Shown: in pieces, positions 1 through 44,208 of the stretch
Position numbering within the stretch: position 1 is the first letter of the stretch
Layout of the letters: every line of letters starts with the position of its first letter
Virus record (IMG/VR): IMGVR_UViG_3300043707_000036
Location: 1-44,208 of that record
Strand: one strand, 5' to 3'
Length of the DNA stretch: 44,208 bases
Source of the DNA: a virus
Taxonomy: Duplodnaviria; Caudoviricetes
The notes under the pieces: generated by a model
What the model was told of the DNA's origin: nothing
Seen by the model: the letters and a program-made list of their open reading frames with translations, nothing else
Database searches by the model: none
Made by a program: the position numbers and the translations under genes

Positions 1-1
1 T

Positions 2-220
2 AGCAGCTACAGCAAGAGTGAGAGATGGCGTAAGGCTAGACAACTGCGTTCGTCTATACGGGAAACGTGGTATCTCGAGACGGGGCCAACGTCGGATGAG
101 TGGCGTGCTATGTCTCCCGCGCAGAAAGCAATCTACCAACGTTGGCTACGCTACTACCGGAGACGAAGGTCACAGCGTAACTTATTGATGGGCAAGGACT
201 TAGACGCAGGCTACCTCTAG
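2..220 (+). CDS. Partial basic hypothetical protein (5'-truncated)
   Basis: Open frame from the window edge: ...EWRAMSPAQKAIYQRWLRYYRRRRSQRNLLMGKDLDAGYL*. Confidence 0.35.
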   Translation, partial: SSYSKSERWRKARQLRSSIRETWYLETGPTSDEWRAMSPAQKAIYQRWLRYYRRRRSQRNLLMGKDLDAGYL

Positions 221-381
221 GCTTCCCCTAGACTCGCGTCCGAGCCCTGGCTCGCGCAGCTCGGCCTCGGCGCGATACGGATGCGCAAGACCTCACGCAA
301 AATAACCAGGAATTGGCCTATACCATGGTAGAGAGTAAGGGACTGAGTACTGGGGACTTAGGTGGGGTGAGTCTCAGGGAC

Positions 382-1101
382 TCAAGGTCTATCGGTTTCG
401 GGTGGAACAAACAGGTGACCTTCAGGATCATGGATGGTTGCAATTCCTGCAGTTACAAGGAGTTCCAGGATCTCCTGCATGGACTCCCTGGTCTCAATCA
501 CCTTGGAGGAACTGCCTGAGTCCTCCCCTCCAGAGGTGGGGGAACAGCAACATGCCAGGAACCCACATAGGATCTCCCTCTCCGGCACAAACACATCCCC
601 CGTCTCGGCAGCTAAAGCCAACACACTCAACGTGGTAGACCGATTGTGAGCGGTGAGTTCCAGAGGTCCAGGTCCCAGGACAACTTGCCACCCACTGGCT
701 GTGGTGGAAATGGTGGAAGTGATCTTGACCTCTACATTATTTAGCTGATGTACTCTGGTAAGTCCAGTGAACTTAATGGTTTGCCCAACCTTGAAGGGAC
801 GCTTCTCCAAGAACAGGTGAGCATCGTGAGTGGCACCGGAGATGACTTGGGACTGTAGAATCTTGACCTTGGCATCTTCGTGTGGCTCAATCTCATCCCC
901 CAACTTATTCCCGATCTCCAGGAGGACTTCAGGGTTGATGGCAATCAGGGCTCCGGTCTCACATAAGTGCAACAGGATCAGCTTCATGACCTTCCTCTTC
1001 CTCTTCTTCTCCTGCTCAGGGGACTCGTCCAACCCCTTGATTCGCCAGGACCTCTTGCGAAAGGGCTGCACCCGCACCCGCTGCCGTGGAGGCAAGCTCA
1101 T
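382..1101 (-). CDS. Hypothetical protein with FlbD-like N- and C-terminal segments (alternative start 987)
   Basis: MKLILLHL..GALIAINPEVL ... KVIETRESMQEILELL resembles the FlbD/SwrD pattern; TGATG coupling at 1101. Confidence 0.6.
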   Translation of the reverse strand: MSLPPRQRVRVQPFRKRSWRIKGLDESPEQEKKRKRKVMKLILLHLCETGALIAINPEVLLEIGNKLGDEIEPHEDAKVKILQSQVISGATHDAHLFLEKRPFKVGQTIKFTGLTRVHQLNNVEVKITSTISTTASGWQVVLGPGPLELTAHNRSTTLSVLALAAETGDVFVPEREILCGFLACCCSPTSGGEDSGSSSKVIETRESMQEILELLVTAGIATIHDPEGHLFVPPETDRP

Positions 1102-1268
1102 CAGCCCCTCCCAACCAGTGCCTCAACATCCTTCATCCACTCAATTCTGGACTTCTCCCAGTCAGGAGTCTGTCCCGGATTGACCCCGCCGAGCAAAATC
1201 ACGGCCCTGCCCACCAACTCCCTCCAGGGCCTCACAATCTCATTGTTGTAGTCGGCCAGCTTGGTCAT
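1101..1268 (-). CDS. 55-aa hypothetical protein (divergent RAAELL-family member)
   Basis: Read manually: MTKLADYNNEIVRPWRELVGRAVILLGGVNPGQTPDWEKSRIEWMKDVEALVGRG; ATGA/TGATG overlaps at both ends. Confidence 0.7.
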   Translation of the reverse strand: MTKLADYNNEIVRPWRELVGRAVILLGGVNPGQTPDWEKSRIEWMKDVEALVGRG

Positions 1269-1564
1269 CGAGTCCCATGTCCCTTAGTCGACGCAGCCGC
1301 CTTGGCATCCTTGTGCTCCTCGCCCTTCTCATCGTCGGCGGCAGCGGCCTTGGCTTTGGTGGGAGCAGGCATCTGTTGGCCCATGGCCTTCATGACTTCC
1401 TCCAAAGTCTCCTTCACCAGAGTGGGTCCCTTGTCACTCTGGGTGATCTCAGTCCCCGTATCCGACTCTGCCATCCTCAGTACCTCATCCTCATTAATAG
1501 CAATAAGCTTCTCCGGCTGGGGAGTTGTGCCAGGCGTAAGGTGGTGAAACACATGCATCTTCAT
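1265..1564 (-). CDS. FlbD/SwrD-like small protein
   Basis: LIAINEDEVLRMAESDTGTEITQSDKGPTLVKETLEEVMKAM; AGGAGG RBS before ATG 1564. Confidence 0.65.
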   Translation of the reverse strand: MKMHVFHHLTPGTTPQPEKLIAINEDEVLRMAESDTGTEITQSDKGPTLVKETLEEVMKAMGQQMPAPTKAKAAAADDEKGEEHKDAKAAASTKGHGTR

Positions 1565-1690
1565 GATTGCCTCCTGCCAAAGGGGCCCCACCCATTAATG
1601 AGGCCCCCGCCTTTCATCGCACTTCATTGACACACAGGTTTATGCCCTGGATTATGACCTCCCACCAGAATTGTGGAAGAGGGACTGACA

Positions 1691-1918
1691 TCATACGCCC
1701 TTCCAGTGCGGCCAATTGAACCACTTCGGCCATCCCTGCCTCCCCCTGATTGCCCTGACCGCATCAAGCGAGTGGACCTGTGTCCTCACTGCCCCAGGCC
1801 TCGCCCTCAACTGCTCGAGCTGCACCGGCCTGGTGAACGGGACCGGCAAGTGTCTCCTCACCCACCTGTAGTGCTTCCCTTCCAGCAACCTAAGTGCGAC
1901 TGTTTGAGTTCTGAGCAT
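1691..1918 (-). CDS. Hypothetical protein
   Basis: ORF track; fills the gap in the - strand cluster. Confidence 0.45.
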   Translation of the reverse strand: MLRTQTVALRLLEGKHYRWVRRHLPVPFTRPVQLEQLRARPGAVRTQVHSLDAVRAIRGRQGWPKWFNWPHWKGV

Positions 1919-2075
1919 CCAACAACCCCAACCTCTTTAACTCCTTGACCTGCCTGGCCTTAGCTAAGTTCTCCCTGCATGCGGCGGTCTTGGCCGCACT
2001 CCTCGACTCCGCAATCTTCCTCATATGTTCCAACCAGGGACCTGTAACTTGCTGGTGGGACTTGCTTTTCTTCAT
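1890..2075 (-). CDS. Small basic protein, possible DNA binding
   Basis: SRSAAKTAACRENLAKAR motif of a kind common in small basic phage proteins. Confidence 0.6.
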   Translation of the reverse strand: MKKSKSHQQVTGPWLEHMRKIAESRSAAKTAACRENLAKARQVKELKRLGLLDAQNSNSRT

Positions 2076-2097
2076 TCCAGCATGGTACTACACGAGC

Positions 2098-2652
2098 GTG
2101 CCCAAGCAAGTCAAACAACTAGCTCCTCTCCTCACCCTCTTTGAGACAGCCTCCGGCTGCTACAGCCTGCGGCTGAGCGAAGTCTCGAAACGTGCCACTT
2201 TCCTCTCCATAGAGGTAGCCAAGCTCCTCCCAGACGCCCGCTCCCTCCAGGTCATCACTCCCAACGACATGAAAGTCTTCGACCTGGCCTCCGAAAGACA
2301 GGAGGCCGAAGCGGCTGACGCCTCCTACAAAGCCTTCAAGGAACAAGAGTTAGCTCAACGCAACGAAGCTGACATGCCCCCCAATCCTTTCGAGGAAACC
2401 GGACCTCCCATGTCCATGGACCAGGTCGTCGAGATAGAAGCTCAGGAGGATCAGAAGTCCAATGGCCAAGACAAACGCTTCCGCAGTCCCAAGCCGCGCC
2501 TTGGCAAGATGGCTGGATTCGACGAGCCGTGCCAACGTTGCTCGGGCACTGGACAGGTCCAGACCCTCATGGAAGGTGGACGACCCGCCACCGGAACTTG
2601 TCCAGTTTGTCAGGGAGAGAAACAGATTAGGCGCTTCGGAGCCAAGCGCTGA
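2098..2652 (+). CDS. Protein with C-terminal DnaJ-type zinc finger (start uncertain)
   Basis: CQRCSGTG...CPVCQGEK (CxxCxGxG-type repeats). Confidence 0.7.
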   Translation: MPKQVKQLAPLLTLFETASGCYSLRLSEVSKRATFLSIEVAKLLPDARSLQVITPNDMKVFDLASERQEAEAADASYKAFKEQELAQRNEADMPPNPFEETGPPMSMDQVVEIEAQEDQKSNGQDKRFRSPKPRLGKMAGFDEPCQRCSGTGQVQTLMEGGRPATGTCPVCQGEKQIRRFGAKR

Positions 2653-2669
2653 CCTCCGGCCTCCCAACC

Positions 2670-2795
2670 ATGTGGTGGAGACGCCTGGTCTGCATCCTGG
2701 CAGGTCATCACTGGCCCCCCTGGACGGCCCTCGACGAGAACGTATGGTGCATGCGCTGTGGCAAACTCATTCAACAGAAAGGAACCCACAAATGA
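2670..2795 (+). CDS. 41-aa zinc-ribbon protein (C..GH.W...CxRCG type)
   Basis: Read manually: MWWRRLVCILAGHHWPPWTALDENVWCMRCGKLIQQKGTHK; ATGA overlap with next gene. Confidence 0.7.
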   Translation: MWWRRLVCILAGHHWPPWTALDENVWCMRCGKLIQQKGTHK

Positions 2796-3013
2796 CCCAC
2801 TCCCTGAAAGACAAACTGGAAGCTATCTTCACTTACCACGACAACCCCGACCTCATCCCTCACTACGAAGCCATCCGCGAGAAGGCCAGAGAATTTGCTG
2901 TAGTCATCCTTGACAACACTCCCGAGTGTGCCGACCAGAGTGCAGCCATCCGCCTGGTCCGCGAAGCAGTAATGACCGCCAACGCCTCCATCGCCCTGGG
3001 AGGATTGGTGTGA
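2792..3013 (+). CDS. Acb2/Tad1-like helical-hairpin protein (candidate immune-signal sponge)
   Basis: FTYH...YEAIREKAREFA.VI...TPECADQSAAIRLVREAVMTANASIA; AAAGGA RBS. Confidence 0.7.
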   Translation: MTHSLKDKLEAIFTYHDNPDLIPHYEAIREKAREFAVVILDNTPECADQSAAIRLVREAVMTANASIALGGLV

Positions 3014-3201
3014 CCCAGGAACCCAAGTACACTCACAAGTCCTGGGGCATCACTCTGAAGATTGGTCCCTTCACCAAGGATGAGTGGGACAGGATGGCAG
3101 AGTTCAACCGTGACATGGCCCAACTCCTGGAAGGGGTCGAGGACGAACTCCACACCCAGTTCATCCTGCCCGACCATCTGATGTCCAAGGACGAGACATG
3201 A
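3010..3201 (+). CDS. Hypothetical protein
   Basis: GTGA/ATGA coupled on both sides. Confidence 0.65.
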   Translation: MTQEPKYTHKSWGITLKIGPFTKDEWDRMAEFNRDMAQLLEGVEDELHTQFILPDHLMSKDET

Positions 3202-3407
3202 TTGAGTTCTCCTGTAAAAATCCCCAGCACCCCTCCCACATCCCCCGCAACAAGGAGATGAAGGTGCTGGAAGAGGATGCCTTCCACGTAGTAGTGGCCT
3301 GCGTAGTCTGCCGCGACTACTACAACGCCGTCGCCGCCCAATACATCACCCTGCCCCGAGGCAAGGAGAGAGTCCAACATGACCTGGACCAAACAAGACG
3401 CCATTGA
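3198..3407 (+). CDS. Small Cys/His protein, possible zinc ribbon
   Basis: CKNPQH...CVVC; coupled. Confidence 0.6.
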   Translation: MIEFSCKNPQHPSHIPRNKEMKVLEEDAFHVVVACVVCRDYYNAVAAQYITLPRGKERVQHDLDQTRRH

Positions 3408-3951
3408 AGCTGGCCGCCGAGGTGGCCTGGCCAAGCACCGCAACTCCAAACGTGCCGACCCTGTCGTGATCGAAGGGGAAGTCAGCCAGCAGACTCATGC
3501 CATCCAAGCCAGGTGGGCTGCCGAGAAAGGTTCGGAAGAAGAGGTCACCGACTACTTCAGGAAGAGTGTCACCATCGAAGACGGCCTCCAACTCCTTGCC
3601 AGAATGCGCAAGAACTGTGAACTAGCCAGCTACGCCCTGAATGCCCGCATCACCGCCGACAATGACCGGGACAGGTGTGAGTTCTGCGGTGGCCGCAAAA
3701 AGGACCGCAAACAATGGGCCCTAGTCAGGCCCTTTCGAGATCCCACTACCATGTTAGTACGCAACCACTACTTCTGCTCCATCGAATGCGTAGCCCTCAT
3801 GAATAGACGGGACCAGGGAGTTTACGGCGTAAGCGACCGTGGCATGACTCCCGCCATGAATCCCCGCAACCACCCTGGCGAGAGAGGGGACGAACCAGCC
3901 CGCCTAGAAGCCGCAGTCAAGGAAGCATCCAAGAATGCTGAACCTTCATAA
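3379..3951 (+). CDS. Zinc-finger protein, candidate terminase small subunit
   Basis: Directly upstream of and overlapping TerL; EAGRRGG (KGG-like) motif and CEFC...FCSIEC zinc finger; TerS call is positional only. Confidence 0.5.
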   Translation: MTWTKQDAIEAGRRGGLAKHRNSKRADPVVIEGEVSQQTHAIQARWAAEKGSEEEVTDYFRKSVTIEDGLQLLARMRKNCELASYALNARITADNDRDRCEFCGGRKKDRKQWALVRPFRDPTTMLVRNHYFCSIECVALMNRRDQGVYGVSDRGMTPAMNPRNHPGERGDEPARLEAAVKEASKNAEPS

Positions 3952-5698
3952 CTTCGAGAGACTGTGCCACCGCCTGCCCATCAAGGACCGGGACACCGGC
4001 CTCTACCGCCGCTTCTCTTTCAACACTTCCCAGCAAAAGATCATGAAGCACCTCTACCAACGCCGGGAGAAAGGCTATCCCCTCTGGCTAATTTTCCTGA
4101 AAGCCCGTAGATTGGGTATCTCCACCTTTGTCAGAGCGATGTTGATAGCTCAGCAGTTGCAGAAGAAGAACTGCCAGGGCATGATTGTCGCCCAACTTGC
4201 CGAGACTGCGAGGGAACTATTCAATGAAGCAGTCCTGTTTGCCGAAGCCTTACCTTTCCATCTTCCTGCGCATACCCAACGAGAACTCTATTTCCCGCAC
4301 AGTGGAGGTGTCTCCAGCCTGCGCCGAGCAACTGCAAAAACAGTTATCGGAGGGCGAGGACTCACTCTTAATGGTGTTCATCTCACCGAAGCAGCTTTCT
4401 ATCCAGGAGAACAGAGTTTTGTTGCGCTTATTAACACGGTCTCGACGGAAGATCCCGACAACATGGTCGTCATCGAAACTACGGCAAACGGTATTGAAGG
4501 TCCTGGAGAAACATACTTCAACTACTGGAACGATGCTGTCGCTGGTAAAAACAACTTCATGCCTATCTTCCTCCCCTGGTGGGAAGACGCCTCAAGTTTC
4601 TTTCCAGACCGACTAGCCGAGGACGCCCCTGCCGACGACTACGAAAAGTGGTTGATGAAGGAATTCAAGGTCACCAAAGGTCAAATAGCATGGTACAGAC
4701 AAACTAAAGCAACTAAGTGTGGTGACTCTCCCAGTGTGTGGGCCCAGGAATATCCAGCCGACCCAAGCGAAGCTTTCCTCTCCAGCGGCAACCCAGTCTT
4801 CGACCGCGAAGAGATGCAGATGGCCATGAAGACTGTGGAGGAACCTAAGTGGCGTGGCCGCATCCGCCTCACCGGAGTCAACCCCGACAAACTCAATCCC
4901 AACGACCTCTACCGTGGCACCGCCACCTTTGAACAGACCAACTCCGGCAACCTACTCATCTGGGAAGAACCCAATCCAGGAGACCATTACTATGTTGGAG
5001 TGGATGCTGCTAAGGGCAATGTTGATGGGGATTTTGCCGCCGCTGTCGGATGGAATGCCGAGACCGGAGACCAAGCCTTTCGATACTCTTCCAAAGTTGG
5101 ACCTGAGCACCTGGCCTTCTACATCAACGCCCTGGGTCGACGCTACAACAATGCGGTCATTAACATCGAACTCACCGGAGGCTGGGGATGGGCCTGCATG
5201 AAAGAACTGCGTGACCGCTACCACTACCCCCAGCAATACCTCTGGATGTCCAAGGACGACCGTCCCGACCGCAAACCTCGCATGGCCCTTGGCTGGGAGA
5301 CCACCCTCAACTCCCGCAAGCGTCTCCTCATCGTCTACCGCACCAGTCTGCGCCAGGGCATCATGCACTCCAAGGACATCGAGACCGTCCAGCAAATGGT
5401 CAACATCCAGAACGAGATGGCCTTCAACTGGACCGTCACCAAAGGTCACGATGACATCCTGTTCGCCGCTATGCTGGGCTGGATAGCCTGCATCGACCAT
5501 CACTTCCCTCACGGAGGCCAACCAAGAGTTGCCCAGACTTATGTTGAAGATGCCAAGCCCAAAGTTGACTGGATCGAATCCCCGGAAACTTCTAGTTGGG
5601 GAATCCTGGGATGGTCCTCCACCGCCCACTTAACCAAACTCAACCTATGGAAGTCCCGTGAACGCACCAAGAACAAGAGCCTCCTGGAAGGCATATGA
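3935..5698 (+). CDS. terL: Terminase large subunit
   Basis: Walker A LKARRLGIST, Walker B VHLTEAAF, coupling motif ETTANG, RNase H-like nuclease YYVGVDAAKG...DF and GHDDILFA. Confidence 0.95.
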   Translation: MLNLHNFERLCHRLPIKDRDTGLYRRFSFNTSQQKIMKHLYQRREKGYPLWLIFLKARRLGISTFVRAMLIAQQLQKKNCQGMIVAQLAETARELFNEAVLFAEALPFHLPAHTQRELYFPHSGGVSSLRRATAKTVIGGRGLTLNGVHLTEAAFYPGEQSFVALINTVSTEDPDNMVVIETTANGIEGPGETYFNYWNDAVAGKNNFMPIFLPWWEDASSFFPDRLAEDAPADDYEKWLMKEFKVTKGQIAWYRQTKATKCGDSPSVWAQEYPADPSEAFLSSGNPVFDREEMQMAMKTVEEPKWRGRIRLTGVNPDKLNPNDLYRGTATFEQTNSGNLLIWEEPNPGDHYYVGVDAAKGNVDGDFAAAVGWNAETGDQAFRYSSKVGPEHLAFYINALGRRYNNAVINIELTGGWGWACMKELRDRYHYPQQYLWMSKDDRPDRKPRMALGWETTLNSRKRLLIVYRTSLRQGIMHSKDIETVQQMVNIQNEMAFNWTVTKGHDDILFAAMLGWIACIDHHFPHGGQPRVAQTYVEDAKPKVDWIESPETSSWGILGWSSTAHLTKLNLWKSRERTKNKSLLEGI

Positions 5699-6165
5699 CC
5701 AAGTACCCATTCCCCATCGACGTCTCCGGCATGTCGCTGGACCGCTACCTCACCAACCTCCTCAGCGCCCTAGTCAAGAAAGCTGGAGGCACTCTGCACA
5801 TCTCCGTCGCAGACATCCTCAAGGTCCAGGACCAAGTCCTCCTGCGTTATCCCACTAACAACATGCGTGAGATAGTGTTACAGTTGGCTCCACGCAACAC
5901 CGACATGTACGTTGTCCCGGAGGCACCCGCATGGCTGCAAGAACGCGCCCCTCAGCGACCAGCCACCCAGACAATTCCTACAGTCCCAACCCAGATGCCT
6001 CAACCAGCGGCCCAACCACGCATATCGAATACCCTGGACAATCTCCAGCTCTACCTCAAGGAGCAGGAACGGGAGGCAAGACTCAAGGAACTAGCCGAAG
6101 AGGACGAGCAGGAACAACGCCGCCTGGCTGGCCTCTCACCCTTCCGCACCATACCGGACAGATAA
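5695..6165 (+). CDS. Hypothetical protein
   Basis: ATGA coupled to TerL; C-terminal coiled coil. Confidence 0.75.
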   Translation: MTKYPFPIDVSGMSLDRYLTNLLSALVKKAGGTLHISVADILKVQDQVLLRYPTNNMREIVLQLAPRNTDMYVVPEAPAWLQERAPQRPATQTIPTVPTQMPQPAAQPRISNTLDNLQLYLKEQEREARLKELAEEDEQEQRRLAGLSPFRTIPDR

Positions 6166-6458
6166 CCTCTCAGCATGATCTTCGACAACAAGCCCTGGAC
6201 ACCTATTCTCAGCTGGGACGGGAATTCAACGCTGCCTACGCTTCATCTGTCACTCAAGCCATCCGAGGTCTCCTCATTGCTCTTCGTGCTAACCAGCGCC
6301 TCCTCGTCGAAGGAGGCCTGTACACAGCTAGAGAACTTGATGACCGCGTGGAACAGCTTCAGGAACACTTAAAGGTTGGGGGCGACGAAGGTAAGACCAC
6401 CATGGAAGACCGCTTCCACTCCTGGCTCAACGCTCCCGAAGAGGAGGAAGTAGCATGA
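5931..6458 (+). CDS. Hypothetical protein overlapping the upstream gene by 235 nt
   Basis: GGAGG 7 nt before ATG 5931; helical protein-like C-terminal half; ATGA coupled to next gene. Confidence 0.6.
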   Translation: MAARTRPSATSHPDNSYSPNPDASTSGPTTHIEYPGQSPALPQGAGTGGKTQGTSRRGRAGTTPPGWPLTLPHHTGQITSQHDLRQQALDTYSQLGREFNAAYASSVTQAIRGLLIALRANQRLLVEGGLYTARELDDRVEQLQEHLKVGGDEGKTTMEDRFHSWLNAPEEEEVA

Positions 6459-6655
6459 TTATTGACCCCGTAAAAGAGGTTGAATGGTGTCCCTACGAAC
6501 AGATTTTCCTAGAATACAGACAGCCGGACAATTCGTTCTCTCAGTTTCCCGAAATTACCGAAGTCAGGCGTTCCTGCATCAAGGACGCTGGCCACTCCGG
6601 CAACCACATAGTAATTGAGCCCCTGGATGACACGCCCATGGAATGCCCAAGATAG
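6455..6655 (+). CDS. Hypothetical protein (C...GH.G.H motif)
   Basis: GAGGAGG RBS; CIKDAGHSGNH. Confidence 0.7.
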   Translation: MIIDPVKEVEWCPYEQIFLEYRQPDNSFSQFPEITEVRRSCIKDAGHSGNHIVIEPLDDTPMECPR

Positions 6656-8338
6656 ATGGCCATCTATACCATCTCGACCAAGAAGACCGCTCCCGACCTG
6701 GACCCTCGTGCCCGTCACATCGACGAATGGGTGAGGGTGGCCGACGACAAGCGTAACCAGGTCCTGGGCATCGACTGGATGAACCAGATGGAGCTGTTCT
6801 ACGCCCTGACCACTATGGGCGGACCAATGCCCTCTTACCGGCCCTTAGTCAAAGTGCCGGAGCTGCAAACCCTGATGATGCGTGAGGCCAACGACCTCTC
6901 TGAGATCATGCCCCGCCCCTACATCATCAACGAAGACGATGGCAAGCGTGACAAGGACCGTGAGAAAGGTCTGCAATCGGAGTGGGCCCGAGCCCAGCTC
7001 AACTTCCACTCCATGTTCACCATCCTCATGTCGCTCTTCGTAGGTACTGCACCTATGCAGATAGGCTTCAACCCGGAATCCAGGAATGGCAAAGGTGCTC
7101 TGTGGGCCAAGATGCGTCCACCCGACTCCTGGCATCCCGACCCCTTCACTACCTACGAACTGGACTGGTCCTATGTTGTTGTCGAAGATTACATGTACCT
7201 GGAACGAGTGCGAAAACTATGGCCGGACACTAGTGTGGGACTCAAGCCCCGAGTCGCAGGACGCTCCGTATCCCCCTCTATCGGAGACAGCGGATATGGC
7301 TTCCAGATGCCTCCTGGTCCAATGTCCATGGTTCCTGGAATGCCCAATAGTCGAACGCTTCCTAACGACAACCGAGTCTGTGTGAGGTGGTGCTTCTGTG
7401 AGGACTATACCCGCGTCCGTATCGAAGACAAGCAGCTTCCAGACGGTGCAATTGTCCCAGCGGATTTTGAGTGGAAGTACCCAAATGGTCGTCTCCTGGT
7501 GGAGTCGGAAGGTCGGATACTTCAGGATGGGGACAACCCTTATCCGCTCAAGATGTTTCCCATCATTCCTTTTTGGAGTACCTTGCCCTTATATGGTCTA
7601 TGGACCATTCCAGCAGTACGTTTTTCCCACGATCTGCAAAGTCTCTCCGAAAGGATGTGGACCCAACTCTACGAGAATGCCGTCAGACTCAACAACGGAG
7701 TCTGGCTAATAGGTGAGAATACGGGTATTGATCCAGAGAAGTTTGGAGGCATGCCTGGTGAGGTACAGACAATAAATGCCAACTCCATCCGAGAAATCGA
7801 ATGCAAGTTTCCCCCTGCTTTTCCTCAGCACTTCATCACCCTCCCGCAACTTCTACTTGATAAGCAAAAGGAACTCCAGGGATTTACTGCTGCACGCCAA
7901 GGTCAGCCTGGAGCTGGAAACATCTCCCCAGAACTCTTCGACGCAAGCATCATGCGTAGTCAAGGCCTTACTCAGTTACGCGGCAGGCTCAACGCCTTCA
8001 CCTTCCAACGAATAGCTGAGTTCATGTACTACACCATGTGCCGCTACTACCGCCCCCAAAATCTCTCACTCAGGGGTGACCACGACGTCGAGTCGGTAGA
8101 GTGGAAACTGGCTCCCCGTCCCGACCAATACGACGTCCTCCTGGATTCAGCCTCTATCAGAGCCCTCTCTCAGGGTATGGTCCAACGCATGATTCCAGAC
8201 CTGCTGAAACTAGGAGCTGTAGACAAGCGGACTGCTCTTGAACAGCTTGAGTTCCCCGATGCAGGCGCAGTAGCTGAACGTATAGAGCGGGCTGAGGAGC
8301 TTGCTGCCTTGGCCAGGACCAGGGGAGTCCGAAGATGA
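6656..8338 (+). CDS. Portal protein
   Basis: 560 aa, between TerL and scaffold/MCP; FPIIPF, DLQ..SERMWTQL.EN, ELQGFT..RQG segments typical of P22-like portals. Confidence 0.85.
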   Translation: MAIYTISTKKTAPDLDPRARHIDEWVRVADDKRNQVLGIDWMNQMELFYALTTMGGPMPSYRPLVKVPELQTLMMREANDLSEIMPRPYIINEDDGKRDKDREKGLQSEWARAQLNFHSMFTILMSLFVGTAPMQIGFNPESRNGKGALWAKMRPPDSWHPDPFTTYELDWSYVVVEDYMYLERVRKLWPDTSVGLKPRVAGRSVSPSIGDSGYGFQMPPGPMSMVPGMPNSRTLPNDNRVCVRWCFCEDYTRVRIEDKQLPDGAIVPADFEWKYPNGRLLVESEGRILQDGDNPYPLKMFPIIPFWSTLPLYGLWTIPAVRFSHDLQSLSERMWTQLYENAVRLNNGVWLIGENTGIDPEKFGGMPGEVQTINANSIREIECKFPPAFPQHFITLPQLLLDKQKELQGFTAARQGQPGAGNISPELFDASIMRSQGLTQLRGRLNAFTFQRIAEFMYYTMCRYYRPQNLSLRGDHDVESVEWKLAPRPDQYDVLLDSASIRALSQGMVQRMIPDLLKLGAVDKRTALEQLEFPDAGAVAERIERAEELAALARTRGVRR

Positions 8339-8574
8339 GGGGAGAGTGGCTCACCTTCCGTGAACTCTCCCTAGTAACCAACATTGGCTGGAACAAACTC
8401 CGTTACCTCCGTGACTCCGGGGTCCTCACCGACCTGGGCATGATCCTCTACCAGAAGCCCTGCCACAAGCACTCCAGGTGGTGGATATGGGTTCCGAGCG
8501 TATTTTGTCACTCCCAGTTGCTTTCCCCCACCCAGCAAGTTGACTATCCTCCACGGGATGTACCGAAAACTTGA
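8335..8574 (+). CDS. Hypothetical protein, possible HTH/excisionase-like
   Basis: WLTFRELSLVTNIGWNKLRYL; ATGA coupled to portal. Confidence 0.5.
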   Translation: MRGEWLTFRELSLVTNIGWNKLRYLRDSGVLTDLGMILYQKPCHKHSRWWIWVPSVFCHSQLLSPTQQVDYPPRDVPKT

Positions 8575-8803
8575 GATCCTGAAGCGCAGCTCCCCTCACG
8601 ACGATGGCTGGATTGACCTGACTCTAGCACTTGACGGCAAACTAGCCGACCTGATGGTCAACCAACGGGACCTGGAAGGCAAATCCGAAGCCTGGTTCCA
8701 AGCCTTCTGTGTGAGGACAGCCGACTCTCTGATCTCAACCTACGGCGACTACCGCCACCAGCGAGATAGGTTCTCCGCTCTCCCTCTGGTGGAAAATCAA
8801 TGA
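8558..8803 (+). CDS. Hypothetical protein
   Basis: ORF track, first ATG used. Confidence 0.65.
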   Translation: MYRKLEILKRSSPHDDGWIDLTLALDGKLADLMVNQRDLEGKSEAWFQAFCVRTADSLISTYGDYRHQRDRFSALPLVENQ

Positions 8804-8817
8804 GAGGAGGTGCCCCT

Positions 8818-8886
8818 ATGTTCGAGCCTGGAAGGTTTGAAGAGAAGGGACGAGGCCGTCGGCGTCGTCATCGTAGTCGCAGGTAA
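8818..8886 (+). CDS. 22-aa protamine-like peptide
   Basis: MFEPGRFEEKGRGRRRRHRSRR; strong RBS GAGGAGGT. Confidence 0.7.
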   Translation: MFEPGRFEEKGRGRRRRHRSRR

Positions 8887-8899
8887 GGAGGAATCATCC

Positions 8900-8971
8900 A
8901 TGGCCGCAACACGTAGACCCGGAAGGGGCCGTCCTCGTGGTCCGAGTGGTCGCCGCCCAAGGAGGTACTAA
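8900..8971 (+). CDS. 23-aa Arg-rich peptide with AT-hook-like RGRPR
   Basis: MAATRRPGRGRPRGPSGRRPRRY; TAAGGAGG RBS; TAATG coupling downstream. Confidence 0.7.
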   Translation: MAATRRPGRGRPRGPSGRRPRRY

Positions 8972-9147
8972 TGCCAGAGAGCATGGGCAAGAACTTCGAT
9001 GACAGAATCCTCAAGTCTCCCTTGACTGTAGGGAGGCCGAGGAAAGAGCCCGGTCCCGATGTGAATAACAGTCCGGTAGCTGTCCCCGATGACCCACTCA
9101 GGATCATCCCGGACAACTCGAAACGTATGACACGAAGGGACGACTAA
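8971..9147 (+). CDS. 58-aa protein with GRPRK motif
   Basis: MPESMGKNFDDRILKSPLTVGRPRKEPG...; AAGGAGGT RBS. Confidence 0.7.
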   Translation: MPESMGKNFDDRILKSPLTVGRPRKEPGPDVNNSPVAVPDDPLRIIPDNSKRMTRRDD

Positions 9148-9148
9148 C

Positions 9149-9325
9149 ATGGCTGTCTCTCGGACTAACCGGCACAACGCAGGGGGCCGCAACAACTTAC
9201 ATGCGGCTCCCTTCATGCACTTCATGCCGCCTCATCACAGGACGCTGCCCAAGACTGGACCGCATCGCAGCTACAATCCGCTGCCTGGCCGCAGGCGGGG
9301 CAGGAGTGGCCGTAGCCGTTATTGA
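9149..9325 (+). CDS. 58-aa Arg/His-rich protein
   Basis: MAVSRTNRHN...PGRRRGRSGRSRY; tiles exactly between its neighbours. Confidence 0.65.
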   Translation: MAVSRTNRHNAGGRNNLHAAPFMHFMPPHHRTLPKTGPHRSYNPLPGRRRGRSGRSRY

Positions 9326-9328
9326 CTT

Positions 9329-9757
9329 ATGGCGACCTCACCTGTAGCTCCCGATCCAGTCCGAGCCATGATGGCCCGCCAGCTGATCCAGCGTATGGCT
9401 GGTGGCTTGGGCGGGGCCAACGACCAGGCCATGGGTGCTCAACTGGGTGGCCAATTCTCCCAGCTTCAAGGAGCTGACCCTCAGTTCATGCTCAAGGCTC
9501 TCAACCAAATCAAGATGATGATGGTGCCTCTCTACGGCAGGGCGGCCTTTGCCGTCCCTGAGGTCAGCAGGCACATAGCCCAGGCTCAGAAGAGTGTAGA
9601 CGCAGCTATCAAAGCGGCTGAACAAGGTGCTGCCACTCAGCAAAGTGTTAGACCAATAGCCAACAACGCCGCCATGCCCAACCCAGTCCAGGGTCCAGGA
9701 ATGGGTGAACCCGCGAGTGGCCCACCTGGCGGTGGTGGTGTTCCAGGATTGCCTTAA
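9329..9757 (+). CDS. Hypothetical head-region protein (Gly/Ala/Gln-rich)
   Basis: AGGAG RBS, position before scaffold. Confidence 0.75.
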   Translation: MATSPVAPDPVRAMMARQLIQRMAGGLGGANDQAMGAQLGGQFSQLQGADPQFMLKALNQIKMMMVPLYGRAAFAVPEVSRHIAQAQKSVDAAIKAAEQGAATQQSVRPIANNAAMPNPVQGPGMGEPASGPPGGGGVPGLP

Positions 9758-9993
9758 TGGCTAGAGGCGGACAAGTTGGTGGAGGAGGCTTTCATGCCCC
9801 TACCCGGACTGCTCCTGTTCGGCCTGAGCGGCGTGGTGGAAGGGAAGATGACGACAGGCGCAGACCTGAGGGTGGGGAGGAACGCGAAGGTGGAGGAATC
9901 TTCGTCTTCGGCTATCCCCGGCACTGTCCACCCGACAAGAGGTGGTCCCGTAGCCGAGGAAGGTGTGTACGTCGTCGTAGGAGACGAGACTGA
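9757..9993 (+). CDS. Arg/Gly-rich protein with poly-Arg C-terminus
   Basis: TAATG coupling; ends RWSRSRGRCVRRRRRRD. Confidence 0.6.
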   Translation: MARGGQVGGGGFHAPTRTAPVRPERRGGREDDDRRRPEGGEEREGGGIFVFGYPRHCPPDKRWSRSRGRCVRRRRRRD

Positions 9994-10022
9994 CCGAGGA
10001 GATAACTCCTCAGGAGTAGAGG

Positions 10023-10889
10023 ATGCCAAATCGTAGCTGGGCAGACATTTTATCTGACAAGGGCTTGGCCGACGACATTGTTCTGGACCTCAAGGACGGT
10101 ACTAGCCGCACCTTGGGCGACCTTCGAGCCTGGAACCGCGAGACGGAGGGGGCGACCGCCAAGAGACTCTCCCAACAGGAAGACGCTCTGAAGCAGCGTG
10201 AGGCTCAGCTGGGCAATGCTGAGATCGAGCTGATGCAACGAGTCGACAGCTACTCCAAGGGCATGGGCATATCGGTCGAAGACTTCGTCACAGGCAAAGG
10301 CAACCCTGCCAGCCACCTACCTACCGCTCCCTCAAAGCGTGACGTGGCCCAACAAACTGGCCTGGACGAAAACGATCCCCTGGTAGGTGAAGTAGTCAAA
10401 CAGCTTAAAGCTCTTGCTGCCCGCCTGGACAAGACGGATGCTGCCCTGACCGAACAGCGCGAGAAGGTCCTGAAACCTATCGTTGCCACCTATCTCAACG
10501 ATAACTATGAACTGCAGTGGGAGCGTGCCCGGCGTGATCTCCCCAAAAAGGCTCAGGAAAAACTCACCTACGAGGATGCCCTCAAGCACGCCGAGCGGCG
10601 AGGCATGAAGGACCGTGCCGGTCGCCTGGACGTGGCTGAGGCTGCCCGTGACCTGGCCCGCCCCTTCGAACAGGATGAGTGGCGCGAGACCGAACGGGCC
10701 AAGATGCGCAAGGAACTCAAGGACGAACAATTCGCCTCCTCCCTGCCCAAGCCTGGTCAGCAGGGTCCCCGCAGTGGAGTCCCCAAAGGTTTCAAAGACG
10801 AGAAGGGCCGCACCAAGAGTTTCGACCAAGTATTGAACGACGCTGCAAACGATGCTGAACTGTGGCGTGGCATTGCGACTGAACAATAA
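10023..10889 (+). CDS. Capsid scaffolding protein (putative)
   Basis: Charged helical/coiled-coil protein immediately upstream of MCP. Confidence 0.7.
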   Translation: MPNRSWADILSDKGLADDIVLDLKDGTSRTLGDLRAWNRETEGATAKRLSQQEDALKQREAQLGNAEIELMQRVDSYSKGMGISVEDFVTGKGNPASHLPTAPSKRDVAQQTGLDENDPLVGEVVKQLKALAARLDKTDAALTEQREKVLKPIVATYLNDNYELQWERARRDLPKKAQEKLTYEDALKHAERRGMKDRAGRLDVAEAARDLARPFEQDEWRETERAKMRKELKDEQFASSLPKPGQQGPRSGVPKGFKDEKGRTKSFDQVLNDAANDAELWRGIATEQ

Positions 10890-10900
10890 GGAGCCTAGTT

Positions 10901-11890
10901 ATGGCACTAAGTGTAGTTGGTCTAGGTCTGGCAAGTCCGCCAGTTCAACTTAGTAACACCGTCAATGCCATCAGCCAGAAGTACATTGTGCCGGTGCTAG
11001 GTGACAACGTCTTCAAGCCCAGTCCAGTCTTCTGGGGACTCACCAGAGAAGGTAAAAAATTTGGTGCCGGTGAACTAGTCTTCCCAGAAATCAACCAGGA
11101 AGAACTTCCTGGTGGCGCGTATTATGGGGACCAGCTCCTAGACACGTCGGTAGTGGACTCCATTCAGCCTGCCAATCAACAATGGCGTCCCTACCGACAG
11201 CCCATTGTTATCCCCATCACCGATATCATCCTCAACCGTGGTGGAGCAGGCAACTTAGACATCATCAAAGCCAAGTATCAAGTAGCCAGTGCTAGCTTCC
11301 TGACTAAGTTGTGTAGAGCTTTGTGGCACACCTCTCCACAGAACACCTCCAACGACATCGACGACGTAGACGCCTGGGTGGGTCAGACCACCAACGTGAT
11401 TGCAGGCATCGACAGGTCTCAACCTGGGAATGCTTTCTGGCAACCTGCCGCCAACGTCAACAACAACTCTGGTGCCCTGACTCCTCAAGTGGCCGAGGCA
11501 GCCTACCAGTCGGTGGTCTTCGGCTACGACGAACCCGACCTGATGCCCATCTCCCAACCCCGTTATGCAGGCTTCAAGAATAACTTCACCCCTCTGAACC
11601 GTTTCACTGACGGCTGGCAGGATGAGGAAGCCGTTCAGGTAGGCTTCAGGAATCACTTTCTCTTCAACAACGCCATAGTGATTCCTGACTTATTCGCCTT
11701 AGCTAACTCAGCTTACTTCCTGAACTCCAAGTACATCTTCCCCGTGTTCCACGAAGCCGACTATTTCAACGTGGACCCCTTCATTAAGCCCACTAACCAA
11801 CGAGTCCTTGTGTCCACTATGTACCTAACGTGGCAACTTAGTAACATCTCACCACGTATGGGAGTCAAGATCATAGGCATCACCGCGTAA
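10901..11890 (+). CDS. Major capsid protein (HK97 fold)
   Basis: 329 aa, TAAGGAG RBS, DNVFK.SP, IAGIDRS...FW, GF....FNNA..IPD, YFLNSKY motifs. Confidence 0.85.
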   Translation: MALSVVGLGLASPPVQLSNTVNAISQKYIVPVLGDNVFKPSPVFWGLTREGKKFGAGELVFPEINQEELPGGAYYGDQLLDTSVVDSIQPANQQWRPYRQPIVIPITDIILNRGGAGNLDIIKAKYQVASASFLTKLCRALWHTSPQNTSNDIDDVDAWVGQTTNVIAGIDRSQPGNAFWQPAANVNNNSGALTPQVAEAAYQSVVFGYDEPDLMPISQPRYAGFKNNFTPLNRFTDGWQDEEAVQVGFRNHFLFNNAIVIPDLFALANSAYFLNSKYIFPVFHEADYFNVDPFIKPTNQRVLVSTMYLTWQLSNISPRMGVKIIGITA

Positions 11891-11900
11891 GGAGGCAGTT

Positions 11901-12275
11901 ATGGCATTCGTGGTCTCGATCCGGCAGCTTTCCATCATGGGTGCCTCGACAGGTGCCAACGTCACCCTGCCCGCTTTTGCCACCACCGGAGCTGCCCAGA
12001 ACATCACCATTCCCATCCCTCAACCTGGCTCCTTCCACTTCGGTATGCTGAGGGTCAAGTCCCTGACTCCCGCTACCGGCACCATGACGGTAGGTGCCAT
12101 CTCAGTCTCCGACGGCACCAACACGGCCTATTTACAGGGTGCTCAGCCAGCTATCACTCTTCCTGCAGACCATACCGTATTCCCTCTAGTTACTGACCTC
12201 AATGCCACCTCGCTGATCCTGGCTCTCACCACCAGCGCGGCAGGCACAGTCGACATAGAGTTCGCCGGGATATGA
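11901..12275 (+). CDS. Capsid decoration/cement protein (putative)
   Basis: Beta-rich 124 aa, TAAGGAGG RBS, directly after MCP. Confidence 0.55.
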   Translation: MAFVVSIRQLSIMGASTGANVTLPAFATTGAAQNITIPIPQPGSFHFGMLRVKSLTPATGTMTVGAISVSDGTNTAYLQGAQPAITLPADHTVFPLVTDLNATSLILALTTSAAGTVDIEFAGI

Positions 12276-12284
12276 GGAGGGCCG

Positions 12285-13634
12285 ATGCCTCTTCTACCCG
12301 CCAGTGCTCTGGACAATTCGATCTCGCTTCCTCTGGGCACAGGCGTCCTGGTGGGCGACATCATCCTGGGAGCCCGTGAACTCTTCAACGACATTCCCCA
12401 GGTACTGCCTCCACCTGGTCCAGAACTAAACGTTGTCCAAGGTACTCCTACCATCCCGGTAACCCTGCCTCCAGGGGCTTACCATGTGACCTTGACCTAC
12501 CGAAGCGGTTCAGTAAACACTCCCTGGGGAGAGACCACTCCCTCATCAGAGTTTGGTCCCATCCCGGTTGACGCCTCCCACTCCATCCAGATCACCGGCT
12601 CCATCCCGGCAGGTGTGGGCTCAGTGGTGGCTTACTTCACCTCACCCAACGGGAATCCAGGCAGCGAGAACAACTTTGTTGCTCTCACCACAACCCCTTT
12701 TGACATAGTCTCTACAGGATCTATAGGTACACCACCCATCAGAAACAGTGCATACTTACCAGACACCTCTGGCCGCTCCATCACTGCCGCCGCACTGTAC
12801 AGGTGGTTGAATGAAGGTCTACACCAAGCTTCCACCATCTGCTATGGCCTGCCCGATTTTGGTGCAGTCGCCACAGTCACCGGCCAACCCATCTACCCGG
12901 TGGAAGGAAGATGGACCAAGGTCTCGAACGCCTGGTGGGATGGCTACCCCTTGTTCCTGGGCCGCCAGACCGACGTCTTCCGCCGCAACATCGTAACTGG
13001 CACAGTCGGCACTTTCGTCCTCTACCAGAAGACCAACCGCTTCGTGGCCGAAGTCTGGCCTCAACCTTCCCGCAGTGGCGGTCAAATCCAGACTTCAGCA
13101 GACATAGGCCGTTTCGACACGACCATCCCCATCCAACTCATTCCCGGCTTTATGGGCAGTAGCAACTTCGTCCTTGGCTTCGGCCTGTGCTCCCTATCAA
13201 CTCCAGATGATCCCAACTACGAGATCGTTGAGTTCGCCCGTAACAACAGCCTCGAACTCACAGGTGTGACTCGCGGCATGCAGGGGACTGTCCCCTTTCC
13301 CTGGCCTGCCGGAACACCAGTCACCGAACTCAACTTGATGTGGGCAGGTCAACGGGTGCCGCGTGGTTATCGTCTGGGAGACTCCACCTCAACCTTCTAC
13401 CTCCCTGAGGGCTGGGAAGACGCTATGGAGACCTATCTCCTAGCGAGGTTTAAGAAGGCAGAGCAACAGTTCAGAGAGTCCAGCGATCTGGTCAAGGAAT
13501 TCACTGCTAAGGTGCAACACTTGATGGCCACCCGTATTATCGTGGGCCCCCGCCAGATTCAGGTCTACGCAGGCCGGGGCACCGAAGTCTATCCTGGCCT
13601 GGGCAGTCCATTTGGAGGCGTAATCGTTCCGTGA
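12285..13634 (+). CDS. Head-tail adaptor with inserted accessory domains (putative)
   Basis: ALYRWLNEG, EVWPQP, LPEGWEDAM..Y adaptor-like motifs plus FN3-like and 'LTGVTRG..GT' insertions. Confidence 0.65.
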   Translation: MPLLPASALDNSISLPLGTGVLVGDIILGARELFNDIPQVLPPPGPELNVVQGTPTIPVTLPPGAYHVTLTYRSGSVNTPWGETTPSSEFGPIPVDASHSIQITGSIPAGVGSVVAYFTSPNGNPGSENNFVALTTTPFDIVSTGSIGTPPIRNSAYLPDTSGRSITAAALYRWLNEGLHQASTICYGLPDFGAVATVTGQPIYPVEGRWTKVSNAWWDGYPLFLGRQTDVFRRNIVTGTVGTFVLYQKTNRFVAEVWPQPSRSGGQIQTSADIGRFDTTIPIQLIPGFMGSSNFVLGFGLCSLSTPDDPNYEIVEFARNNSLELTGVTRGMQGTVPFPWPAGTPVTELNLMWAGQRVPRGYRLGDSTSTFYLPEGWEDAMETYLLARFKKAEQQFRESSDLVKEFTAKVQHLMATRIIVGPRQIQVYAGRGTEVYPGLGSPFGGVIVP

Positions 13635-14122
13635 TGACCCAGATCCTTGCAGAGATGGGAGGAGCATTCAGAGATCCTGGAATGAACCGATACCCATTTA
13701 CCAAGCCGCAACCTCTCTATGGCCTGGGTATGGGTCCATCTCCCTTAACTCCTGTGGCTCAGAGAGGTGCCTACTATGGTCCCACCGCTGCTCCTGGCAT
13801 GCTCCAACCCGGCAACATTGATCTATTTAACCGTCCCCAGGTCCGTAACGAAGACGGCTCCATCTCCACCCTGCATTCCATCTCCATCGACGAAGACGGC
13901 CACAGTGTCCTCATCCCCACCGTTATCGGTAATGCTGTAGTCCCCACCGACGCTGCCGTAGCCCACTACCGCCGCACCGGCCAACACTTGGGCAAGTTCG
14001 ACAACTTCATGTCCGCCGACGCTCACTCCCAACGTCTCCACCTTGGTCAAGCTCGCCGCTACCAAGGCCAGCCTCGAACTCCGGCCCTGTCTCCCTTGGG
14101 CAGCCTCTTCGGGAGGCGCTGA
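13631..14122 (+). CDS. Virion protein with GNIDL.NRP.V.N.DGSIST domain
   Basis: Motif ...VLIPTV...YRRTGQHLGKFD recalled from podovirus internal virion proteins. Confidence 0.7.
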   Translation: MMTQILAEMGGAFRDPGMNRYPFTKPQPLYGLGMGPSPLTPVAQRGAYYGPTAAPGMLQPGNIDLFNRPQVRNEDGSISTLHSISIDEDGHSVLIPTVIGNAVVPTDAAVAHYRRTGQHLGKFDNFMSADAHSQRLHLGQARRYQGQPRTPALSPLGSLFGRR

Positions 14123-17025
14123 TGCCCCTCCAGGGAGTCCTCCAGACCCGCTGGCTTCGAGGCCTGAACGCCGCATTCGGCCTATTTTCCCAGCCTCCGA
14201 ACTCTCTACCGCGTTTAAGCAATCTAGTCCTGACCAGGAGAGGCAGCCTGGAAACTGTGGACGGCTCAACCATAGCCTCTAGTGCGGCCAACATCTTCCC
14301 TGGCTCGAACCTGCTCCCTGCTCCCTTTGACCCCGTAAACTCTGGCATGTGGAAGGAAATCTTCTACTACAATCCAGGTGGCGCTGAATTCAATCTAGCC
14401 GGTTACTACGGCCTGCGTGCCGAACCAGGAATAGGCAAACTATCTCCCCTGGCTCCAGGTTCCATTACGGTCACTCTGCAGTCGATTGCAACAGCTCAGG
14501 CCCTTGGCACTTTTGATTTAGGTATCTCGGTCGCGGATGGTGTAGGTGGCGAAACTCCCATCCAGGTCTATCCCACTCCCATAACTCTCAATGCTGGTCA
14601 AGGAGCCCTCATCCAGTGGCCCTCAGCTCTCACCACCACTGCCTACGGTTACAACGTCTACATCCGGCCAATCGGCACAACCAACTGGCGGCGTCTGGTA
14701 GTCTTCAACAACCCTCTAAATTCCATCAGTGCCGTCAACTCTCCCATGGGCACCAACGAATTCCTCATAGCACAAGGCTTTGCCTCAATGGGAGGTGGTT
14801 CTGGCTCCCCCATAGGACCTCCCGGCCTGGAAAACACCACACAGGCTGTCAACTTCCTAACTATTCCTGTCTCCGGTCAGGGCTGGCAATACGCTCCCAT
14901 GCCTTTACCTCCAAATCTACCTTTTGGAATTGCCTATCTGATCCATACCTTCCCTGCCGACCCTTTGATCAATAGTGGAGGAGCTGCTGGTCCCCGCCCC
15001 ATCACACCAATCTCCCTCAAGCAGCCTCCCGGAGGCGGAAGAGGTCCTGGAGGAGGTGGACCTGGTCATCCAGTGGGTGGCGGTGGCCGGGCAGCCTCTT
15101 CGATCAGTGGTGGAGCCTTCAACCTAGTCAGCCCCATCCCTCAAATCATTCAGTTTGCCAACTTGATGTTCCTGGCTCTGGGCAATGGGATTACTCCCTT
15201 TGTATCCAATGGTCAGGCCAATACTGCTACTCATCCCAACAACACTGTTGCCATCACCAACACTTTCCAGGCCTCTTTCCCAACCTGGCAGGCCAACATT
15301 GGCTACCTGGTAGGTGACCAGATTGCCTTCACTATACCTTCCTCTCCTAGTAGTCCCCCCATCCTGTTCACCGCTGTTCAGGGAGGCATCTCCGGTCCTA
15401 TAGGTAGTGAACCAGCTTTTCAGAATGTCACAAACATAGATCAGACCATCGCCGACAACCAGATTATCTGGAAGAATTCCGGTACTGTCCCCACTCCCAA
15501 CCCACCTGCAGGGGCATCTCATGTCGAAGTCTATGCAGGTTCCCTGTGGGTAGCCAACACTGCCCCATCATTCGACGCAGCATTTCCCAGTGATGGTCCC
15601 TCAGGCGTGTGGATGTCGGACGCCAACAATCCCAACTCCTGGAACCCTCTCAATACTGCCCAGATTGCCCGAGACGATGGCACCGAGATCACCGGCCTCA
15701 AAGCCTTCTCCGTTGCCGAAGCAGGCATCCCCACCACCCAACAACTAGTGGTCTTCAAGAACTTCAGCACCTACATCATCAATGGTGTCTTTGGGGCCGC
15801 AGATTTCTCGATTCAACAAGCAGAGACCGACCAGGGCTGTATTGCTCCCCGCACCATCCAATTCGTGCCAGGATTCGGACTCCTGCGTCTAACTCATCTA
15901 GGATTCAGCTTCTTTGACGGCATCCGTGACCGCCTGATCTCCACCGACATACGCCCTTATCTCTTCGGCGACCCTGGCCAACCCGACATCATGCCTATGG
16001 ACTGGGCTTTCTCCTACTTTAGTAAAGGGGCTCAGGTAGCAGACCCACCCATGTACGTAGCGGCCATCCCTGTCCTGGGAGCCAATGCTGATCTGCTGGC
16101 CACACTCCCTGCCTCCCAGTTCACCATAACGGCCACAGCCCAACCTGGTGCTCCCATCCCTCCCAACTTCCCTCCCGGCAACTACTTCTTCCGCATCACT
16201 CTGCGAGGTCCCATCCACGAGACTGCCATCACCCCGGAGATTGGTCCCATCCCAGTTCCTCCCGATAGTTCCAACAACCCCTCCACTATTCTCATCCAGA
16301 GTTCCTCTCCACTACCTCCTGGTTATCTAGGTTGGAGAGTCTACTGGAGTGAGCTTGGTCCAAACCGTGAAGACCGTTACCAGGACTTCAATCTCGAACT
16401 CGGTACTCCAGGTGCTGGAGCCCAGTTGGTCTATCCAGGCACCGCTACCACAGGCTATCCCCGAGGTCTCTCCGGGAGCCTGACCCGCATTGTCTGCTAT
16501 GACCTGACGCTTAAGTGCTGGACCATTGTCGATCTGCCCTTTTCCATCTCAGTGCTCAAATCAATCCGTGTCCTAGGTCAGCTTCCCCTTGTCATCTCAG
16601 GTGGCTTCTACGACAACACCGTCCGCTACCTCTTCCACAACGCTCCTGACTGGGACGGCACTCCCATCAACTGGAGTCTACAAACTGGTGAAGTCTACAA
16701 CCAAGGTGGGGACCAGAGAGTGTTCTACCGCCGTCTCCGTGTCCGTGGCCAGGGCACTGGTCCGATCTACATCCTTCCCAACTACGAAGGTAACGACGAA
16801 CCAGACCCTCCCACACTACTCACTGGTGACCTGGTCGCTCTCAACCGAGGTCTCGCAGCTGTCTTCTGGGCTCTCGGTGGCGACCAATTCATGGCCGAAG
16901 GTGGCATGATGTCGGAAGCAGTTAATGCCCACGCTACTGTCTCCGGCCAGGGCCGTGTTGTAATCGACAGCCTGGACTTCCATGCTGTCCCCAAGCCAAT
17001 TGGTGCAGGAGCCGTGATCTCATGA
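14122..17025 (+). CDS. Tail nozzle/tubular protein (P22 gp10/T7 gp12-like position) with accessory domains
   Basis: 967 aa; propeller-like segments VWMSD..NP.SW, ITGL, LVVFK, GCIAPRTI; CBM-like PTWQANIGYLVGD. Confidence 0.75.
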   Translation: MPLQGVLQTRWLRGLNAAFGLFSQPPNSLPRLSNLVLTRRGSLETVDGSTIASSAANIFPGSNLLPAPFDPVNSGMWKEIFYYNPGGAEFNLAGYYGLRAEPGIGKLSPLAPGSITVTLQSIATAQALGTFDLGISVADGVGGETPIQVYPTPITLNAGQGALIQWPSALTTTAYGYNVYIRPIGTTNWRRLVVFNNPLNSISAVNSPMGTNEFLIAQGFASMGGGSGSPIGPPGLENTTQAVNFLTIPVSGQGWQYAPMPLPPNLPFGIAYLIHTFPADPLINSGGAAGPRPITPISLKQPPGGGRGPGGGGPGHPVGGGGRAASSISGGAFNLVSPIPQIIQFANLMFLALGNGITPFVSNGQANTATHPNNTVAITNTFQASFPTWQANIGYLVGDQIAFTIPSSPSSPPILFTAVQGGISGPIGSEPAFQNVTNIDQTIADNQIIWKNSGTVPTPNPPAGASHVEVYAGSLWVANTAPSFDAAFPSDGPSGVWMSDANNPNSWNPLNTAQIARDDGTEITGLKAFSVAEAGIPTTQQLVVFKNFSTYIINGVFGAADFSIQQAETDQGCIAPRTIQFVPGFGLLRLTHLGFSFFDGIRDRLISTDIRPYLFGDPGQPDIMPMDWAFSYFSKGAQVADPPMYVAAIPVLGANADLLATLPASQFTITATAQPGAPIPPNFPPGNYFFRITLRGPIHETAITPEIGPIPVPPDSSNNPSTILIQSSSPLPPGYLGWRVYWSELGPNREDRYQDFNLELGTPGAGAQLVYPGTATTGYPRGLSGSLTRIVCYDLTLKCWTIVDLPFSISVLKSIRVLGQLPLVISGGFYDNTVRYLFHNAPDWDGTPINWSLQTGEVYNQGGDQRVFYRRLRVRGQGTGPIYILPNYEGNDEPDPPTLLTGDLVALNRGLAAVFWALGGDQFMAEGGMMSEAVNAHATVSGQGRVVIDSLDFHAVPKPIGAGAVIS

Positions 17026-17420
17026 TTGGCCAACTGGAGATCCGCCCCCGTCTCCCAGGCGAGCCAATCCCTGAAGAGCTTATGGCTGGTCTGGAGTACT
17101 TCCAGATTGTCGAGTCCTGGCAGTGGCTTGTCCTCCACCAAGACAAAATTGTGGCCCAGATCCTGACCGCCCCCATGCACGGTGTCCTCCTCTTGCTCCG
17201 TATGATGTCACTGCCGGAAGCTCCCCACGGCTGGCTGGTGCTAGCCTTGCGCAGAATAATGGCCGACGCCAAGGCCAAGGGACTGTTCGGTGCCGTAGTC
17301 CTGTTGGACGACCGTCGACCACAAGAAGTCAAAATGATGCGCATTGCCCAGAGGTCAGGGGGAATGTTGCTTCCCTACTGTGGAGCATTGGCTGTGGGCT
17401 CCACCGACTGGAAATACTGA
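17022..17420 (+). CDS. Tail assembly protein, GNAT-like (putative)
   Basis: Position after nozzle as for P22 gp14/T7 gp13; LRRIMADAKAKG helix. Confidence 0.5.
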   Translation: MIGQLEIRPRLPGEPIPEELMAGLEYFQIVESWQWLVLHQDKIVAQILTAPMHGVLLLLRMMSLPEAPHGWLVLALRRIMADAKAKGLFGAVVLLDDRRPQEVKMMRIAQRSGGMLLPYCGALAVGSTDWKY

Positions 17421-17827
17421 TGAGCTTCCTGATTCCATTCATTCCTCTGATTGCTGCTGGCATAGGAGCAGGCACCACGATCTATGGCATCACCGAGCAG
17501 CAGAGCATGCAGAACCAGCAGGAGCAATTTCAGCAAAATCAGCAGCAGCAGATGTTCAAGGAGCAGCAGCAGTCTCAGCAGCAGGCTGCAGAGCAGGCTC
17601 TCTCAACTCGTCAGCAAGAAATGCGAGCCGAAGCTCCCACTCTGCAGTCCATGGTAGGTGGCTCCCTGACTCCCGGTGGATTCCAGTCAGCCCTGGCTCA
17701 ACTAACTGGCAATCCCGGCTTCGGTGCTGTCGCTCCAACTTCAGGCAGCCTGACTCCGGCCATGGAAAACTTATTCCCGTCAGGAGGCGTCCCCTCGCTG
17801 ACCCAACCCTATCCCACGACCGCATAA
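17420..17827 (+). CDS. Small ejection protein (putative)
   Basis: Hydrophobic N-terminus IPLIAAGIGAG followed by Gln-rich helix; TGATG coupling. Confidence 0.7.
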   Translation: MSFLIPFIPLIAAGIGAGTTIYGITEQQSMQNQQEQFQQNQQQQMFKEQQQSQQQAAEQALSTRQQEMRAEAPTLQSMVGGSLTPGGFQSALAQLTGNPGFGAVAPTSGSLTPAMENLFPSGGVPSLTQPYPTTA

Positions 17828-17838
17828 GGAGGATTCAT

Positions 17839-17898
17839 ATGGCCTACGGAAGAGGTGGAGTTCGCCGCCGCACCAGCTATCACGGACGCAGGAGATGA
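17839..17898 (+). CDS. 19-aa protamine-like peptide
   Basis: MAYGRGGVRRRTSYHGRRR; TAAGGAGG RBS. Confidence 0.7.
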   Translation: MAYGRGGVRRRTSYHGRRR

Positions 17899-17903
17899 TC
17901 TAG

Positions 17904-18311
17904 GTGGCCGACGCCCCAGAATGGGACATCAAGAGTGCCCGGCGAGTCGCGCCCGGACTGCGAATGCCGAGTACTGCTCGATTCAGCCCTCCACCTTCGA
18001 GGCCGGTGGCTAGCCCTACTGGGGAAGAGGTCAGGATGGCTAGTGAACGCTATGGACCAGAACTGCGAACTCTTGGACGTCCACCAAGTCCCCATTATGC
18101 CGTGCGTGAAGCTCTGCGCTGGGCAGACGTCCCCACTGCCCGCCGCATGTACCGCACCGAAACATCCAGAGTACCTTCTGTCCAGGTCTCTATGGGAGCA
18201 ATAAAGGAACCAGATGAACGCCGCCGCTACCTGGGTGCGATAAGAGATCCAGATAGGCAGAAGTTAGTAAGACCACCTAGTCGAAGCAGACGAAGGAGCC
18301 AGAGAATCTAA
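17904..18311 (+). CDS. Arg/Pro/Ser-rich basic protein
   Basis: AGGAG RBS before GTG; ends RPPSRSRRRSQRI. Confidence 0.65.
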   Translation: MADAPEWDIKSARRVAPGLRMPSTARFSPPPSRPVASPTGEEVRMASERYGPELRTLGRPPSPHYAVREALRWADVPTARRMYRTETSRVPSVQVSMGAIKEPDERRRYLGAIRDPDRQKLVRPPSRSRRRSQRI

Positions 18312-18321
18312 GGAGTAACTT

Positions 18322-18510
18322 ATGGCAGTTATAGGCAACATCTCTAGTGCTGACTTCCAACCTCATGGAGACATAACTGACTTAGCCCGTCCTCCAGGTG
18401 CCGACCGCATTGGTGAGGAGCAGATGGCGGTGCCTCGCCCAACAGGAAGGATAGGAGGCCGGAGGAGTCGTCGAGGGAAGCGTCGTGGGAAACGGAGTGG
18501 AGCTAGGTAA
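18322..18510 (+). CDS. 62-aa protein with Arg-rich tail
   Basis: TAAGGAG RBS; ends GGRRSRRGKRRGKRSGAR. Confidence 0.7.
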   Translation: MAVIGNISSADFQPHGDITDLARPPGADRIGEEQMAVPRPTGRIGGRRSRRGKRRGKRSGAR

Positions 18511-18515
18511 CACTT

Positions 18516-19229
18516 ATGTCTGGTCTACTAGGTAGTATCGGGACCTTCCTTGGTAACAATGTAGGTTGGCTTGCCCCCACCGCAGTGGCTGGTGGAGGTC
18601 TGCTTGCCAACTACCTCCAGCAGAAGCAATACCAGGACCAGCTCAACCGTTACAACGCCGAGCAGCAATTTGCCTTCAACCTAGCCAAGAATCCCCAGGC
18701 TGCCGAGCAATATGTCGCCGGTTACACCCGTCCCATCTCAGCAGGCTTGACTGCAGACATCACCAACGAAGTTCAGGCCAACTTGGGAGAACGTGGTCTG
18801 ACTCTCTCCGGCCCGATCTGGGCCGCGACTCTAGCCCAGGCTCTGGCCCCCGCTTACCAACAAGAACAACAGCTGGGTGCCACCACCGCCGAGAACATGC
18901 TGCGGCTGGGCACCGGCATGGCCCAACCTGAGCAACCCCATCCTTACAACATCTCCGGCTCCTTGGCTGCACTGATGGATAGGTACGGTGCCCGAGGTCC
19001 CGGCACCTCTGGAGGTGGAAGCGATCCAACCCAAGATCCATTTGGTGGTCCTCCCTTCAATCCTGCTGATGTCATCTCTCTTGATCCTAGTGGTGCTCCC
19101 ATCTGGAATGGTTATCCCATAGGAGGAGGGGGAGAGTCTCCTGACTGGACTTCAATCATGGGTGGCTTCACTCCCAGCATCCCCAGTTTTGACATGCCCG
19201 TTATGGGTGGAGGAATAGGAATCAGCTAA
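18516..19229 (+). CDS. Ejection/internal virion protein (putative)
   Basis: Gly-rich hydrophobic N-terminus, Gln-rich helix, LGERGL. Confidence 0.7.
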   Translation: MSGLLGSIGTFLGNNVGWLAPTAVAGGGLLANYLQQKQYQDQLNRYNAEQQFAFNLAKNPQAAEQYVAGYTRPISAGLTADITNEVQANLGERGLTLSGPIWAATLAQALAPAYQQEQQLGATTAENMLRLGTGMAQPEQPHPYNISGSLAALMDRYGARGPGTSGGGSDPTQDPFGGPPFNPADVISLDPSGAPIWNGYPIGGGGESPDWTSIMGGFTPSIPSFDMPVMGGGIGIS

Positions 19230-20347
19230 TGGCAGCCTTCGCTGGAGCACTCGGTTCCCTGGCAGAAAGCTATGGCCTGGCACGCGAACAGGTGATGGAG
19301 GAACGCCGCCAAGCAGCACTGACTCGCCTGGATGAAGAGCGCATGCGCCAGGAGCAGGTGCGCACCCAGTTCGAGCGAGAACGCCTGCAGATGGAACGAG
19401 ACCTGGCCAACCGTCCCATGTTCCTTGGCCAACCCTACAGCAGAGGAGGTAAGCGATACATCCAGCAATGGAGTCCTCAGGAGGGCAAGCTGGGTGAAGT
19501 AGAACTGGGTGAGGAGGAGAGTGCCCTGCAAAAGTATGTACGTGAGCGTACTGCGGCGGGCTATGGAAAGCCTACTGAGGAGCAAATAGAGACGGAGTTC
19601 TACAAGGTAAAGCCCGGCACTACGACAGCAGCCACCACTTCGGAAGATGAGATCAATGCTTATTACTGGCACTACGCAGGACTGGTGCCTACTGGAGAGA
19701 AGGCACAGGCGGGAGCGAAGCGAGTGATGCTGGCCAAAGGGTGGGGTCCTGGCCGTAAGCCCACTGGCATGGAACAACGCACCATAGAGCAGACCAAGGT
19801 GGCGGAAGATCTTACCCGACAGCTTCGCAAATTCATTGAGGACAACAAACTGACTGAGAGTGACAGCTGGGGAACGCTTGCACGTAGATACTTAGTAAGT
19901 GGAGAGTATCTAGCAGGACGCAAACCGCAGAATCCAATAGATGAGCAACTGACATTAGTATCCTCTGCTGTAAGTTACCTGGGAACGTTACCCTATATGC
20001 AGGGTGGTCGAGGTAAGGCCTACATGGAAGTGATAGGTCAACACATGCCTCATATGCGGGACACTCCTGCCAACATGTACTCCAAGTCCAAACAGATGTT
20101 GCAGATCCTCGACAAAATTAAGAAGGATGTCAGTACTCGGGGAGAGGAGTGGACTCCAGGTGCCCCAGGTAGTATGGAACCTCCAGCCATGGAAGAGGCT
20201 CCTGGAGGTGGAGGTGAACTAGTTTTTCCAGCAATCACCATTCCTCCTGAAGGAGGTGCGGCACCCCAAGGGCGTCAGACCGTAGCTCCACCAAGCCGCA
20301 TGCCCATCATCCACTTTAACGAAGACGGAAGCATGGAGATCCGCTGA
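19229..20347 (+). CDS. Ejection/internal virion protein (putative)
   Basis: AFAGALGSLA N-terminus plus coiled coil; coupled. Confidence 0.65.
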   Translation: MAAFAGALGSLAESYGLAREQVMEERRQAALTRLDEERMRQEQVRTQFERERLQMERDLANRPMFLGQPYSRGGKRYIQQWSPQEGKLGEVELGEEESALQKYVRERTAAGYGKPTEEQIETEFYKVKPGTTTAATTSEDEINAYYWHYAGLVPTGEKAQAGAKRVMLAKGWGPGRKPTGMEQRTIEQTKVAEDLTRQLRKFIEDNKLTESDSWGTLARRYLVSGEYLAGRKPQNPIDEQLTLVSSAVSYLGTLPYMQGGRGKAYMEVIGQHMPHMRDTPANMYSKSKQMLQILDKIKKDVSTRGEEWTPGAPGSMEPPAMEEAPGGGGELVFPAITIPPEGGAAPQGRQTVAPPSRMPIIHFNEDGSMEIR

Positions 20348-22183
20348 GTGGCTGACACCTCCAATCCGTTTGCTCAGTACACTCCAGAGCAGCAGGCCTA
20401 TCTTCGTCAACAGCTTGTGAGCATGCTGCGCTCCGGTAAACTTAATCCCGCTCAGCAGCGTACTGCCATGGGAGCCTTCTACCGCTCTAGTCCTCAGGCT
20501 GGCAAATCCACCAATCGACTAATCTTCGGAGAGTCTCCTTATATGGCTGGGGCCCGTAACCTGGGACGTGGTGTGTGGGATATAGCCAGGGGAACAGTGG
20601 GAACCTTCGATCCTCGTGCCCGGACTCCCAGGGAGCAGGAGATCATGCAGAAGGAAGGTGGCATCCTTCAACTTGCTCCCACCCGCGCCCTCGAAAGTCT
20701 CTGGGGAGGTCTCAGAGGACTTCCCCGTGTCCCCAGTGCTCTAGGTGACATCTTCTTCCGCTCAGTTGAACCCGACGTTCCAGGAGGCCCTCTACGCACC
20801 GCTGGGCTGAAGGCAGCCCTGACGGAGGCTCCTCGTCTGGCTGGTCAACTAGGAGGAGCAGAGCTGCTGGCCAGAGGTCCTGAATTGGCCTCCAAAGCAG
20901 TCCCCACCAGCACTCGAGCAGGTCGAGGCTTCGACTACGTAGAAGGCCAAATAGGCCGTTATCCTTCCCTTTTCCGCAACTCTACCATCAACTCTGCGGT
21001 TGATGCTCTACATCGCATGTCGACTGGAGTAGAATCTGGCAAACTTGGGACCCTCCTGCGTAACTTCCTCAACGAGGGCTACTACTCTCCCAACGGCATC
21101 AGCTTCAAACGTGCCCGTGACTACCGCAGTGACGTGAACTCAGTCCTCTTCGACCGGGAGGCCACCAGTGAGGTTAAGAACTTAGCCAGCAAGTTTGCTG
21201 ATGCTCTAGCTAAGGATCTGAGTACCACAACTCGCTATTACGGTGGGGAACGTCTGCAACGCATCTACGACGCTTCCAATCGTGAATATTCGCTGGCCGA
21301 TAAGTACAGGAAGGCTGCTGGATTTGCAGGCAGGATCATGGGTCCAGTCATTGGTGGAGGTATAGGTTACCAAATTGGGCGGATGCCTGGAGAGTTGGTT
21401 GGAGCTGGTCTGGGAGGTATGGGAGCAGGTCTGAGCTATGCAGGTGAACGTCTGGGCTGGTTTGGCGGCCCCCCAATTGGAAGCAGGTTGGCCGACATAG
21501 CACTGAGACGGGGAGCTGGACGCAGTCTGCCTGGAGTCCCAGGCCGGATAACTCCTTACCTGCGTCCACTAACCTATGGATCTGCCGCTGTAGGAGCAGG
21601 GGCAGGGGCTCCAGGATTCCGCATCCCAGCTCCTCTGGTAGGTCCCGACCAGAAGAGAGCCAGGCTCTCGCCGGAGGAACTCAACCAACTAGTCAACCAA
21701 GCTGCTGCCTCCACTGGCCTCGATCCCCGTATGGTCAGCAGCATAATGGGCATAGAAGATCCCAAGGGTGATCCCATGGCAGTGTCTCCTAAGGGAGCCA
21801 TGGGCTACATGCAGCTGATGCCTGGAACGGCCAAGGGCTTAGGTGTCACCGATCCCTTCGATCCCCGGCAGAACATCCCAGGAGGCGCTCGTTACTTCCG
21901 CCAGATGCTCGACCGCTACCACGGCAACATGGCTCTTGCCCTGGCTGCTTACAACGCCGGTCCAGGCGAAGTAGACAAGTATGGAGGCATTCCGCCAAAG
22001 GCTTTGCCCTATGTTCGGGCTGTGATCTCTCGTTACCTCAATCAACCTAGACAAGCTCAAGCTCTGCCTCCGGCACCAGAAGAGGTACCACCTCCGACTC
22101 CGGCCCCGGCCACAAGGCAGCTCCACGCCTTCGGCATTCCCGGACAGCCTCCACCACCAGGAAACTATGCCGTATCAGAGTAA
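20348..22183 (+). CDS. Ejection protein with C-terminal lytic transglycosylase (SLT) domain
   Basis: IMGIE...AVSPKGAMGYMQLMPGTA...DPRQNI.GGARY...ALAAYNAGPG. Confidence 0.9.
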   Translation: MADTSNPFAQYTPEQQAYLRQQLVSMLRSGKLNPAQQRTAMGAFYRSSPQAGKSTNRLIFGESPYMAGARNLGRGVWDIARGTVGTFDPRARTPREQEIMQKEGGILQLAPTRALESLWGGLRGLPRVPSALGDIFFRSVEPDVPGGPLRTAGLKAALTEAPRLAGQLGGAELLARGPELASKAVPTSTRAGRGFDYVEGQIGRYPSLFRNSTINSAVDALHRMSTGVESGKLGTLLRNFLNEGYYSPNGISFKRARDYRSDVNSVLFDREATSEVKNLASKFADALAKDLSTTTRYYGGERLQRIYDASNREYSLADKYRKAAGFAGRIMGPVIGGGIGYQIGRMPGELVGAGLGGMGAGLSYAGERLGWFGGPPIGSRLADIALRRGAGRSLPGVPGRITPYLRPLTYGSAAVGAGAGAPGFRIPAPLVGPDQKRARLSPEELNQLVNQAAASTGLDPRMVSSIMGIEDPKGDPMAVSPKGAMGYMQLMPGTAKGLGVTDPFDPRQNIPGGARYFRQMLDRYHGNMALALAAYNAGPGEVDKYGGIPPKALPYVRAVISRYLNQPRQAQALPPAPEEVPPPTPAPATRQLHAFGIPGQPPPPGNYAVSE

Positions 22184-22391
22184 AGCTCAGCAACGACTGT
22201 TCTTTGCCAAGGAGGCCAGGGGAGAGCTGCCTGCGGGCACCGCCGAGAGGTGGGCCCACGAAACTCCCAACCTTAAACGTCTCCCCCAGCACAAGAGGGG
22301 GAAGAAAGGAGGTCGCATGGCACGTAGAGGACGTAGACGAAAAGTATTAGTCCCTGCATCGCGTAGAGCTGCCAGAGCGCGACGGAGGTAG
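22167..22391 (+). CDS. Basic protein (MP.xSKAQ family) with possible in-frame internal start at 22317
   Basis: MPYQSKAQQRLFFA...; AGGAGG before internal ATG giving MARRGRRRKVLVPASRRAARARRR. Confidence 0.7.
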   Translation: MPYQSKAQQRLFFAKEARGELPAGTAERWAHETPNLKRLPQHKRGKKGGRMARRGRRRKVLVPASRRAARARRR

Positions 22392-22393
22392 GT

Positions 22394-22606
22394 ATGGCCA
22401 AGAAGAAACGGTCCCGCAAGTTCATCCAGAAAGCTGTCGCCCGGATGGAGGAGAAGGGAACTGTCGGAGCATTTGGAGCAGCCACTCCCAAGAAGATTGC
22501 CAGGGCTAAGGCCAAGGGAGGCCTCCAGGCCAAGCGTGCTATCTTCGCGGAGAACATGCGCAAAATTGCCCGGCGTAGGAAGCGTCGTGGTGGAGGTAGA
22601 CGGTGA
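22394..22606 (+). CDS. Lys/Arg-rich basic protein
   Basis: KFIQKA...GA...KKIARA..KGG..AKRA.FAEN; GGAGGT RBS. Confidence 0.75.
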   Translation: MAKKKRSRKFIQKAVARMEEKGTVGAFGAATPKKIARAKAKGGLQAKRAIFAENMRKIARRRKRRGGGRR

Positions 22607-25600
22607 GATGGTTGACGAATCTAGTCTTCGCCCTGCTGCTCCTGTCCGGGGCAGCCCTCGGCCAGGCCCACACCACAGTTTCAGGCGTAGTCAGGGACTC
22701 GGTGGGCAACACCTACACCAACTGCACCTACAACGTTAACTTCATAGGTCAGTCCACCGAGCCCGGCCCCTACCTGTTCCAGGGCAGCGTCTTCCAGCAG
22801 AACTTTGCTGGCATCCGCTGTGACGGAATGGGCAACTTCTCCATCCGTCTGCCCGCCAACAACGCCATCTTCCCCCAGCCCTCGGGCTGGGCATTCCACT
22901 TCTGCGATCAGAGTGGCCGCTACTGTAACTCCCTGAACTCCCTCGTCCTCACCATCGCAGGTTCTACTCAAGACATCTCCACTCAAATCACTGCTGTCAT
23001 GCCCACCCTAGCAGGTGGAGCAGGTGGCTGGAACCCACCCCTTGCACCTGGCGGCACTATCTTCGGCAACAATACTCTGTCTCAAACTATTCCCCACTTC
23101 TTCACTCCTGGCGGTGACGTCAGCTTCAGCAGCGGCAACTTCTGGGTCAACTCCCTGCACTTCGGCACCAACAACCTATTCCTGCAGAACACCGGCCTCC
23201 TCCAGGGAAACTGCCTGCAGGTCAGCGGCACAAACATAGTAGGGGGAACTTGCGGCGTTCCTGGAGTCACCAGCTTCGCAGGCAGAACAGGCCCTGTGAT
23301 CCCACAGGCTTCAGACTACGCCGAATTCTTTGCCCCTGTTGGTGCCGCAGCCGTCCACTCAGTTTTTGGCAGGACCGGAGACATAACTGCCCAGGCAGGT
23401 GACTATACCGTCTCCCAGATCACAGGCGCAGCTCCCCTGGTAGGTCCGGCATTCACTGGTGTTCCCACGGCCCCTACAGCAGGTGCGGGCACCAACACCA
23501 CTCAACTCGCTACCACAGCTTTTGTCATCGCTAACCGGGGAGCCCTCCTGGCCAGCCCCGCATTCACCGGAACACCCACGGCCCCCACCGCTCCCCTAGG
23601 CACCAACACTACTCAACTCGCCACCACAGCCTTTGTCCTGGCCAACCAATCTCCTGGAGGCGTCACCAGCTTCAACACCCGCACCGGAGCCATCACTCCA
23701 GAAGCCTCCGACTACAGCACCTTCTTCGCTCCCATCAGTATCAACGGAACACTCACCAACTTATCCGTAAGCGGCCTGTCACCTCTCTTCACAACCAACG
23801 TTGCCACCGCCACCACCACCCCTTCGGTCACATTCACCATGACTCAAGCTCCGGCAGGCACGATGTTGGGCAACAGCGGATCGACTGCTGCAACTCCCAA
23901 CTGGATCTCGATCCCGCAGAGTGGCGTGACTTCCGTCTTCACCCGCACCGGCCAGGTTGCCGCCCAATCCGGTGACTATGCCGCCTTCTATCCTCCCATC
24001 AACAACGCCCATCTCACCGGGACGCCAACTGCTCCCACAGTCGGGACGGGAGACAGTTCAACCTCTATTGCCACTACGGCATGGGTTCGTGCTCAAGGCT
24101 TCACCACTCCAACCGGAGGAGGCAACGCCACCGGCCTGATCTTCCCCGGCACTCCCGAAACCATCATCCCCATCGGAACTCCAGCTCCAACCGCAGGTCA
24201 AGTCCTAACCTTCAACGGCACCTCCATAGTTGGAGGCTCACCCAGTGCCGTGCCAGTCTCATCAGTCTTCGGACGCACCGGAAGCATCACCGCCAACTCA
24301 GCCGACTACGCCTCCTACTACCTTCCCATCACCAACGCGGCCATGCTGGGCAACCCCACCGCTCCCACTCCAGCCACCGCCGACAACTCAACCTCAATTG
24401 CCACCACCGCGTGGGTCATGTCGAAAAACTTTGGCACTGGCAACGTGGCTTCTGTCTTCGGACGCTCAGGATCTGTCACAGCAGACGCCGCCGACTATGC
24501 CGCCTTCTACGCCCCCATCACCTCACCCAACTTTCTCGGCACTCCTACTGCCCCCACAGCTGCCACCACAGCCAACTCAACTCAACTAGCTACTACTGCC
24601 TTCGTCAAATCCCTGGGCTACGCACCCCTGGCCTCGCCAACCTTCACCGGCACTCCTAACGTTCCCGCTCCAGCCATCACTGACGCCCCCTCTCAACGCA
24701 TTGCCAACACGAATTATGTTCAGCAATACGTGGCAGCTAACCGAGGAATAGGTGGTACAGGCACTGCTGGCATCATCCCCATATTCACCGCTGCCAGTAC
24801 TTTGGGGAATTCACATCTCGATGATGACGGGGCTATGTTAACTTACGGCGGCACAGATGGTATATCTGTTGGAGGAGGTGTTTCGACAGCTACGTTGAGG
24901 CCTTGGCCTGCCGGAGCAGCAGGAGTTAACACTACCACACCTCCAGCCGCTGATAATTCAACTCTCATTGCTACTACAGCCTGGGTTAGGACGTCGGCGT
25001 TCACCTCTCCTGCGTTTACAGGTACGCCCACAGCACCAACAGCCCCCACCACCACCAACACTACTCAACTAGCAACCACCGCCTTCGTGCGAGCCCAACT
25101 AGCCAGTCCACCCTTCACCGGAACTCCAACCGCTCCCACCGCAGCTCCAGGCACCAACACTACTCAGCTGGCAACCACCGCCTTCGTGATGGCCAATCGA
25201 GGAGTAACAGGTACAGGTAGCAACGGCTTCATTCCCAAATTTACCGCTCCAAATCCTTCCAGCACCCTGGCGATTTCGCAGCTTGATGATGATGGGACCT
25301 ACTTAACGTATGGTGGCACGGGAGGAATAATCTCTGCCGGTCCAGTAATGACTCCCTCGATACAATCCTCCACCGGCACTTCAACCACCACCATTGATCC
25401 ACCCCTCGATGACCGTTCCAACAAAGTCCCTACCACGAACTGGGTCAGAGATCAGATAGCTCCTCCCATCCCCATCCCCCTCGTACCTTCTCAACCTATG
25501 ATGTGTGCTGAGACACCGAGCGGGGGCGCTACTTCTATAGTCTTCCCCTTTCATGCAGCAGCTGGGGATACGATTGTGATCTTTACGGCAACCAATGCTG

Positions 25601-26526
25601 CGACTATTTTCATACCAAGCGACACCGCAGGCAACATCTACGAAGGCGTGATGCTTAGCTTGGGAGCCATCACCAACAACCCCACACGTCAGGTGTTCTA
25701 CTCCGATCCTCCGGGCTCGGCTCAGCCAACTAATTCAGTCACCGTAGTTGGCGCTAGCCAAGGGACCATCACGGGTGCGGCGTGTGTGGTTTCGTACCAA
25801 GGAGTATCAGCAATCGGTAACTGGCATGATGTCAACCCCACCACCTCCTCCACCACAGCCAGTCTCGGCGTAACTCTGCAAGAGCCAACCAACGTCATGC
25901 TTGGTATGTTTTCTAGCCGGGCACAGATTGGTGCAGGCGCAACTATGAGTCCCGGAACCCAACTGGGGACGGGAGCTATAACTGGTGGTTCAAATCCGCT
26001 CAGTTTTAGAATGTGCGGCTACACCGCGACAGCCGCTGGGGCCGCAACCTGCGGACTGGGAAACTTGGGAGCCTCGATGCAAGTAGCCACCAACGCCGTG
26101 GAGTTGAGGTCGAATGCTGTAATCAGGCCCCCCGCAGCCCTGCCCAGGCTGGTAGCTTTCAGGAAGCTGGTAGTCTACGAGCCAGGCTTACCAGTATCCG
26201 ATATATGTGCAATAACCTACTGTCAAGAGGGTCTTTACCGTATAAGCGTATCGTTCCACGCGACCCATTACGGGAACTGTGTTGGCGGAACAATCATGCC
26301 CAAAGTCACATATACAGACGATGAGACAACCAGGACGGTCAACCTCTTCTCTTCCCCTTTAGACATCACTTCCAATACCCTGAATAAAGACCAATCCCAG
26401 TATGTATTCTCAGTGAATGGCACCGTCCCTGTGAGGTTTTCTGTAACCAGCACACCATGTACGAATACAACCCAAAACCCATTGGCTAACACTTATGGGT
26501 TTATGTCTCTAGAAAGGCTGTTCTAA
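22603..26526 (+). CDS. Tail-fibre-repeat protein with N-terminal signal peptide
   Basis: About 10 TGTPTAPT...TTQLATTAFV repeats, 6 SVFGRTG...A..DY repeats; N-terminus MRWLTNLVFALLLLSGAALG-Q. Confidence 0.85.
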   Translation: MRWLTNLVFALLLLSGAALGQAHTTVSGVVRDSVGNTYTNCTYNVNFIGQSTEPGPYLFQGSVFQQNFAGIRCDGMGNFSIRLPANNAIFPQPSGWAFHFCDQSGRYCNSLNSLVLTIAGSTQDISTQITAVMPTLAGGAGGWNPPLAPGGTIFGNNTLSQTIPHFFTPGGDVSFSSGNFWVNSLHFGTNNLFLQNTGLLQGNCLQVSGTNIVGGTCGVPGVTSFAGRTGPVIPQASDYAEFFAPVGAAAVHSVFGRTGDITAQAGDYTVSQITGAAPLVGPAFTGVPTAPTAGAGTNTTQLATTAFVIANRGALLASPAFTGTPTAPTAPLGTNTTQLATTAFVLANQSPGGVTSFNTRTGAITPEASDYSTFFAPISINGTLTNLSVSGLSPLFTTNVATATTTPSVTFTMTQAPAGTMLGNSGSTAATPNWISIPQSGVTSVFTRTGQVAAQSGDYAAFYPPINNAHLTGTPTAPTVGTGDSSTSIATTAWVRAQGFTTPTGGGNATGLIFPGTPETIIPIGTPAPTAGQVLTFNGTSIVGGSPSAVPVSSVFGRTGSITANSADYASYYLPITNAAMLGNPTAPTPATADNSTSIATTAWVMSKNFGTGNVASVFGRSGSVTADAADYAAFYAPITSPNFLGTPTAPTAATTANSTQLATTAFVKSLGYAPLASPTFTGTPNVPAPAITDAPSQRIANTNYVQQYVAANRGIGGTGTAGIIPIFTAASTLGNSHLDDDGAMLTYGGTDGISVGGGVSTATLRPWPAGAAGVNTTTPPAADNSTLIATTAWVRTSAFTSPAFTGTPTAPTAPTTTNTTQLATTAFVRAQLASPPFTGTPTAPTAAPGTNTTQLATTAFVMANRGVTGTGSNGFIPKFTAPNPSSTLAISQLDDDGTYLTYGGTGGIISAGPVMTPSIQSSTGTSTTTIDPPLDDRSNKVPTTNWVRDQIAPPIPIPLVPSQPMMCAETPSGGATSIVFPFHAAAGDTIVIFTATNAATIFIPSDTAGNIYEGVMLSLGAITNNPTRQVFYSDPPGSAQPTNSVTVVGASQGTITGAACVVSYQGVSAIGNWHDVNPTTSSTTASLGVTLQEPTNVMLGMFSSRAQIGAGATMSPGTQLGTGAITGGSNPLSFRMCGYTATAAGAATCGLGNLGASMQVATNAVELRSNAVIRPPAALPRLVAFRKLVVYEPGLPVSDICAITYCQEGLYRISVSFHATHYGNCVGGTIMPKVTYTDDETTRTVNLFSSPLDITSNTLNKDQSQYVFSVNGTVPVRFSVTSTPCTNTTQNPLANTYGFMSLERLF
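23260..25450 (+). repeat. Intragenic tail-fibre repeats (approximate bounds)
   Basis: Recurrent accaacac(c/t)actca(a/g)ct.gc.accac.gc DNA repeats and their protein repeats. Confidence 0.85.
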
Positions 26527-26527
26527 C

Positions 26528-29083
26528 TTGATAGGCTTTGGAGCAACTAGCGGAACTAGTGGCGCTGCAGGCGCTAGTAATCTTCCCCTAACTGTAGCCG
26601 ATGGGGATACGATAGTTTTACTAGTACAGACCGCTACTCCAGGAACAACCCCGCTCGCTCCCTTTAACGTTATTGGTCCAGGTACGCAGACTTGGGAATA
26701 TCTGGGTCAGATAACAGTTGGACCAGGAGTTTTGCAGCCTCAATACTTCATCTGCAGGTCTGCCAATGCTGCCTCTGGAAACATCACTGTCAGCCGGGCC
26801 GGAGCGCAGTACATCTTAGTTCTAGCTCAGATTTATACCGGAGTCGTAAGCACCAGCACCACAGAACTAATCCAGGAAGTAACCACCGACAACCCGCAGG
26901 TTGGTGTGTTCGACGTTACGGTTCCTGGTTCTGTGGGCGTGGTCATGTCGAACTGGAATGCGGGCACCGCTCAATTTCTCAGCTTTGTAGGCATCCGCGC
27001 CCAACACCTAGCCACCGGACAGTCGATGGCGATTAAAGACCAGGTATTTCAGGATACTGGTCCGGGACAGACCTGCACACTGGTTTGGTCCGCGACGGTC
27101 GGCAGTTACGTTCGGGCTTTGATAATTTTGCAGCCGGTCCCTCCACCTCCAGGCCACGTAGCTATAGTGCCTGTTCGATCGGTGTTAGGTAATAGTGGTG
27201 CAGTCGCCACCCTCACGCTCCCGATCACGTTGAACGCTGGTGATGCGGTTGTCCTTTTCTTCCACCCCGGCACCACCCCTAGCACCCTGGACCCGGTCAC
27301 AGTCACCGGACCAGGAACGCAGAACTGGCAGGACTTTGGACAAGTTACCGTAACTACTCCAGCCAACTACAACGCCCGTATGTATGTGCTGGTCAATGCC
27401 ACTGCCGCCTCAGGCAACATCTCAATCACCCGCACCGCAGCTCAGTTCATTCTTGCCGTCGCGCAGGTCTACACCGGAGTGGCCAATGCCATTCCACAGC
27501 CCGTGGTACAGACCGTTCAAGGCGCTAACCCAGCCTTAGCTCCCTCTTCCATTGTAGAAATCGACTCTACTGTGCCAGGCTCGGTAGGAGTTGCCGGATT
27601 TGCCTGGGCATTTGGTACTGGTGTAGGTCTGAGTTTTGTTGCTCCCCGTATTGCTAGTATCGGTTCGGCTCAATCAATTGCACTTCAAGACAGCCTGTTC
27701 CAAACTCCCGGCCAGTACTTCATTTCTCTGTCTTGGTCGCACACAACCGGCACTCCCCAACATTCGCGAATTGCGGTGTTGCTGGAACCCAGACTCATCC
27801 AGGTCTCCATCTCTCCCACCTCAGCCGACGTGATCCCAGGAGGAACTCAGCAATTCTCGGCCACGGTCACCGGGACCTCCGACCAGCGAGTCATCTGGAC
27901 AGCCTCCGTCGGTTCCATCGACTCCAACGGCCTCTTCACTGCTCCTCTAGTCTCGCCCACTGCAGGCACAGTCATCGCCAGGAGCGTAGCCGATCCCACA
28001 GTAGAAGCTGTAGCTACAGTCAATGTCCTGTTCCCCACCCACGAAGTCATTGTGCCTGTACCTGGCACCGACAGGGCAGACGCCATTAACACTGGCGACG
28101 TGCTGACACTTCCTGCAGCAGTGACAGTCAATGCAGGGGATGTCCTGGTGCTAGGAGTACAGCCTGGCACCAGTGGCAGCATCACCTTACCTGTAGCCGT
28201 CTCCGGTCCCGGCCTTCAGTCCTGGACTCACATCAGTTCCTACGTGGGTGGCCAGAATGCTCAGCTCTGGGCAGTGACCCACGCAGTAGCTGCCACCGGC
28301 ACCATAACCATCTCCCGAACCGGCGTGACTGGTTCTCTAGTTGGAGTGTTCCAGGCTTATCGGGGAGTAGCTGCCGTCATCCCCTATCCGGTGATTGCTG
28401 AACAGCTGGACATCAGCCCGGCACTGGCTCCTGGCCAGACTGACTTCTTCGACGTCACCGTCTCTGGATCTGTAGGGGTGGGCTTGTTCAGTTTTTTCTC
28501 CGGTACTGGACAGAGCTTAGAGTTGCCAGATGCCAACAGAGTCTTCTTCATTAATTCCCCTAATAGTTCTCTGGTCATTCAAGATGCAGTCTTCATGTCT
28601 GGTCTACATCAAGTTTCCCTGACCTGGTCAACCCCTGGCTTCTCTGGTACGTGGACCGCTCCCACCAAACTCTCCCTGCTGCTTACGCCCAAGTCCCTTG
28701 CCCCTCCCCAGCCGGTCGAGGTCTCCATCTTCCCTCCCGTGGCCACCGTAGTCTCGGAAGAGACCAAGCAATTCTCTGCCACCGTGACTGGCGCTCCCGG
28801 CATCGACACAGGCGTAGTCTGGACCGCCTCAGAGGGCACCATCGACCAGACCGGCTTCTGGACCTCTCCTTCAGTCGGCAGCACCATCCAGGCCACCATC
28901 ACCGCTACCAGCATCGAGGACCCCACAGCCTCAGCTTCTGCTACAGTAACCATCTATCCACAATCCCTATTCACCTTTGAACCTATGGGTGGCGGACACT
29001 TTAGACTGTTCCGGCGCTCCTTCATCCGCCGCAAGAAGAGGGGAGTGGTCTGGGAAGACTCACAAATGGAGAACGAACAATGA
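26528..29083 (+). CDS. Ig-like (Big_2-type) domain virion/adhesion protein
   Basis: Three ~190-aa beta repeats (GD..VL...AQ.YTGV...TVPGSVGV) and two VSI.P..A.V.....QFSATVTG Ig-like domains. Confidence 0.8.
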   Translation: MIGFGATSGTSGAAGASNLPLTVADGDTIVLLVQTATPGTTPLAPFNVIGPGTQTWEYLGQITVGPGVLQPQYFICRSANAASGNITVSRAGAQYILVLAQIYTGVVSTSTTELIQEVTTDNPQVGVFDVTVPGSVGVVMSNWNAGTAQFLSFVGIRAQHLATGQSMAIKDQVFQDTGPGQTCTLVWSATVGSYVRALIILQPVPPPPGHVAIVPVRSVLGNSGAVATLTLPITLNAGDAVVLFFHPGTTPSTLDPVTVTGPGTQNWQDFGQVTVTTPANYNARMYVLVNATAASGNISITRTAAQFILAVAQVYTGVANAIPQPVVQTVQGANPALAPSSIVEIDSTVPGSVGVAGFAWAFGTGVGLSFVAPRIASIGSAQSIALQDSLFQTPGQYFISLSWSHTTGTPQHSRIAVLLEPRLIQVSISPTSADVIPGGTQQFSATVTGTSDQRVIWTASVGSIDSNGLFTAPLVSPTAGTVIARSVADPTVEAVATVNVLFPTHEVIVPVPGTDRADAINTGDVLTLPAAVTVNAGDVLVLGVQPGTSGSITLPVAVSGPGLQSWTHISSYVGGQNAQLWAVTHAVAATGTITISRTGVTGSLVGVFQAYRGVAAVIPYPVIAEQLDISPALAPGQTDFFDVTVSGSVGVGLFSFFSGTGQSLELPDANRVFFINSPNSSLVIQDAVFMSGLHQVSLTWSTPGFSGTWTAPTKLSLLLTPKSLAPPQPVEVSIFPPVATVVSEETKQFSATVTGAPGIDTGVVWTASEGTIDQTGFWTSPSVGSTIQATITATSIEDPTASASATVTIYPQSLFTFEPMGGGHFRLFRRSFIRRKKRGVVWEDSQMENEQ

Positions 29084-29205
29084 TGCTACAAGGAACTTGT
29101 GACTGGACTCATGTCATGGAGAACGAAGGCCTGGGTGGGTTGATCGTAGCCATTATCTGGGGAATCTGGAGCTGGTTCAGGCGGCATAAGACTGCTACTA
29201 AGTAA
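29080..29205 (+). CDS. 41-aa single-TM protein (holin-like candidate)
   Basis: Read manually: ...GLGGLIVAIIWGIWSWFRRHKTATK; ATGA coupled; last gene of late operon. Confidence 0.5.
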   Translation: MMLQGTCDWTHVMENEGLGGLIVAIIWGIWSWFRRHKTATK

Positions 29206-30391
29206 GTGGCTGCATCTCTCCCAGGTTGGGGCCAACCTTCAGCTCAACTCCCACTGACAGGCCTCCAAGCTCCGGGAATGGCTTGGTCATGGTTTGCTGA
29301 ACTTGGCGGGCAACCTGGTCTACGTCATTCTCTGGAACCTCTATCCAAAACGAATCATGAACCAGGTTCCTGAGACCAGCAGCTACTGCCCGGTGCTCGA
29401 CTAGCTCCAACAGGTACTCGGTCTGCATGGCCGAGGCATCACTGGAGGGGACGAAGGCCACAGCCCGCTTGGCATCCTCCCCATGCACCCACTTCCACTT
29501 CTCCCCAGTAAGCTGCTGTTCAGCTGGAGTTGTCCTCTTCCGGTTGTACACAGAGAAGAAGTAGTGCCTGTACTGGAAGTGATTGTCCAGGTAGGTCTCC
29601 AAGTGGGCCCGGTCTATGGTTGCCTGCTGCCACTGTCTCAACTTGGGAAATAGTCCAAAGTAGAACTCCTGGAACTCCTTGGCCTTCTTCCTGGTGGGAA
29701 AGTACTCCGGGTACTCATCATGTAATCCAAAGTGACTCAGGAGGTAGTTCGATCCGTGGACTCCCCTTTTGGCTGCTTCCCTGATCTCCGGGTAGTCGTG
29801 CTTGAACTCGTGGAACTCAACCTTGAGGGTGGCATCGTCCAGACCAAGGTTGACGCTCTGGCCCGTCCAGTGGAGTCCCACGAAATCGTGAATTCCCAGC
29901 TTAGCCAGTCGTATGTAGTCTGGGTCTCCGGCACAGAACCCAACAAGTACTGCCTCAATAGCGGAACTGTCTGCTTCGAGGAGGACATGACCAGGGGCAG
30001 CCACCAGCATGCGCCGGAAGAGTCGGGCCAGGTCATTTCTTGCCGGGATGTTCTGCAGATTAACCTGCCTAGAACTCTTGCGCCACGTCGACGGATTGAA
30101 GCCATAAGTCGTGCCCACACGGCCATCACCTCTCAGCTTCCAGATGTAGGTACTGATCATCTTCTCCCGGCGTTGACATTCCAGAATGGTCTGAAACACC
30201 GGAAACTTTTTGGCAAACCTTTCCAGGTGCTTGCCGTCACTAGTCTCATCCCCAGTTTTACGCTTCCTGGGGACTTTGAGCTTGTAGTGCCTCACCAAGT
30301 CGAGCTTCTGTCTCCAGCTGGCAGGATTGAACTCCAAGAGCTGCTCATACTCCGTGACCTTGCCCGTGTCTCCACACTTCTTACAGGTCAA
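29198..30391 (-). CDS. polA: Family A DNA polymerase, C-terminal (polymerase) part of split gene
   Basis: FNPAS..Q, NLQNIP, motif A LLEADSSAIE, motif B R...K...HGSNY, motif C LVHDS; TTG start 30391 with GAGGAG RBS giving MTCKKCGDTG. Confidence 0.92.
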   Translation of the reverse strand: MTCKKCGDTGKVTEYEQLLEFNPASWRQKLDLVRHYKLKVPRKRKTGDETSDGKHLERFAKKFPVFQTILECQRREKMISTYIWKLRGDGRVGTTYGFNPSTWRKSSRQVNLQNIPARNDLARLFRRMLVAAPGHVLLEADSSAIEAVLVGFCAGDPDYIRLAKLGIHDFVGLHWTGQSVNLGLDDATLKVEFHEFKHDYPEIREAAKRGVHGSNYLLSHFGLHDEYPEYFPTRKKAKEFQEFYFGLFPKLRQWQQATIDRAHLETYLDNHFQYRHYFFSVYNRKRTTPAEQQLTGEKWKWVHGEDAKRAVAFVPSSDASAMQTEYLLELVEHRAVAAGLRNLVHDSFWIEVPENDVDQVARQVQQTMTKPFPELGGLSVGVELKVGPNLGEMQPLT

Positions 30392-30555
30392 ACGAATCTC
30401 CTCTCCACCTCTTTGGGAACCTCTATCCCAGCCCTCCTGAGCAGCTCCCACAACATCCACAGGTTGACGTTGCACTCCGCTCCGTCACAGTGCTTGCGGT
30501 GGTGGTCGGCCAGGTTCAGGGCATTCATCAACAGAGCCTCATCTAAGACATTCAT
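30388..30555 (-). CDS. 55-aa hypothetical protein inside polA split
   Basis: Read manually: MNVLDEALLMNALNLADHHRKHCDGAECNVNLWMLWELLRRAGIEVPKEVERRFV; ATGA and TTGA overlaps. Confidence 0.7.
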   Translation of the reverse strand: MNVLDEALLMNALNLADHHRKHCDGAECNVNLWMLWELLRRAGIEVPKEVERRFV

Positions 30556-30743
30556 TCACCTGGCCCCCTATCCTGTAGTCCCAACCTCTTGACCTCATCC
30601 AGCCAATCGTTGCGTCCCTGGAGCCACTGCCAGGCTGGACTTGACCCAAGACGCAGCAACTCAGCAGCTCTGCGGATGAGGGCCTGCTGGCTGTGGATGA
30701 CCCTGGCCAACTCTCCCTTGCTGGGCTGAGCTTCATAGGTCAC
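30552..30743 (-). CDS. RAAELL-family small protein inside polA split
   Basis: QQALIRRAAELLRLGSSPAWQWLQGRNDWL. Confidence 0.75.
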   Translation of the reverse strand: MTYEAQPSKGELARVIHSQQALIRRAAELLRLGSSPAWQWLQGRNDWLDEVKRLGLQDRGPGE

Positions 30744-30970
30744 TTGGTTGCTCCCATATCTCCAAACTCCTCGAATACCTCGTTCAGACGGGTAATGAGG
30801 GCTGCCTGCTTCTGCATGAGTTTGGCATGTACCTGGAAGAGGTCATTGGAGTAGGCCACAGCATAGTCCTCGGCAAACTCAAACCACTCCACATCAGTCT
30901 CCGGTCCCCAGTTCTCTGGTGGATAGTGTTCCCTCACCCACTCCTTGTGAAACTCCTGTGCCTTCATCAT
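30740..30970 (-). CDS. Hypothetical protein inside polA split
   Basis: Coupled both sides. Confidence 0.75.
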   Translation of the reverse strand: MMKAQEFHKEWVREHYPPENWGPETDVEWFEFAEDYAVAYSNDLFQVHAKLMQKQAALITRLNEVFEEFGDMGATK

Positions 30971-31182
30971 TGGGGATGGACCGGCTGCTCGGCCTCCTGG
31001 AACAGCTCCTTCTGCTTACGATTGCGCCTGGACCTGGCTACAACCTGGTGGGCATTGTCTCCATCTGCTTGCTGGCGTGCCTTGAGCATCTCCTTGACCA
31101 CGTTCAAAACTGCCTCGGCTGCTGCGAGTGGAGCGGTTGCAAAGTAATCTACAACTCTGGCTTCTGGATCAACTTTCCTCAT
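30967..31182 (-). CDS. Hypothetical protein inside polA split
   Basis: MRKVDPEARVVDYFATAPL...; RBS within the end of the polA N-part; ATGA overlap. Confidence 0.75.
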   Translation of the reverse strand: MRKVDPEARVVDYFATAPLAAAEAVLNVVKEMLKARQQADGDNAHQVVARSRRNRKQKELFQEAEQPVHPQ

Positions 31183-32528
31183 ACCTCTACCTCCTTCGTG
31201 CAGAGCGGGCACTCAACTTCAACCGGCCTGGTACCCTCTCTGGCTTTCTTGAACCTGCGGCGTGGCCTGACCGCTTCCGGGACTTCCCCCTGGAGCCTCT
31301 CATAGGCCTCCTGGTACTCCCCTTCAAGTTTTTCCTTGAACCGACTTTGTTCAAGCCGGTCGACCAGGATTCCCGTGCGTCCCATGGTCTGCAAAAGGGG
31401 CAAGGCAGCCACACAGTGCCTTCTCCAGCGATCCCATCTGCCTTGTTTCTGAAGGTCAGTCTTAACTCCCAGATACAGCCTGAGGGTAGCGTCCGCATCG
31501 ACCGCACTGTAAAAAGCAGGCTGTGCCGAGTGAAGGTGTTTCCAGGGGAGCCCATCAAAGTAAAAAGGCGCAACAAACCCCAAGCCCTTGGGGAGGTCTG
31601 ACTGGAGGAAGTGCCATGCCCACATGGAGTCGTGTACTTCCCGGAACTCAAAGCCTTGGACCTCAAGTCTCGGCTTGTCGTAGTTCTGGTTGTGCATGAC
31701 CACGGTCGGGACCTGGGCAACAGACTGTCGAAACTTCGAGATGTATGGCTCCAGCCAGGGGAAGCTGACGCCAGATCCTGCAGTATGGCTGCAACTGGCA
31801 CGGACGATGGTATAGCTCTGGTCTTCTTCATCTATGGTCTCTTCACTCAACTTGGCTGACTCAGGGGTCTCTATGTCTACACTTAGTAAGTCTATTGGTC
31901 TATCCAAGTACTCACACATACTTACATAGTCATCTAGTATGTAACTAACAGGTATCCTCTGCCACTTACCCTGAGCTACTTCCTGGGCTCGGCGCAGGGC
32001 GAAGCAGAAGGGGCCGGTGAGTTTCTGCTGTCCCTGCATAATGAACGACGGATGAAATGTAGGCACAACCGGCACGCCGTAAGGACTGTCACACACATAG
32101 CTGTGACGCTCATCCAGACCACGAGCACCCACAAGCCGCTGAAGCGCCACGTTGCCCATAGCCACAATGACTCTAGGAGCACACCTATCAATAAGCCCAT
32201 CGAGATGGGGTCGGCAGTGGGCAAACGCCGCTGCCGCCTCCTGGTCAATCGGACGATCGAGTCGGTCATACCATCCCAACCTCCTGGGCTTGCACCACAC
32301 CGCATTGGAGATGAGCAGCTGGTGTCGATCCAGACCTAGTCTGTGGAGGCAGCGGTCCAGGAAGGCTCCAGCCGCGCCAGCGAACGGACGACCTTCCCGG
32401 ACCTCATCCGTCCAGGGGCTCTCGCCCACCAGCAGGATGCCGGAGGTGCCCAGGCCATCCGACTCCACCCTTCTCTCGCCGAAGGGCAGTTGGGGACAGC
32501 CTGAGCACACTGGACCAGCGTTAATCAT
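31179..32528 (-). CDS. polA: Uracil-DNA glycosylase (family 4-like) + 3'-5' exonuclease: N-terminal part of split PolA
   Basis: CxxC, LLVGESP..E...GRPFAG.AG, SNAVWC.P, PTFHPS; ExoI DIET, ExoII HNQNYD, ExoIII YSAVDAD; M..TGILVD; ends CPLCTKEVEV. Confidence 0.92.
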   Translation of the reverse strand: MINAGPVCSGCPQLPFGERRVESDGLGTSGILLVGESPWTDEVREGRPFAGAAGAFLDRCLHRLGLDRHQLLISNAVWCKPRRLGWYDRLDRPIDQEAAAAFAHCRPHLDGLIDRCAPRVIVAMGNVALQRLVGARGLDERHSYVCDSPYGVPVVPTFHPSFIMQGQQKLTGPFCFALRRAQEVAQGKWQRIPVSYILDDYVSMCEYLDRPIDLLSVDIETPESAKLSEETIDEEDQSYTIVRASCSHTAGSGVSFPWLEPYISKFRQSVAQVPTVVMHNQNYDKPRLEVQGFEFREVHDSMWAWHFLQSDLPKGLGFVAPFYFDGLPWKHLHSAQPAFYSAVDADATLRLYLGVKTDLQKQGRWDRWRRHCVAALPLLQTMGRTGILVDRLEQSRFKEKLEGEYQEAYERLQGEVPEAVRPRRRFKKAREGTRPVEVECPLCTKEVEV

Positions 32529-32734
32529 CTACCTTGCTCGAACAAACTGATTATGTCGGACGGTTGTACATTCTTCACTAGCACCCGGTGATGGAGTCGC
32601 TTTGTACCCATGTCCTCTACCAGGGCCCACTTACGTCCCTTCTTGAGGAGCAGAGCGTGATACCACCCTCCCTTGCGGGGATGCCAGTAACGAACTACAC
32701 TGTAAGCCTGCTTCTTAGTCTGCTTCATAGTCAT
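32525..32734 (-). CDS. Small basic beta protein
   Basis: AAGGAG RBS, ATGA coupled. Confidence 0.7.
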   Translation of the reverse strand: MTMKQTKKQAYSVVRYWHPRKGGWYHALLLKKGRKWALVEDMGTKRLHHRVLVKNVQPSDIISLFEQGR

Positions 32735-32868
32735 GTAGGCTCCTTCAACCTACATGTCTATTGTAACAAGCCACTTAGGAGACTTTCGCCCCTTTGGCCC
32801 TCAAATTGCTTCCAAGTTACTGAGGCCAGGAGCGACTTTCGCTACTTGACAGCCACTCCTGGCGTTTT

Positions 32869-32900
32869 TCCTGCACAACTTATCCACAGACTTACTCACA
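32869..32900 (+). promoter_or_regulatory. Triplet of DnaA-box-like 9-mers
   Basis: TCCTGCACA 32869, perfect TTATCCACA 32880, TTACTCACA 32892. Confidence 0.5.
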
Positions 32901-32902
32901 GC

Positions 32903-33103
32903 CTAACTCTTTGATCCCCACAGCCGGACAGCGACTCCAGTCACCACGCTACCTGCTCCGAAGGCCAGCACCTGCTGTCCCAGCCACACCACATGTTCCT
33001 GCAGGTAGCCGGAGCCGAACATAGCCACATAGATAGTCAAGTAGGTGATGGCCCAAGCCAAGTGCCACCCCTTGGTCATCTCCCTGGTAAGAATATTCTT
33101 CAT
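32903..33103 (-). CDS. Small two-TM membrane protein
   Basis: Two hydrophobic segments. Confidence 0.65.
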   Translation of the reverse strand: MKNILTREMTKGWHLAWAITYLTIYVAMFGSGYLQEHVVWLGQQVLAFGAGSVVTGVAVRLWGSKS

Positions 33104-33104
33104 G

Positions 33105-33806
33105 TCAGCATCCCGATTCCGGTCTGGCCACCCCAAACCAGATCAGTCCAGCCGCTCCCCAGAAGGGGGCCAGGATCATGTTGGGGGTGAAGGCCGAAGT
33201 CACCATCAGAAAGGTCAATCCCCAGTCAATGGCCGAGCAGAAGGGGTCCTGGATCAAGAGGGGATGGTAGCGAATCCCTACATAGGACAGATGGACGGTT
33301 GGGTGGGCGGAGGCCAGCGAGGAGTTTATGCCATCGGCAGCTTTCTGGAAGCCTGCTGCTGCGTTCAACATCACCCGGTAGAGTCCCAGGTGGGTGCCGG
33401 TTGAATAGGCCTTCTCCCGCCCGGCCAGTCCAACTCTCCTAACGTACTTGGTGAAGTCATCATAGGTTCCCTTGTATCCCTTAGCCACTGCCCGAGTGTA
33501 GAGCTGATGCAACTTCGCTGAGGTGGGAGGAGCCAGGAGGGCAGCCCTGTGCTCCCGGAAAGTGGTGTCCCACTTGGCCAGGGTCCCATCCTGACGGTTG
33601 GATTCGGCCATGGACTTATAGGCGACGGCAGCATTGTGTAGCAGCTTGGCCAACTCCTGTAGATTCGCGTAGTTCCCTGGCACTGTCAGGTTGGCGGCAT
33701 CCATAATGGCCTTGGCTTGGATTGTGGGGGGAATGGCGGCCAAGGTTGAGGCTACCATCAAGCAAACTAGACTAGCAGCCTGTAACTTCCTACTTACATC
33801 TATCAT
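33105..33806 (-). CDS. Exported protein with signal peptide and hydrophobic Cys-flanked C-terminus
   Basis: AAGGAGGAG RBS; RKLQAASLVCLMVASTLAA; C-terminus CSAIDWGL...WFGVARPESGC. Confidence 0.75.
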   Translation of the reverse strand: MIDVSRKLQAASLVCLMVASTLAAIPPTIQAKAIMDAANLTVPGNYANLQELAKLLHNAAVAYKSMAESNRQDGTLAKWDTTFREHRAALLAPPTSAKLHQLYTRAVAKGYKGTYDDFTKYVRRVGLAGREKAYSTGTHLGLYRVMLNAAAGFQKAADGINSSLASAHPTVHLSYVGIRYHPLLIQDPFCSAIDWGLTFLMVTSAFTPNMILAPFWGAAGLIWFGVARPESGC

Positions 33807-33825
33807 AGACTCCTCCTTCCAAAGT

Positions 33826-33993
33826 TTATTTTTGAGCCATATGGGGTGGGTAACTTACCCAGGTAGGATTCTTCAGCATTACATCTATGTCCCTGAGGGT
33901 CTGAGTCAACTCCTTGAGACGCTCGGCCAGCAACCGCATGCAGGCCACTTGCTCGGTCATCACCTTCAACTCCTCGTCACTTGTTTTGCTCAT
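33826..33993 (-). CDS. 55-aa hypothetical protein
   Basis: Read manually: MSKTSDEELKVMTEQVACMRLLAERLKEL...; ATGA coupled. Confidence 0.6.
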   Translation of the reverse strand: MSKTSDEELKVMTEQVACMRLLAERLKELTQTLRDIDVMLKNPTWVSYPPHMAQK

Positions 33994-34301
33994 TTGATCT
34001 TCTCCGGTCCTCGATCATGGTCCCCTAGTTCTGGCCGATACTTGAAGCCTCTGGTGGCATACTCCATGGCCTCCCTATCTCTGCCCTGATGGAGCATGGT
34101 GGTGATTACTGCCTGCTCCTGGTTGCTGGCCCACACCACCCCAATGGTCCCAGGCCGGTGACTGGAATAGGCAACTGGAAGCAGTATCCACTGCACCTCG
34201 AAAGGGTCGTGCTGCTTAATCCTAGCCATGGACTCATCATCCAGCACAATCAACATGTCGGCATAGCCATTCCCCCGGTCTCGGCAAACCAGCAAGCTCA
34301 T
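33990..34301 (-). CDS. Hypothetical protein
   Basis: GGAGGGG RBS, ATGA coupled. Confidence 0.7.
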   Translation of the reverse strand: MSLLVCRDRGNGYADMLIVLDDESMARIKQHDPFEVQWILLPVAYSSHRPGTIGVVWASNQEQAVITTMLHQGRDREAMEYATRGFKYRPELGDHDRGPEKIK

Positions 34302-34507
34302 TTCCCCTCCATCTTGACAAGTTCCAGCCAACGGTCCCGCTTTCCGTACCAGTTGGCTCTACCCTTGGGCCACAGCCCTACAGGATGTTTGAGAAGCTCG
34401 GCAGCCTGCTGGAGGAGAGCATACTGCTCCTTAATGATCAAGGCATACTCGGAAATGGTGGCATAGGCTTTCTCCGCTGCCAGGACCTCATCATCCTGTT
34501 GGTTCAT
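34298..34507 (-). CDS. RAAELL-family small protein
   Basis: EQYALLQQAAELL...W...RDRWLE. Confidence 0.75.
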   Translation of the reverse strand: MNQQDDEVLAAEKAYATISEYALIIKEQYALLQQAAELLKHPVGLWPKGRANWYGKRDRWLELVKMEGK

Positions 34508-34761
34508 TTCTTCACCTCATCCAGTCCAGCATCCTGCAACCACTTCCTCAAGTCCTGGTGATATTCAGGGGGCGCAACCGTGATGTAGCGGGTCAGCAGC
34601 TCGGCGGCCCGGATGATGAGATTGTCTTTTACATTCTCAGGATCGTCGGCCTCGTCAGTTGTCATTTTAGGCGGAAGAATAAAGCTGGCGGTTCTCAAGG
34701 TTCTGCGTCGCACTCCGGGGCAAAGTTGCTCTAAGGCATCTTCGAGTCTAGTGTCCTTCAC
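34504..34761 (-). CDS. RAAELL-family small protein
   Basis: KDNLIIRAAELL...RKWLQDAGL. Confidence 0.75.
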   Translation of the reverse strand: MKDTRLEDALEQLCPGVRRRTLRTASFILPPKMTTDEADDPENVKDNLIIRAAELLTRYITVAPPEYHQDLRKWLQDAGLDEVKK

Positions 34762-35012
34762 TTCTCCTCCATCCCGGCATCCCTGAGCCATTGCTTGACT
34801 TGCTCATATTGTTCAGGAGACACAGGATAATCCGGTGCGAGCAGCAGCTCGGCGGCCCGGCGCACCAGATCCCGCAGATCTTTGTTCTCCCGGCTTATGT
34901 TATCGAGGACATCTTCAGACGATTGATCCTGAAGGCGGCAATTCCGCAGGACTCCATCCCGGTCATAAACTCCTGGACACGACTCCTCCAAGCAGTTGGG
35001 ACACATACTCAT
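34758..35012 (-). CDS. RAAELL-family protein with N-terminal Cys cluster
   Basis: CPNC...C...C; LRDLVRRAAELL...KQWLRDAGM. Confidence 0.75.
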   Translation of the reverse strand: MSMCPNCLEESCPGVYDRDGVLRNCRLQDQSSEDVLDNISRENKDLRDLVRRAAELLLAPDYPVSPEQYEQVKQWLRDAGMEEK

Positions 35013-35197
35013 TTCTTGTCCTCCGCAGCTAGGCCTATGATCGAATTGAGTATGCCCACCGGCACATAGACTATGTACAGAAACCACACCAACCTATCTG
35101 GATGGATAGCCTTCAGGATCGAGTACAACAGAAAGTACCAGATAGGTCCTGACACAAATACGAACAGTAGCATCGACACTACTTTGCCTCGACTCAC
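35009..35197 (-). CDS. Small two-TM membrane protein
   Basis: Hydrophobic; coupled. Confidence 0.7.
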   Translation of the reverse strand: MSRGKVVSMLLFVFVSGPIWYFLLYSILKAIHPDRLVWFLYIVYVPVGILNSIIGLAAEDKK

Positions 35198-35391
35198 TTG
35201 TCCTCCAGGCTCATCCCAGCATCAATGAGCCACCGTTTGCGTCCTTCGATCCATTGCCAAGCCGGATTGTGGCCCAGGTGTAGCAGGTCGGCGGCCCTTT
35301 TGATAAGAGCATCCTTCTGTTCCAGGCACTCCATCAACTGTTCAATGGCCTTGATTGCTAGGTCAGGGTCATTCACAGGTCCCAGGATCAT
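35194..35391 (-). CDS. RAAELL-family small protein
   Basis: KDALIKRAADLLHLGHNPAWQWIEGRKRWLIDAGM. Confidence 0.75.
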   Translation of the reverse strand: MILGPVNDPDLAIKAIEQLMECLEQKDALIKRAADLLHLGHNPAWQWIEGRKRWLIDAGMSLEDK

Positions 35392-35543
35392 GGCTCCTCC
35401 TTCTTCTTATAGTTCCCCTCGAAAGACCACTCCTGGTCAGTCTCATCCTCCGGGTAACGCTGCTTAAGTGCTTTCTGAATTGGGGACTCTCGGAAGAGGA
35501 TTTCCGCCCACCGCTTGACCAACTCCTCTAACTTCGGATTCAT
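35388..35543 (-). CDS. 51-aa hypothetical protein
   Basis: Read manually: MNPKLEELVKRWAEILFRESPIQKALKQRYPE...; ATGA overlaps both sides. Confidence 0.65.
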   Translation of the reverse strand: MNPKLEELVKRWAEILFRESPIQKALKQRYPEDETDQEWSFEGNYKKKEEP

Positions 35544-35779
35544 GGGTCCTCTCCATTCAACACCAACTGGTACTGGTTGCGGTCCAGCTTGCGGAAGCGG
35601 CGAGTGTCCCTGAGCATAGCCTTGACCACGTTAGCCTTGCCTACGTGGTGGCCGCGTCTCTCCAAGAGAGCCATGATGGTCCCCAGAGTTGCCGCAGCCC
35701 CCTTCAGCTCCAGCATCTCCAGGGCAACATAGTCGGCCAGACTATAGCGCACTCCCACGAGATTGGTAGTAGGACTCAT
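35540..35779 (-). CDS. Winged-helix-like protein
   Basis: LELKGAAATLGTIMALL...ANVVKAMLRDTRRFRKLDRNQYQL. Confidence 0.6.
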   Translation of the reverse strand: MSPTTNLVGVRYSLADYVALEMLELKGAAATLGTIMALLERRGHHVGKANVVKAMLRDTRRFRKLDRNQYQLVLNGEDP

Positions 35780-35943
35780 CGTTTCTTGGCGGCCTGGGGA
35801 GGGTAGGGTATTTCGGCACCCAACGACTCCTTGCGCAGCTCCTGGTTCATCTCCGCTAACTGAGCTGCCACCTCAGCCATAACTCTGACCATGACATCGT
35901 GAATCTCGTTGCCAAACTCTGAACGAATCTGCTCGGGAGTCAT
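35776..35943 (-). CDS. Hypothetical protein
   Basis: Coupled both sides. Confidence 0.65.
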   Translation of the reverse strand: MTPEQIRSEFGNEIHDVMVRVMAEVAAQLAEMNQELRKESLGAEIPYPPQAAKKR

Positions 35944-36596
35944 GCTAGTTCCCTCACTTCGACAGCCGAGACCACCTGCTGGGACTGGTTGGGCTGACCA
36001 TTGGACTCGGGCAGGAGGAAACGGTTGATCTGGGCAGTACCATAGCCCTTCTCCCCGCATCCTGGACACTTTATGGCCAACTCATACTTGCCACTCTCCT
36101 GCTTCGGCCAATCCATCTCGCCTTTACTCCTACGAGGTGAAGTGGACATAGTCTTCTCACAGGCCTTGCAGTATCTCCTCCACTCCACCCGCCCCTTGAA
36201 GTGACGTCCTTGGGCGGAAGCCTCCAGGAAGGCATCAGCAATGCGTCCCTTGTCCAGCTTTCCTTCCAAGCGCACAGCCAGGGACCTCAGCAACTCCCCC
36301 ACGGCATGGTTCATGTGGGCGTTGCGCATCTTGTCGGTCAGGAAGGTGGACGCTCTCTGGAACTTCAGAGTCACCTCCTGGTTCTGACCATCCAGGGCCA
36401 CAGCCTCATAGTTCACCTGCATATACTTGTGACCGTTGTTCTCCATGGTGGTCCAGGGATCTTCCGCCAGCCTGAAGGTGAAGTCATAGGTCCCTGGAAC
36501 TAGTTGAGGCGGAAAGCTGCCCGCCTCCGGGGCATCAAAGTCTATGTCTGGAATGCCCTCTGGATCTAAGTTAAGTTCATTGATGTTAGTAGTCAC
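35940..36596 (-). CDS. Single-stranded DNA-binding protein-like, with zinc ribbon (putative)
   Basis: Downstream of Sak4-like ATPase; P.LVPGTYDF OB-fold-like start; CKAC...CPGC; AAAGGAG RBS. Confidence 0.55.
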   Translation of the reverse strand: MTTNINELNLDPEGIPDIDFDAPEAGSFPPQLVPGTYDFTFRLAEDPWTTMENNGHKYMQVNYEAVALDGQNQEVTLKFQRASTFLTDKMRNAHMNHAVGELLRSLAVRLEGKLDKGRIADAFLEASAQGRHFKGRVEWRRYCKACEKTMSTSPRRSKGEMDWPKQESGKYELAIKCPGCGEKGYGTAQINRFLLPESNGQPNQSQQVVSAVEVRELA

Positions 36597-36616
36597 TACA
36601 TACTCTCCTTTCTAAG

Positions 36617-37570
36617 TTAAATGGTTACTCCAGTAGTCTCTTTTATGTGTTGGTCAAACTGCTTAGCGGCCCTCTTCTGCAACTCCTCAATCGCTTGGTA
36701 GACGGTGGCCAGGTTAGGGGTGGTCTTGCGAAAGGGCAGGCAGACCCGGTCGGGGATGTCGGCCACCATCTGGAAGGGCACCCGGATCTTGGCAGGGAAT
36801 ACTATCTTGCTATTAGGGTCGGCGTGAGGTCGGAGGTACATCCACACGTCGGTCGATACCTCCAACTGCTTAGTCTTCTCATCCTGGGTAGTAGTGCCCA
36901 CCGCTTCCATGTGGATCATGTTCCCAAACCACTGGCCAGCCTTACCAATGGCCTTCTTACCCTCAATGTTGGGACCAAACACCGGAATCCTGGTCCCCTC
37001 CTCCTCTCCTCTCCCTTCCAGAGCCGTCCACAACACCTTCTTCACATAGGGAATCATGTGACTCTTCATCACAAAGTCATACGCCCTGTCCTGCACGAAT
37101 CCATAGGCAGCCATACTGCCTCCGGCATACTTGGTGCTGCCGTCGGTCAGGACGTAGCTGGGGTCCTGGCTCAAGGTGACATTTGGCGTCTTCAAAGCAG
37201 ACATGATGTGGCTGCCAATTGAGGTCAGCCCCTCGATGGCCACCAGTCCAATCTTGTCCACGGAGATCTCTACCGGCTTGTGGTAGCCCTTGGAGGGATC
37301 GTGCAGGTCAACCGGCCAGTAACCCTGGCAGGCCAGGTCTATAGCCTCGATGCGGTGGGGCCAGAGGGTGATGGGCCAGGCCTCGATGATGCCTTGGTCG
37401 ATCAAGGCCTGCAGCGGGTCCCACCCTCCACCATCAGCCGAGATCAGCCTAGTTTTGAGCCCATGTTTCTCCCAGAACCACTGGGCCACATGGCCTATTT
37501 GAGAAGTCTTGTAAGTGCCGGTAGCTCCGTAAATCAGGTCTGCCTTGAATGCTCTATAAGGTTGGCTCAC
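36617..37570 (-). CDS. AAA_24/Sak4-like ATPase (recombination/annealing)
   Basis: LIYGATGTYKT Walker A, VAIEGLTS Walker B-like, WTALE, FGPNIEGK; GTGA-coupled start. Confidence 0.8.
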   Translation of the reverse strand: MSQPYRAFKADLIYGATGTYKTSQIGHVAQWFWEKHGLKTRLISADGGGWDPLQALIDQGIIEAWPITLWPHRIEAIDLACQGYWPVDLHDPSKGYHKPVEISVDKIGLVAIEGLTSIGSHIMSALKTPNVTLSQDPSYVLTDGSTKYAGGSMAAYGFVQDRAYDFVMKSHMIPYVKKVLWTALEGRGEEEGTRIPVFGPNIEGKKAIGKAGQWFGNMIHMEAVGTTTQDEKTKQLEVSTDVWMYLRPHADPNSKIVFPAKIRVPFQMVADIPDRVCLPFRKTTPNLATVYQAIEELQKRAAKQFDQHIKETTGVTI

Positions 37571-37788
37571 TCTTCCTCCTGGGAATTGAAAAACTTGTCC
37601 TGACAGTCCTGACACAACCCAGACTGCAAATACTCTTTAGCTGAGAGGTCGTCACGGAAATAGTCAGCCTTGTTACCACAACCTGCTGGTGGGGGAACAC
37701 AATAGTGCCGTTCTATGAAGTTCCTCTTCTGCCTGGCTATCTGGGCAATCTTGGTGATGTCGTCCCAACTAAGATCCTTGAGAGTCAT
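37567..37788 (-). CDS. Conserved phage zinc-finger protein
   Basis: CG...FRDDLSAKEY..SGLCQDCQDKFF. Confidence 0.8.
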   Translation of the reverse strand: MTLKDLSWDDITKIAQIARQKRNFIERHYCVPPPAGCGNKADYFRDDLSAKEYLQSGLCQDCQDKFFNSQEEE

Positions 37789-38036
37789 TGCACTACCACC
37801 TTCTCCTTATGGTTCTCTCTCCAATCATCCACCAGCATGGTCACCAGGACCCACACTGCCATGGCTGTGTTTCCATTGTGGGTCTGGAGCTTCTGCTGAA
37901 CTCTGATGAAGTCAGTCACCAGGACCTTGATCTCTTCCTCGTCCAGTCCTCTCTGGTCATCGCACAGGCACTGGATGATGGCAGCGAACCAGGAGGCATA
38001 GTTAGCTATGCGAGTATCCACCTCGAGTGTCGGCAT
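37785..38036 (-). CDS. Hypothetical protein
   Basis: GGAGGAGG RBS, coupled. Confidence 0.7.
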   Translation of the reverse strand: MPTLEVDTRIANYASWFAAIIQCLCDDQRGLDEEEIKVLVTDFIRVQQKLQTHNGNTAMAVWVLVTMLVDDWRENHKEKVVVQ

Positions 38037-38173
38037 TAGTCCTCCTCCTCCAGCTGGTTGTAGTAGGCTTTCTTAACCTCCACCAGCTCCTCCCACAAGG
38101 TGTCGATAGTGTCGTTAGCGGTGACGTCGGCCCAGGCATCCAGCAACCTCTTCACAGCCTCATTCAGGTCCAC
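38036..38173 (-). CDS. 45-aa acidic protein
   Basis: Read manually: MDLNEAVKRLLDAWADV...NQLEEED; TAATG coupling. Confidence 0.6.
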   Translation of the reverse strand: MDLNEAVKRLLDAWADVTANDTIDTLWEELVEVKKAYYNQLEEED

Positions 38174-38175
38174 CT

Positions 38176-38367
38176 TTAGTTCCTCATCTTCCTGTGCTTC
38201 TGCTCCAGCTCCAGCAGGCGTATCATGGCCTGGGCATAGCGGATATAGGCATCCTCAGCCATGATCAGAGCTTGGTACTTCTCCATGTACTGCTTCAGCT
38301 CGTGATCAGGCATGTCCCTGAACTGTTCAACTGACTCATCCAACTTGTCGGTTACCTGTATGGTCAT
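38176..38367 (-). CDS. Coiled-coil hypothetical protein
   Basis: GGAGG RBS before ATG 38367. Confidence 0.7.
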   Translation of the reverse strand: MTIQVTDKLDESVEQFRDMPDHELKQYMEKYQALIMAEDAYIRYAQAMIRLLELEQKHRKMRN

Positions 38368-38501
38368 CTTGGCCTCCCCATAACAAACACCAATCCTGTA
38401 ATTGCTCCAACAATCCCAATAGCCATGGTCAGTGTCCACATTAGATAAGGGAACCACCAGGGTTCCCTGGCAATCTCCCGATCACAAAAGGGGCATCTCA
38501 T
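38364..38501 (-). CDS. 45-aa CxxC plus TM protein
   Basis: Read manually: MRCPFCDRE...LMWTLTMAIGIVGAITGLVFV; ATGA overlaps. Confidence 0.6.
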   Translation of the reverse strand: MRCPFCDREIAREPWWFPYLMWTLTMAIGIVGAITGLVFVMGRPR

Positions 38502-38653
38502 GCGTCCTGCTTCCTCTCGTCACAGGCCTTGACGATGGCCTCCACAATCAGGTCGTAGGCCTCCCTGAGTGAGTCTGCCCACACCTCCACCGAGTCGTCC
38601 CACTTGGGATCAAAGCCTTCCCGAACGAAGATCACAACCTGATACTGTTTCAT
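38498..38653 (-). CDS. 51-aa hypothetical protein
   Basis: Read manually: MKQYQVVIFV...SVEVWADSLREAYDL; ATGA overlaps. Confidence 0.65.
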   Translation of the reverse strand: MKQYQVVIFVREGFDPKWDDSVEVWADSLREAYDLIVEAIVKACDERKQDA

Positions 38654-38871
38654 TCCGCATCCCTCCACCATGCCTCCGTATCCCTGTACCAGCGATAGGT
38701 TTCGTCAGCGGAGTCCCCATCCTCCCTGGCATGGGGCATCATCCTCCAGGCCCGGTGCAACAGGTCTGAAGCCCCCTGGATAAGTCTCGTCTGCTTCTCA
38801 ATCCCCTCCCTGACCGCGTCCAAGTTGGTCAAAGTGTCTTCAAGTAGTTTGGCATTCTCTTCCTCAGTCAT
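38650..38871 (-). CDS. RAAELL-family small protein (divergent)
   Basis: EKQTRLIQGASDLL...W....EAWWRDA. Confidence 0.7.
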   Translation of the reverse strand: MTEEENAKLLEDTLTNLDAVREGIEKQTRLIQGASDLLHRAWRMMPHAREDGDSADETYRWYRDTEAWWRDAE

Positions 38872-40175
38872 CGTCTCCTCCTCAGCCCCTCTTCTGCAGG
38901 ATGGTTGTAGGTGCGTGGTATGTACTGGTCGGTGTCGTGGGGATCAGCACTTCCCCAGCACAGGTCCAGATAAGGGCACCTCGAGGGTCTGAGGCAGTTC
39001 TGGTGGCCGGTGTACATGGGAAACTGCTTGTCAATCGACTCTCCCAGCCTCACTCCTTCAGCTACCATGAACATCTCTTCGGCCTGCTTAATGGTCTGTC
39101 TCTTCCACCTGGCTATCTCGTAGTCGGAGCGGATGATGGCAGGCAGAGCAGGGAACTGGGCCTGGAGCAACTGAGGCTCATTGGTCTCCAACCACCCCAA
39201 CCAGTCATCTATCCCGCAGGTCTGACTCACCATGTCCCTTCTCCACCCCTCACCCAGCTTATGGTTCCTGTCTCCAGGACACTGACCTCCCTTGGCCCAC
39301 TTCCAAGGGTGAGGTGCCGGACACTTGCGGTACTCACTGGCCGAATAAGATCTTGGATATCGGGTGGTGCCAGCGCCAGGGAAGTTCAAGGCAGCTGGTT
39401 CCACCCAGTGATAGAGGAGAGGGGAGTTGTGCCTCTTCTGCTCCGGGTCAGCATCAGGTGGCCACTTGATACTCCTGACTCCCTTGACCAACCCTTCCAG
39501 CAACACTCCTCTGCATACTCTGGATGGGTAGGAAGCGGCAGCAGCCACAAACTCACTCATGGTCTGCATGTCGTAGCGGTGGCTCTCTATCCAGGTCTGG
39601 TCTGCTGCCTTAGTAGATTTGAAGCTCAGAACAAATCCCTCTCCAGTCTGGTAGCGCTCCAGCAACCCGTCTCTCCTGGTCAGGAACACTACCCCACTCT
39701 CATCCAGCTCAACCTGCTGTTCCTGCTCCACATCCACCACCCGATACTCCTCCAGCAGCTTGGGTAACCTTACCTTGCACCATCCCTTCACCAACGCCTC
39801 AATCAGGGCCAACTGCTCGTTGACCTGCCAGGCTATGTCAGGGGAGGTGGGATCAGACATACGCACTACCTGTCCAACCTGGGAGTCTGATCCATCAAAA
39901 GTGTCCAGCAGAATCCCCCGGCTGGCCACGGTCTCCAGGTAGCGGGTCCTGGCTAAGCGGATGGCTTCCTCTATATAGGCGCGAGGGGGAACCTTGCCGG
40001 TCTCCTTGACATGGGTGAGGACATGGGCCAGGGGCTGGTGGATGAGGCTGCCGGTGAGCAGGGGAACGCTCAGGGCCCTTCTCTCAATCCCCCTCTCTTC
40101 AAAGTAATAGTTCCAGTAAGCCCTGCGAGGACAGGACTCATAGGTCTCTAACTGTGATCTCTGAGTAGTAATCAT
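38868..40175 (-). CDS. PD-(D/E)XK RecB/Cas4-like exonuclease
   Basis: SQLETYESCPR, GSLIH, VDVE, RRDGLL...SFKST, C....RCPYLDLC Fe-S-type Cys cluster. Confidence 0.85.
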   Translation of the reverse strand: MITTQRSQLETYESCPRRAYWNYYFEERGIERRALSVPLLTGSLIHQPLAHVLTHVKETGKVPPRAYIEEAIRLARTRYLETVASRGILLDTFDGSDSQVGQVVRMSDPTSPDIAWQVNEQLALIEALVKGWCKVRLPKLLEEYRVVDVEQEQQVELDESGVVFLTRRDGLLERYQTGEGFVLSFKSTKAADQTWIESHRYDMQTMSEFVAAAASYPSRVCRGVLLEGLVKGVRSIKWPPDADPEQKRHNSPLLYHWVEPAALNFPGAGTTRYPRSYSASEYRKCPAPHPWKWAKGGQCPGDRNHKLGEGWRRDMVSQTCGIDDWLGWLETNEPQLLQAQFPALPAIIRSDYEIARWKRQTIKQAEEMFMVAEGVRLGESIDKQFPMYTGHQNCLRPSRCPYLDLCWGSADPHDTDQYIPRTYNHPAEEGLRRRR

Positions 40176-40351
40176 TTGCCTTCCAATGTGCCACCAGGAG
40201 TGAACTCACCGTTAAGCCACTTCACGAAGTTCTCCGCGTGCAGCTGATAGGTGCGCTTGGTGAGGATGGTCAGTTTGCTGGAGTTGACTTGCTGGATATA
40301 CAACGACAACTCTGACTGAATGCGACTTAGTTCACTTCGGCTTAGAGCCAT
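40172..40351 (-). CDS. 59-aa protein resembling an integrase N-terminal SAM-like helix bundle
   Basis: Read manually: ...Y..QV.SS.L...TKRTY..HAENFVKWL.GEFTPG; GGAGG RBS. Confidence 0.65.
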   Translation of the reverse strand: MALSRSELSRIQSELSLYIQQVNSSKLTILTKRTYQLHAENFVKWLNGEFTPGGTLEGK

Positions 40352-40370
40352 GTTGCCTCCAATTGGGAAT

Positions 40371-40457
40371 GGGTCTGGTAGCCCCCTGAGCTTGGGAGCC
40401 GGTCTTCCTCCCGCAGATGAGAAAGAGGAGCCGGGTGCTCAAGGGGCTGCCAGGCCC
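40371..40457. other. Long intergenic stem-loop
   Basis: GGGTCTGGTAGCCCCCTGAGC pairs with GCTCAAGGGGCTGCCAGGCCC; inner CCGG/TCCTC helix. Confidence 0.7.
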
Positions 40458-40482
40458 ACACTCCTGATGTGGACCCGGAGGC

Positions 40483-40731
40483 CTACTTGAAGTCTTCGAG
40501 CTTCACGCCCGAAGCTTCGAGGTTTTCCTGGGCCTGTAATGGCTGGCGTTCCGTGAAGTGGATTTCCAGATCGACCGTCTGGTTCAGGTACACGATGACG
40601 TTCTCTGGTTCGGGCATGCGGATGTCCTGGTAGATGGGATCAGCCCCCTTGATCCTCAGAACTATCCTCTGCTTCTCGTCGGTGAATTTGACGGAAGACT
40701 CAATACCAACAACAGTTGCAGTCAACTTCAT
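40483..40731 (-). CDS. Small beta-rich protein
   Basis: GAGGA RBS; ORF track. Confidence 0.75.
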   Translation of the reverse strand: MKLTATVVGIESSVKFTDEKQRIVLRIKGADPIYQDIRMPEPENVIVYLNQTVDLEIHFTERQPLQAQENLEASGVKLEDFK

Positions 40732-40757
40732 AAGTTTGTCCTCTGTGGAAAATGTTC

Positions 40758-40842
40758 CTGTAGGTTCCCTCCCCCAGCCGTTCTGGACGGGTCAGCCACG
40801 GTGAAGTTCTGCCCTGCCCAGGCTAGTTCAGGGAACCTACAG
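40758..40842. other. Long intergenic stem-loop
   Basis: Perfect 13-bp inverted repeat CTGTAGGTTCCCT/AGGGAACCTACAG plus inner helices. Confidence 0.7.
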
Positions 40843-40854
40843 CAGCACTCCCTC

Positions 40855-41085
40855 TCACCTTCCTGAACTCCTGCGAGGGAACAGCTGCTCCCGGTTCCCC
40901 CACCTCTTACCTCTGTACCCAGTTCTCCCTACGTGCCACCCACCACAGCATCTACAGTGATAGGCATTCATGGGACTCATCTCCAACCTGGTCATCCTCA
41001 GCGCTTCCCGGTACGCGGAGAGCTGGTCAGGATGCCTCACCTTGGTCCCACAACTTAGTCTGAAATGATCACCTAGAGTTTTCAT
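40855..41085 (-). CDS. Phage C-x-K-R...Y.C..C.GWH zinc protein
   Basis: CGTKVRH...AYHCRCCGGWHVG; AAGGAG RBS. Confidence 0.8.
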   Translation of the reverse strand: MKTLGDHFRLSCGTKVRHPDQLSAYREALRMTRLEMSPMNAYHCRCCGGWHVGRTGYRGKRWGNREQLFPRRSSGR

Positions 41086-41115
41086 GAGTGGCCAGCTCCT
41101 TTTTCTGGCCCTCCC

Positions 41116-41658
41116 TTATGCTTGCCTCCGTACCCACTTTTGCGTCAGTCCGACAGCAACCAGGCCTGTCGCAATCAACAACAAGGAGGCCGGTTCCGGC
41201 ACTGTCGATACTCTGCTAGTGAGTACCTGAGTGCTAAGATTGCCGTGGTTGTCCTCGATCACGGCAGCCGCACCGTTCCGAAAATTGGCGTTCAGGAAAG
41301 TAGTTCCACCCACTATGGAGATGGTGCCACCTGTGAACGTCCCCTGGAATAGTTCCTTACCATTCAATCCATCAACGTCTACTGTGCCTCCCATGAAAGA
41401 GAAGCCTGAGGTGGAAGTCATCAGAGTCCCCGAGAGGACTGTAATGCTCCCCAGAATGCCGTGCTGCATGGTGCCAGTGGTGATGTCCTCGATGAGGGTC
41501 AGCTGGTCCCTGACTCCCCAGAACCTTCCTGCGGCAATGCGCCCGAATATAGTCGCAGTCCCAGCAGCTATGTTGCCCGAGCCCTGAAAGTCGAAACTAT
41601 CTGCGACTGTCAGGGGACAGAAGAATAGCAGCAAAGCCACTACTAGCGCTAACTTCAT
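41116..41658 (-). CDS. PEP-CTERM surface protein
   Basis: Signal peptide MKLALVVALLLFFCPLTVA-D; C-terminal VPEPASLLLIATGLVAVG...RR. Confidence 0.92.
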   Translation of the reverse strand: MKLALVVALLLFFCPLTVADSFDFQGSGNIAAGTATIFGRIAAGRFWGVRDQLTLIEDITTGTMQHGILGSITVLSGTLMTSTSGFSFMGGTVDVDGLNGKELFQGTFTGGTISIVGGTTFLNANFRNGAAAVIEDNHGNLSTQVLTSRVSTVPEPASLLLIATGLVAVGLTQKWVRRQA

Positions 41659-41693
41659 TGCGTTTCACCTCCGGAGTGTTGGCAATGATGGTA

Positions 41694-41722
41694 ACTCTAG
41701 ACCCACCCATAAAGGATGTCAA
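41694..41722 (-). promoter_or_regulatory. Sigma70-type promoter for PEP-CTERM gene/early operon
   Basis: TTGACA-17 nt-TAGAGT on - strand, upstream of GGAGGT RBS. Confidence 0.7.
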
Positions 41723-41738
41723 GGACAAAGTGTTGGCC

Positions 41739-41770
41739 TTTTGGACAACATTTCCACAAGCTTTTGCACA
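41739..41770 (+). promoter_or_regulatory. Triplet of DnaA-box-like 9-mers
   Basis: TTTTGGACA 41739, ATTTCCACA 41750, TTTTGCACA 41762. Confidence 0.45.
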
Positions 41771-41807
41771 ACTAGAAAGTGGTCACGGGGAGTGCTACAC
41801 TCAGCCT

Positions 41808-41968
41808 TGCTTGCTTCAACTGGCTGTTGTGATAGGGCCTCTCCTTTAGCCAGGGCACTTGGCCTGCCCTGGCTTGGCCCTCCACGGAAGCAACGCTCGT
41901 CTCACACTCCTAGGCATAGGAATCAACTCCTTTCGGTGCCTGCTCTAGACTCGGCAGGCACTTTTTAT
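41808..41968 (+). ncRNA. Candidate structured small RNA
   Basis: Upstream TAGAAA-17-(TG.)TACACT, GC-rich hairpin 41834-41881, ends in intrinsic terminator; no convincing + ORF. Confidence 0.4.
41936..41968 (+). terminator. Rho-independent terminator
   Basis: GTGCCTGC-loop-GCAGGCAC followed by TTTTTATT. Confidence 0.75.
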
Positions 41969-41991
41969 TGCCCCCTCCAAAGTAAAGTTGC

Positions 41992-42019
41992 TTGACAACC
42001 ATGTTATTGGGCATACTAT
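41992..42019 (+). promoter_or_regulatory. Sigma70-type promoter for helicase
   Basis: TTGACA-16 nt-TACTAT. Confidence 0.6.
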
Positions 42020-42119
42020 GGCCAACGCGAAGTGCAAGGCCGAGGGTCCCAGCTGGGGACGGCTCCATACGTCTCCAGCACCCTCCGTATCACTTCCGGC
42101 CCATGGAGGGGCCTCCACA

Positions 42120-42959
42120 ATGGCAATCAGTCCACCTATCACCTTCAGTCAACTTCGTTCAAAAACCTTCCCACCTGGAGAACACATCATCGGTGAGGGC
42201 CTGCTGCGTAAGGGAGGCAAGCTAGTCATTGCCGGTGCTCCCAAAACCTACAAGAGTTTCATAGCCAATACCATCCTGGTCCAATGCCTGACTGGTGGAT
42301 ATCTGTTCGGCACCTTCACCAACCACAGCCGTCAGAGGGAGGACCGCTTTCCTATTACGCCCGTGGAGCGAGTGCTGCTTATCGAACAAGAGCTGGGGGA
42401 AGAGGATCACCGGGACCGCATGCTCCCCTACTGGAACAGCCTAAGTCCAGAAGACAGAGCCAAGGTGGACCATGGCTTTTACCTGGAGAGTTGCGAGTTT
42501 GATTTGAGGCTTGACAAGCTTGAAGGCCTGGAAGCCATGAACCGTATGTTCCACGAGATAAAGCCGCAAATTGTCTGCTTCGATCCCCTTATCAAGTTCC
42601 ACCGCCTGGAGGAGAACAATCCATCCCAGATGAACACTCTGATGTGCAACCTGGGAAAGTTGGCCTGGGCCCACCACCTCTCCCCTATCATCAATCACCA
42701 CTTCAACAAGGACCCGGACAAGAAGGAATTGGACGCTCTCCGGGGGGCCAGTTCGATTGCTGGTGACCTTGACTCCTGCCTCCTGCTGAACGTCAGCAAC
42801 CGCAACGCCGGGATCATCAGCGTTGAACCCGTCCTGAAACGCGGCAAACCTATCCACCCATTCCTGGTCAAGCTAGACTTCACCACCCTCAGAACTGAGT
42901 TCCATCGTTGGCTCCAAAAAGCAGACCTTCCCGAGGATGCTGCTCAATGGAAGGTCTGA
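42120..42959 (+). CDS. RecA-family (AAA_25/RepA-like SF4) replicative helicase
   Basis: IAGAPKTYKS Walker A, VLLIEQE, IVCFDPL, INHHFNK, LRGASSI.G..D; GGAGG RBS. Confidence 0.88.
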   Translation: MAISPPITFSQLRSKTFPPGEHIIGEGLLRKGGKLVIAGAPKTYKSFIANTILVQCLTGGYLFGTFTNHSRQREDRFPITPVERVLLIEQELGEEDHRDRMLPYWNSLSPEDRAKVDHGFYLESCEFDLRLDKLEGLEAMNRMFHEIKPQIVCFDPLIKFHRLEENNPSQMNTLMCNLGKLAWAHHLSPIINHHFNKDPDKKELDALRGASSIAGDLDSCLLLNVSNRNAGIISVEPVLKRGKPIHPFLVKLDFTTLRTEFHRWLQKADLPEDAAQWKV

Positions 42960-42969
42960 CAAAAAGTCT

Positions 42970-43123
42970 TTTCACCTGGACGGACCCCCTTTCCCTATAG
43001 GGGGGTTTTAAAGCGTCCAGGTGAATGCTCCCGTACACAATGCTACTAAGTTGTTGATAAAGGACTTAAGAGGTAGTGCTATACCTTTCACCTGGACGGA
43101 TTTCTGGAAATGCGTCCGGGTGG
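42970..43123. repeat. Iteron-like direct/inverted repeat array, candidate replication origin
   Basis: TTTCACCTGGACGGA at 42970 and 43086; inverted CGTCCAGGTGAA at 43014; imperfect CGTCCGGGTGG near 43113; AT-rich spacer. Confidence 0.65.
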
Positions 43124-43136
43124 CTATTATTTGTGG

Positions 43137-43382
43137 TCAACGATTCGCCTGATGTTCGCCCCAGAGGACCGACTCCCACCACCCCTCCCAGTTGGTGTCC
43201 AATTCCCTCTCGTTCTCCTCCTCCCAAGCGGGAATGTCGTCAGGAGTCTCGAACTGATCGTAGAGACCCCCATAGATGGGGTCCTGACCTGGGCGAAGGG
43301 AGTGCCTGGGACCAGGGACACCATCCAGGATGTCGGAGATGTCCTCCTGGTAGTCTTGCAAGTCGTAGTAGTCGTCCATCAC
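43137..43382 (-). CDS. Highly acidic 81-aa protein
   Basis: About 22 D/E against 4 R and no K; GGAGG RBS, GTGA coupling. Confidence 0.7.
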   Translation of the reverse strand: MMDDYYDLQDYQEDISDILDGVPGPRHSLRPGQDPIYGGLYDQFETPDDIPAWEEENERELDTNWEGWWESVLWGEHQANR

Positions 43383-43855
43383 ATCCTCCCTTCCTGGTCA
43401 CTCTTGTCGCAGGGATAGCTGACTGCCTCTTTATGGGTAAAGTGGTCAATAAGTCTCAACGGCTGTCCTACAATCCACAGGACTCCTACCACGGTACTGG
43501 AGAACGCCAGGGCCATCCACTCCCCAAAGGTTTTCCTCTCCGCCTTCCTGGTAGAGGCTAATGGCTGGGCAGGCTGTGGCTCCAGCCTGGGAGGAGCCTG
43601 CGTGTTGGGATCAGGGATGCGAGAGGTGGGCACGATGGGAGCCACCGTAGTAAAAGTCCAGATCCCGGCATACAGCTCCCTGGGATTGATCTGACTGTAG
43701 TGGGCGGTACACATCGAGGTCATGGGGACCATGTTGTCCACATCTTGGGGATGGAAGTATCCCACCACCGTGGCAGGCAGACCATCGGTGACTATGACTC
43801 CGTTCTCGATCCAGGTGACTTCACAGGTTGTACTGGGAACTGCTGGAACTGACAT
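43379..43855 (-). CDS. Hypothetical protein with possible TM segment
   Basis: AGGAGGAGGT RBS. Confidence 0.7.
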   Translation of the reverse strand: MSVPAVPSTTCEVTWIENGVIVTDGLPATVVGYFHPQDVDNMVPMTSMCTAHYSQINPRELYAGIWTFTTVAPIVPTSRIPDPNTQAPPRLEPQPAQPLASTRKAERKTFGEWMALAFSSTVVGVLWIVGQPLRLIDHFTHKEAVSYPCDKSDQEGRM

Positions 43856-43898
43856 TGTGACCTCCTCCTAGAATGCCCTTTGCTTGCGTTCTACGCTG

Positions 43899-44105
43899 CT
43901 ATTTACGCGTCCGTGGGAATGAACAGGCCTCACAGGTCCACCCAGGGGAGTAAACGCCTCCTACGCCGATTCCACAGCGTTTACATACGTACACAGAAGC
44001 CTGTCCCTTTCCGCTCCCGATCCTACGCAGTGGACCACCTGGCCAGGCCTCCTCACACTTGGTCCTGGGATACCTGACACGTCTAATTAGCCAAGGTCTT
44101 CTCAT
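43899..44105 (-). CDS. Zinc-ribbon hypothetical protein
   Basis: CKRC...CEAC. Confidence 0.5.
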   Translation of the reverse strand: MRRPWLIRRVRYPRTKCEEAWPGGPLRRIGSGKGQASVYVCKRCGIGVGGVYSPGWTCEACSFPRTRK

Positions 44106-44208
44106 TCACCTGAAACTTCTTGGGAGGCATAGGCGACTCCACAATAGGCCTCCTGGTCTTGATCATCACATCAAATCTGTCTGACCAGTCCTGCATGGCA
44201 GCAGCATG

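Follow-up and report, generated by a model that had tools for sequence, protein, structure and literature searches.

Clusters of very short basic genes between portal and scaffold in a clade of tailed phages, with a predicted pseudoknot leader over the Shine-Dalgarno sequence

In microviruses, the basic protein J, or VP8 in gokushoviruses, is encoded just before the capsid gene and is held in the shell by a C-terminal aromatic anchor. In adenoviruses, proteins VII and mu condense the DNA inside the particle (PMC8156859), and protamine-like proteins are listed for the Adenoviridae, Asfarviridae and Baculoviridae in a text of 2012 (PMC3281028). According to passages of the same text, the standing view for the tailed phages is that the DNA charge is balanced by metal ions and polyamines, and there is no evidence of much contribution of basic proteins to the neutralization of phage dsDNA (PMC3281028). 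Polyamines are described as lowering the capsid pressure, spermine in lambda and spermidine in T5, and as able to inhibit ejection in part (PMC2771126). In the head of T4, the small and non-essential internal proteins IPI, IPII and IPIII are present in about 360 copies each; IPII and IPIII bear an N-terminal targeting sequence, gp21 trims all three, and IPI, a folded and specific inhibitor, shields the DNA from GmrSD (PMC9958956). A virion DNA-binding protein of a prokaryotic dsDNA virus, patchy in its occurrence and dispensable, is VP2 of SSV1 (PMC3367457). As to the control of dose, T4 gp32 represses its own translation via a pseudoknot once it is in excess over its DNA ligand (PMC3014915).

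The locus reported here lies in a virus record of 44,208 bases (Duplodnaviria; Caudoviricetes), which was analyzed as a whole and is called the window in the following. By PHROGs and Pfam, its + strand encodes a terminase, a portal, a major head protein, an internal-virion-like protein, a transglycosylase and a tail fibre, and its – strand a DNA polymerase A, a Sak4-like protein and an exonuclease, which points to a podovirus-like tailed phage with the cluster in its late operon. The nearest cultured capsids are those of the Myxococcus phages Mx8 and Mx9 (27–28% identity); the capsid profile gave no capsid match at E ≤ 1 against PDB sequences, and the model of the capsid protein reached pLDDT 61 and pTM 0.66. 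No tRNA was found in the window, the scan of the window for sigma-70 promoters and terminators remained at chance level, and no maturation protease appeared among 40 window proteins scanned (PHROGs, Pfam), the contig being possibly incomplete. Relatives were collected by a capsid search as 72 IMG/VR loci; 68 portal–scaffold intervals were reduced to 48 by deduplication at 85% nucleotide identity, the window included. The coordinates of the features are given in Table 1.

Table 1. Features of the window around the cluster and further downstream (positions in the window).
Feature	Position	Strand	Description
Terminase	3935–5698	+	PHROGs/Pfam
Portal protein	6656–8338	+	phrog_156, E 1e-06
Acidic 81-aa ORF	8558–8803	+	just 5' of the cluster; weak homologues in some relatives
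Predicted SD-covering pseudoknot leader of m1	8755–8811	+	family B, aligns with nine relatives
m1	8818–8886	+	22 aa, 9 Arg, net +7, AGGAGG
m2	8900–8971	+	23-aa Arg/Gly/Pro peptide, 9 Arg, net +9, AGGAGG
m3	8971–9147	+	58 aa, conserved, near-neutral, Pro-rich, AGGAGG
m4	9149–9325	+	58 aa, His/Arg-rich, 11 Arg, net +12
142-aa Gly/Gln/Ala-rich protein	9329–9757	+	conserved, between cluster and scaffold, without family
m5	9757–9993	+	78 aa, 21 Arg, net +11, Arg-rich tail
Scaffold-like protein	10023–10889	+	named from position alone; without family match
Major capsid protein	10901–11890	+	phrog_9953, E 4.9e-19
Arg-rich micro-ORF	17839–17898	+	19 aa, AGGAGG, net +7
ORF with basic end	18322–18510	+	62 aa, AGGAG, last 20 residues net +11
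Basic ORF	22167–22391	+	74 aa, net +20
Basic ORF	22394–22606	+	70 aa, net +23, GGAGG

Compared with the systems described above, the peptides resemble adenovirus VII and mu and baculovirus P6.9 in being small, Arg/Lys-rich, poor in hydrophobic residues and virus-encoded together with late genes, but the window phage differs from the viruses with these proteins by its tail and terminase–portal motor, by the several separate genes, down to 11 codons in length, and by the putative SD-covering leader. The micro-proteins gave no match in PHROGs or Pfam, and so no homology to VII, mu or P6.9, in searches that have low power for low-complexity peptides of 22 aa. J/VP8 is likewise a small phage protein, situated in the capsid interior (PMC11945456); it belongs to an ssDNA genome, a small capsid and a single gene, whereas here there are a dsDNA head, multiple variable genes and no detected homology, and the window, whose terminase, portal and head genes are those of a tailed phage, does not provide the context of a microvirus. 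SSV1 VP2 comes from an archaeal spindle virus, unlike the present case, and the lead to it is limited to the ORF at 22394–22606, with no link to the portal–scaffold peptides. By homology and context, as read from the sequence, the portal–scaffold peptides belong to none of VII/mu, VP2 or J/VP8. The T4 internal proteins give a tailed-phage precedent for small packaged extras, but the present peptides are far shorter and have no shared N-terminal leader, and no processing protease appeared among the 40 window proteins scanned. Finally, T4 gene 32 is similar in that an mRNA pseudoknot precedes the gene of a putative non-specific nucleic-acid binder; in T4 the pseudoknot lies upstream and nucleates the coating of an unstructured RBS (PMC3014915), whereas the present leader is predicted to engage the SD itself in one of its helices.

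An earlier note on this DNA had described five small ORFs between portal and scaffold, and an ORF check of the sequence found all five on the + strand where it had placed them, with the Arg counts given for m1 (9/22) and m2 (9/23). The nearly gapless tiling of 8818–9325 was likewise confirmed (13 nt between m1 and m2, an overlap of 1 nt between m2 and m3, and 1 nt between m3 and m4), as were the three strong RBSs, AGGAGG being found upstream of m1, m2 and m3. The first gene, m1, is the positional equivalent of the first basic peptide of the relatives. The C-terminus of m2 is Arg-Arg-Tyr, as in the slot-2 peptides of two relatives (L004 and L006). The m4 gene, without a strong SD, starts 1 nt past the stop of m3, and its slot holds a peptide of +10 to +16 in 23 of 46 intervals (window included), with sequences that are barely alignable; the match of m4 to the slot peptide of L004 is a weak alignment (37% identity over 35 aa, E 7e-05). 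The conservation in relatives for which the note had proposed a tblastn search was found for m3, in 68 of the 72 loci; m1, m2, m4 and m5 match identical copies only, because the same slots in the relatives hold different tiny basic ORFs. The conserved protein at 9329–9757 gave no match to Mx8 p46, and only weak helical matches in the PDB.

The status of m5 is different. It sits in a lineage-specific insert of 266 nt, in a slot that is longer than 150 nt in just 2 of 47 intervals and is empty in 45 of 47; its start has a weak AGGA and a TAATG overlap, and a frame at 9776–10036 with an AGGAGG-led ATG competes with it. The search for homologues, among proteins of 42–137 aa only, returned none in 15 candidates. 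The chances that m5 is a real gene are put at about equal either way, because of the competing frame and of this search without a homologue.

The position between portal and scaffold recurs across the clade. Using a filter for basic micro-ORFs (10–65 aa, SD ≥ 5 nt, R+K ≥ 30%, net charge ≥ +5), SD-led basic micro-ORFs were found in 47 of the 48 deduplicated intervals, the single miss (L011) being due to a variant SD of its peptide. The 48 intervals contain 178 SD-led micro-ORFs, of which 119 are basic, against 0.95 expected from dinucleotide shuffles and one on the reverse strand of the same intervals; the density is 1.33 per kb in the intervals vs 0.056 per kb in the flanks. As the genomes are related, these counts are not independent. 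In more distant loci, with capsids 56–62% identical, a basic micro-ORF is present in 13 of 14 with a relaxed filter. By contrast, genes of this kind are lacking from the stretch between portal and capsid in Mx8, Mx9 and a third distant record, where only out-of-frame matches within annotated genes were obtained.

Since m1, m2, m4 and m5 match identical copies only, selection was measured on families of the relatives and on m3, and the values below apply to these. Three alignable peptide families gave dN/dS of 0.37, 0.38 and 0.21, in pairs chosen beforehand for an identity of at least 60%, a choice that biases dN towards low values. Nucleotide alignments made blind to the protein and without this identity filter show the third codon positions changing more than the other two (0.39 vs 0.23/0.15, 0.41 vs 0.30/0.24 and 0.52 vs 0.34/0.32), and in the peptide families synonymous variation occurs alongside an invariant protein. 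On this sequence evidence, the micro-ORFs behave as real genes and are a clade-wide trait.

A different kind of component is m3. The earlier note had listed it, in a cluster of protamine-like and AT-hook-like micro-proteins, as a "GRPRK protein", a description that does not hold, since m3, with 11 basic (R+K) and 10 acidic (D+E) residues and a pI of 8.2, is not a basic protein. The AT-hook is defined by a conserved Arg-Gly-Arg-Pro core; RGRP is present in 0 of 44 m3 homologues, on which the AT-hook reading was rejected, and in 1 of 94 short basic peptides, that of m2 alone. In the 68 loci detected by tblastn, m3 is 41–72% identical outside identical copies, with a dN/dS of 0.13 (pairs preselected at 60% identity or more) and net charges from –1 to +5, and its conservation is about that of the capsid protein and greater than that of the portal or the scaffold. 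Of its 228 homologues, the 120 listed are without exception unnamed or annotated as hypothetical. Alone, m3 has no predicted fold (pLDDT 60, pTM 0.17); PDB sequences gave one chance match (E 0.16), atlas scores of 0.75–0.76 were uninformative, and tblastn of m3 and of the ORFs at 22167 and 22394 against 50,697 GenBank phage records gave no match. A metagenome scan yielded 11 loci with 58–69% m3 identity, none nearer than the relatives already in the set. One contig of 5.8 kb with an m3 gene belongs to a Terracidiphilus MAG, which is too weak for a host assignment, and the gene is absent from all other genomes among the 401 searched in the order of that MAG. It is likely that m3, to judge by its conservation, binds a conserved partner, e.g., the capsid shell, as a minor protein.

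In general, the short peptides are alike in composition rather than in sequence. In a set of 94 distinct peptides of 9–30 aa, a length that m4 exceeds, 31.5% of the residues are Arg and 19.7% Lys (51% R+K), 10.3% are Gly and 8.6% hydrophobic, with a median of 18 aa and a median net charge of +9. Lys swaps freely with Arg, the Arg share of the basic residues ranging from 0.33 to 1.0, and the genes use mixed Arg codons without a simple repeat. Residue 2 is Ala in 61 of the 94, followed by basic residues, and there is no common leader sequence. The last residue is Lys in 67, Tyr in 11 and Arg in 10; Tyr or Trp stands at the C-terminus of 14 of the 94, m2 included, and m4 also ends in Tyr. Gene number and order differ between close relatives, and one 15-mer peptide is identical in five loci with capsids 83–97% identical. 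From composition and from variable number and order it follows that charge, mostly not sequence, is the conserved property at the sequence level, as expected of polycation DNA binders. Two longer families, the KFLRD and VDRRVG types, retain specific motifs, and this suggests specific partners in place of plain charge.

The peptide genes are accompanied by an RNA element. In the relatives, an exact 15-mer occurs in the spacers between peptide genes at 53 of 111 loci, some of which are re-fetched copies of the same contigs. This 15-mer lies in the loop of a freely varying stem, the loop being conserved in sequence as well as in shape, and seven loop bases are able to pair with a stretch that overlaps the SD of the following gene. 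The element (family A) is found in 35 of the 48 intervals, directly 5' of one peptide gene; in 34 of the 35 copies that gene encodes a basic peptide, in 29 of one type and in five of others. Of 17 distinct stems, 15 form all seven pairs, against 26 of 272 cross-pairings, and in 22 sequences chosen to include variants 92% of the cells pair, vs 40–56% when slid. Changes on both sides are seen in all three helices of family A, and in all seven stem pairs among the 22 sequences. The pseudoknot helix pairs in all 22, with one pair changed two-sidedly in two sequences, and in the inner helix one pair is likewise changed on both sides. In a scan of IMG/VR for the 15-mer, the partner strand accompanies 26 of 120 exact matches, and 25 of these 26 lead a basic micro-ORF; the remaining 94 matches have, by the filter, no downstream basic-peptide context and are mostly chance-like. 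A second conserved motif lies 3' of the peptide gene in 17 of 29 loci. Distant relatives have other sequences in the same layout, with near-identical peptides behind quite different leaders; at 12 of 14 distant loci, a count obtained with no null run, the SD-side strand pairs with its best partner at 7–8 of 9 positions, the partner lying 34–43 nt upstream and co-changing.

The family A 15-mer is absent from the window (three matches at three mismatches vs 1.5 expected), and its place before m1 is taken by a second form, family B. The stem of the m1 leader joins 8755–8761 with 8786–8792, and its loop (8769–8782) can pair with 8802–8811, which contains the SD, in a duplex of –11.1 kcal/mol; the 3' end of the ORF at 8558–8803 overlaps this element in the window genome. 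A perfect 7-bp stem is formed by five of nine distinct pairs of family B, vs five of 72 cross-pairings. The leader of the window itself shows no folding advantage over shuffles (z –0.75) and has a competing inner stem. A generic pseudoknot detector, noisy and weakly separating, was positive for 62 of 112 peptide leaders, 41 of 179 long genes and 357 of 1120 shuffles; because it barely separates peptides from controls, the case for the leader rests on covariation. No Rfam 15 match reached the gathering score in seven sources, and at E ≤ 5 none was meaningful in 8600–9400 of the window or in 4000–4400 of the relative L018. Thus, from covariation, the relatives are predicted to carry a pseudoknot that would hide the SD of a peptide gene, and the window a weaker variant. 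As in gene 32, a covarying pseudoknot at the start of the putative binder itself is seen in the relatives, and more weakly in the window. As an RNA motif without an Rfam match, the leader merits curation whatever the role of the peptides.

The earlier note had proposed a system of several genes, packaged in the head, for DNA condensation or shielding, and the sequence evidence supports this in part. For the function of the peptides, the best-fitting explanation, given here about an even chance, is that polycations made late would end up in the head and partly neutralize the DNA, their dose being set by translational feedback. The peptides would be translated from late mRNA, since their SDs match those of the capsid genes in strength, and would be unstructured and bind nucleic acid with no sequence preference, because about half of their residues are basic and few are hydrophobic. 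Their mass of 1.5–6 kDa would let them into the prohead while it assembles, or via its openings before expansion, and they would not ride the DNA through the portal. There they would lower DNA–DNA repulsion and internal pressure, as spermine does in lambda and T5. The neutralization would be partial, because by calculation about 1,400 copies of a +8 peptide cover just 10% of the charge of a 55-kb genome, and 50% would take about 6,900. Since surplus polycation would hinder ejection, synthesis would be under feedback, with free peptide, or another cation, stabilizing the leader pseudoknot and turning synthesis off; the polyamine effects on pressure and ejection thus provide an advantage and, at the same time, a reason for limiting the dose. 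As one leader serves different peptides, it would presumably sense charge and not sequence. A bolder version is doubtful, though tenable: the peptides, polycations of 11–60 residues, may be phage-encoded "polyamines", loaded into the head, that tune the pressure and stability of the genome, and the SD-covering pseudoknot, as a new class, a charge-deficit sensor that closes when free polycation, the peptide itself or host polyamines, abounds. The absence of such genes from Mx8, Mx9 and the third distant record and the family motifs hinting at specific partners count against the packaged polycation, as does the dense packing of DNA, which leaves a small space for protein (PMC3281028).

The last of these points favors peptides that stay outside the capsid. 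They could act unpackaged in the cytoplasm, compacting replicated concatemers of the phage or the nucleoid of the host, protecting the phage DNA against nucleases and sensors, or silencing host genes. The gene-level evidence fits this equally well, a capsid site is not needed for unstructured polycations, space in a packed head is scarce (PMC3281028), and feedback by free peptide would suit titration by cytoplasmic DNA, in the manner of gp32 (PMC3014915). The genes, however, stand among those of head and internal-virion proteins and not in the replication module, and the packaging motor would presumably have to strip the bound polycations, so that a cytoplasmic role is considered rather unlikely. 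Among lambdoid phages, N and Nun are arginine-rich-motif RNA-binding peptides. The present peptides fit such regulators in length and Arg content, and if they controlled late expression in this way, the conserved RNA elements could be their targets, as the loop conserved in sequence and the second motif 3' of the gene would suggest. Yet the same leader precedes different peptide types and quite different leaders precede near-identical peptides, Lys freely substitutes for Arg, and up to five or more such genes per genome, scattered in the late operon, exceed the need of one regulator; a regulatory role is thus improbable.

A fixed site in the shell is also judged clearly improbable. In this case, inner-shell or assembly peptides similar to J/VP8, which sits in the capsid interior (PMC11945456), would dock with m3 on the capsid protein in set copy numbers, tethering the outer DNA layer or helping to displace the acidic scaffold. 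This would suit the conservation of m3, close to that of the capsid protein, and its lack of a fold when alone, as well as the biased C-termini and the 15-mer shared by five loci; the differing gene number and order between close relatives, and a hydrophobic anchor that is missing in most peptides, speak against it. Disruptin of phage phiKT is a cationic, membrane-active lysis protein, and lysis helpers of this type would be small, cationic and late, like the peptides; but the hydrophobic content is in most families too low for an amphipathic membrane helix, and the genes lie among head genes, away from any identified lysis cassette, which makes such a role very improbable. Lower still is the chance that the ORFs are accidental, or shadows of structured GC-rich DNA. 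Very short ORFs are easily found, and m5, with its competing frame and no homologue, could be one of them, but for the peptide families this reading is already largely refuted at the sequence level by the excess over shuffles and reverse strand, by the synonymous variation around an invariant protein and by the mixed Arg codons.

Packaged polycations, if present in these heads, would be a counter-example to the view that basic proteins contribute little in tailed phages. No tailed-phage precedent was found in the open-licence PMC and bioRxiv literature, and supplementary tables of small phage genes may contain these ORFs. Genes so short and basic easily escape gene callers and tryptic proteomics, and because they are so easily missed the trait may be hidden in other phages.

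The feature is richer than first noted, because of the RNA leader and of additional genes downstream. In 11 genomes (the window and ten near-complete relatives), basic ones make up 44 of the 275 SD-led micro-ORFs on the strand of the capsid gene, vs 6 of 414 on the opposite strand, and 39 of these 50 basic micro-ORFs are found on the coding strand in the 22 kb that follow terL, a 15.6-fold density per strand-kb relative to elsewhere, for which no p-value is relied on because the genomes are related. This late-operon position shows timing, not packaging. In the window, a further start within the ORF at 22167–22391, at 22317 and preceded by AGGAGG, would yield a 24-aa peptide with a net charge of +12. 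The protein of 22394–22606 has atlas scores of 0.91–0.93 to Uroviricota clusters of unnamed tailed-phage proteins; its score of 0.88 to the fusellovirus VP2 family is a lead only, and it gave no match in Pfam, PF25632 included, at E ≤ 10. A basic tail was also observed in the ORF at 17904–18311.

The leader RNA that lies 5' of the basic peptide gene in most of the relatives' portal-scaffold intervals (family A) has no match in Rfam; its stem covaries, its loop is kept at the sequence level, and a 7-bp predicted pseudoknot helix would cover the Shine-Dalgarno (SD) site. Many copies of this leader have a variable hairpin as an insert between the stem and the SD. In 17 of 29 loci, a second conserved motif, also short and with a hairpin after it, is present 3' of the RGGRR-type peptide gene. 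The positions of these and the other features are collected in the table below.

Positions of the leader RNA, small basic proteins and other genes (L-numbers, loci of relatives)
Feature	Position	Strand	Remark
Family-A leader RNA	L004:4202-4276; L018:4183-4247; L024:3772-3856		plus 32 further intervals
Second conserved motif and hairpin	L018 near 4309; L024 near 3950 (examples)		<= ~90 nt past RGGRR-type peptide gene
Larger inserted ORFs	L064:about 4000-4430; L017:3842-4204		inside peptide cluster, directly 5' of m3 (conserved Pro-rich peptide)
Bipartite small proteins	L004:1807-1947; L038:825-965; L242:4135-4272
Further small basic ORFs or C-terminal basic tails	window 17839-17898, 17904-18311, 18322-18510, 22167-22391, 22394-22606		late operon
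Acb2/Tad1 hairpin domain	window 2462-3013	+	PF24729, E 2e-09, exceeds curated cut-off
DNA polymerase A, two ORFs	window 29198-30475 and 31179-32528	-	~700 nt apart
180-aa protein, C-terminal PEP-CTERM motif	window 41116-41658	-	PF07589, E 1.5e-05

The larger ORFs inserted in the peptide cluster of two relatives resemble, as judged by eye, homing endonucleases. The basic ORFs and tails of the window's late operon gave no tblastn match in ten relatives, and several of these ten carry basic ORFs of their own at other places in the late module. In the bipartite small proteins, often directly followed by the portal gene, the first half is acidic or mixed and the tail basic; the window's 22-aa Arg-rich peptide m1 and 78-aa ORF m5 are divided in a similar way.

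Among the other window genes, the Acb2/Tad1-type product is, as predicted from its domain, likely a sponge for CBASS and Thoeris signals (anti-CBASS/Thoeris). The N-terminal DNA polymerase A ORF carries a uracil-DNA-glycosylase-superfamily domain, and the polymerase appears as two blocks in most relatives too. The PEP-CTERM motif is unusual for a phage protein; it may be a faint sign that the host is Gram-negative and has an exosortase. The Terracidiphilus MAG that holds a 5.8-kb contig related to this phage clade contains a second, distant capsid match (G011:C99:6392-6838, E 1.2e-14).

Follow-up and report, generated by a model that had tools for sequence, protein, structure and literature searches.

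Split DNA polymerases and family A polymerases (PolA) with intact cysteine fingers have both already been published for phages. The T7-type PolA of S-SBP1-like phages has undergone gene fission into two genes, the products of which are predicted to reassemble (Czernecki 2023, PMC10201439). In the available text of that work the cut lies between the exonuclease and polymerase domains, the genes overlap, and neither cargo nor a UDG domain is described; the word 'zinc' has 0 occurrences in its main text. MEP401 and MEP402 of OM43 phages also make up a family A polymerase, encoded by two ORFs that flank a small unknown one; as far as the text available describes them, they are cut just before motif A, after NLQN, their ends carry no Cys pairs and there is no UDG (PMC10580990). 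In the T4-like phages 44RR, 31, 25, 133 and 65, the family B polymerase gp43 is cut at a variable hairpin tip in the fingers, with halves 2 bp to 3 kb apart at a site called an insertion hotspot; the part of the review available describes no metal site (PMC3061061). HMO-2011-type PolA, as partly available, is a single chain without UDG; its central domain is a partial DnaJ one and its thumb region holds a four-Cys finger of the CxxCxGxG type (PMC9038755, PMC6918029); the word 'split' is absent from PMC9038755. SPO1, SP-10, SP-15 and N4-like phages encode a single-chain UDG-PolA in the order family-4 UDG, exonuclease, polymerase (PMC10201439 as available; phrog_17).

The stretch of DNA analyzed here (the window; 44,208 nt, IMG/VR record IMGVR_UViG_3300043707_000036) is from a soil phage in which the DNA polymerase is encoded as two genes, cut within a four-Cys finger and with four short genes between them (Table 1). 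The five junctions along the chain are 4-nt overlaps (ATGA, ATGA, GTGA, ATGA and TTGA), and the polymerase restarts at 30391 in another frame than that of the N-part, which stops at 31179. From TTG 30391 the C-part opens T-CKKCGDTG and extends to EFNPASWRQ. This TTG is the probable start, a placement supported by relatives, whose C-parts start 1–3 residues ahead of the first Cys; relatives of the N-part with the same extent were found as well. GTG codons are also present in frame upstream of TTG 30391. All coordinates of this layout, which came from a sequence-only reading of the locus, hold on recheck.

Table 1 Features of the two-gene polymerase locus, in window coordinates
Feature	Position	Strand	Description or evidence
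N-terminal subunit gene	31179..32528	(-)	449 aa; family-4 UDG, 3'-5' exonuclease, first palm strand, first thumb helix, one hairpin strand, CxxC knuckle
UDG domain, N-part residues 29-170, GESP and FHPS motifs	32019..32444	(-)	PF03167, E 4.7e-26
CPLC (C440, C443), first finger half, six residues ahead of the stop	31200..31211	(-)	sequence
Cargo ORF 1, 71 aa, no family	30967..31182	(-)	called as a gene on 7 contigs
Cargo ORF 2, 76 aa, no family	30740..30970	(-)	
Cargo ORF 3, 63 aa	30552..30743	(-)	paralogues elsewhere in the same phage
Cargo ORF 4, 55 aa, no family; ends in an overlap with the TTG at which the polymerase half starts	30388..30555	(-)	
GAGGAG, ribosome-binding-site-like, 6 nt before TTG 30391	30398..30403	(-)	sequence
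C-terminal subunit gene	29198..30391	(-)	397 aa; second knuckle, second hairpin strand, remaining thumb, palm, fingers; PF00476, E 3e-32
CKKC (C3, C6) followed by GDTG, second finger half	30374..30385	(-)	sequence

Pfam assigns PF03167 (UDG) to the N-part and, above cutoff, PF00476 (DNA_pol_A) to the C-part, and both halves match phrog_17. The UDG Cys ligands, GESP/FHPS, Exo I–III and Pol motifs A, B and C were all located, which upholds the earlier statement that both halves keep their catalytic motifs. With its DNA_pol_A domain and the residues D141 (motif A), K208, H212 and Y216 (motif B) and D346 (motif C), the C-part belongs to a family A DNA polymerase; the fold of a fused relative resembles Klenow (E 7e-24). 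The N-half extends about 100 residues beyond Exo III, into palm and thumb. The family-4 UDG stands N-terminal to exonuclease and polymerase, as in UDG-PolA, and fused relatives carry PF03167 and PF00476. Compared with the single-chain SPO1/N4-like enzymes the window has two chains instead of a single polypeptide, a variable thumb-tip insert, and a His four residues past the motif B Lys in place of Phe, Tyr or Leu at position 762, where the equivalence of K208 and K758 is drawn from the motif. The same His is found in 142/149 motif matches among the fetched proteins. A published PolA screen keeps only F, L or Y at this position (PMC9069017) and would therefore drop this family. No close relative was found among cultured phages (best match 29% identity). 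A scan of viral contigs for close relatives with the C-half alone gave none, and alignments were used instead. A genome scan returned 2 loci, both in Acidobacteriota MAGs, a weak hint of the host.

The window and HMO-2011-type PolA are 20% identical over the region; the finger of the latter follows the NLNS..Q thumb motif, as far as the sources available describe it, whereas that of the window precedes the matching FNP.S..Q motif. Membership was rejected: that type has two CXXCXGXG motifs in one chain and no UDG, whereas the Cys pairs of the window are divided between two chains and precede the motif, the one on the N-half lacking GxG. Membership in the S-SBP1-like group was rejected because the N-half reaches palm and thumb and is not cut at the exonuclease/polymerase boundary. 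Unlike split gp43, the window's polymerase is cut at the thumb's tip. A polymerase split through a finger was not found in the main texts searched, which included few subscription papers.

In unsplit relatives, a four-Cys insert occupies the same place in 6/29 callable closest full-length matches and is absent in 23/29. In fused P0021 it reads CxxC..CxxCxxTG, and an AlphaFold2 model of this protein (pLDDT 93.3, pTM 0.90) has strand 441–446, the finger, and strand 471–478. Unsplit relatives with both Cys pairs carry them as one finger, on a predicted thumb-tip hairpin, and alignment and model bear out the suggestion that CxxC..CxxC is one thumb insertion. When halves were paired (n = 20), Cys pairs were on both in 12, on neither in 8 and on one only in 0 (Fisher p 8e-6, which is overstated because the 20 pairs are kin; 11/20 were joined only through contigs of equal size). 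Among Cys-headed C-halves (39–83% identical), CxxC and the next Gly lie at a fixed distance from FNP in 22/22 and their neighbours vary; these heads were chosen for CxxC, so only the spacing and the Gly count as unselected. Many N-halves, and likewise some unsplit fingers, have CxC instead of CxxC.

The halves could also assemble with cysteines that hold no shared metal and are relics, disulfides or ligands of zinc between like subunits. Two-Cys ends could in principle give disulfides or like-with-like zinc dimers, and some C-heads and N-tails (L006 type) both carry a full CxxCxGxG-like repeat that could pair with its own copy. However, relics should decay first on one side, and 0/20 pairs are mixed over 39–83% identity; the fixed spacing also equals that of the unsplit finger, and the cytoplasm is reducing. 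We consider cysteines without a shared metal improbable.

Co-folding of both chains with Zn, a check suggested along with the original proposal, was passed with a score of 0.83 (best of 3 controls, 0.00). The pass mark is reached by 116/157 solved complexes and 2/215 mismatched pairs, and a passing score possibly reflects likeness to solved single-chain Pol I, as split-gene halves can pass in this way. At least 97% of contacts are shared between runs, and partner pLDDT is at least 86. Both Cys segments (N 432–443 and C 3–6) are inside the predicted interface, and the prediction brings together the conserved Cys pairs of the two chains, the arrangement expected of a zinc clasp. The predicted interface consists mostly of palm, thumb-helix and exonuclease contacts; the knuckles account for 8/157 of its predicted residues (4/76 and 4/81), and the 25 best-placed contacts are all between N 367–389 and C 91–131, 273 or 321–328. 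The two halves are predicted to reassemble. As in the CD4/CD8-Lck clasp and the Rad50 hook, two Cys per chain would hold one zinc; in the available descriptions of those systems zinc drives the association of separate chains (PMC12198760, PMC5093744), whereas in the window it would contribute little to an extensive interface and would derive from one cut finger.

Of 139 related loci, 17 are split, 88 fused and 34 not callable. The split loci represent 9 distinct arrangements, with gaps of 771–1413 nt or a direct overlap of the halves and with cargo that differs or is absent; the same breakpoint with different cargo recurs in related phages, as a survey proposed with the sequence-only reading was meant to reveal. 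Across the loci compared, the split is a family trait. Cys pairs are present on both halves in 6/9 arrangements, and 3/9 are cut at the same site with no Cys at the break. Among 43 callable N-halves, 22 have CxxC or CxC at the end, 13 are Cys-free, and 8 have a whole CxxC..HxC finger and then end; a scan for the genomic setting of these 8 found no locus, so their split after the finger is only apparent. Cys-free splits at this site are about as common as Cys-bearing ones (26 Cys-free C-heads were picked by eye; a pattern count of 37/92 included false matches). Split forms do not group as one clade in the tree, and a single origin of the split was rejected.

In a stronger reading zinc is an essential glue: the halves would neither assemble nor function without the shared metal, and the cut would have been made possible by the finger. 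The absence of mixed pairs fits this idea, as does the finding that no member of the starred split clade containing the window lacks the finger while most close unsplit relatives do, as if the split raised the need for it; the Cys-free fused P0004 is placed amid Cys-split forms (support 90 and 93, not starred). It is nevertheless unlikely given the Cys-free splits at the same site, the N-halves that end after a whole finger, and the small share of the knuckles in an interface with its best contacts elsewhere. The original proposal had each subunit donate two Cys and zinc re-join the enzyme, making the finger loop tolerant of insertion. A shared site is likely, with Cys pairs on both or neither half (20/20) and both segments in the predicted interface; re-joining by zinc is not supported. 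Homologues lacking Cys at the break, named in advance as counting against the proposal, occur in part (3/9 split loci, 13/43 N-halves), and the view that the finger makes the site tolerant is likewise not supported.

Splicing of the RNA or of the protein, or a ribosome that hops across the insert, might instead restore a single chain. Phage polymerase genes commonly carry introns and inteins, intein-like inserts are present elsewhere in the C-half of relatives L017 and L013, and one Cys-headed C-half (L062) has an HNH ORF upstream. At the break, in contrast, neither the two halves nor the four ORFs matched an intein or HNH family of Pfam, and Rfam at gathering score gave no match in the window or six related loci, with the proviso that these libraries miss divergent inteins and introns; this agrees with the earlier remark that no intein, intron or homing-endonuclease sign is visible. 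The gaps range from overlap to 1413 nt with unrelated genes, there is free variation in C-heads and in N-tails (6–29 aa, counted from the first Cys), the frames differ, and the C-half has its own start signal. An intron or intein at the break and a ribosome hop were rejected on these grounds, and restoration of one chain is very improbable.

A dead interrupted gene or an assembly error might be suspected given the lack of close relatives among cultured phages. However, a 2010-nt contig from another run (X6, which carries no flag as a possible source) covers 29814–31823 with 0 differences, which argues that the break is not a misassembly; a single contig spanned it in 1/4 runs examined, and the listed runs are all soil, from one year, and may be one campaign. 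The listed strain differences (8/8) are within the N-part, synonymous and at third positions, and suggest that the N-half is under purifying selection. The C-half is listed on 6 contigs and has a single match in the virus record. Exact look-ups of both halves gave no match, probably owing to start-codon differences. Misassembly was rejected on the unchanged spanning contig, and a pseudogene on the intact motifs, the synonymous differences and a cut shared with 8 other arrangements; we regard either as the least credible account of the locus.

Cargo ORF 3 has a paralogue at 35197–35406 (53% over 38 aa, E 1e-14 pairwise) and a weaker one at 34301–34516, and ORF 1 weakly resembles the first of the cargo ORFs in L017 (36% over 47 aa, blastp E 0.009). 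One cargo family is inside the break in L017 and L061 and outside it in L013, L132 and fused L064. Second-position GC of the four ORFs is low (0.31–0.48), as in the phage's own genes, and the gap has the GC of its surroundings and thus no sign of recent foreign DNA. A scan for promoters and terminators gave 0 promoter-like and 2 terminator-like sites, no excess over shuffles, and none within the gap. Judged by these relationships, the cargo is a set of ordinary small accessory genes. In Aeh1, NrdA split by mobE is likewise an essential phage enzyme that works as two pieces, its break occupied by a gene, and its new termini, tails that came with the inserted endonuclease, help assembly according to the text available (PMC3045599); in the window, by contrast, the cargo has no endonuclease, and unsplit relatives already have the motifs found at the termini.

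The explanation that we find probable, from sequence comparison and structure prediction, is a polymerase split through its finger, with halves that reassemble and a zinc that is likely shared between them and clamps rather than glues. That Cys-free relatives share the cut site suggests a clamping role for zinc, not that of the main glue. Each half would be translated separately, through termination-reinitiation at the successive gene overlaps. The first palm strand, the first thumb helix and one hairpin strand would come from the N-half and the rest from the C-half; zinc would close the two loose hairpin ends, likely steadying a DNA-facing thumb extension. We propose that cutting is tolerated here, whether zinc is present or not, because the site is a surface loop on an interlocked fold. 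After the cut, ordinary small accessory genes from the phage's own pool may enter the gap. A bolder version, in which the cut finger has on more than one occasion in the family become a functional zinc clasp between subunits and processivity or assembly depends on it, is possible but doubtful; zinc binding between the two chains would then set the activity of a replicative polymerase.

If true, gene fission would here have converted a zinc finger within one molecule into a metal site between two, as a natural example of such a change. One family spans polymerases that are fused with the finger, fused without it, split through it, split Cys-free and apparently split after it, which makes the origin of inter-chain zinc sites directly testable. 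The family also marks the PolA thumb tip as a place where nature splits the enzyme, which is of use in engineering polymerases of two parts, and to annotation the split halves resemble fragments.

Both parts of the polymerase and the four ORFs between them lie where the sequence-only reading had placed them, with a 4-nt start/stop overlap at each of the five junctions. One contig of the soil metagenome run X6 (1/4 runs compared) crosses the break with 0 differences, and the listed strain differences all fall in the N-part (8/8) and are all synonymous (8/8). Both results argue against a dead gene or an artefact, which we find hardly credible. Splicing or hopping across the insert is very improbable: Rfam gave 0 matches in the window and six related loci, and Pfam placed neither an intein nor an HNH family on the six proteins (two halves and four ORFs), in keeping with the earlier statement that intein, intron-like and homing-endonuclease signatures are absent.

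Coordinates and sizes of features in the window and in related loci (L)
Feature	Position	Strand	Size or gap	Description
N-part	32528-31179	(-)	449 aa	Family-4 UDG (PF03167), Exo I-III motifs; C-terminus is CPLC plus six residues
C-part	TTG 30391 to 29198	(-)	397 aa	DNA_pol_A domain; N-terminus T-CKKCGDTG; motifs A, B, C
Gap ORFs (n=4)			71, 76, 63, 55 aa	
Motif B	29744-29770	(-)		His at the E. coli 762 position, four residues past the Lys of motif B
Upstream stretch	32528-32725			Right upstream of polymerase start codon; X6-X8 strains differ, preceding gene replaced
ORF 3 paralogue	35197-35406			
ORF	1945-2652	(+)		DnaJ-like CxxCxGxG match at the C-terminus (E 6e-4, below cutoff)
ORF	2462-3013	(+)		Acb2/Tad1 hairpin domain (PF24729, E 2e-9)
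Phage ORF	41116-41658	(-)		PEP-CTERM motif
Cys-split, window			788 nt from stop to match	
Cys-split, L017			771 nt	
Cys-split, L061			1006 nt	
Cys-split, L132			1386 nt	
Cys-split, L013			1413 nt	
Cys-split, L006			Halves overlap	Cargo absent
Cys-free split, L004				One ORF in gap
Cys-free splits, L012 and L016				Cargo absent
Separate UDG gene	L064:2727-6227			Followed by D12-class adenine methyltransferase, then exo-polymerase with intact finger
Three-piece enzyme	L127:488-4047			UDG-exo, thumb, palm-fingers; one ORF per gap
Intein-like in-frame inserts	L017:5552-6495, L013:6002-6723			Cys start, Asn end; in split C-halves
HNH endonuclease ORF	L062:312-545			Shortly upstream of a Cys-headed C-half; contig without N-half

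The split of the phage UDG-PolA at the thumb tip is real, conserved and family-wide. Many separate N-halves ending at this break, and many C-halves starting there, were found by near-length searches (120 of 330 C-half matches listed). Among 43 callable N-halves, 22 end with a Cys pair, 13 have no Cys and 8 carry a whole CxxC..HxC finger and then end; of 92 C-side matches, 21 begin with a Cys pair, and 26 C-halves selected by eye begin at the same place without one. Of the 139 loci surveyed (138 fetched plus the window, duplicates between scans included), 88 carry a fused gene and 17 a split one, and 34 could not be called. The split loci represent 9 distinct arrangements, 6 with Cys pairs on both halves and 3 without any, and range from overlapping halves to a gap of 1413 nt, so that the same breakpoint does recur with different cargo, as had been anticipated. 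Homologues lacking Cys at the break, named beforehand as counter-evidence, thus exist for part of the splits (3/9 arrangements). The whole-finger N-halves (P0268, P0270, P0272, P0273, P0276, P0277, P0280 and P0283), which stop just past CxxC..HxC, form a clade (6/6 rows, support 100) and are apparently, judging from their sequences, a third kind of thumb-tip split; a DNA scan for their genomic setting gave no locus.

Pfam and PHROG assigned no family to any of the four gap ORFs. ORF 3 has a paralogue elsewhere in the window, and ORF 1 shows a weak likeness (E 0.009) to the first cargo gene of L017. A small gene that L017 and L061 carry within the break lies outside it in L013, L132 and the fused L064, and the L132 break holds an FkbM-type methyltransferase. 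The cargo has the look of ordinary accessory genes taken up by a gap that was already open, an order we infer because cargo-free splits exist (for example L006).

A search with the N-part for longer relatives gave 104 proteins, the best being single-chain UDG-exo-PolA proteins of 800-1100 aa with a variable insert at the position of the break. Among the 31 closest, 29 were callable, with a four-Cys finger in 6/29 and none in 23/29. In one of them, P0021, CxxC..CxxC is followed by TGKVTEY, like the head of the window's C-half, and in the AlphaFold2 model of P0021 (74 rows, pLDDT 93.3) the long first thumb helix leads into a strand, from which the finger and then a returning strand follow; the Pol I match begins directly past the thumb insert. 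By sequence comparison the four Cys of both halves are a single insert, as the sequence-only reading had proposed. We take this insert to sit between thumb helices H and H1. The T7 thioredoxin-binding domain is described between helices H and H1 (PMC11339088, PMC10201439).

The arrangement we consider probable is that the halves, each translated on its own, would fold together as one UDG-exo-polymerase, four Cys binding one zinc that would tie both cut strands at the thumb tip. In 20 paired halves, 9 seen in DNA and 11 matched solely through equal-sized contigs (a method checked with one more pair, L061), both halves carry the Cys pair in 12 cases, neither does in 8 and one alone does in 0. 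The Fisher value of 8e-6 is overstated, since the pairs are related. In 22 Cys-headed C-halves, picked for CxxC itself, the Cys-to-FNP distance and the following Gly are fixed (22/22) while surrounding residues vary; identity among 21 of them is 39-83%. Co-folding of both chains (N 190-449 and the C-half) in the presence of zinc, suggested earlier as a check, scored 0.83 against 0.00 for the best control, a mark reached by 116/157 solved complexes and 2/215 mismatched pairs, with at least 97% contact agreement between runs and partner pLDDT of at least 86. The predicted interface takes in both Cys segments (zinc position is not part of the output), and the pass can reflect likeness of a split gene to solved single-chain Pol I. 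That the halves share no metal is decidedly unlikely, and roughly half of the split forms are likely to have an inter-subunit zinc site.

An absolute requirement for zinc is a different matter, and we regard it as unlikely. The predicted interface is large (76 + 81 residues), each half contributes four knuckle residues to it, and its best-placed contacts join N 367-389 with the C-half palm; splits at this site that lack Cys occur about as often as Cys-splits, and one N-half clade apparently stops past an intact finger. Of the proposal that zinc re-joins the enzyme, the matched Cys pairs (20/20) and the predicted interface stand; zinc as the glue is not supported.

Split polymerases are known in family A, by exo/pol fission in S-SBP1-like phages (PMC10201439) and as two ORFs with a small ORF between them in MEP401 (PMC10580990), and in family B, with variable gaps in T4-like phages (PMC3061061) and PhiKZ (bioRxiv 10.64898/2026.09.30.755723). 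MEP401 is cut before motif A, whereas the window's cut is at the thumb tip. Intact PolA fingers, which define HMO-2011-type phages (PMC9038755, PMC6918029), lie on the opposite side of the thumb motif (NLNS..Q / FNP) from the window family's insert. Inter-chain zinc sites are likewise known (PMC5093744, PMC12198760). No polymerase cut through its finger was found among the openly readable main texts searched.

The window (44,208-base virus record; CheckV completeness 77%) carries terminase, portal, capsid and tail genes on its plus strand and the replication block on its minus strand, and the region occurs in soil metagenomes. The PEP-CTERM ORF and two family members in Acidobacteriota MAGs are a weak hint of an Acidobacteriota host. 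The ORF with the Acb2/Tad1 domain is possibly an anti-defence protein. The motif B His is invariant in 45 aligned C-halves and present in 142/149 motif matches; the PolA screen in PMC9069017 retains F, L or Y alone at this position. The inserts of L017 and L013, which lie within motif B and ahead of motif C, were not named as inteins by Pfam.

In the unrooted polymerase-domain tree (a quick LG+G4 run on 59 of 141 rows, without the insert), split and fused forms are intermixed, with at least 10 changes. Single clades of all splits (p-AU 3e-60) and of Cys-splits (p-AU 1e-59) were rejected, under a simpler model that also rejected 5/71 true clades. The N-half tree asks for less, its starred branches forcing only 2 changes for Cys-splits, and the window's starred clade is Cys-split throughout in both trees (4/4 and 6/6 rows). 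Repeated fission could have produced the intermixing, as could re-fusion or an exchange of halves; the three look alike on an unrooted tree. The fused L011, L014 and L020 carry a long insert similar to the helical-looking heads of Cys-free C-halves P0180, P0184 and P0176; they are possibly precursors or re-fusions, and there may be a second way to join halves here.

Cuts also occur elsewhere: L064 is divided at the UDG/exonuclease boundary, and L127 has two cuts. Several proteins of ~680 aa start at the exonuclease too, and many 320-360 aa matches (P0199-P0225) begin at L127's palm strand. The suggestion that the finger makes the site tolerant is not supported, in view of these cuts and the frequency of Cys-free splits. 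Because Cys-free and whole-finger splits exist alongside the further cuts in L064 and L127, we conclude that surface loops in this family readily undergo fission and that the cut does not need the finger.
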